Shown one piece after another: positions 1 through 32,000 of a stretch of DNA of 32,000 nt (position 1 is its first letter; each line of letters begins with the position of its first letter). Source of the stretch: Candidatus Jordarchaeales archaeon. GTDB taxonomy: Archaea; Asgardarchaeota; Jordiarchaeia; Jordiarchaeales; Freyrarchaeaceae. The stretch spans positions 374,356-406,355 of the forward strand of contig JAWAHN010000002.1 of assembly GCA_038889235.1 (NCBI GenBank), in the 5' to 3' direction. The notes under the pieces were generated by a model that was not told the origin of the DNA, made no database searches, and was given only the letters and a program-made list of their open reading frames with translations. The position numbers and the translations under genes are program-made.

Positions 1-320
1 TGAACTGAGACTGCATCCGCACCGAGTCTTATTGCTTCCTCGACCGATCCAACCCTCACCTTCCAGTTGGGGTCTGGGCCAAGCGAAGTACTCCCAGAAA
101 TGTGCATTATGACGCCACACCCTGGAGGCGAACGGAGACTCTTTATGATCCCCTTGTGTAATAGTACCGCTGTCGCCCCGCCTTCCACAACCTTGCTAAT
201 CGTCTCATCCATTCTCACTAGTCCCTTTATGGGTCCATCGGTCACACCGTGATCCATCGGTATGATAACAGCCTTCCCCTTCTTCATTATCCGGGAGAGT
301 CTAACTTGCTTCCCATTCAT
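1..320 (-). CDS. DhnA-family class I aldolase, probably 2-amino-3,7-dideoxy-D-threo-hept-6-ulosonate (ADH) synthase; runs off the window edge
   Basis: Not in the ORF track. Manual translation from ATG at 320: MNGKQVRLSRIMKKGKAVIIPMDHGVTDGPIKGL...AVLLHKGII...SGSTSLGPDPNWKVRVGSVEEAIRLGADAVSV. The PMDHG and LHKG motifs fit the family. It lies directly downstream of asd. Confidence 0.85.
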   Translation of the reverse strand, partial: MNGKQVRLSRIMKKGKAVIIPMDHGVTDGPIKGLVRMDETISKVVEGGATAVLLHKGIIKSLRSPPGCGVIMHISGSTSLGPDPNWKVRVGSVEEAIRLGADAVSV

Positions 321-334
321 GTTCACGCCACCCT

Positions 335-1399
335 TTACACCATTTTATAAGCTACCATCAACTCAGCATTAAGGATAGCGGCGCCTGCAGCCCCCCTAAT
401 AGTGTTGTGGCTCAGAACGGTGAACATCAAGCTGTTCGGCTCGCTCCCCTTTCTAACTCTGCCGACGCTTACACTCATCCCTGGCACGCTCCCTGCCATC
501 CTGTCAAGTCTCGGTTGAGGCCTATCAATTTCCTCTCTCACTATTATGGGCTGCTCAGGAGCTGATGGAAGCTTAAGTTTCTGTGGCTCCCCCCTGAACC
601 TCCTGAGAACCTCTTTTGCTTCATCAACGTCAACCTCCTCCTCAGTTAAGATGAACACCGACTCCAGGTGCCCGTCTAAGACTGGAACCCTGTTGCATGA
701 AGCCTCCACCTTGAACCCTGCGGGGGTGACCGCCATCCCCGTCATCTTTCCGAGTATCTTCCTAGTCTCCCTAACTACCTTCTCCTCTTCGTTCGAAATG
801 TACGGTATAATGTTATCTACTATCATGAGCGACGGGACACCTGGGAGACCCGCCCCCGAAACCGCCTGCATCGTTGCAACGCAAACCTTCTCCAATCCGT
901 AGCGGTCGTATAGTGGCTTCAAAGCGATTACCAAGCCTATCGTGGTACAGTTCGGGTTAGTTACTATGAACCCCTGCCACCCCCTCCTCTCCCTCTGAAC
1001 GTCGACAAGCTTAAGGTGGTCTGGGTTTACTTCGGGTATAACTAGTGGTACGTCCTCCTCCATTCTAAACGTACTCGCGTTGCTCGAAACAGCACACCCA
1101 GCCTCGGCGAACTTTGGCTCAGCCTCCTTGGCAACATCAGCTGGCAAAGCCGAAATTACAAGCGTCGCTTCAGCGTCACGTGCATTAACGTCAACAACCT
1201 CCATCGACTTAATTTCCTCCGGTATCTCGACAGGCAGATGCCACCTGTCAGCGACAACGTCAGCATACTTCTTGCCGGCACTTCTCTCAGAAGCTGCCAA
1301 TACCGTTATGTCAAACCATGGGTGATTGTGAAGCATTGTGACAAGTCTCTGCCCAACAGTCCCCGTGCAACCCAAGATCGCAACATCTATCTTCTTCAT
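335..1399 (-). CDS. asd: Aspartate-semialdehyde dehydrogenase (archaeal type)
   Basis: GCTGTVGQ Rossmann motif, SNAS, catalytic NPNCT, MQAVSGAG, RVPVLDGH and HNTIRGAAG. The start is placed at the ATG (MKKID) after a GGAGGT RBS rather than at 1417. Confidence 0.95.
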   Translation of the reverse strand: MKKIDVAILGCTGTVGQRLVTMLHNHPWFDITVLAASERSAGKKYADVVADRWHLPVEIPEEIKSMEVVDVNARDAEATLVISALPADVAKEAEPKFAEAGCAVSSNASTFRMEEDVPLVIPEVNPDHLKLVDVQRERRGWQGFIVTNPNCTTIGLVIALKPLYDRYGLEKVCVATMQAVSGAGLPGVPSLMIVDNIIPYISNEEEKVVRETRKILGKMTGMAVTPAGFKVEASCNRVPVLDGHLESVFILTEEEVDVDEAKEVLRRFRGEPQKLKLPSAPEQPIIVREEIDRPQPRLDRMAGSVPGMSVSVGRVRKGSEPNSLMFTVLSHNTIRGAAGAAILNAELMVAYKMV

Positions 1400-1823
1400 C
1401 TGTTTACCTCCATCCAAATCACGGACACCATCCCCTTTTCACCTTTTCGATAAACTACTATTTACCCATAAAAATGTAATGTTACTCTTTAGCGTGAAAG
1501 ATCTAACCCCCCAAACCTTAATAACCCTCTTTGAACATACGAGGACGCTAAAATCCACCACCGGGAAATATTCGTGAAATTAATTTCTTGTTAGACTGGC
1601 CCCTCCACCGAAATTTTATAGCGAGCTAAGTCCTCCCTCTGCATTAAGTTAAGGGTAAGGCACTCTTTTTTAAACATAACTAGAATTAACATCATGGGTT
1701 TTCCGAAACTTAGCTGAATCTTTAAACTGTCACTTCCTTCACGCAGCAGGAACAGGAAAAAGAGAGACTGTGTCAATATCTATTCATCCTTCACCTATTG
1801 GTGCACTCGTACGTGTGCACTCT

Positions 1824-2699
1824 TTAGAACTCCTCTTCTTTTCCGGCATCCCTTACCACCAAGACCTTTCTCGGTTTGGCTGTAAATTCCCCAGTTTCCA
1901 CCTCCCTTAAGAAGTCCATTACTATTCTGTTGAAGAGGCGCGCCTCCTCCAAGAACAAGAAGTGTGAGCCTCCTTCGAAAACTACAAGCCTCGATTGGGG
2001 TATGGCGTCTGCTAGGGCTTCAGAGCTTTCGAAGGGAACTATACGGTCATTAGTTCCAGTTACTATGAGTGTCGGGGCTCTTATACCAAAAACTTCGCTT
2101 TTAAGATTAAACTCGCGGATAGCTTCGAGCTGCCTAATGAGGGCGTACTTCGGCGTTGCCTCCTCTAGTATCCAGAAGACTATTTGGTCCACTTCTTCCG
2201 GGTGCTTTTCCATGTAGTCCGGGTTAAACGCAAACGACAGCACCTTCCTTAAAGCTTCCTCCATGCTTACCTCCCCCCGCTTGTTTAAAACATCGCCGAT
2301 TACCTCTTTCAACTTTGACGCTACGCTCCTCCCTACGGAGCACGTGGAAACGAGGACGAGCCCGGCTACTCTTTCAGGATATTTTAACGCGAAGCTCTGT
2401 GCAATGAATCCCCCCATTGAAACCCCTAAAATGAATACTCTATCCGCTCCTATGAAGTCGAGAAGTTCCCTTAAATCCTCACTGAAGAGATTTATGCTGT
2501 AACGTTCATCTGGCTTGTCACTCAAACCAACACCCCTATTATCGAAGACGACACAGGAGTATTTGGACGGAAACACGCGGAGCTGCTTGAACCAAAGCCA
2601 ACGGGAGCAACCCCACTCTTCTACCATGACTAAGGGGGATCCCTCCCCATGAACCTCAAAAAACAACATTTTACCATCCCTAAGGGTTATGTAAGGCAC
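1824..2699 (-). CDS. Alpha/beta-fold hydrolase (enol-lactonase/aminoacrylate hydrolase-like)
   Basis: DNRGVGLS, nucleophile elbow GVSMGG, PTLIVTGTND and catalytic His in GSHFLF. Confidence 0.85.
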   Translation of the reverse strand: MPYITLRDGKMLFFEVHGEGSPLVMVEEWGCSRWLWFKQLRVFPSKYSCVVFDNRGVGLSDKPDERYSINLFSEDLRELLDFIGADRVFILGVSMGGFIAQSFALKYPERVAGLVLVSTCSVGRSVASKLKEVIGDVLNKRGEVSMEEALRKVLSFAFNPDYMEKHPEEVDQIVFWILEEATPKYALIRQLEAIREFNLKSEVFGIRAPTLIVTGTNDRIVPFESSEALADAIPQSRLVVFEGGSHFLFLEEARLFNRIVMDFLREVETGEFTAKPRKVLVVRDAGKEEEF

Positions 2700-2857
2700 A
2701 TTTTAAACCCCCAAAAAGCAAAGTGGGATGTACGAAAAAGAGAATAATGATGAGGGATATAAATTTAAATTGTTCTTAAGGGGAATATTTCCAAAAGCTG
2801 AGTCCTAAGTCTAGCTTAAATCTTACACGTTCACTCGGTTTCACGCTTGTCCTTCTC

Positions 2858-3631
2858 ATGTCGCGCTCAAACGGGTGGTGTTCGCTGTTGGATTACGCTA
2901 GTTTGAAGAAAAGCCTTTGTAAAATGATAGCTGGGGAAATAACTCTCTCGGAAGACCCTGGTGCAACTATGCGTATGTGGCGTGAACGCTTCCAAGTGTC
3001 GCAAAAAGAAATTGCGAATGCTCTTGGCGTTTCACCTTCAGTCATCAGCGACTACGAAAGCGGCCGCCGTCTCTCCCCCAGAATAGATACTGTCCAAAAG
3101 TTCGTTAAGTGTCTAATCGAGATAGACGAAGCTAGAGGAGGAACTGTGGTAAACGGGCTCTTAAGGATGGTGGGCAACGACATACCGTCTGACGTCATAC
3201 TAGACATAAAGGAGTTCTCATATCCCGTTAAGGCCGAGTCCCTCTGTACGCACCTTAAATGCAAGATTCTTGCGAACGAAGATTTACTGGATCAGCCAAT
3301 ATACGGCTACACGGCGATAGACGTCGTCAACGCCATATTGAAACTTTCGTCGGAGCAGCTGATGTTGCTTTACGGTGCGACGCCACAGAGGGCGGCGATC
3401 CTCGTTAACGTCACAAGCGGAAGAGCGTCCATGGTCGCCATAAAAGCTAGCCAAATGTCTCTTTCACACGTTAAACCAACAGCGGTGATTCTCCACGGAC
3501 TTAAGAAGATAGACCCTCTCGCGCTAAAAATAGCTGAAAGCGAGCGCATCCTACTCGCAGCATCCACAATAAAAGGTGTGAAAAACCTCGTGAAGACCCT
3601 CAGAGAGTTCATGCCACACCAGCTAACCTAA
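2858..3631 (+). CDS. Archaeal XRE-family HTH transcriptional regulator (COG1709-like)
   Basis: IAGEITLSEDPGATMRMWRERFQVSQKEIANALGVSPSVISDYESGRR is an XRE HTH. The true start is probably the TTG at 2888, after GGGTGGTG. Confidence 0.85.
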   Translation: MSRSNGWCSLLDYASLKKSLCKMIAGEITLSEDPGATMRMWRERFQVSQKEIANALGVSPSVISDYESGRRLSPRIDTVQKFVKCLIEIDEARGGTVVNGLLRMVGNDIPSDVILDIKEFSYPVKAESLCTHLKCKILANEDLLDQPIYGYTAIDVVNAILKLSSEQLMLLYGATPQRAAILVNVTSGRASMVAIKASQMSLSHVKPTAVILHGLKKIDPLALKIAESERILLAASTIKGVKNLVKTLREFMPHQLT

Positions 3632-3652
3632 AGCCGAGTCAACTCTAGAACA

Positions 3653-4672
3653 CTATATTAATCCAAGCTCCTTTCTTCTGTCTATCACCTCTCTCACGTC
3701 GCTACCCGTTCCTATTATCGTTACCGGCTTTTTCAAGCAGTCTTCTACTTGCTCTATAAACTCTACGGCTGCCCTCGGAAGCTCACTAAAGCTTGTCGCC
3801 CCCTTGCACTCATGATACACCACGTCAAGCTTAGTTATTGCTATCTGTGTCGCCCCGTTCAACCTTACTGCCTTCTTCGCAAGCTCGAAATTGAAGGGGG
3901 CAGCCCTTCTCTTCCTACCAGTAACAGTCGCCACTTCAAGCCACCCCCTCCTGGCAGCCTCCTCCTCGCTAAGCTCTCCTGGCAGGGGTCCTCCCCCAAC
4001 CCTCGTCACATATGCCTTAAAAACCACGAGAACCTCGTCCACTTTAGTCGGTCCTATGCCAACGTCAGCACACGCTTGAGACGCGGTCGTGTCCTTGCTA
4101 GTCACATAGGGGTACGTTCCATGGTATAACGACAAAAAGGTTCCCTGAGTGCCCTCTATTATAACATTATCCCCGCGGTCTATCGCCTCATTAACCTCAA
4201 GGGATACGTCAGTAAGGTAGGGCTTCAACTCCTCGACATCCCTAGCAAGCTTGACGGTCCTCAAAGCTCTCTCGGCGTTGCATGGACCGCACCCAGTGCC
4301 CGTGCTTCCAATTTTCCCCGAGAGGTGTTCAGATCCCTTATCCTGTTCTATATGTCTCTGCTCTATTATCGCGCAGTTGTAGTCTACGCCAACCCTACCC
4401 CAAACCCCGGTAGTGTTAACTTCGTCGAGAAATATTCTCGGATCCACGAGGACGCCTGCTCCTATGAGGACGCGCGCCCCCTCAAAAACAAAACCGCTCG
4501 GTATCTGTCTAAGCTTGAACTTTTTGCCGCCAAACTCTACGGTGTGTCCTGCATTAGTCCCGCAGCCCCCTCTCGCAGCCACAGAAACTCTATCCTTTAA
4601 GGCTAGGTAGGATACGATCTTCCCCTTGCCTTCGTCTCCGAAGAACCCTCCTACGACGACGTAGCATGTCAA
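3653..4672 (-). CDS. purA: Adenylosuccinate synthetase (short archaeal type)
   Basis: GGFFGDEGKGK, NAGHT, IGSTGTGCGP, EGTQG, YPYVTS, TRVGGGP and TVTGRKRR motifs. Confidence 0.97.
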   Translation of the reverse strand: MTCYVVVGGFFGDEGKGKIVSYLALKDRVSVAARGGCGTNAGHTVEFGGKKFKLRQIPSGFVFEGARVLIGAGVLVDPRIFLDEVNTTGVWGRVGVDYNCAIIEQRHIEQDKGSEHLSGKIGSTGTGCGPCNAERALRTVKLARDVEELKPYLTDVSLEVNEAIDRGDNVIIEGTQGTFLSLYHGTYPYVTSKDTTASQACADVGIGPTKVDEVLVVFKAYVTRVGGGPLPGELSEEEAARRGWLEVATVTGRKRRAAPFNFELAKKAVRLNGATQIAITKLDVVYHECKGATSFSELPRAAVEFIEQVEDCLKKPVTIIGTGSDVREVIDRRKELGLI

Positions 4673-4879
4673 GGCAGACCACCCGGATACTTTTAACCCA
4701 ACTCAAAAAGCGTTGACAACCTTAAAAACAGTTCGCCTCGACAACATAAAAGACACTGTACGTGAAAGCCGGAAAATAGTGGTTTCAAACACACGCTCAA
4801 CCGGCACGTGTAGGTCAGCCTCGGCTTCAGTCTTGAACCCGAAAAAGTATTAATGGCTAGGGGTAACTGTTTACCTAGT

Positions 4880-4949
4880 GGTGGGTGGCGATGATTTGAA
4901 AGAGAGACTGAACCGCGTGACGAAAAGGCATTTGAATGATGCCCCCACC
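4880..4949 (+). ncRNA. Box C/D guide sRNA (variant C/D boxes); D guide complementary to 23S rRNA CAAAUGCCUU
   Basis: C box ATGATTT 4891-4897, D' CTGA 4908-4911, C' GTGACGA 4917-4923, D ATGA 4936-4939. The U-A pair compensates for the usual G-C in the K-turn. Terminal stem GGTGGGTGGCG/TGCCCCCACC. TATA-like TATTAA lies about 27 nt upstream. Confidence 0.75.
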
Positions 4950-4971
4950 TTCTCTTCTGTTATTGTAAGCG

Positions 4972-5027
4972 TCAGCTCAATTAGGTCTCCTCATGGCTGC
5001 CGCTCGGGAGACCGTCGTAGTCATCAT
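4972..5027 (-). ncRNA. Box C/D guide sRNA; D' guide complementary to 23S rRNA AGACCGUCGU
   Basis: Minus strand reads ATGATGA-ctacgacggtctc-CCGA-gcggcagcc-ATGAGGA-gacctaattgag-CTGA (56 nt). C and D boxes are canonical, C'/D' are good, and guides are 12-13 nt. TATA-like TTTAAG at 5055-5060. Confidence 0.88.
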
Positions 5028-5202
5028 CTACAACTAACTTTAAGCTAAAACCCTCTTAAAGATGTTTCTGAAGTATTGAAAGGAAATTTAAGTACGAGGA
5101 GACAACAAATTTATTTTAAGAAGCTAAGTTGATGTTTGTCAAAAGGGCGTCTCACCCTCGTTCTGCGCAGCTCCTACCTAACTTCTTTCAGGTGGGTTTC
5201 TG

Positions 5203-6849
5203 ATGACGAAGTACGTCATGGTGACCGGTGGAGTTATGTCTGGTATAGGTAAGGGAGTTACAACGGCCTCCATAGGGAAGCTTTTCCAGTTTAGGAACTA
5301 CGACGTCGACGTGATAAAAATCGACCCCTACCTCAACGTTGACCCGGGAACTCTTAACCCCGTTGAGCACGGAGAAATTTTCATAACGGAAGAGGTCTGG
5401 GAGTTTAAGCCCGTTGAAGGTTTTAAGCTAACAATCTCGGAGCTAGACCAAGACTTCGGCACCTATGAGCGCTTTCTAGGGAAGACCGTCTCGCCAGAGC
5501 AGAACATAACCTCCGGCCAAGTCTACTTGACAGTAATACTTCAGGAGAGGCGTGGCGAGTTTCTCGGAAAGACTATCCAGATAATACCGCACATAACCGA
5601 TGAGATAAAGAGAAGGATAAGGACTGTAGCAGAGAAGAAGAAACCAGATGTGCTACTTATAGAGATCGGTGGGACCGTTGGAGACATAGAAGCGATGCCC
5701 TACCTGGAAGCTGTAAGACAGTTTAGGTTGGAAGAAGGAAAGAACAAGACCGCTCTGGTTCACGTCACATATGTTCCCTTCCTAGAGACGGTTAAGCAGC
5801 AGAAGTCCAAGCCCACGCAGCACAGTGTAAGAACGCTCCAAGGAATGGGCCTACAGCCGGACGTTATAGTGTGCAGGTCTGAGAAGCCCCTGACCGAGGA
5901 CGTGAAGAGGAAACTTAGCCTTTACTGCAACGTACCCCCTGAGGCAGTTATATCAAACCCTGACATAGACATCGTGTATAAGCTCCCCCTGTTGTTTGAA
6001 GAGCAGGGGCTAGGAGACTACCTATGCAACTTGTTAGGCTTACCCCCAAAGGCTCCAGACACGGAGAAGTGGAGGAAGCTCGTGTCGCTTTACGAGAACA
6101 CTAGAGAAGTCGTTAGGATAGCTATGCCTGGAAAGTACACGCAAATAGTGGACAGCTACATCAGCATTAACGAGGCCATAAGGCATGCGGCTGCCTTTTT
6201 CGGGGCGCGGCCTTACATAGAGTGGATAGACGCCTCACTTTTCGAGGAAGACCCTGGGAAGGTCGAGCTACTTGACTCGTTTGACGGAATCCTACTAACT
6301 CCGGGGTTTGGTGTGAGGGGCGTTGAGGGAATGATCCTCGCCGCAGAGTATGCCATAGAGGAAAAGATACCCTACCTCGGAATATGCTTCGGAGGACAGC
6401 TGCTCTTCATAGCCTTCTGCAGGAGCGTCCTTGGTTTAAGGAATGCTAATAGCTCCGAGGTAGACCCGAACACCCCCTACCCCGTAGTAGACCTCCTGCC
6501 TGAACAGAAGAACGTCAAGGATAAGGGAGGCACAATGCGCCTAGGCGGGCACAAAGTTTACATAGTTAGGGGGAGCAAACTTTGGGAGGCTTACAAGCAG
6601 GATGTTGTCGTCGAGCGCTTCAGGCACAGGTACCACATAATACCCGAGTACGCTCGAAAAGCAGAAGAGGCTGGCCTCAGGGTCTCGGCCTACGATGCGA
6701 CGGGCAAAATAATAAACGCCATAGAGCTCGAAGAAGGGTGGCTTGTCGGCGTACAGTTCCACCCGGAGTTCAAGAGCAGGCCGGATAATCCAAGCCCGGT
6801 ATACAAGGCCTTCATAGAGGCTTCACTCAAAAGAAGGAAGAAAGTGTAA
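5203..6849 (+). CDS. pyrG: CTP synthase (divergent, with an insertion in the synthase domain)
   Basis: TGGVMSGIGKG, KIDPYLNVDPGT, EIGGTVGDIE, KSKPTQHSV, and the glutaminase triad GICFG, FHPEF. Confidence 0.95.
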   Translation: MTKYVMVTGGVMSGIGKGVTTASIGKLFQFRNYDVDVIKIDPYLNVDPGTLNPVEHGEIFITEEVWEFKPVEGFKLTISELDQDFGTYERFLGKTVSPEQNITSGQVYLTVILQERRGEFLGKTIQIIPHITDEIKRRIRTVAEKKKPDVLLIEIGGTVGDIEAMPYLEAVRQFRLEEGKNKTALVHVTYVPFLETVKQQKSKPTQHSVRTLQGMGLQPDVIVCRSEKPLTEDVKRKLSLYCNVPPEAVISNPDIDIVYKLPLLFEEQGLGDYLCNLLGLPPKAPDTEKWRKLVSLYENTREVVRIAMPGKYTQIVDSYISINEAIRHAAAFFGARPYIEWIDASLFEEDPGKVELLDSFDGILLTPGFGVRGVEGMILAAEYAIEEKIPYLGICFGGQLLFIAFCRSVLGLRNANSSEVDPNTPYPVVDLLPEQKNVKDKGGTMRLGGHKVYIVRGSKLWEAYKQDVVVERFRHRYHIIPEYARKAEEAGLRVSAYDATGKIINAIELEEGWLVGVQFHPEFKSRPDNPSPVYKAFIEASLKRRKKV

Positions 6850-6855
6850 CATCAT

Positions 6856-8199
6856 CTAAGGTATCTCGATGTACTCATAAGCCTCGGTGACCGAGTCAAA
6901 GCAGTAGTGCACTTTCTGGTAGTCTCTCCTAAACTCAGCAACCTCTCCCCTCACTTTCTCCGGGTCCTCCCTGTCCCTTATAACTCTCGCTATGAACTCC
7001 GCTATCCGCTTCATCTCGCCCTCCTTCATGCCTATCCTTGTCACCTCGCTGGTTCCCAACCTTATCCCACCGGGGTTAATGTAGCTGCGCCCCGCACTTG
7101 TGTCCCAGGGGAGGAGGTTTCTGTTCACAATTATACCCGCTCTCTCAAGTAGTCTCTCTATGTCCCCGCCCAACCCCACCTCTCCCTCAAACTCGCTGAC
7201 GTCCATCACTATTGTGTGCGACTCGGTGAACCCTTTATGCTTCCCTAACACGTTGAACCCCTCGTCGTGAAGCCATTTAGCTAGGGCTTTCGCGTTCCTG
7301 ATGACCTGGCCAGCATATTCTCTCCCATACTTCATGAACTCGGCCAATGCTATCGCCAGCGCCGCGACGTTGTGGAGGTGGTGGTTGCTCGTCAACCCCG
7401 GGAAAACCGCCCTCTTAATTGCTTCAGCGTACTCTTCCTTTGCTGCTATTAATCCATGTTGCGGGCCAGGTAGGGTTTTATGTGTGCTCATGGACATGAC
7501 GTCGGCTCCTTCTCTCAAAGGGTCTTGGAAGTAGCCTGCCGCTATGAGCCCCGCCACGTGCGCCGCGTCGTATGCCACGTAGGCTCCAACGTCCCTAGCC
7601 ACCTTGGACAGCTCCCTAACTGGGTGAGGGAAGAGGAAGACCGAGGCGCCGAAGAGCAAGAGCTTGGGTTTAACGCTAACTATTTTCTCAGCCGAGGCTT
7701 CAACGTCTATGTTCATCTCCTCCTTATTAAAGACGAAGTATTCCACGTTAAGCCCATGAACAGCGCCAGCGGTTCCACCTAAGAAGCGTCCATCCCTAGT
7801 CTTGAGGGCGCCGTGACTTATGTGCCCACCATTCGGTATGGAGAGAGCCATCATAGTGTCCCCGGGCCTCGTAAAAGCTGTGTAGACTGCTAGGTTCGCC
7901 ACGACGCCGCTCACAGGGCGTACATCCACGAACTCGGCTCTGAAAAGCTTCTTCGCAAGCTCGATACATATGAGTTCAACCTCATCTATGTACTTGCAGC
8001 CCGCGTAGACGCGCTCTCCTGGCCACCCTTCAGCATACCTGTGAGCAAAATCGCAGAGCAGCGCTTCACGAACGGCGGGACTTGTCACATTCTCGCTAGC
8101 TATAAGGGGAATGCACTCCCTGAAAAACGAATGGTGCTGCTTCATCAAGCTCCTCACTTTTGCATATGCCTCGTCAGGGTTCAATGTTAAACCTCCCAA
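6856..8199 (-). CDS. glyA: Serine hydroxymethyltransferase
   Basis: LIASEN, YAEG, YAGC, GGHISHG, YDAAHVAGLI, PLP lysine in STHKTLPGPQ, and GIRLGT. Confidence 0.97.
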   Translation of the reverse strand: MGGLTLNPDEAYAKVRSLMKQHHSFFRECIPLIASENVTSPAVREALLCDFAHRYAEGWPGERVYAGCKYIDEVELICIELAKKLFRAEFVDVRPVSGVVANLAVYTAFTRPGDTMMALSIPNGGHISHGALKTRDGRFLGGTAGAVHGLNVEYFVFNKEEMNIDVEASAEKIVSVKPKLLLFGASVFLFPHPVRELSKVARDVGAYVAYDAAHVAGLIAAGYFQDPLREGADVMSMSTHKTLPGPQHGLIAAKEEYAEAIKRAVFPGLTSNHHLHNVAALAIALAEFMKYGREYAGQVIRNAKALAKWLHDEGFNVLGKHKGFTESHTIVMDVSEFEGEVGLGGDIERLLERAGIIVNRNLLPWDTSAGRSYINPGGIRLGTSEVTRIGMKEGEMKRIAEFIARVIRDREDPEKVRGEVAEFRRDYQKVHYCFDSVTEAYEYIEIP

Positions 8200-8307
8200 T
8201 AGACAATATCAGTTTCTGCAAGAAGCTGTATATTTACCAAAAAATAACCTTTATAAAAATTGTTTTGCGTTATAAAGCAGGAGACGGGGGATAAGGTAGG
8301 GGGATAA

Positions 8308-16515: not shown

Positions 16516-17391
16516 TCATTCTCGAATGACGAGTATTATGACCCCAAGCACGGCTAGAGTGGTCCCTAAAATTGTTCTCAGCGAGAGGCGCTCTTTGCCT
16601 GACAGTACGCTTAAAGCAGCGGAGAAAATTGGGCTAAGTGATGCCAGTGCTGCCGCCTCTGCTGCGCCGATAAGCGCTATACTGGCGAAAAAAGCTAGTC
16701 CGCCAATAGCGAGGCCCACTAAGCCTGCCAATGTCAACATTACAACTTGTCTCCTAGCCATTTTAGTCGCAGACCTATGTCCCCCTGTAACTAGGAGGAG
16801 CGCCCCGGTTAGTACTGCTAGTACAGGGAAGCGCACCATGTTCGCCACGTAGAAATCAATCCCCCTTAGGGCGAGCTCGACCATAACCACGCCAACCGCC
16901 CAGAGAACTGCTGTCACCATGGACAGCATTACCCCCTTCCTGATGTCAACAACACCCTCCTTGCTGTCCTCTCTCGAGAGAATCCATATCGCGGCAACTA
17001 TTAGTGCTACGGCCAGAAGTTTCACCGGGTCAACTGTCATCTTCATAACTGCATCTATCGCGAACGTGAAAAGGGGGTATGTTGATGAGATTGCAACCCC
17101 TCTGCTGACCCCAGCGTACTTTATGGCTAGGATGTAAGCGGTGTCGCCGAGCCCTATGCCAATCATGCTCCCAGTTATGAGGTACGCTAAGTGGACAACG
17201 CTAACCTGCCAAAGCTTCCAAAGTTCTCCCGTCCCCCAGACAAGCAGGAAGAGCACGACCGAGACTGGTATAAGCCTTATGAAGTTTGCTAAAAAGGGGT
17301 TTATCTCGTTTTCATCCATCACGCTTTTGTAAAGTATAGCCGCTACAGCCCAGCACAGTGCAGAGGTGAGTGCAGTGAGTTCACCAATCAA
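16516..17391 (-). CDS. EamA/DMT-family transporter
   Basis: About 10 TM segments in two repeats with motifs ALCWAV, AIKYAGVSRG and ALASLSPIF. Confidence 0.88.
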   Translation of the reverse strand: MIGELTALTSALCWAVAAILYKSVMDENEINPFLANFIRLIPVSVVLFLLVWGTGELWKLWQVSVVHLAYLITGSMIGIGLGDTAYILAIKYAGVSRGVAISSTYPLFTFAIDAVMKMTVDPVKLLAVALIVAAIWILSREDSKEGVVDIRKGVMLSMVTAVLWAVGVVMVELALRGIDFYVANMVRFPVLAVLTGALLLVTGGHRSATKMARRQVVMLTLAGLVGLAIGGLAFFASIALIGAAEAAALASLSPIFSAALSVLSGKERLSLRTILGTTLAVLGVIILVIRE

Positions 17392-17402
17392 GATCGTCCC
17401 CT

Positions 17403-18314
17403 CTAGCTGTAGAGGAAGCTAAGAAGCGCCTCTTGAGCGTAAAGCCTGTTTTCCGCCTGGTCCCAGACGGCAGAGCGCTCCCCTTCCAAGACGTCCTCAG
17501 TGATCTCTTCCCCCCTATGTGCCGGGAGACAGTGCATTACTATGGCGTTTGGCTTAGCTAGTCTTAACAACTTACCGTTCACCTGGAATCTCGGCAGGAA
17601 GACCGATAACCTCTCCTCCGCTTCTCCTTCATCCCCCATGCTGACAAAGACGTCAGTGTAAACCACGTCCGCCCCCTCAACAGCCTTCTCTGGGGAGTTA
17701 AGTATCCGAATTTCCGTTTCTGGTTGAGCCATTGACACAGCTTTTTCAACTATCTCTCTCTTGGGCTCATACCCCTTGGGGGTTGCCACTCTTATATTCA
17801 CTCCAAGCATGCTGCATGCCAGGAGAAGGGAGTGGCAGACGTTGTTTCCATCCCCCACGAACGCCAATGTGACGCCCCTCAGTCTTCCGAGCTTTTCCTT
17901 CACGGTAAGCATGTCCGCTAGAGCTTGGCAAGGATGTTCCAAGTCGCTTAGGGCATTTACCACAGGCACCCCAGAGTACTCCGCTAACACTTCCAGATCC
18001 CTGTGACTGTAAACTCTTGCTATAATTCCGTCTACATATCTTCCGAGCACCCTTGCAGTATCCTTCAACGGCTCTCCCCTAACTAGCTGCAGCTCATCCC
18101 CTCGGAGAAATATGAAATCCCCTCCAAGGCGTCTAACGGCAACCTCAAACGAGACCCTCGTTCTAGTTGACGGCTTAAGGAATATTGCGGCGACTATCTT
18201 TCCACTGAGCACTTTCGGCGGCGGCACTCCTCCCTTTATCCTTTCAGCGGTTAGTAGGAGCTTTTCCAGTTCTTCACGTGTAACATCTGCTACTGAAAGG
18301 AAGTGTCTGACCAT
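17403..18314 (-). CDS. argF: Ornithine carbamoyltransferase
   Basis: PSTRTRVSFE, NALSDLEHPCQALAD, GDGNNV, YTDVFVSMG, HCLPAHRG and QAENR. The start is placed at MVRHF (18314). Confidence 0.95.
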   Translation of the reverse strand: MVRHFLSVADVTREELEKLLLTAERIKGGVPPPKVLSGKIVAAIFLKPSTRTRVSFEVAVRRLGGDFIFLRGDELQLVRGEPLKDTARVLGRYVDGIIARVYSHRDLEVLAEYSGVPVVNALSDLEHPCQALADMLTVKEKLGRLRGVTLAFVGDGNNVCHSLLLACSMLGVNIRVATPKGYEPKREIVEKAVSMAQPETEIRILNSPEKAVEGADVVYTDVFVSMGDEGEAEERLSVFLPRFQVNGKLLRLAKPNAIVMHCLPAHRGEEITEDVLEGERSAVWDQAENRLYAQEALLSFLYS

Positions 18315-18328
18315 TCCTCTCTTCCTGT

Positions 18329-19231
18329 CTAAACTATTCTCTCCACAAACCACTCGGCGTCAAATTTTTCCAAGTCATCGTAACCCTGCCCTACCCCAAC
18401 GAACATTATAGGCTTCCTCGTGGCGTAGGTTATTGATAGTGCAGCACCCCCCTTGGCATCCGCGTCAACCTTCGTTAGGATTATGGCGTCTATGCCAACC
18501 GCCTCATTGAACTTTTCAGCCTGCTCGACTGCGTCGTTTCCCGTCAGGGCGTCTCCGACGAACACTTTAAGATCGGGGTTCACAACTCTTACTATCTTCT
18601 TCATCTCGTCAAGCAGGTTTTTGTCGGTCTGCATTCTGCCCGCGGTGTCCACTAGCACCACGTTCACGTGCTTAGCCCTTGCGTGTTCGACAGCGTCCCA
18701 GGCTACCGCCGCGGCATCGGAGCGGTAGGATTGCTTTATGCACTTTACACCCAGGTTTTTAGCATGTTTTTCAAGCTGCTCTATGCTTCCAGCCCTAAAA
18801 GTGTCTGCTGCCGCGAGAACGCACGAGAAACCATTCTTCTGAAGGAAGTGAGCCACTTTTGCGACCGATAATGTTTTCCCCGTCCCGTTAACTCCCAAAA
18901 AAACCATGGTGAACGGCTCGCCGGTCCTCTTTTTCTCTTCTACCATCTTAACAAGGTCTATTTCCCCGCCACTCCTCAGAACCTCTAGTACCGCCTCCCT
19001 GAGGGAATCTCTAACTAAGCTTTTCACGTCAGTGAATCTTTTGACTTTGCTGCCGATTAACTTCTCCTTTAAGCTCTGGGCAATTTTCTCTGCGACTTTG
19101 AGCGAGACGTCGTTTTGCACCAAGACTAATTGGAGCTCCCAGAGTATGCTGTCAAGCTCACTCTCGCTAAGTTCTTTGACGGTGATCTTTTCAATTACCC
19201 TTCCAATACCTTCCCTAACTTTCTCAAACAA
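18329..19231 (-). CDS. ftsY: SRP receptor FtsY (NG domain)
   Basis: GVNGTGKT, AAADTFRAG, DTAGRM, TGNDA and TKVDADAKGGAALS. Confidence 0.96.
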   Translation of the reverse strand: MFEKVREGIGRVIEKITVKELSESELDSILWELQLVLVQNDVSLKVAEKIAQSLKEKLIGSKVKRFTDVKSLVRDSLREAVLEVLRSGGEIDLVKMVEEKKRTGEPFTMVFLGVNGTGKTLSVAKVAHFLQKNGFSCVLAAADTFRAGSIEQLEKHAKNLGVKCIKQSYRSDAAAVAWDAVEHARAKHVNVVLVDTAGRMQTDKNLLDEMKKIVRVVNPDLKVFVGDALTGNDAVEQAEKFNEAVGIDAIILTKVDADAKGGAALSITYATRKPIMFVGVGQGYDDLEKFDAEWFVERIV

Positions 19232-19266
19232 AGGGGGCCCCTCTCTCCCCTACTTATTCCTCCGGG

Positions 19267-19704
19267 CTAATCGAGTCCCTTTTCCTTGCTTATCTTCGCC
19301 GCCAGCTCCTGCAACTGCCTGTTTAGCTCCCTAGCCCGCCTAACCGTGGCGTCAAGCTGCTGGGCTGTGTTCTGCAACTCCCTTTCCAGCTCCCCCTGCC
19401 TCTCGCTAAGCTTGGCTTTGACGTCGTCTATGTTCTTTTCTACAACAATCCCAGCACCTATTTGGAATATTACTTTCTCTCTCTCCGCCACTTTAACCTT
19501 TAAGAAAGTCCCGGCTCCTAACGAGACCAGGACCTCGTGATCTGGACCCATATTTTTAACTTCGTCAAGTGCATAGGTTGCTCTTCGAGCCTCCTCCAGC
19601 ATTTGATTCAAAAGCACTAACCTGTCTTCAAGCATCTGGGCTTGTTGCTCGTAAATGTTAAGCTGGCTTAAAATCTCCCTAAACTTCTGTTCGTCCTCCG
19701 ACAT
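19267..19704 (-). CDS. pfdA: Prefoldin alpha subunit
   Basis: Coiled coils flanking VLVSLGAGTFL...IGAGIVVEK, in the conserved position upstream of ftsY. Confidence 0.93.
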   Translation of the reverse strand: MSEDEQKFREILSQLNIYEQQAQMLEDRLVLLNQMLEEARRATYALDEVKNMGPDHEVLVSLGAGTFLKVKVAEREKVIFQIGAGIVVEKNIDDVKAKLSERQGELERELQNTAQQLDATVRRARELNRQLQELAAKISKEKGLD

Positions 19705-19707
19705 CTT

Positions 19708-19962
19708 TCACATCTCCACTCCGGAAAGAATTCTAACTATCGGGCTTTCAGCTTCCTCGGGCTTGATAACCTCTACCTTTTCAATCACTATGTTTCGTCT
19801 TTTAACCCTATGCCGGCTCCCTATATTCGAGTAAATAAGCTCTAGTGCATGGTCCTTCTTCAAAGCTCGTATTTCATCGACAAAAAAGTACTTATTCTTC
19901 TTAACTTTCTTCTTGACGTAGTAACCCTCAATTCTGAAGACTTTAACTTCATTGTCCTGCAT
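19708..19962 (-). CDS. rpl18a: 50S ribosomal protein L18Ae (eL20/LX)
   Basis: KVFRIEG, IRALKKDHALELIYSNIGSRHRVKRRNIVIEKVE, plus operon context. Confidence 0.93.
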   Translation of the reverse strand: MQDNEVKVFRIEGYYVKKKVKKNKYFFVDEIRALKKDHALELIYSNIGSRHRVKRRNIVIEKVEVIKPEEAESPIVRILSGVEM

Positions 19963-19979
19963 CGGGAAGACACCCCCTT

Positions 19980-20648
19980 TTAACTGATGTTGAGAACGTT
20001 CATTATGTTTTGAATTTCGGGCCCGGTTGTGTCTTCGCCGACGAGTGCTCCCACAGAGTTAGCCACTAAACCGACTTTGACGTACGGCACACCACAGTTA
20101 ACTGTGCCTACATCTACGGGGATGCCAAAAAGTTTTTCGAGCTCCCTCAGCTCGCTGGAGGTTGACTGAGGGTGAACTATCACTCCTTTGCTGGTAGCAA
20201 CACCTGACGAACCAACTATTGTCATATTAGCTATGGTACCCTTTCGAACTGTAACGTTCAAAGTTTCCTCTATAACGGATATTGCTTCATCTCCGAGCTC
20301 GGGGCTGGCCAGGCACGCCTTCTCGTTAGTTAGGACAACGTTTCCTATGGCAGTTATCTTGCCCGGTACTCTGGAGACATTGATTCCTAGGGACTTCTTG
20401 AGGGCGTCGATCTCCTCCTCTAAGGCATAGTATGGGACTAGTAGCCCGTTTGGGTTCCCGGCTGACAGTACACCTACCAGCCTGCTTTCACCTATCAAGC
20501 TCTTAACAGCTTCGACTTCAAGGTTCTCCTTTATCGCCCGGATCACCTTGCCGGGAGTATCGGGTGGGACTATAGCATAGCTCTCTGTCGCCAGTATGAA
20601 CACGCCTATACTAGACGTCCCCTTGAACTTTATGCGTGCGATGCCCAA
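19980..20648 (-). CDS. eif6: Translation initiation factor 6 (aIF6)
   Basis: IGVFILATE, AGNPNGLLVP, AIGNVVLTN, GTVNCGVPYV and GLVANS. Confidence 0.96.
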   Translation of the reverse strand: MGIARIKFKGTSSIGVFILATESYAIVPPDTPGKVIRAIKENLEVEAVKSLIGESRLVGVLSAGNPNGLLVPYYALEEEIDALKKSLGINVSRVPGKITAIGNVVLTNEKACLASPELGDEAISVIEETLNVTVRKGTIANMTIVGSSGVATSKGVIVHPQSTSSELRELEKLFGIPVDVGTVNCGVPYVKVGLVANSVGALVGEDTTGPEIQNIMNVLNIS

Positions 20649-20668
20649 CCTTCAGCCCTTCCCTTTAG

Positions 20669-21022
20669 TTAAGAAGCAAGATCCACTCTTACCACGCCTT
20701 CGCTGTCCTTGACCGCTTTCACCTTGATCCTTCTCGGAGGCTTCTGGTCCCCTCTGCTCCAGATTTTCTCATTCAATCTCTGGGATATGAGAACTCTCTG
20801 TGCTTTCATATGTCTCGAAATGAACTCCCTTATTATCTTAATCGCCTTCTTCGTCCTCTTATTGCGTGGCACATAGTACGCCTTTCTCAAAGGAATAATG
20901 TAAAACCTAGTTTCCCCTTCCTCTGGGAGAGCTTCCTCTAGGGCGGCCTCCTCCCTTGAGGCTACTTCCTCCTCTTTAACCTCTTTCAACTCAACTTTTT
21001 CCTCAAAGTTTTCGCCCATCAT
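20669..21022 (-). CDS. rpl31e: 50S ribosomal protein L31e with an acidic N-terminal extension
   Basis: YIIPLRK, RTKKAIKIIREFISRHMK, LNEKIWSRG and PPRRIKVK. Confidence 0.95.
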   Translation of the reverse strand: MMGENFEEKVELKEVKEEEVASREEAALEEALPEEGETRFYIIPLRKAYYVPRNKRTKKAIKIIREFISRHMKAQRVLISQRLNEKIWSRGDQKPPRRIKVKAVKDSEGVVRVDLAS

Positions 21023-21033
21023 CGACCACCCAC

Positions 21034-21189
21034 TTACAGTTGTAACCTGCTTCTTCTCCAGTGTCTTCTCTTAAAGTTCACTCTTACACGACCAGCAGTT
21101 CTAATTACGACCCAAGCAGGAATATTCGAGTTCTGCTTACCTGCACGTGCAAGCCTCAACTTTTTCGCTAAAGGTTTAACCCGGGCCAT
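21034..21189 (-). CDS. rpl39e: 50S ribosomal protein L39e (51 aa)
   Basis: Not in the ORF track: MARVKPLAKKLRLARAGKQNSNIPAWVVIRTAGRVRVNFKRRHWRRSRLQL*. Confidence 0.97.
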   Translation of the reverse strand: MARVKPLAKKLRLARAGKQNSNIPAWVVIRTAGRVRVNFKRRHWRRSRLQL

Positions 21190-21195
21190 TATGGG

Positions 21196-21531
21196 TCACC
21201 TAAACTTAACCTTTGTTTCGCGCTTCGCGCCCTGAAGCTGTAAGAGTATCTTCTTAAGCATTTCGTCAGTTATTGGTAGTTTAATTCTTCCACTTTGAGC
21301 GAGCTGTATTAGTTGAACTTCAAGCTGCTCAGCAAAGGATGGTTTAACCATTTTCAAGTTTGCAAGCCGCTCCCTAGCTTCCGGAGTCAAGATCTGTCTA
21401 AGAGCAGCCTGCTTCTGAGCCTCCATCTCCCTCTTTAGCTCCTCCTGTCTCTGAGCCTCAGCGATTTGTCTCTGAAGCTCAAGCATTCTCCTACGCCTTA
21501 TCTCCTCGAGCTCCTCGTCGGACATTTCCAA
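21196..21531 (-). CDS. PDCD5-like DNA-binding protein (COG2118)
   Basis: [41 protein letters not shown] and [10 protein letters not shown]. Confidence 0.94.
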
Positions 21532-21586
21532 TCACCCCGGACAAGCAAGGGAGTTTAAGGCTATGATGCAAACCTGGCCTAGTCCT

Positions 21587-22045
21587 CTACAAGTAATTCT
21601 TAAGTTCAGGTATTTCTTTCTTGAGCCTTAAACTTATTTTGTGAGCTATTCTATCGAGTAGGGAGCGCCCCTTGGCTGTTATGCACCTGCCCTCCTTTTC
21701 GACTTTCTCTACCAAACCGGCTGCCTCGAGCTGTTGGAGGGCTTTCCGTATTATGGCGCCGCTCCCCTTAGCAAAGCGCTCCGGCTTGACACCTCTCCTC
21801 TTCCTTCCACCGTAAGCAGTCCTCAGACGCGAAACCCCCACGGGGCCGTATATGTAGAGTTTCCTAAGTATAGACGCGCACCTCACATACCACCAGTCGT
21901 CCTGCACCGGCTGCCGCTCTTTATGCACCCCCGTCTTCCAGAAGCGCGACCCCGGGGGAGGAGAGATTTCCGGGTACTCCTTCTTGAGGACTTCCGCAAC
22001 CTCTTTTATCAAATCCCATGCTGGAACGTCGAAAATCGTCACCAA
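21587..22045 (-). CDS. rps19e: 30S ribosomal protein S19e
   Basis: [29 protein letters not shown] and [14 protein letters not shown]. Confidence 0.97.
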
Positions 22046-22274
22046 GCAGCTTCGTCCTCCTTAAACCCTTGCTATGAAACATCTCTACGATTAATATAAA
22101 GCTTACCGGGCTTCAGCGAAACGATTTCATTGTTAACGAATTCTAGAAGTAAATTTTAATTTTTCCACCATTGTGCTCTTAACAATGCAGTTTTTAATGC
22201 TTCACACTCAAGGCGCTCCTTGCAGCTCCGCTTAACTTAGCTGAAGTATTCTTTCAACAACCCCCCATCTCTTG

Positions 22275-22688
22275 CTACTCGACCACGATGAGCTTCAACG
22301 GATTTCCATCCTTGTCGTACGCGTGAATGTTTTCAACGCCGGTGTAAGGGTAAGATACTATCAAGTGCACTACGCCAAAAGCAAACGCCACATTTAAGTC
22401 TTGCTTGGAAGGACGTGGGTCCCCTGACGGATGACTGTGAACGCTGCCAACAAGAGACATATCTATTGGGAGTTCATGTAGAGGAAACGAGGATTCACCA
22501 ATGCCGTAAACGCTGAAAGGGGGAACAACCACCTCGGCTATAACTCCCCTCCTTACCCTTAGAAGAGCGATGAACTCTTTGGGATGAAGCTCCCTTGAAA
22601 CTTCAAGCAGCCCCTCAGCTAGGCTCCTCTTAATCTTCACCGCTGTGAGCTGTCCTGCTCTCCTTCTTAAAAACCCCAATGAATCCAC
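22275..22688 (-). CDS. JAB/MPN+ (JAMM) metalloprotease
   Basis: Glu in HPKEF plus HSHPSGDPRPSKQD, matching H-x-H-x7-S-x2-D. Confidence 0.9.
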   Translation of the reverse strand: MDSLGFLRRRAGQLTAVKIKRSLAEGLLEVSRELHPKEFIALLRVRRGVIAEVVVPPFSVYGIGESSFPLHELPIDMSLVGSVHSHPSGDPRPSKQDLNVAFAFGVVHLIVSYPYTGVENIHAYDKDGNPLKLIVVE

Positions 22689-22823
22689 CTCGCCCTCGGC
22701 AGCGTACCTTTCTAGTCCAAGTTGAAATCTGCTGAGACTTGCAACACTCTATTTTTTTTAATTTGCCCAAAAAGTTAAAAAACAATTTGCTCTTATTTTC
22801 TTCCGAACTAAGAGGGGGGAGCT

Positions 22824-23582
22824 TTGAGCACTTGCGATCTCCTAGTGAGACATTTCAACTTTTCGCCTAAAAAACCCTGCAAGTTCTGGGTTCGCGTTGA
22901 AGGTAAAGCGTCTAGGTGCTTACTTGATGGCTCTGTTCCAATTTGTTGCGGCAACTGGTGTGAAGACCTAGGGCCAGACCTCTACGTGGTCATCTGTGAC
23001 AAGCTGAAGGAGGTTGCAAGAAACGTCGTGTACGCTATTAGAACAGGGATAGATGATATCGACCTGACTTTAAAAGGAGGTCTCATTCCACCAGTACATG
23101 CGGCATTCATAGGTAACATGAAAAATATAGATGCTTTCTTTGAACATTTACTCACCGAGGCTGCTGAAAAAAGGTATATGTGCGTCAAAATGTCTTCTGG
23201 AACGCTCAGGGTTCCTATCGGTGAAGTTCAAGGCGTCATATTTAGGGATCTCAACTCATTCTACGATGGACAATCTGTTTTCCAGCAGTTGAGTGAGATT
23301 TCAAGACTTGAAAGAAGCTCGCTTGAGCGCGGCTTTCAGGGGTTGCTGGTGGCGTTCAATAACCTATTGTACTTGGCCTCTACTGGTCAAGTGTCGAAAG
23401 TCATGTTCTTCGAAGAGCAGTTGGAGAAAATGAGGAGTAAGTTCAGAAAAACGATAGTACTCTGTCTATATGATAAAAATTCGCTTGACAAAATAAGAGA
23501 AAACTTTATACTTAATGTGCACAGCTTAGTCGCTTACATCGAGGAACCGTTAAAGGTTAAGGTTTTAAAAGCAAGCAGTTGA
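22824..23582 (+). CDS. Cys-rich N-terminus plus a MEDS-like (inactive RecA/KaiC-type sensory) domain
   Basis: GFQGLLVAF, FEEQL, IVLCLYD and NVH follow the MEDS pattern. Seven Cys lie in the first 60 aa. Confidence 0.5.
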   Translation: MSTCDLLVRHFNFSPKKPCKFWVRVEGKASRCLLDGSVPICCGNWCEDLGPDLYVVICDKLKEVARNVVYAIRTGIDDIDLTLKGGLIPPVHAAFIGNMKNIDAFFEHLLTEAAEKRYMCVKMSSGTLRVPIGEVQGVIFRDLNSFYDGQSVFQQLSEISRLERSSLERGFQGLLVAFNNLLYLASTGQVSKVMFFEEQLEKMRSKFRKTIVLCLYDKNSLDKIRENFILNVHSLVAYIEEPLKVKVLKASS

Positions 23583-23768
23583 ACAGAACTTACTTAAAGA
23601 GCCAGTGGTCGAGCAAGTTGAAGCCCAGCTTAGAAATCTCGGTCGTAAAACAAGTGCTCTAACCCGAGTGTCAATTATTGGAAGCCTGGTGCGTCATAAA
23701 CCTTGTGCTCTCAACCTCAAATTTAATATTCCGTTTACAAACATTTATTCCTGTGAAGTGGTGCCAGC

Positions 23769-24512
23769 TTGAAGGTGTTTCACTTGGTAGAAGGAAGCGA
23801 GTTTCCTTACCTTTCACATGGGGAAAGAATTCTGTGGAGTGTCAGCGGGGTTAAAATCAGGGATGATGAGGGGAGGGAGACAGAGGAGGGGAACATCTAT
23901 GTTACTAATCTGCGGCTGATATTCCATGGTAAGATGGCGTCCTTCTCGAAAAACCTCAAAAAAGGCGGCAAAGGCGTTACAGCTCTAAGCCTTTTCCTGG
24001 AGAACATTAGCAATGCTAAAGCGCTAGACGAAACAAAGGAGCTCGAAATAGAATACTACGTAGATGAGAGCCTCTCCGGCCTGAGTTGCGGAAGAGTGTT
24101 CCTAAGTGGGCTCACGGAAGTGCAAATAGGCCGCCTAATCCTCTTGGTGGAAGAATTCAAGAAGGGCACGCGTCCAGCGCTCAAAGGTTTAGAGGGAGAA
24201 AAGGAAAAGAAAGCGAAAGGCACTCTTAGCAGGATTCTTGAAATCATAAACCCAGATGAGGGAAAGGGAAGGTCTAAGGAAAAGCAGTCAAGAAAACGGG
24301 AGACTTTGCGCGCTTCAGTGTCTTCCGGGGGAAAGAGTGTTGCGAAAGAGGACGAAGAGCTCTTGAAGATTCCGCCCGGACTGGAAGTTGAAGGAGAAGT
24401 TGAGCTCATATGCCCCGCTTGTGGCGAGTGGATAAAATGGAGGCCGGGGATGCTTGTTTGCCCAGCATGCAACAAGAAAATGAACCCGTTCACGGGGAAG
24501 GTTGTTGGATAG
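23769..24512 (+). CDS. PH-like (GLUE/GRAM-type) domain, charged linker and C-terminal Zn ribbon
   Basis: PYLSHGERIL...GVKIRD...GNIYVTNLRLIF...LSLFLENI at the N-terminus, and CPAC-x12-CPAC at the C-terminus. Confidence 0.6.
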   Translation: MKVFHLVEGSEFPYLSHGERILWSVSGVKIRDDEGRETEEGNIYVTNLRLIFHGKMASFSKNLKKGGKGVTALSLFLENISNAKALDETKELEIEYYVDESLSGLSCGRVFLSGLTEVQIGRLILLVEEFKKGTRPALKGLEGEKEKKAKGTLSRILEIINPDEGKGRSKEKQSRKRETLRASVSSGGKSVAKEDEELLKIPPGLEVEGEVELICPACGEWIKWRPGMLVCPACNKKMNPFTGKVVG

Positions 24513-24521
24513 CGGGGTGAA

Positions 24522-25193
24522 GTGGTGGCTGAAAACTTTGTCGACCTTGCAGGCACTATAGGAGCTGTGTTGCTTTTCGCGTTCATGGCGGCGTTTATCG
24601 TCACTTACTCCCTCGGATTGAAGAAAAACAAGCAGCTCTTGGAGAAGTACTACACGCTTGTAAACGAGTGGGTTAAAACGCGCTTCAAGGTGGTTGATAG
24701 AAGAGTGTACAAGTTTAACGGGTTCAGATTGAAATGTGTCTCCACGGACATACCCCTGGAGAGGCTAGATGTTTCCCTCTACCTCGCGAACAGAGAAAAC
24801 CCACTGTATTACATAGTCTCCAAGGCGAAACCCCGCTACGATGTTTTTGTTTGCGAGGCATACTTCAAGGCAAGACCCCGCTTCTCCATGGAAATATTCA
24901 ACCCCAAGAAGGTTGTTTTAGACTGCAGCATGGAAACAGTTGCAAAAATTGGCGAGCTAGAAGTACGTGCACCCGGCGCGGACGCGGTCTTAAACCTACT
25001 AGAAGACATTAAAGAACATGTCGAAAGTTTGAAAGACATCATAATCAGGGTCTCGCTGAGAAGCGGCAAGCCGCACCTCATATACTCTTTCGTGGCAAAC
25101 GAGTCAAAACTAGTTTCAGCCCTAAGCCTGGTCGAAAAAATAGGATGGCACTTTAGACCCGTCAGGCCAAGGCCGAAATTCCTTGAAGGCTGA
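24522..25193 (+). CDS. Single-TM membrane protein resembling CCDC47 / DUF1682 (PAT complex subunit)
   Basis: One N-terminal TM, then AFIVTYSLGLKKNKQL...RFKVV and LYLANRENPLYYIVSKAKPRYD, paralleling remembered CCDC47 segments. Confidence 0.6.
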   Translation: MVAENFVDLAGTIGAVLLFAFMAAFIVTYSLGLKKNKQLLEKYYTLVNEWVKTRFKVVDRRVYKFNGFRLKCVSTDIPLERLDVSLYLANRENPLYYIVSKAKPRYDVFVCEAYFKARPRFSMEIFNPKKVVLDCSMETVAKIGELEVRAPGADAVLNLLEDIKEHVESLKDIIIRVSLRSGKPHLIYSFVANESKLVSALSLVEKIGWHFRPVRPRPKFLEG

Positions 25194-25197
25194 CGGA

Positions 25198-25887
25198 TCA
25201 CTTGGCACTTCTAAAAACGCCTGGCTTCTCCTCTATTATGACGCCGCTCCTGTGAAGCTTCTCTATAACCTCCTCAACCTTCTCGGGAGAATACCCTCTT
25301 TCAACAAGCATCTTAACAACATCTGTTTTAGGCGTTGGCACCGAAAACGCGTCAATAACCGCCTTAACTAGACCGGTAGCCCCCCTTGAGCTGGGGGCTC
25401 TCTCAACTGCCACATGACTTGAAACGGTGCACCTGACGGTCCACGGTGAAGGGAAAAGCACCACGCCCTTCAACGTGAGCTGCGGTAACTTCTCCTTAAC
25501 CCACTCGACGTCTAATCCATATCTCTCACACAGCTCTTCAAGCTCATTCAACGATACCTCTCTCTCTGAGCAGTGCTCTACGAGCACCTTCATCAGAAGG
25601 GTTGAACTTCTCACCCCCGCTTTTGGAGGTCTATCCTCAGCCTTCACAGCCTGCTCCCTAATGACCTCCTTCACCTCTGGAGGAGCCGACCTGGCGTTGT
25701 AAAGCTTAACGAGCTCGTTAGCCCTCCTCAAATCTCCAACCACCTGCGCGTGGAGCAAGTCCACTTTTACCACTCTTCCACACCTGGGACACCGTCTGCT
25801 CTTCTGCGACGTTGGAGCGAAAGTGTAACAGTTGCAGTTAGGACACTTAAAGACAGCATACCCGTTCAAGCAACACCCCCCATACAC
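25198..25887 (-). CDS. DUF1922-like Zn ribbon plus winged-helix domain(s)
   Basis: YAVFKCPNC...RRCPRCG...RRANELVK, followed by a C-terminal VEEVIEKLHRSGVIIEEKPGVF winged-helix pattern like the MCM C-terminus. Confidence 0.6.
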   Translation of the reverse strand: MYGGCCLNGYAVFKCPNCNCYTFAPTSQKSRRCPRCGRVVKVDLLHAQVVGDLRRANELVKLYNARSAPPEVKEVIREQAVKAEDRPPKAGVRSSTLLMKVLVEHCSEREVSLNELEELCERYGLDVEWVKEKLPQLTLKGVVLFPSPWTVRCTVSSHVAVERAPSSRGATGLVKAVIDAFSVPTPKTDVVKMLVERGYSPEKVEEVIEKLHRSGVIIEEKPGVFRSAK

Positions 25888-26124
25888 GCGAAACCGACCT
25901 AAGGATCACTTTGAACAGCTCCCCCAGGGTTGGGGGCGCGTAGAAACGAAAATCCTTTGCACAGCTCAAATTTCTGTACAACCTCCATAAAGAACCATCG
26001 AAATTGTCCTCTGTTCACTGTTTAAAATATTTTAACTCTTCTTTTTAACCGATTTATTTTTAGGGTTGTAGTATCCTATTAGAGTAGAGGTGTTGCGCCG
26101 GCTTTCCCTGAGAGGTGTGTATTA

Positions 26125-26649
26125 ATGGACGCCGAAGTTCTCGCCGAGCTTAAAGCATACCTTGACGAGGAGATAGATAGGAAAAGTTACGAGTTAGAGG
26201 TTCTGAAGAAGATCAGGGAACTGGTTGAAAAAGAGCTGAAGGAAGCGAGTTTCAAGTCGGCTGCCGAGCTAGTAGAGCGGAAAGCCGAGGAAAGGGTTAT
26301 ACCATTGCTTTCGAGGGACGGGAAGACTGTGCTTGCTGAAATGCACATAGATAAGAACAGGGTCAGAATAGTTCCCTCAGCAGGGGTTAAGCTCTCCCAC
26401 AGCTCTCCCCCGATAGTGTCCTTCTTGATCGGTAAAGTGTTGAACAGCATGACCGAAGAGGACAAGCGGCTTGCCGACGAAGGGGTGCTGCCGGACGAGG
26501 AGAGAATGAGGTACGAAATTAGCGTTTCGGGGGACGCCATAAAGGAGATAATTGTTACAAATTACAGGAACCAGCAGAGGCTGAACAGGATAAGGGAGGC
26601 GGCAAAGTGGTCCTTCCAAAAAGCGTATGAACAGGCCAGTCAGAAGTAG
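26125..26649 (+). CDS. Conserved hypothetical protein (N-terminal coiled coil plus alpha/beta domain)
   Basis: Clear ATG with upstream GAGGTG and coding-like composition. No recognised catalytic motif. Confidence 0.6.
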   Translation: MDAEVLAELKAYLDEEIDRKSYELEVLKKIRELVEKELKEASFKSAAELVERKAEERVIPLLSRDGKTVLAEMHIDKNRVRIVPSAGVKLSHSSPPIVSFLIGKVLNSMTEEDKRLADEGVLPDEERMRYEISVSGDAIKEIIVTNYRNQQRLNRIREAAKWSFQKAYEQASQK

Positions 26650-26661
26650 TGGGGGAGGGGA

Positions 26662-27270
26662 ATGTTCTACAACTCATTTCCGGGGAAGAACGTCTTCCTC
26701 TTAAGCGAGGAGGAGGCGAGGCTCGTTAAGGACGCTTACAAATTCTTCATCAAGAACGACATCGAAGAGACACTTTCAATATATGCTGCCGCCCTCATCA
26801 AAAGATATGTTAAGGCCGCTGGTGTTCCAAGGGAAAGGGAGGCCGCATACGCCGCAGCAATATACCTTGCAAGTAGGCATCCGTTCTCTTTTCCCAACCC
26901 CGTCTCCAAGGAGGAGTTTGCCGAGAGATTTGGGCTTAAGGCCAGCAGCCTTGAATGGTACACCGAAAGCATGGTTGAAAACCTCGGAATAATAAAGATA
27001 TACGATTACAACAGGTTCCCATATTACATAGATCCTGAAAGCGTGATAGGCGCCGTAATTAGGTCCGTCGTCAAATCCACAGTCGAGGAACTTGGGGTTC
27101 GAGCCCTCCTCGGAATAGAGGCCATAAGCGAGGAGGTTGTGGTTGAGGAACTCGTTGAAAGACTCGTTGATAAGCTGAAAATAGTTCCTCCTGTTTTCAA
27201 AAACGAGATGTACAGAGTTGTGAGGAGCATAATGAGGGAGGAAATGGAGAAGGTGAGGGGGGAGCGTTGA
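26662..27270 (+). CDS. Protein with one TFIIB/TFB-type cyclin-fold repeat
   Basis: AAYAAAIYLASR...PVSKEEFAERFGLKASSL resembles the TFB AAAALYIACR...TLKEIAEVAGVS repeat. There is no Zn ribbon. Confidence 0.55.
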   Translation: MFYNSFPGKNVFLLSEEEARLVKDAYKFFIKNDIEETLSIYAAALIKRYVKAAGVPREREAAYAAAIYLASRHPFSFPNPVSKEEFAERFGLKASSLEWYTESMVENLGIIKIYDYNRFPYYIDPESVIGAVIRSVVKSTVEELGVRALLGIEAISEEVVVEELVERLVDKLKIVPPVFKNEMYRVVRSIMREEMEKVRGER

Positions 27271-28010
27271 AGCTAAAAGTGCCCTCTGTAAAGGTTGATG
27301 GACGGGAAATTCCCCGCGTGTTGCTGGGCACGTCACCTTTCCTAGGCGCCGGGCAGTTCGGCGTGAAAGCATACGAGTACTATAAGAACTTTTTCAGAAC
27401 CCCATCCAACATAACAGAGCTAGTAGCCGGCTGCATAAAGATGGGTGTTAACGGTGTGCAGCTCGTCGCATATCCCCAAATAGGGCGCGCCATAATCGCC
27501 GCCGAAGAAAGGACAGGTGTACGCCTTAAAGTCGTCGGTAGCCTGACGTTCGACGCACCCGACGAAGCCTTGAAGCACCTATCAGAGTTCGACACGGTTG
27601 CCGCGCTACTGCACGGGGAACAGACGGACAAGTTGGACATAAACGAGAGCAAGCTTTGGCTAAAGCGCATAGAAGATGAAGGATATCTCGCCGGAGTGGT
27701 TACACATAACCCTTCCAAGACGCTACCAGTAATACTAGATGAGCTCGGAGTAAGCCTGTTAATGATGCCGCTCAACAAGCTTGGCTTCATGATGGGCGGA
27801 CTGAAAGGGGAGGAACTCATGGAGATAATCGACGAAAATGGTGCCAAAGTTATAGCAATGAAGCCCCTCGCGGCGGGGAAAATTAACCCGAGGAAGGCTA
27901 TGGAATACGTTTTTTCATTCAAGAACGTTGTAGCAGTAGCCGTCGGGGTCACCTCGCTCAAAGAGGCGGAGGAAACCTTCTCGGCAGCACTAACAGTCAT
28001 TTCAAGTTGA
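27267..28010 (+). CDS. Aldo/keto reductase-like TIM-barrel protein
   Basis: IPRVLLGTSPF, MPLNKLG, IAMKPLAAG and VAVGVTS. Confidence 0.7.
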   Translation: MKLKVPSVKVDGREIPRVLLGTSPFLGAGQFGVKAYEYYKNFFRTPSNITELVAGCIKMGVNGVQLVAYPQIGRAIIAAEERTGVRLKVVGSLTFDAPDEALKHLSEFDTVAALLHGEQTDKLDINESKLWLKRIEDEGYLAGVVTHNPSKTLPVILDELGVSLLMMPLNKLGFMMGGLKGEELMEIIDENGAKVIAMKPLAAGKINPRKAMEYVFSFKNVVAVAVGVTSLKEAEETFSAALTVISS

Positions 28011-28024
28011 AACATGAGATATTT

Positions 28025-28040
28025 CCGATGCGCTCATCGG
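28025..28040. terminator. Hairpin CCGATG-CGCT-CATCGG between convergent genes
   Basis: 6-bp stem with a 4-nt loop in the 58-bp gap between two converging stop codons. Confidence 0.3.
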
Positions 28041-28068
28041 CCGCTCACCGCCCGGGAAAAACTTTCAG

Positions 28069-28749
28069 TCACTTCTTTTCTAGAAAAGCTAGCTCGTAGC
28101 AGTAAATAACTCGAGAGACAACGGTCCAAGCCTCAAGAGGCTTATCGTATATAGATATTTTTTCGTCAGCCAGTCTCTCCGTCTGCTCTGAAAACGAGCC
28201 ATGAGGGAAGCCACCCACTATCACTGCTACTCTCTCCAGCGGCGTCAGCCTCCTCATATACTCGTCCAATCGAACCCTCACACCGTCCTCGCAGAATAAG
28301 ATAGTCTTATCCGGCCTTATCTCACTCATCAGGGACGAGAGCGTCATGCTTCTGAGCTTCAGCAGCGGAGCCCCCTCAGGGGGGACTTGCCCGCACTCGT
28401 AAAGCTGCTCTATCAAACCAACGAAGCGATTGTAGTTTTTAGGTATTCTGACCTCGGGGTTGACCTCAATTACTTTGTCGTCTATCGTGTGCACGAAAAT
28501 CCTCAGAAGGTTCTCCATGTTGAGGGGCGTTCTTAAAGCACATAAAAGGGAAACGTGCACTATGTCTGGTCTTCCCCTCTTCTCGCCGAGCGGCAGCCTC
28601 TTAACCAAGTGTGGGAAAAGCGAGGAATCAAGGATCATGCTTGAAGGCTTCCTGCCCCTCCTCTTAGCAATCCTGCGGACAACCGGATTCTTCTGGAGAC
28701 TAGCCGGCACTGTTTCGAGGGCCGACTCAGCCAGTACTAGGAAAAGCAT
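28069..28749 (-). CDS. nep1: 16S rRNA pseudouridine methyltransferase Nep1/Emg1 (SPOUT)
   Basis: LAESALETVP, ILDSSL, GRPDIVHVSLL, TPLN, RIPKNYNRFVGLIEQL and IVGGFPHGSF. Confidence 0.95.
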   Translation of the reverse strand: MLFLVLAESALETVPASLQKNPVVRRIAKRRGRKPSSMILDSSLFPHLVKRLPLGEKRGRPDIVHVSLLCALRTPLNMENLLRIFVHTIDDKVIEVNPEVRIPKNYNRFVGLIEQLYECGQVPPEGAPLLKLRSMTLSSLMSEIRPDKTILFCEDGVRVRLDEYMRRLTPLERVAVIVGGFPHGSFSEQTERLADEKISIYDKPLEAWTVVSRVIYCYELAFLEKK

Positions 28750-28829
28750 TTTTCAACCCCTAAAATCTTCTTTATTAGAAGAAAAGAAAAACTTTGGGCA
28801 CGGACAGGGGTCTGCCTAGGAGGCCGCGT

Positions 28830-29249
28830 ATGGTTCGGATTAAAAAGAAGCTGAGCGCTGAAGAAGTCAGGGAGATAGCATCTAGCAGAATACAAATACT
28901 TATGAAGCTTGCAGACGAGACCTTCTTAGAAAATCAGGAGCTTGCCCAGAGGTACGTGGATTTAGCCAGGAAAATAAGCATGAAGACAAAGGTTAGACTG
29001 CCAAAAGCCTTAAGGCGCAGGATCTGCCGCCACTGCGGCTCTTATCTCTGGCCCGGGGTAAACTGCAGGGTGCGGCTGAGAGTGAACAGGGAGCCGCATA
29101 TCACGGTCACATGCTTGAAGTGTAGGCGCCAGATGAGAATGTACTACAAGAAAGCAAGAAAGAAATGCGTCGCGCGAAACTTAGGCGATCGCCAGGTTAT
29201 CGCGCCCGAAAAGCCGCACCAAACACCCCGAGAAAGCAACGCGATGTAA
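28830..29249 (+). CDS. rnp4: Ribonuclease P protein component 4 (Rpp21)
   Basis: IASSRIQIL, AQRYVDLARKI, RRICRHC, PGVNCRVR and VTCLKC. The ATG at 28830 follows AGGAGG. Confidence 0.92.
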   Translation: MVRIKKKLSAEEVREIASSRIQILMKLADETFLENQELAQRYVDLARKISMKTKVRLPKALRRRICRHCGSYLWPGVNCRVRLRVNREPHITVTCLKCRRQMRMYYKKARKKCVARNLGDRQVIAPEKPHQTPRESNAM

Positions 29250-29365
29250 AACATTTATGTGGCCTCGCAAGATACCTTTTAATTAGGGAAAGTGTCTTCA
29301 ACTAACCTGTGAACAGTCCCCTTAACTCTTGAAAATTTTTCTTTCTACCTTGGAGGTGTAACAAA

Positions 29366-29974
29366 TTGGCCGCCAAAACCGAAGGGGAAGTTAAAGAGGA
29401 GGATGTCCAAGCACTCACGCAGATCCTAGAGTACCTGTTTAAGGTCCCAGTGGAAGAGGAAATAGGTCGCAAGGCAGCGGAAATAGACCACATAGAGATC
29501 GTTGTCAAGTCCCCCATGCAACCACACTTCAAGGGTACTGTTGCAGACAGGTGGATTCCGAGGTTCACCGTGACGGAGTACAAGGGAGAAACGCTGCGCT
29601 TCTATCTCAGAGACCTCTACGAAACAGCTGAGTTCATGAGGACGATTTGGGAGGAAAACAAGCGTCTCAAAAAAATGGCGGAGGAGCTCAAACTAGTAAA
29701 CAACCCCGGGTATCATGGAAAGTACCTCGTCACCTCTGTAGCAGTGTTCTTTAAGGATGGAGGGTTCTTCTATTTCAACTACGACCCCAGAAAGCGCCAC
29801 TACTTCTTCGCCTACCCGAAGAGAGTGGCGCCACGCGAAGTGCCACCGGAGCAGGTGAAATGGGAGGAAAAGCTGAGAAGGCTGGGATACAAGAAGATAA
29901 TTGACGAGAAAAAGATAAGGAAGGTCATGGAACGCTATTTCAAAAGAAAAATGGAGCCATTCATATTCTTCTAG
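29366..29974 (+). CDS. Hypothetical protein
   Basis: 202-aa ORF with coding-like composition and no recognised motif. Confidence 0.55.
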   Translation: MAAKTEGEVKEEDVQALTQILEYLFKVPVEEEIGRKAAEIDHIEIVVKSPMQPHFKGTVADRWIPRFTVTEYKGETLRFYLRDLYETAEFMRTIWEENKRLKKMAEELKLVNNPGYHGKYLVTSVAVFFKDGGFFYFNYDPRKRHYFFAYPKRVAPREVPPEQVKWEEKLRRLGYKKIIDEKKIRKVMERYFKRKMEPFIFF

Positions 29975-30094
29975 TCGATCGAAACAAGACCGGAAGCTGC
30001 CACGTGAATAACAAAAACAGTTTTATTAGAAAGAATAAATATACCCACCATGCTTTTCCTTACTGCGAACACTACTCATGGTTGTTGATCTTTT

Positions 30095-30970
30095 GTGATA
30101 AGAAAAGTCTTGATCATTCACAGAACTTCTGGGGTTCCCCTTCTGGTTGTTAACTTTGAACAGTTGGATAGTAGTCTCGATGACACGCTTCTAAGCGGCA
30201 TGTTGAAAGCGCTAGAGGGGCTCGCTGAGGAGTTAAAGATAGGAAGTTTCAGCTCATTCAAAACGACAGACGCCATTTTCCTCGTCGCCTCCCTCAGCAA
30301 CGTCCTCGTCGTTCTAATGTTGGAGCATGAAGATGACATTGAGTACTACAAGCAGTTTGCCGTAGCGATAGCCTGGGATTTTGAGACCTCCTTCAAGTTA
30401 GAAAAGTGGAACGGCAACGTTGAGAATTTCCTAAAGTTCAGGGACCGGGTCGTCTCCATGCTAGGGAACCTGTCTTGGAAGGAGATGCTCGGAGAGGCGA
30501 GGAGGCTACCGGAGGGAGTTGCAGGCTACGTGGTCTACGATAGGGTTAACCGTCGATTTTGGTCGAATCTAGACGCGAACATAGATGTTGTTGAGTTAAT
30601 CAATTCATGGGAGGGTATGTCGGGAGAGGTCATTGAGGCGAACGATGAAAACCTAATCTACGTTTCTACCAAGTCGAAGCACACACCTTTCGGCGTCATA
30701 GGAATACTCCGCAAGCCTCTTCCGGAGAGGGATGTTGAACGCTACAAGAAGCTGTTTGCGTTTATAGCCGAAAACGCCGACAAAACGTTCAGCCTGGTTA
30801 AGGAGACTTTAAAGGCTGCTGAAAAGCTCTTCGGTAAAGAGGCGGTTGAAGAAGTAAAGAAGTACGATGGGGGTATGCTCCTAGAAGTTTTGAGTCTCCA
30901 CGAGGATCCCCTCACTCTCTTGGACCTCGTGCGAAAAATGTGTGTTCGAGGCGTAGTCTCAATAAAGTAA
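30095..30970 (+). CDS. Longin-like domain protein with a second small alpha/beta domain
   Basis: N-terminal VLIIHRTSGVPLL...DDTLLSGMLKAL...ELKIG...NVLVVLML pattern typical of longin/roadblock-like domains. A second GYVVYD...IYV...GVIGIL unit follows. Confidence 0.6.
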   Translation: MIRKVLIIHRTSGVPLLVVNFEQLDSSLDDTLLSGMLKALEGLAEELKIGSFSSFKTTDAIFLVASLSNVLVVLMLEHEDDIEYYKQFAVAIAWDFETSFKLEKWNGNVENFLKFRDRVVSMLGNLSWKEMLGEARRLPEGVAGYVVYDRVNRRFWSNLDANIDVVELINSWEGMSGEVIEANDENLIYVSTKSKHTPFGVIGILRKPLPERDVERYKKLFAFIAENADKTFSLVKETLKAAEKLFGKEAVEEVKKYDGGMLLEVLSLHEDPLTLLDLVRKMCVRGVVSIK

Positions 30971-30986
30971 AGGTTGGATTGGTGAA

Positions 30987-32000
30987 ATGAGCAAAATAGT
31001 TTTTCTCTACGAGGTGTTAAAGTCCCCTGTTCTCTTCCTTGAACAATTGAGGGTTCTCAACGAGGCAAACAAGTATATGAAGCTCATTGCGGTTGAAGCT
31101 TTAGCCCCAGCTTTAAGCAAGCTTGGGGTTGGAGGAAGCGTAGAACTCAACGCCTTTATGGAAGCGGAGAAATTTGTCGACCGCTCCCTCCTTGCAGAGC
31201 TCCTGGTGCTCGTGGAAGAGGAGGGCATTATTAAGTTAGAGGAAGAGAAAATCACGCTCCTAAAGAAGCCCCAGCAGATTTCTCTCAGCGAAGCAATGGA
31301 CAAAGCGCACCCCCTCCTTAGAGAAGCTTTCGGAACCTTCATGGAGCCGACTATAAGAGTTATCAGGGAGAGACTTTCAGGCAAACCAGCTAGAGATTTC
31401 AACTCAGGGGATCTCAGAGTGCACTGGAGCATAGCCCTTGAAGGTAAATTCTACAGCATTCAAAGGGAGAAAGCGATAAAGTTTGCGAAACTGGTTGAGG
31501 AGGCAAAAAGCCGGAGTGGCACTTTCAGAATCCTGGATTATGGTTGTGGTGGCGGAGCGGGCACAGTGCAACTCTACAACAGTCTTTCCAGAGCAGTTGA
31601 AGACTTCGAAGTCGACGGGTGTGATATTTCAGAAGGGTTGCTTGAGATAGCAAGAGAGGAAGTGGCAGCCGGCCTCCCAATTCACTTCTTCAGCCTGAAA
31701 AAAGAGAAGCCCAAAGAAGGACGGTATGACGCCATATTCGCGTCTCACGTCCTCCACTGGACGGATGACCCTGTCAGGGTGATTGGTGAGCTTAAAAGCT
31801 ACCTTAAGCCCGGTGGATTCATATTCGGTGTTGAGAGCATAATCTCAAAAAGACTCTACCCCATAGACCTGTTTATAAGAATATATGGGGCAAAGGGGTT
31901 CCCGAGCTTCAAGGAACTTCAAAGATGGTTTAACGAAAACCGCATGTCGCTCGAATACGACCCTGTCTGGTTCTCGTTCAAAGCAACGCCGGTACAATTA
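30987..32000 (+). CDS. Class I SAM-dependent methyltransferase with an N-terminal helical/wHTH region; runs off the window edge
   Basis: Not in the ORF track. The frame is open from ATG 30987 to the edge, with ILDYGCGGG (motif I), VDGCDISEGLL and YDAIFASHVLHW...LKPGG. Confidence 0.88.
   Translation, partial: MSKIVFLYEVLKSPVLFLEQLRVLNEANKYMKLIAVEALAPALSKLGVGGSVELNAFMEAEKFVDRSLLAELLVLVEEEGIIKLEEEKITLLKKPQQISLSEAMDKAHPLLREAFGTFMEPTIRVIRERLSGKPARDFNSGDLRVHWSIALEGKFYSIQREKAIKFAKLVEEAKSRSGTFRILDYGCGGGAGTVQLYNSLSRAVEDFEVDGCDISEGLLEIAREEVAAGLPIHFFSLKKEKPKEGRYDAIFASHVLHWTDDPVRVIGELKSYLKPGGFIFGVESIISKRLYPIDLFIRIYGAKGFPSFKELQRWFNENRMSLEYDPVWFSFKATPVQL

What the first reader, a model, noticed from the sequence alone, without database searches (positions are those of the whole stretch)
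4880..4949. Variant box C/D sRNA with a compensatory K-turn change, aimed at a eukaryote-conserved LSU methylation site
Seen: C box AUGAUUU and D box AUGA (a U-A pair replaces the usual G-C), good D'/C' boxes (CUGA, GUGACGA), a GC-rich terminal stem, and a TATA-like element at a fitting distance. The D guide AAGGCAUUUG (4925-4934) is complementary to CAAAUGCCUU, the H69/H71-proximal 23S sequence of TACK-like archaea (E. coli-equivalent 1935-1944). The +5 rule predicts 2'-O-methylation at A1938-equivalent. From memory this is yeast 25S Am2281 (snR13; human SNORD15 site). Standard box searches could miss it because both terminal boxes deviate. The D' guide (GAAAGAGAGA) gives only a weak 7-bp match to nearby CUCUCUU, so its target is open.
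Basis: partly seen in the sequence, partly recalled or inferred. Interest (0 to 1): 0.7.

Follow-up and report, generated by a model that had tools for sequence, protein, structure and literature searches.

The report
Asgard box C/D methylation guide RNA
This is very probably a real small guide RNA of a hot-spring Asgard archaeon that marks one ribosomal RNA adenosine for ribose methylation, the same base that is methylated in yeast, plants and humans, but counterparts are already described in Sulfolobus, Ignicoccus and Pyrobaculum, so it is a new member of a known kind.

Summary
Observation confirmed. Window 4880-4949 is a complete C-D'-C'-D sRNA of a Jordarchaeales (Asgard) archaeon, between purA and pyrG. 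The D guide makes 10 Watson-Crick pairs with the host 23S; N+5 gives A2064 (E. coli A1938, yeast Am2281/snR13, human Am3785/SNORD15). The U-A change is a real compensation: this K-turn pair is Watson-Crick in 51 of 52 homologs (G-C, U-A, A-U; C-G seen later). It is not special to this RNA: Sulfolobales homologs and published Pyrobaculum sRNAs have it too. The guide is widespread in TACK and Asgard genomes and already listed for Sac-sR125, Iho sR109 (target A2204) and Pca sR40. The weak D' guide most likely aims at helix 69 (U1923-equivalent), because partner guides of the family nearly always target H68-69. A second sRNA faces it on the other strand (C2590-equivalent, SNORD35/snR73 site); the pair is syntenic in several Asgard lineages. 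Expression and methylation were not shown. The scan has found this family before in other genomes. Of some interest: it is a candidate archaeal ancestor of a LECA snoRNA, but convergence is not excluded.

The parts
4840..4855 (+). BRE + TATA-like promoter element of the sRNA (start site inferred near 4877-4879)
   Evidence: Sequence; purine-rich BRE plus TATA-like element at a similar distance in G001-G004 and f15 homologs. Function inferred.
4880..4889 (+). 5' arm of terminal stem
   Evidence: Pairs with 4941-4949; stems of different sequence in Odinarchaeia-like, Freyarchaeum-like and f13 homologs
4891..4897 (+). Box C, AUGAUUU (U at position 6 instead of G)
4898..4907 (+). D' guide; 7 WC pairs with helix 69, predicted target host 23S U2049 (E. 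coli U1923 equivalent); weak
4908..4911 (+). Box D', CUGA
4917..4923 (+). Box C', GUGACGA
4924..4935 (+). D guide; 10 WC pairs with host 23S, predicted target A2064 (E. coli A1938, yeast A2281, human A3785)
4936..4939 (+). Box D, AUGA (A pairs with U6 of box C)
4941..4949 (+). 3' arm of terminal stem, followed by a pyrimidine-rich tract (possible terminator, untested)
4963..5033 (-). Second, convergent canonical box C/D sRNA (C 5027-5021, D' 5007-5004, D 4975-4972); D' guide aims at host 23S C2715 (E. coli 2590, SNORD35/snR73 site); D guide unconserved, no clear target
3653..4672 (-). purA (adenylosuccinate synthetase), conserved flank
5203..6849 (+). pyrG (CTP synthase), conserved flank
   Evidence: translation (identified by me from the sequence); same neighbour in relatives

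Best explanation
An independently transcribed, about 70-nt archaeal box C/D sRNA. Boxes C and D form a K-turn (two sheared G.A pairs, U.U, then U-A in place of G-C, and a further U-A); D' and C' form a K-loop. L7Ae, Nop5 and fibrillarin assemble on it. The D guide pairs with the H69-H71 linker of pre-23S rRNA and fibrillarin 2'-O-methylates A1938-equivalent by the N+5 rule. The D' guide pairs more weakly 15 nt upstream on the 3' strand of helix 69, holding the same rRNA region and perhaps methylating U1923-equivalent. Shown here: anatomy, complementarity, conservation, covariation, synteny, presence of the three protein genes. Inferred: transcription, protein binding, methylation.
For: 10 WC pairs, best rRNA match by far, 0/300 shuffles. 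Guide invariant across Asgard and TACK homologs: 30 of 400 Asgard genomes match a strict pattern with 0 reversed-pattern controls (a few of the 30 are chance hits in ORFs); 72 of 80 listed GTDB hits are TACK or Asgard. C6:D1 pair WC in 51/52 homologs, shuffled mean 23.7; 24/24 in an alignment, covariation 0.68 against at most 0.30 for slid partners. purA/pyrG synteny in Jordarchaeales, a Baldrarchaeia genome and family f15, purA in Odinarchaeia-like genomes. Fibrillarin, Nop5 and L7Ae-family genes present. RNA-seq-detected counterparts Sac-sR125 and Iho sR109 with predicted target A2204 (PMC4644070). D' match passes the relaxed second-guide rule of Lui et al. (20+14=34, threshold 32, within 100 nt; PMC6009581).
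Against: No transcript or methylation evidence for this organism. Nop5 makes base-specific contacts with the C of box D and the last GA of box C (PMC5389607), and both are changed here, so activity or register could differ. The D' guide is short, a 7-bp match somewhere in rRNA is common (92/300 shuffles; near the D target 0.02-0.06), it is broken next to the +5 base in G001, and it is unconserved in Odinarchaeia-like homologs. Homologs are related, so covariation counts are not independent events.
Confidence: 0.88

Rival explanations
1. A real sRNP that mainly works as an rRNA folding chaperone for H69-H71; the variant K-turn gives little or no methylation.
For: Loss of the Nop5-read G-C pair. 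Freyarchaeum-like and f13 homologs carry a guide mismatch at -3 (G006 23S unchanged). Conserved non-methylating guides exist at H68-69 in Pyrobaculum.
Against: The +5 U:A pair and the guide-to-box register are invariant in all homologs seen, which is what selection for methylation predicts. In yeast tests a D' box lacking the 5' C still methylated.
Confidence: 0.06
2. The two stacked U-A pairs let Nop5 dock one pair further, giving a five-nucleotide D box and a second methylation at U1939-equivalent, as yeast U18 (D' AUGA) and snR13 modify two adjacent bases.
For: All five Jordarchaeales copies have both U6-A and U7-A pairs; precedent for alternative registers with AUGA-type boxes (PMC5389607).
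Against: No direct evidence. The C7 pair is unpaired in 16 of 24 homologs. The yeast cases concern C'/D' motifs with extra features.
Confidence: 0.05
3. Chance arrangement of short motifs, or a dead relic.
For: No Rfam match; no RNA evidence.
Against: Conservation, covariation, synteny and promoter conservation.
Confidence: 0.01

Closest known systems
Sulfolobus acidocaldarius Sac-sR125 and Ignicoccus hospitalis sR109 (Dennis et al. 2015, PMC4644070 supplement)
   Same: Same layout, same D guide core AAGGCAUUUG in the same register, same predicted target (their A2204 = E. coli A1938), second guide aimed at the H68-69 region.
   Different: Their box C keeps G6 (Iho has the canonical G-C pair; Sac has D = CAGA) and their D' guide targets G2172 (E. 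coli G1906). Here the pair is U-A and the D' guide is a short H69 3'-strand guide. Asgardarchaeum and f15 homologs keep the G1906 partner together with the U-A pair.
Pyrobaculum calidifontis sR40; Pca sR120 and sR32 (same supplement)
   Same: sR40 carries the same guide core; sR120 (C GUGAUUU, D AUGA) and sR32 (C AUGAUUG, D AUGA) carry the same U-A terminal pair.
   Different: sR40 has the guide in the 5' half; sR120 and sR32 have unrelated guides.
Eukaryotic SNORD15/U15 (RF00067) and yeast snR13 (RF01223), clan CL00045
   Same: Same modified base (human Am3785, yeast Am2281, Arabidopsis Am2282). The SNORD15 consensus guide lies before box D in the same register (weak 14.4-bit match of an Odinarchaeia-like homolog to model positions 116-141).
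   Different: Much longer RNAs with no similarity outside guide and boxes; far below the family threshold of 75 bits; snR13 uses its D' guide and modifies two bases.

Membership tests
Archaeal box C/D methylation guide sRNA | Boxes C, D', C', D in order in 50-70 nt | tested here: met
Archaeal box C/D methylation guide sRNA | K-turn potential: tandem G.A pairs, 3b:3n U.U, paired 4b:4n, terminal stem | tested here: met
   GA/GA invariant; 4b:4n WC in 51/52 homologs; stem. The consensus G-C identity itself is replaced by U-A.
Archaeal box C/D methylation guide sRNA | At least 9 WC pairs with rRNA or tRNA including the +5 position | tested here: met
   D guide 10 WC pairs, A2064
Archaeal box C/D methylation guide sRNA | Second guide with a nearby target (double guide) | tested here: inconclusive
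   7 bp at U1923-equivalent; passes the relaxed rule but local chance is 0.02-0.06 and it is broken in G001
Archaeal box C/D methylation guide sRNA | Host encodes fibrillarin, Nop5, L7Ae | tested here: met
Archaeal box C/D methylation guide sRNA | Expressed as a small RNA | tested here: inconclusive
   Two RNA contig sets laid; neither covers the sRNA, but they barely hold this organism and contigs cannot show absence
Archaeal box C/D methylation guide sRNA | Binds L7Ae and directs 2'-O-methylation | not testable with these tools
   Needs gel shift, reconstitution, RiboMeth-seq
Sac-sR125 / Iho sR109 guide group | D guide to A1938-equivalent | tested here: met
Sac-sR125 / Iho sR109 guide group | D' guide to G1906-equivalent | tested here: not met
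   D' guide matches H69 3' strand instead; so it shares the guide module, not the whole double guide
SNORD15 (RF00067) / clan CL00045 | Covariance model score at or above gathering threshold | tested here: not met
   No match for the window; 14.4 bits against 75 for a homolog
SNORD15 (RF00067) / clan CL00045 | Guides the equivalent LSU adenosine | tested here: met
   Same guide core and register; site equivalence in PMC11542601 and PMC3511168

The most novel reading that the evidence does not exclude
The A1938 guide module has been inherited vertically from the common ancestor of TACK and Asgard archaea and is the direct ancestor of eukaryotic SNORD15/snR13. With its syntenic neighbour (the SNORD35/snR73-site guide) it would give two LECA snoRNA families a traceable archaeal origin, where Hoeppner and Poole 2012 found only sR12/SNORD43 and two weak cases.
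Probability: 0.35. Interest if true: 0.6.

Novelty: new member of a known kind. Interest (0 to 1): 0.3.

Why it matters
As a single gene it is an unannotated but ordinary guide RNA. Its use is comparative. It shows that the 4b:4n pair of the C/D K-turn tolerates all four Watson-Crick pairs within one guide family, so sRNA searches in Asgard genomes should score pairing and not consensus. [quoted passage not shown] 2015; Neumann et al. 2024). That bears on whether individual snoRNA families predate eukaryotes, but a 10-nt guide dictated by its target cannot separate descent from convergence.

Tried and rejected
Rfam at gathering and E-value thresholds: nothing for this sRNA but an 18-nt fragment. 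BLAST hits in family f2 (L010, L012, L013) were chance matches in coding DNA; a second f2 candidate lay antisense to an ATP synthase-like ORF; the true f2 homolog was found only with the covariance model. My first idea that the Asgardarchaeum/f15 partner guide pairs with helix 71 was wrong: it targets G1906. D' guide against tRNAs: matches of 7-10 bp with G.U pairs in a partial ARAGORN set of only 14 records, not located to mature tRNA, judged uninformative. Public RNA runs: contigs only, no cover of the sRNA, organism barely present; no evidence either way. The sigma-70 promoter scan does not apply to archaea. Two genome-wide guide scans were too strict to give a full sRNA census, so I could not test whether this genome's guides overlap eukaryotic sites more than TACK guides do. 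No convincing homolog was seen in the sampled genomes of Heimdallarchaeaceae (f5), Thorarchaeaceae (f7), f14 or f21; the best hits lay in ORFs. This is 'not found in those searched' with a weak 27-position model. A prevalence search across Thermoproteota failed on a handle error and was not repeated. Names of several Asgard families (f12, f13, f15, f16, f21-f26) could not be fixed, so I cannot say whether Hodarchaeales have the guide. Literature searches found no paper on Asgard box C/D sRNAs; the library is incomplete.

Full report
Observation. The sequence at 4880-4949 reads as stem, box C (AUGAUUU, 4891-4897), a 10-nt D' guide, D' (CUGA, 4908-4911), a 5-nt loop, C' (GUGACGA, 4917-4923), a 12-nt D guide, box D (AUGA, 4936-4939) and stem. 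It lies in the non-coding gap between divergent purA (3653-4672, minus) and pyrG (5203-6849, plus). A BRE/TATA-like element sits at 4840-4855, and similar elements precede the homologs. A strict four-box layout with a paired K-turn stem occurs 4 times in the 2.1-Mb genome and 0, 0, 0, 0 and 1 times in five shuffles. Rfam has no family for it.

Host. The three genomes of the same genus carry sequences identical to those in GTDB records named Jordarchaeia QC4, Jordarchaeum LHC_1308 and Jordarchaeales JZ-1, so the host is a Jordarchaeales Asgard archaeon. The DNA is held by hot-spring metagenomes of at least two studies. Fibrillarin, Nop5 and two L7Ae-family genes are present.

Target of the D guide. 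The one 23S gene contains CAAAUGCCUU. Guide positions -2 to -11 make 10 Watson-Crick pairs; the next best rRNA match scores 6, and none of 300 shuffled guides reaches 10. N+5 gives A2064. In the alignment of Dennis et al. (PMC4644070) this is column 2204, E. coli A1938. The Rfam SNORD15 consensus ends in the same guide core before box D in the same register. Hoeppner and Poole (PMC3511168) group U15 and snR13 in clan CL00045 at one conserved site, and Neumann et al. (PMC11542601) equate Arabidopsis Am2282, human Am3785 and yeast Am2281, with no archaeal entry.

The K-turn change. In K-turn terms the changed pair is 4b:4n, normally G-C (PMC5689011). Across 52 homologs with the guide before box D it is G-C in 31, U-A in 15, A-U in 5 and unpaired in 1; shuffling gives a mean of 23.7 paired. 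In a 24-sequence alignment it is paired in all, and slid partners score far lower. Freyarchaeum-like genomes add C-G. Homologs are related, so these are not independent counts, but four pair types in separate lineages are hard to get without selection for pairing. The variant is not rare: it occurs in Sulfolobales, Desulfurococcaceae and Asgardarchaeum homologs, in another sRNA candidate of this genome (C1:231236) and in published Pyrobaculum sRNAs sR120 and sR32. One caveat: Nop5 reads the C of box D and the last GA of box C base-specifically (PMC5389607), so the U-A pair restores geometry but not those contacts. The host Nop5 appears to keep the corresponding Q and R motifs (by eye).

Distribution. 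A strict pattern matched 30 of 400 Asgard genomes with no reversed-pattern control hit; a few were chance. A scan of all GTDB species gave 99 hits; of the 80 listed, 72 are TACK or Asgard (Sulfolobales, Desulfurococcales, Thermoproteales, Thermofilales, Bathyarchaeia, Nitrososphaeria, Loki-, Jord-, Asgardarchaeia and others), 8 are bacterial hits without the second half of the layout, and none is a named euryarchaeon. A covariance model added further Asgard families, among them Baldrarchaeia and Njordarchaeales. The guide module sits in the 3' half in some lineages and in the 5' half in others, as described for other archaeal sRNAs. It was not found in the sampled Heimdallarchaeaceae, Thorarchaeaceae, f14 and f21 genomes.

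Already known. The supplement of Dennis et al. 2015 lists RNA-seq-detected Sac-sR125 and Iho sR109 with this guide and predicted targets A2204 (D) and G2172 (D'), and Pca sR40 with the guide core in the 5' half. The main text does not discuss the site or link it to eukaryotes. Asgardarchaeum and f15 homologs keep the G1906-type partner guide of Sac-sR125, which argues for one old double-guide family.

The D' guide. Its best rRNA match is 7 WC pairs to CUCUCUU in helix 69, predicting U2049 (E. coli U1923), 15 nt from the D target. A 7-bp match anywhere in rRNA is common (92/300), near the D target less so (0.02-0.06). The pair of guides scores 34 under the relaxed rule of Lui et al. (threshold 32). 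Most partner guides I could map target H68-69: G1906, A1912/A1913, C1920. Freyarchaeum-like and f13 homologs have the same AGAGAG core one base further from D', predicting C1922 (read by hand), so a one-base indel probably shifted the register. The guide is broken at -4 in G001 and unconserved in Odinarchaeia-like genomes. I take pairing with H69 as likely (about 0.7) and methylation of U1923 as uncertain (about 0.4).

Neighbour. A canonical C/D sRNA faces it on the minus strand (4963-5033). Its D' guide makes 10 WC pairs plus one G.U with host 23S and predicts C2715, column 2864 of Dennis et al., E. coli 2590, targeted by Iho sR27 and Pca sR30. It aligns weakly with SNORD35, the Cm4536/Cm2959 site, also conserved across human, yeast and plants. 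The two genes are convergent neighbours in Jordarchaeales, Odinarchaeia-like and f15 genomes and tandem neighbours in one f13 genome.

Expression. Not shown. Two RNA contig sets do not cover the locus but barely hold the organism.

Comparison and verdict. It works like, and by every testable feature is, an archaeal box C/D methylation guide; it shares its main guide with Sac-sR125 and Iho sR109 and is not a member of the Rfam SNORD15 family by score. Hoeppner and Poole found one clear and two weak archaeal counterparts of eukaryotic C/D families and could not exclude convergence; this site was not among them. The breadth and synteny seen here make it a fair candidate for an ancestral guide, but similarity to SNORD15 is confined to what the target dictates. 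Earlier notes of this scan describe the same family in other genomes and one follow-up reached the same class; these are not independent support. New member of a known kind; interest 0.3.

Noticed in passing
window 4963-5033, minus strand: Second canonical box C/D sRNA aimed at the C2590-equivalent (SNORD35/snR73 site); linked to the first in four Asgard families; in f15 it also has a U-A terminal pair.
   Followed up: yes
G000:C1:231236, minus strand: Another four-box sRNA candidate with a U-A terminal pair (C GUGAUUG, D AUGA); target not determined.
   Followed up: no
G000:C2:58150, plus strand: Canonical four-box sRNA candidate with no 9-bp rRNA match in my scan; possibly tRNA-directed.
   Followed up: no
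L032-L038 (family f9) around 1500-1590: Lokiarchaeia-type homologs carry the guide in the 5' half and a 35-40 nt insert between D' and C', longer than usual archaeal sRNAs and closer to eukaryotic snoRNA length.
   Followed up: partly
L187, L188, L182 near 1450-1525: Freyarchaeum-like and f13 homologs have a guide mismatch at -3 although the G006 23S target is unchanged; f2 has a C-G terminal pair, f13 a C.A mismatch there.
   Followed up: partly
L021 near 1520: Family f12 genome G030 holds two tandem copies of the A1938 guide sRNA.
   Followed up: no
L066, L067, L117: In Thermocladium the A1938 sRNA directly follows another C/D sRNA, a tandem pair.
   Followed up: no
L113: A contig labelled Bathyarchaeota carries the Lokiarchaeia-type locus; possible mislabel or misbin.
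   Followed up: no
window 9664-11085: Adjacent E1-like and E2-like ubiquitin-system ORFs, typical of Asgard genomes (recognised from the translation only).
   Followed up: no
G000:C1:894187-897271 and C2:20259-21755: 23S and 16S genes are unlinked, on different contigs.
   Followed up: no
G000:C2 about 284000-286007: Nop5 lies in an open frame of 663 codons, longer than the roughly 400 residues I recall for archaeal Nop5; start codon not checked.
   Followed up: no

Follow-up and report, generated by a model that had tools for sequence, protein, structure and literature searches.

Between the genes for adenylosuccinate synthetase and CTP synthase of a Candidatus Jordarchaeales archaeon lies an intergenic gap of 530 bp, and the question raised by this locus is whether 56 nucleotides on its minus strand encode a guide RNA that directs a modification of the ribosome and, if so, which nucleotide is selected and whether both guides of the RNA are used. 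An earlier note, made from the letters of the window alone (the whole stretch of 32,000 nucleotides that was analysed), had proposed a box C/D sRNA for a cytidine at the peptidyl-transferase centre.

The sRNA and its locus

The host assembly consists of a 2.14-Mb genome in 8 contigs that is 95% complete. The pyrG gene of the window shares 89% identity with that of 'Candidatus Jordarchaeales / Jordarchaeum' MAGs and 73% with records of Jordarchaeia and Freyarchaeota, and DNA of the locus was detected in hot-spring metagenomes. A second hot-spring metagenome (run X2, from a different study) contains the same locus with one difference, T>C at 5029, which on the RNA strand is A to G two nucleotides before box C and would turn an A-U pair of the possible terminal stem into G.U. 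Despite the completeness of the assembly, only 12-14 tRNA genes were found in the host genome (ARAGORN with introns allowed; Rfam RF00005), the majority with introns, several of them at non-canonical positions. Such a low number implies either heavy interruption or splitting of most tRNA genes or their absence from the assembly. The gap extends from purA on the minus strand to pyrG on the plus strand, and the following genes are found around the 56 nucleotides:

3653-4672, minus strand: purA, adenylosuccinate synthetase (Pfam PF00709, E = 6.5e-82), downstream of the sRNA and on the same strand
4884-4947, plus strand: a second box C/D sRNA, with AUGAUUU, CUGA, GUGACGA, the D guide AAAGGCAUUUGA and the D box AUGA
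5203-6849, plus strand: pyrG, CTP synthase

A direct reading of minus-strand positions 5027 to 4972 resolves the 56 nucleotides without remainder into the C-guide-D'-C'-guide-D layout that the earlier note had described:

5021-5027, minus strand: box C, AUGAUGA; invariant in 11 aligned homologues
5008-5020, minus strand: D' guide CUACGACGGUCUC, 13 nt; its core CGACGGUCU is invariant in the 11 homologues
5004-5007, minus strand: box D', CCGA and not CUGA in most Jordarchaeaceae, a point against the C/D reading; CUGA in the relative G115 and in genus g64
4995-5003, minus strand: spacer GCGGCAGCC, 9 nt, a short hairpin closing the C'/D' motif, with pairing across the homologues
4988-4994, minus strand: box C', AUGAGGA; all 11 homologues keep UGA and the final GA
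4976-4987, minus strand: D guide GACCUAAUUGAG, 12 nt, an orphan guide
4972-4975, minus strand: box D, CUGA; invariant in the 11 homologues

The GA dinucleotides of D' and C' are intact and invariant across the homologues, and the guide spacings of 13 and 12 nt and the total of 56 nt lie within the archaeal criteria of about 12-nt spacing and a length of 50-70 nt; homologues measure 56-61 nt, with the exception of long-spacer forms in genus g22. The spacer hairpin behaves as a conserved structure: 91% of the cells of its four proposed pairs are paired and two pairs show compensatory changes, compared with 11-48% in slid controls. The terminal stem is weak. In the host, 7 bp with a 3-nt offset are possible (-6.1 kcal/mol), 12% of shuffles fold equally well, and most homologues do no better than shuffled flanks. 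Strong terminal stems are absent from many archaeal sRNAs. An open reading frame on the plus strand (4878-5048, 56 aa) runs over both sRNAs, and a coding reading of it is ruled out, as close relatives differ there in length by indels of 1-2 nt.

When the full layout is written as a strict regular expression, it has one match in the 2.14-Mb genome, which is the sRNA at 5027-4972, and none in five block-shuffled genomes or in the reversed genome; the motif therefore did not arise by chance from base composition. Looser patterns separate less clearly from the controls, with 5 genome matches for a relaxed layout versus 0-3 in controls, and a loose half-guide scan for rRNA-targeting sRNAs gave 267 matches versus 261-294, which is the background level. 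Relaxed layout scans of the host genome returned further candidate C/D sRNAs at C2:58150 (+), C2:114549 (-), C1:1045750 (-) and C1:1100863 (-), of which the one at C2:114549 has in common with the RNA studied here the CCGA D' box and a GC-closed hairpin spacer, and carries the C' box GUGAGGA. The C/D sRNA repertoire of the genome appears small for a hot-spring archaeon, with a handful recognisable, and the guides that are retained would therefore point to the most important rRNA methylations.

The earlier note had also credited the RNA with its own TATA-like element, and this claim stood only in part. The element UUUAAGAG (5060-5053) stands at a suitable distance, about 23-27 nt, upstream of the likely 5' end, but its conservation was looked for among the homologues and not found, which leaves the claim unsupported. 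In a metatranscriptome (X8, about 3% of the run, from the study that also yielded the likely source sample) and in RNA contigs from a second study (X11), nothing mapped to positions 4550-5350, and the flanking genes were equally uncovered.

Guide complementarity to ribosomal RNA

The host genome has a single copy of each of the two large rRNA genes against which the guides were compared:

C1:894187-897271: 23S rRNA gene
C2:20259-21755: 16S rRNA gene

The sequence AGACCGUCGU, to which the D' guide had been said to be complementary, occurs once in the host rRNAs, at 2712-2721 of the large-subunit RNA (contig C1:896898). Guide positions 2-12 upstream of D' form 10 Watson-Crick pairs and one terminal G:U with 23S 2712-2722, the only rRNA match of such quality for this guide, and, as is usual, the guide nucleotide that adjoins D' stays unpaired. 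By the N+5 rule, position 5 upstream of D', a G, lies opposite host C2715, so that the complementarity of at least 8-9 bp to rRNA or tRNA expected of a guide is present in the N+5 register. In a pairwise alignment with E. coli K-12 rrlH, host 2712-2721 corresponds without gaps to E. coli 2587-2596 and C2715 to 2590, exactly as predicted from the window; E. coli itself has an A at 2590. The homologue of this position in yeast is Cm2959, guided by snR73 (PMC5199042), and the homologous sites are Cm4506 in human (U35A/B), Cm2949 in Arabidopsis (AtU35) and Cm3292 in Dictyostelium (PMC8817022), which bears out the equation with the yeast snR73 and SNORD35 site that the earlier note had made. The target sequence is kept in the 23S RNA of the relatives wherever this is assembled.

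The D guide behaves differently. Compared with the 23S and 16S RNAs and their 300-nt flanks, GACCUAAUUGAG found no acceptable partner and nothing with at least 9 clean pairs in register; its best rRNA match comprises 10 contiguous pairs, three of them G:U, at SSU 1263 in the wrong register. Genome-wide, two 12-nt matches with one G:U each stand against about 1.5 expected by chance, and no tRNA or rRNA gene was detected at either of them. We also considered whether the D guide is the decayed remnant of one that addressed E. coli C2606, as that of Pyrobaculum sR30 does, or the 2560-2572 region, and rejected both ideas, with only 5-bp fragments matching. The D guides of the relatives, including those of g64 when compared with g64's own 23S RNA, have no rRNA partner either, and they vary in sequence and in length (12-14 nt). 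As an rRNA target is lacking and the sequence drifts, the D guide is marked as an orphan, the very possibility raised in the earlier note, and it probably persists mainly as the spacer of about 12 nt that the RNP needs. Orphans of this kind are common and make up 28% of the guides in Pyrobaculum (PMC6009581).

The second sRNA is convergent with the C2590 guide, with the 3' ends about 25 nt apart, and no other block of the intergenic region is conserved as well. Its D guide AAAGGCAUUUGA forms 10 bp with 23S 2061-2070, which selects A2064 (E. coli A1938), and its D' guide found no target in the rRNA. Its C box AUGAUUU and D box AUGA would combine through a U-A pair in place of the usual G-C; the g64 homologue has G.U at that position (UUGAUGA / UUGA) and a covarying terminal stem of 10 bp.

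The host encodes fibrillarin (PF01269, E = 1e-96) and Nop5 (PF01798, E = 1e-68) in adjacent genes of a Nop5-fibrillarin operon, and two PF01248 hits represent L7Ae. The protein machinery for guided 2'-O-methylation is therefore present. From the layout, its rarity, the complementarity in register, the protein genes and the conservation pattern described below, we infer that the RNA is transcribed, assembled into an RNP and used for methylation. In all likelihood it is a box C/D sRNA of a Jordarchaeia (Asgard) archaeon that functions with a single guide and directs 2'-O-methylation of C2715. After transcription, its C/D and C'/D' motifs would fold into kink-turns, the internal one being closed by the short hairpin; L7Ae would bind the kink-turns, and a Nop5 dimer would recruit two fibrillarin molecules. 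In the nascent rRNA, the D' guide would then pair with helix 93 of the 23S RNA on its 5' strand (host 2712-2722), and fibrillarin would use SAM to methylate the 2'-OH of C2715. This nucleotide lies opposite guide position 5 and, as E. coli position 2590, is five nucleotides away from U2585 in the peptidyl-transferase centre. Only the D' half would be used in this way, during ribosome assembly, with the D guide serving mainly as a spacer.

Conservation among Asgard archaea and alternative explanations

Syntenic homologues are present in all five Jordarchaeaceae genomes (the host, G000, and G112-G115). Boxes and D' guide core are invariant among them, whereas the D guide drifts and the intergenic flanks can hardly be aligned. 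A pattern search and R1, a sequence model derived from 11 homologues, detected the same RNA in other Asgard genera, namely in 4/4 genomes of g64, a genus with genomes of 1.3-1.4 Mb, and in 6 genomes of g22. R1 scored the Asgard homologues with E = 1e-17 to 1e-5 and had no other match in 136 Asgard genomes. A core ACGAYGGUCU, located one nucleotide before D' and selecting the first C of AGACCGUCGU, is shared by the host with 15 other Asgard genomes, from three genera in all (16 genomes with the host). The full C' box RUGAGGA occurs in nine of the 11 aligned sequences, those from Jordarchaeaceae and g64, and AUGAAGA in the two from g22.

These conservation data bear on whether the motif could have arisen by chance or be a decaying, unexpressed pseudogene. 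A relic would agree with the weak terminal stem and with one guide being an orphan already, but three Asgard genera have boxes and D' guide without variation whereas the intergenic sequence next to them cannot be aligned, and the shuffled genomes held no strict match, so that we regard this explanation as highly improbable. The distribution of the RNA is nevertheless restricted. Pattern search and R1 did not find the C2590-guide RNA elsewhere among 136-400 Asgard genomes, and it was found neither in the sister family (Freyarchaeia-like, f2) nor in the named Freyarchaeota, Baldrarchaeum and Helarchaeota genomes. It is therefore dispensable in many lineages. Relaxed-pattern matches in the Freyarchaeia-like sister family were rejected, as they lack a C box and lie in coding-like sequence.

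Common to the g64 and the Jordarchaeia RNAs are a hairpin spacer of the form GCU-NNN-AGC and an unusual C' box, AUGAGGA. In one g64 genome (L068), purA follows the homologous sRNA 170 nt downstream on the same strand, and an antisense partner sRNA accompanies the g64 homologue as well. Spacer, C' box, downstream purA and antisense partner together identify the g64 RNA as an orthologue, and a two-sRNA cassette upstream of purA, consisting of the C2590 guide and the convergent guide for the H71 region, has been kept between Jordarchaeia and g64. In g64 (L068-L071, about 1497-1740), the order is C2590 guide, antisense H71-region guide and purA, and the upstream neighbour is ThiN, not pyrG.

The recurrent position upstream of purA on the same strand, at 300 nt in the host and 170 nt in g64, could also be read as that of an L7Ae-binding kink-turn element in a long purA leader that regulates purA, with the rRNA complementarity being secondary; binding of L7Ae to mRNA kink-turns has been proposed as a means of translation control (PMC5539422). 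However, the convergent sRNA gene with a promoter-like element of its own intervenes before purA, and the guide RNA of g22 has unrelated neighbours (an ABC ATPase and Rio2). Furthermore, an invariant 10-nt antisense to 23S rRNA would be left unexplained, and we consider regulation of purA to be a very unlikely function. At the g22 locus L062, the sRNA (1489-1555) ends 6 nt before a gene for a Rio2-type kinase (1561-2493), a ribosome-biogenesis factor. In the g22 sRNAs the hairpin spacer is long (up to 37 nt), and the D guide, AGUUGCACUU, is conserved.

In every lineage in which the RNA was found, the D' guide has exactly the same register relative to D', and this helps to distinguish methylation from pairing as such. 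Chaperone roles have been proposed for archaeal sRNA-rRNA pairing (PMC4644070, PMC7994747), and the RNA might accordingly pair with helix 93 mainly as a folding chaperone for the rRNA, methylation of C2715 being absent or incidental. The reduction of the pairing to just 9 bp in g64 was weighed in favour of such a role. However, the chaperone models are based on two guides that bridge rRNA segments, and the second guide is an orphan here; and a strictly kept register is expected only if the N+5 nucleotide matters, which disfavours an exclusive chaperone role. We thus think it unlikely that folding assistance is the main task, and guided methylation of C2715 remains the preferred reading. The cassette beside purA is a clean case in which to study guide-RNA persistence during the decay of the second guide.

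Comparison with known guide RNAs

Rfam searches place the RNA among box C/D sRNAs only in a general way. Over the whole window, no family reached its gathering threshold, and only generic C/D matches below the threshold appeared at permissive E-values. A relation to SNORD35 or to archaeal sR families, for which the earlier note had suggested such a search, was thus borne out in part: the guide, its half and its register align with SNORD35, but all families stay below the gathering score. The SNORD35 match (RF00211) has 14.9 bits versus a gathering score of 36 and E = 0.82 in a 191-nt search, with only box C, guide and D' aligning, and the archaeal sR families have 10-18 bits versus 37-60, the best being sR11 with 18 versus 39. 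The Pyrococcus families sR11 (RF01150), sR28 (RF01136), sR41, sR42 and sR3 align over the whole 56 nt and share the generic architecture and the length; with 13.6-18 bits versus gathering scores of 38-54 and with other guides and targets, they resemble the Jordarchaeia RNA in boxes and spacing only.

Much closer counterparts exist among Thermoproteota. For the D' guides of Ignicoccus hospitalis sR27 and Pyrobaculum calidifontis sR30, the predicted target is 23S C2864 in the pan-archaeal alignment of Dennis et al. (2015; PMC4644070), and by an offset of 274, which we derived from the equivalences given there, C2864 is E. coli 2590. Ignicoccus sR27, which was seen in RNA-seq, reads ACGACGGUCU-C-CUGA after box C and thus has an identical D' guide in the same register (PMC4644070); it differs in that it belongs to Thermoproteota and has a D guide assigned to 23S G2322, whereas the D guide of the Jordarchaeia RNA is without a target. 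The D' guide of Pyrobaculum sR30 is predicted to methylate the same cytidine, C2708 in Pyrobaculum, but sR30 is a dual guide whose D guide addresses the opposite strand of helix 93, at C2724 (E. coli C2606; PMC6009581). It comes from a different phylum, and no detectable sequence similarity to the Jordarchaeia RNA is shown beyond boxes and guide. Among 151 sampled genomes of Thermoproteota, R1 found D'-guide sRNAs with the same core and offset in at least 11. The site is therefore already a known archaeal target, and the RNA is an unannotated new example of its guide in a new phylum-level lineage; our literature search on Asgard archaea and box C/D sRNAs found no description of Asgard C/D sRNAs. 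With this RNA, an Asgard class that has been little studied gains a methylation guide with good support, and the current understanding of C/D sRNPs is left unchanged.

The eukaryotic guides for the homologous LSU cytidine are SNORD35/U35A,B, snR73 and AtU35, which direct its 2'-O-methylation. The SNORD35 consensus continues after box C with ACGAUGGUCU-U-CAGA, and thus has the same guide in the same 5' (D') half and in the same register as the Jordarchaeia RNA. The eukaryotic SNORD35/U35 RNAs differ in being longer (88 model positions) and often intron-encoded, with degenerate C'/D' boxes and no second 12-nt guide. Antisense core, one-nucleotide offset and use of the 5' half are thus common to Thermoproteota, three Asgard genera and the SNORD35 consensus. 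This may reflect one vertically inherited C2590 guide that is older than the split between Thermoproteota and Asgard archaea and continues in eukaryotes as U35/SNORD35/snR73, a reading that we put forward as tentative and rather doubtful, as shared descent is unproven and may easily be confounded by convergence. If it were true, this guide would be among the few snoRNAs traceable to an archaeal ancestor by descent and not by convergence. Whichever history applies, the Cm2959/Cm4506 site beside the peptidyl-transferase centre is targeted by guide RNAs in Asgard archaea, in crenarchaea and in eukaryotes.
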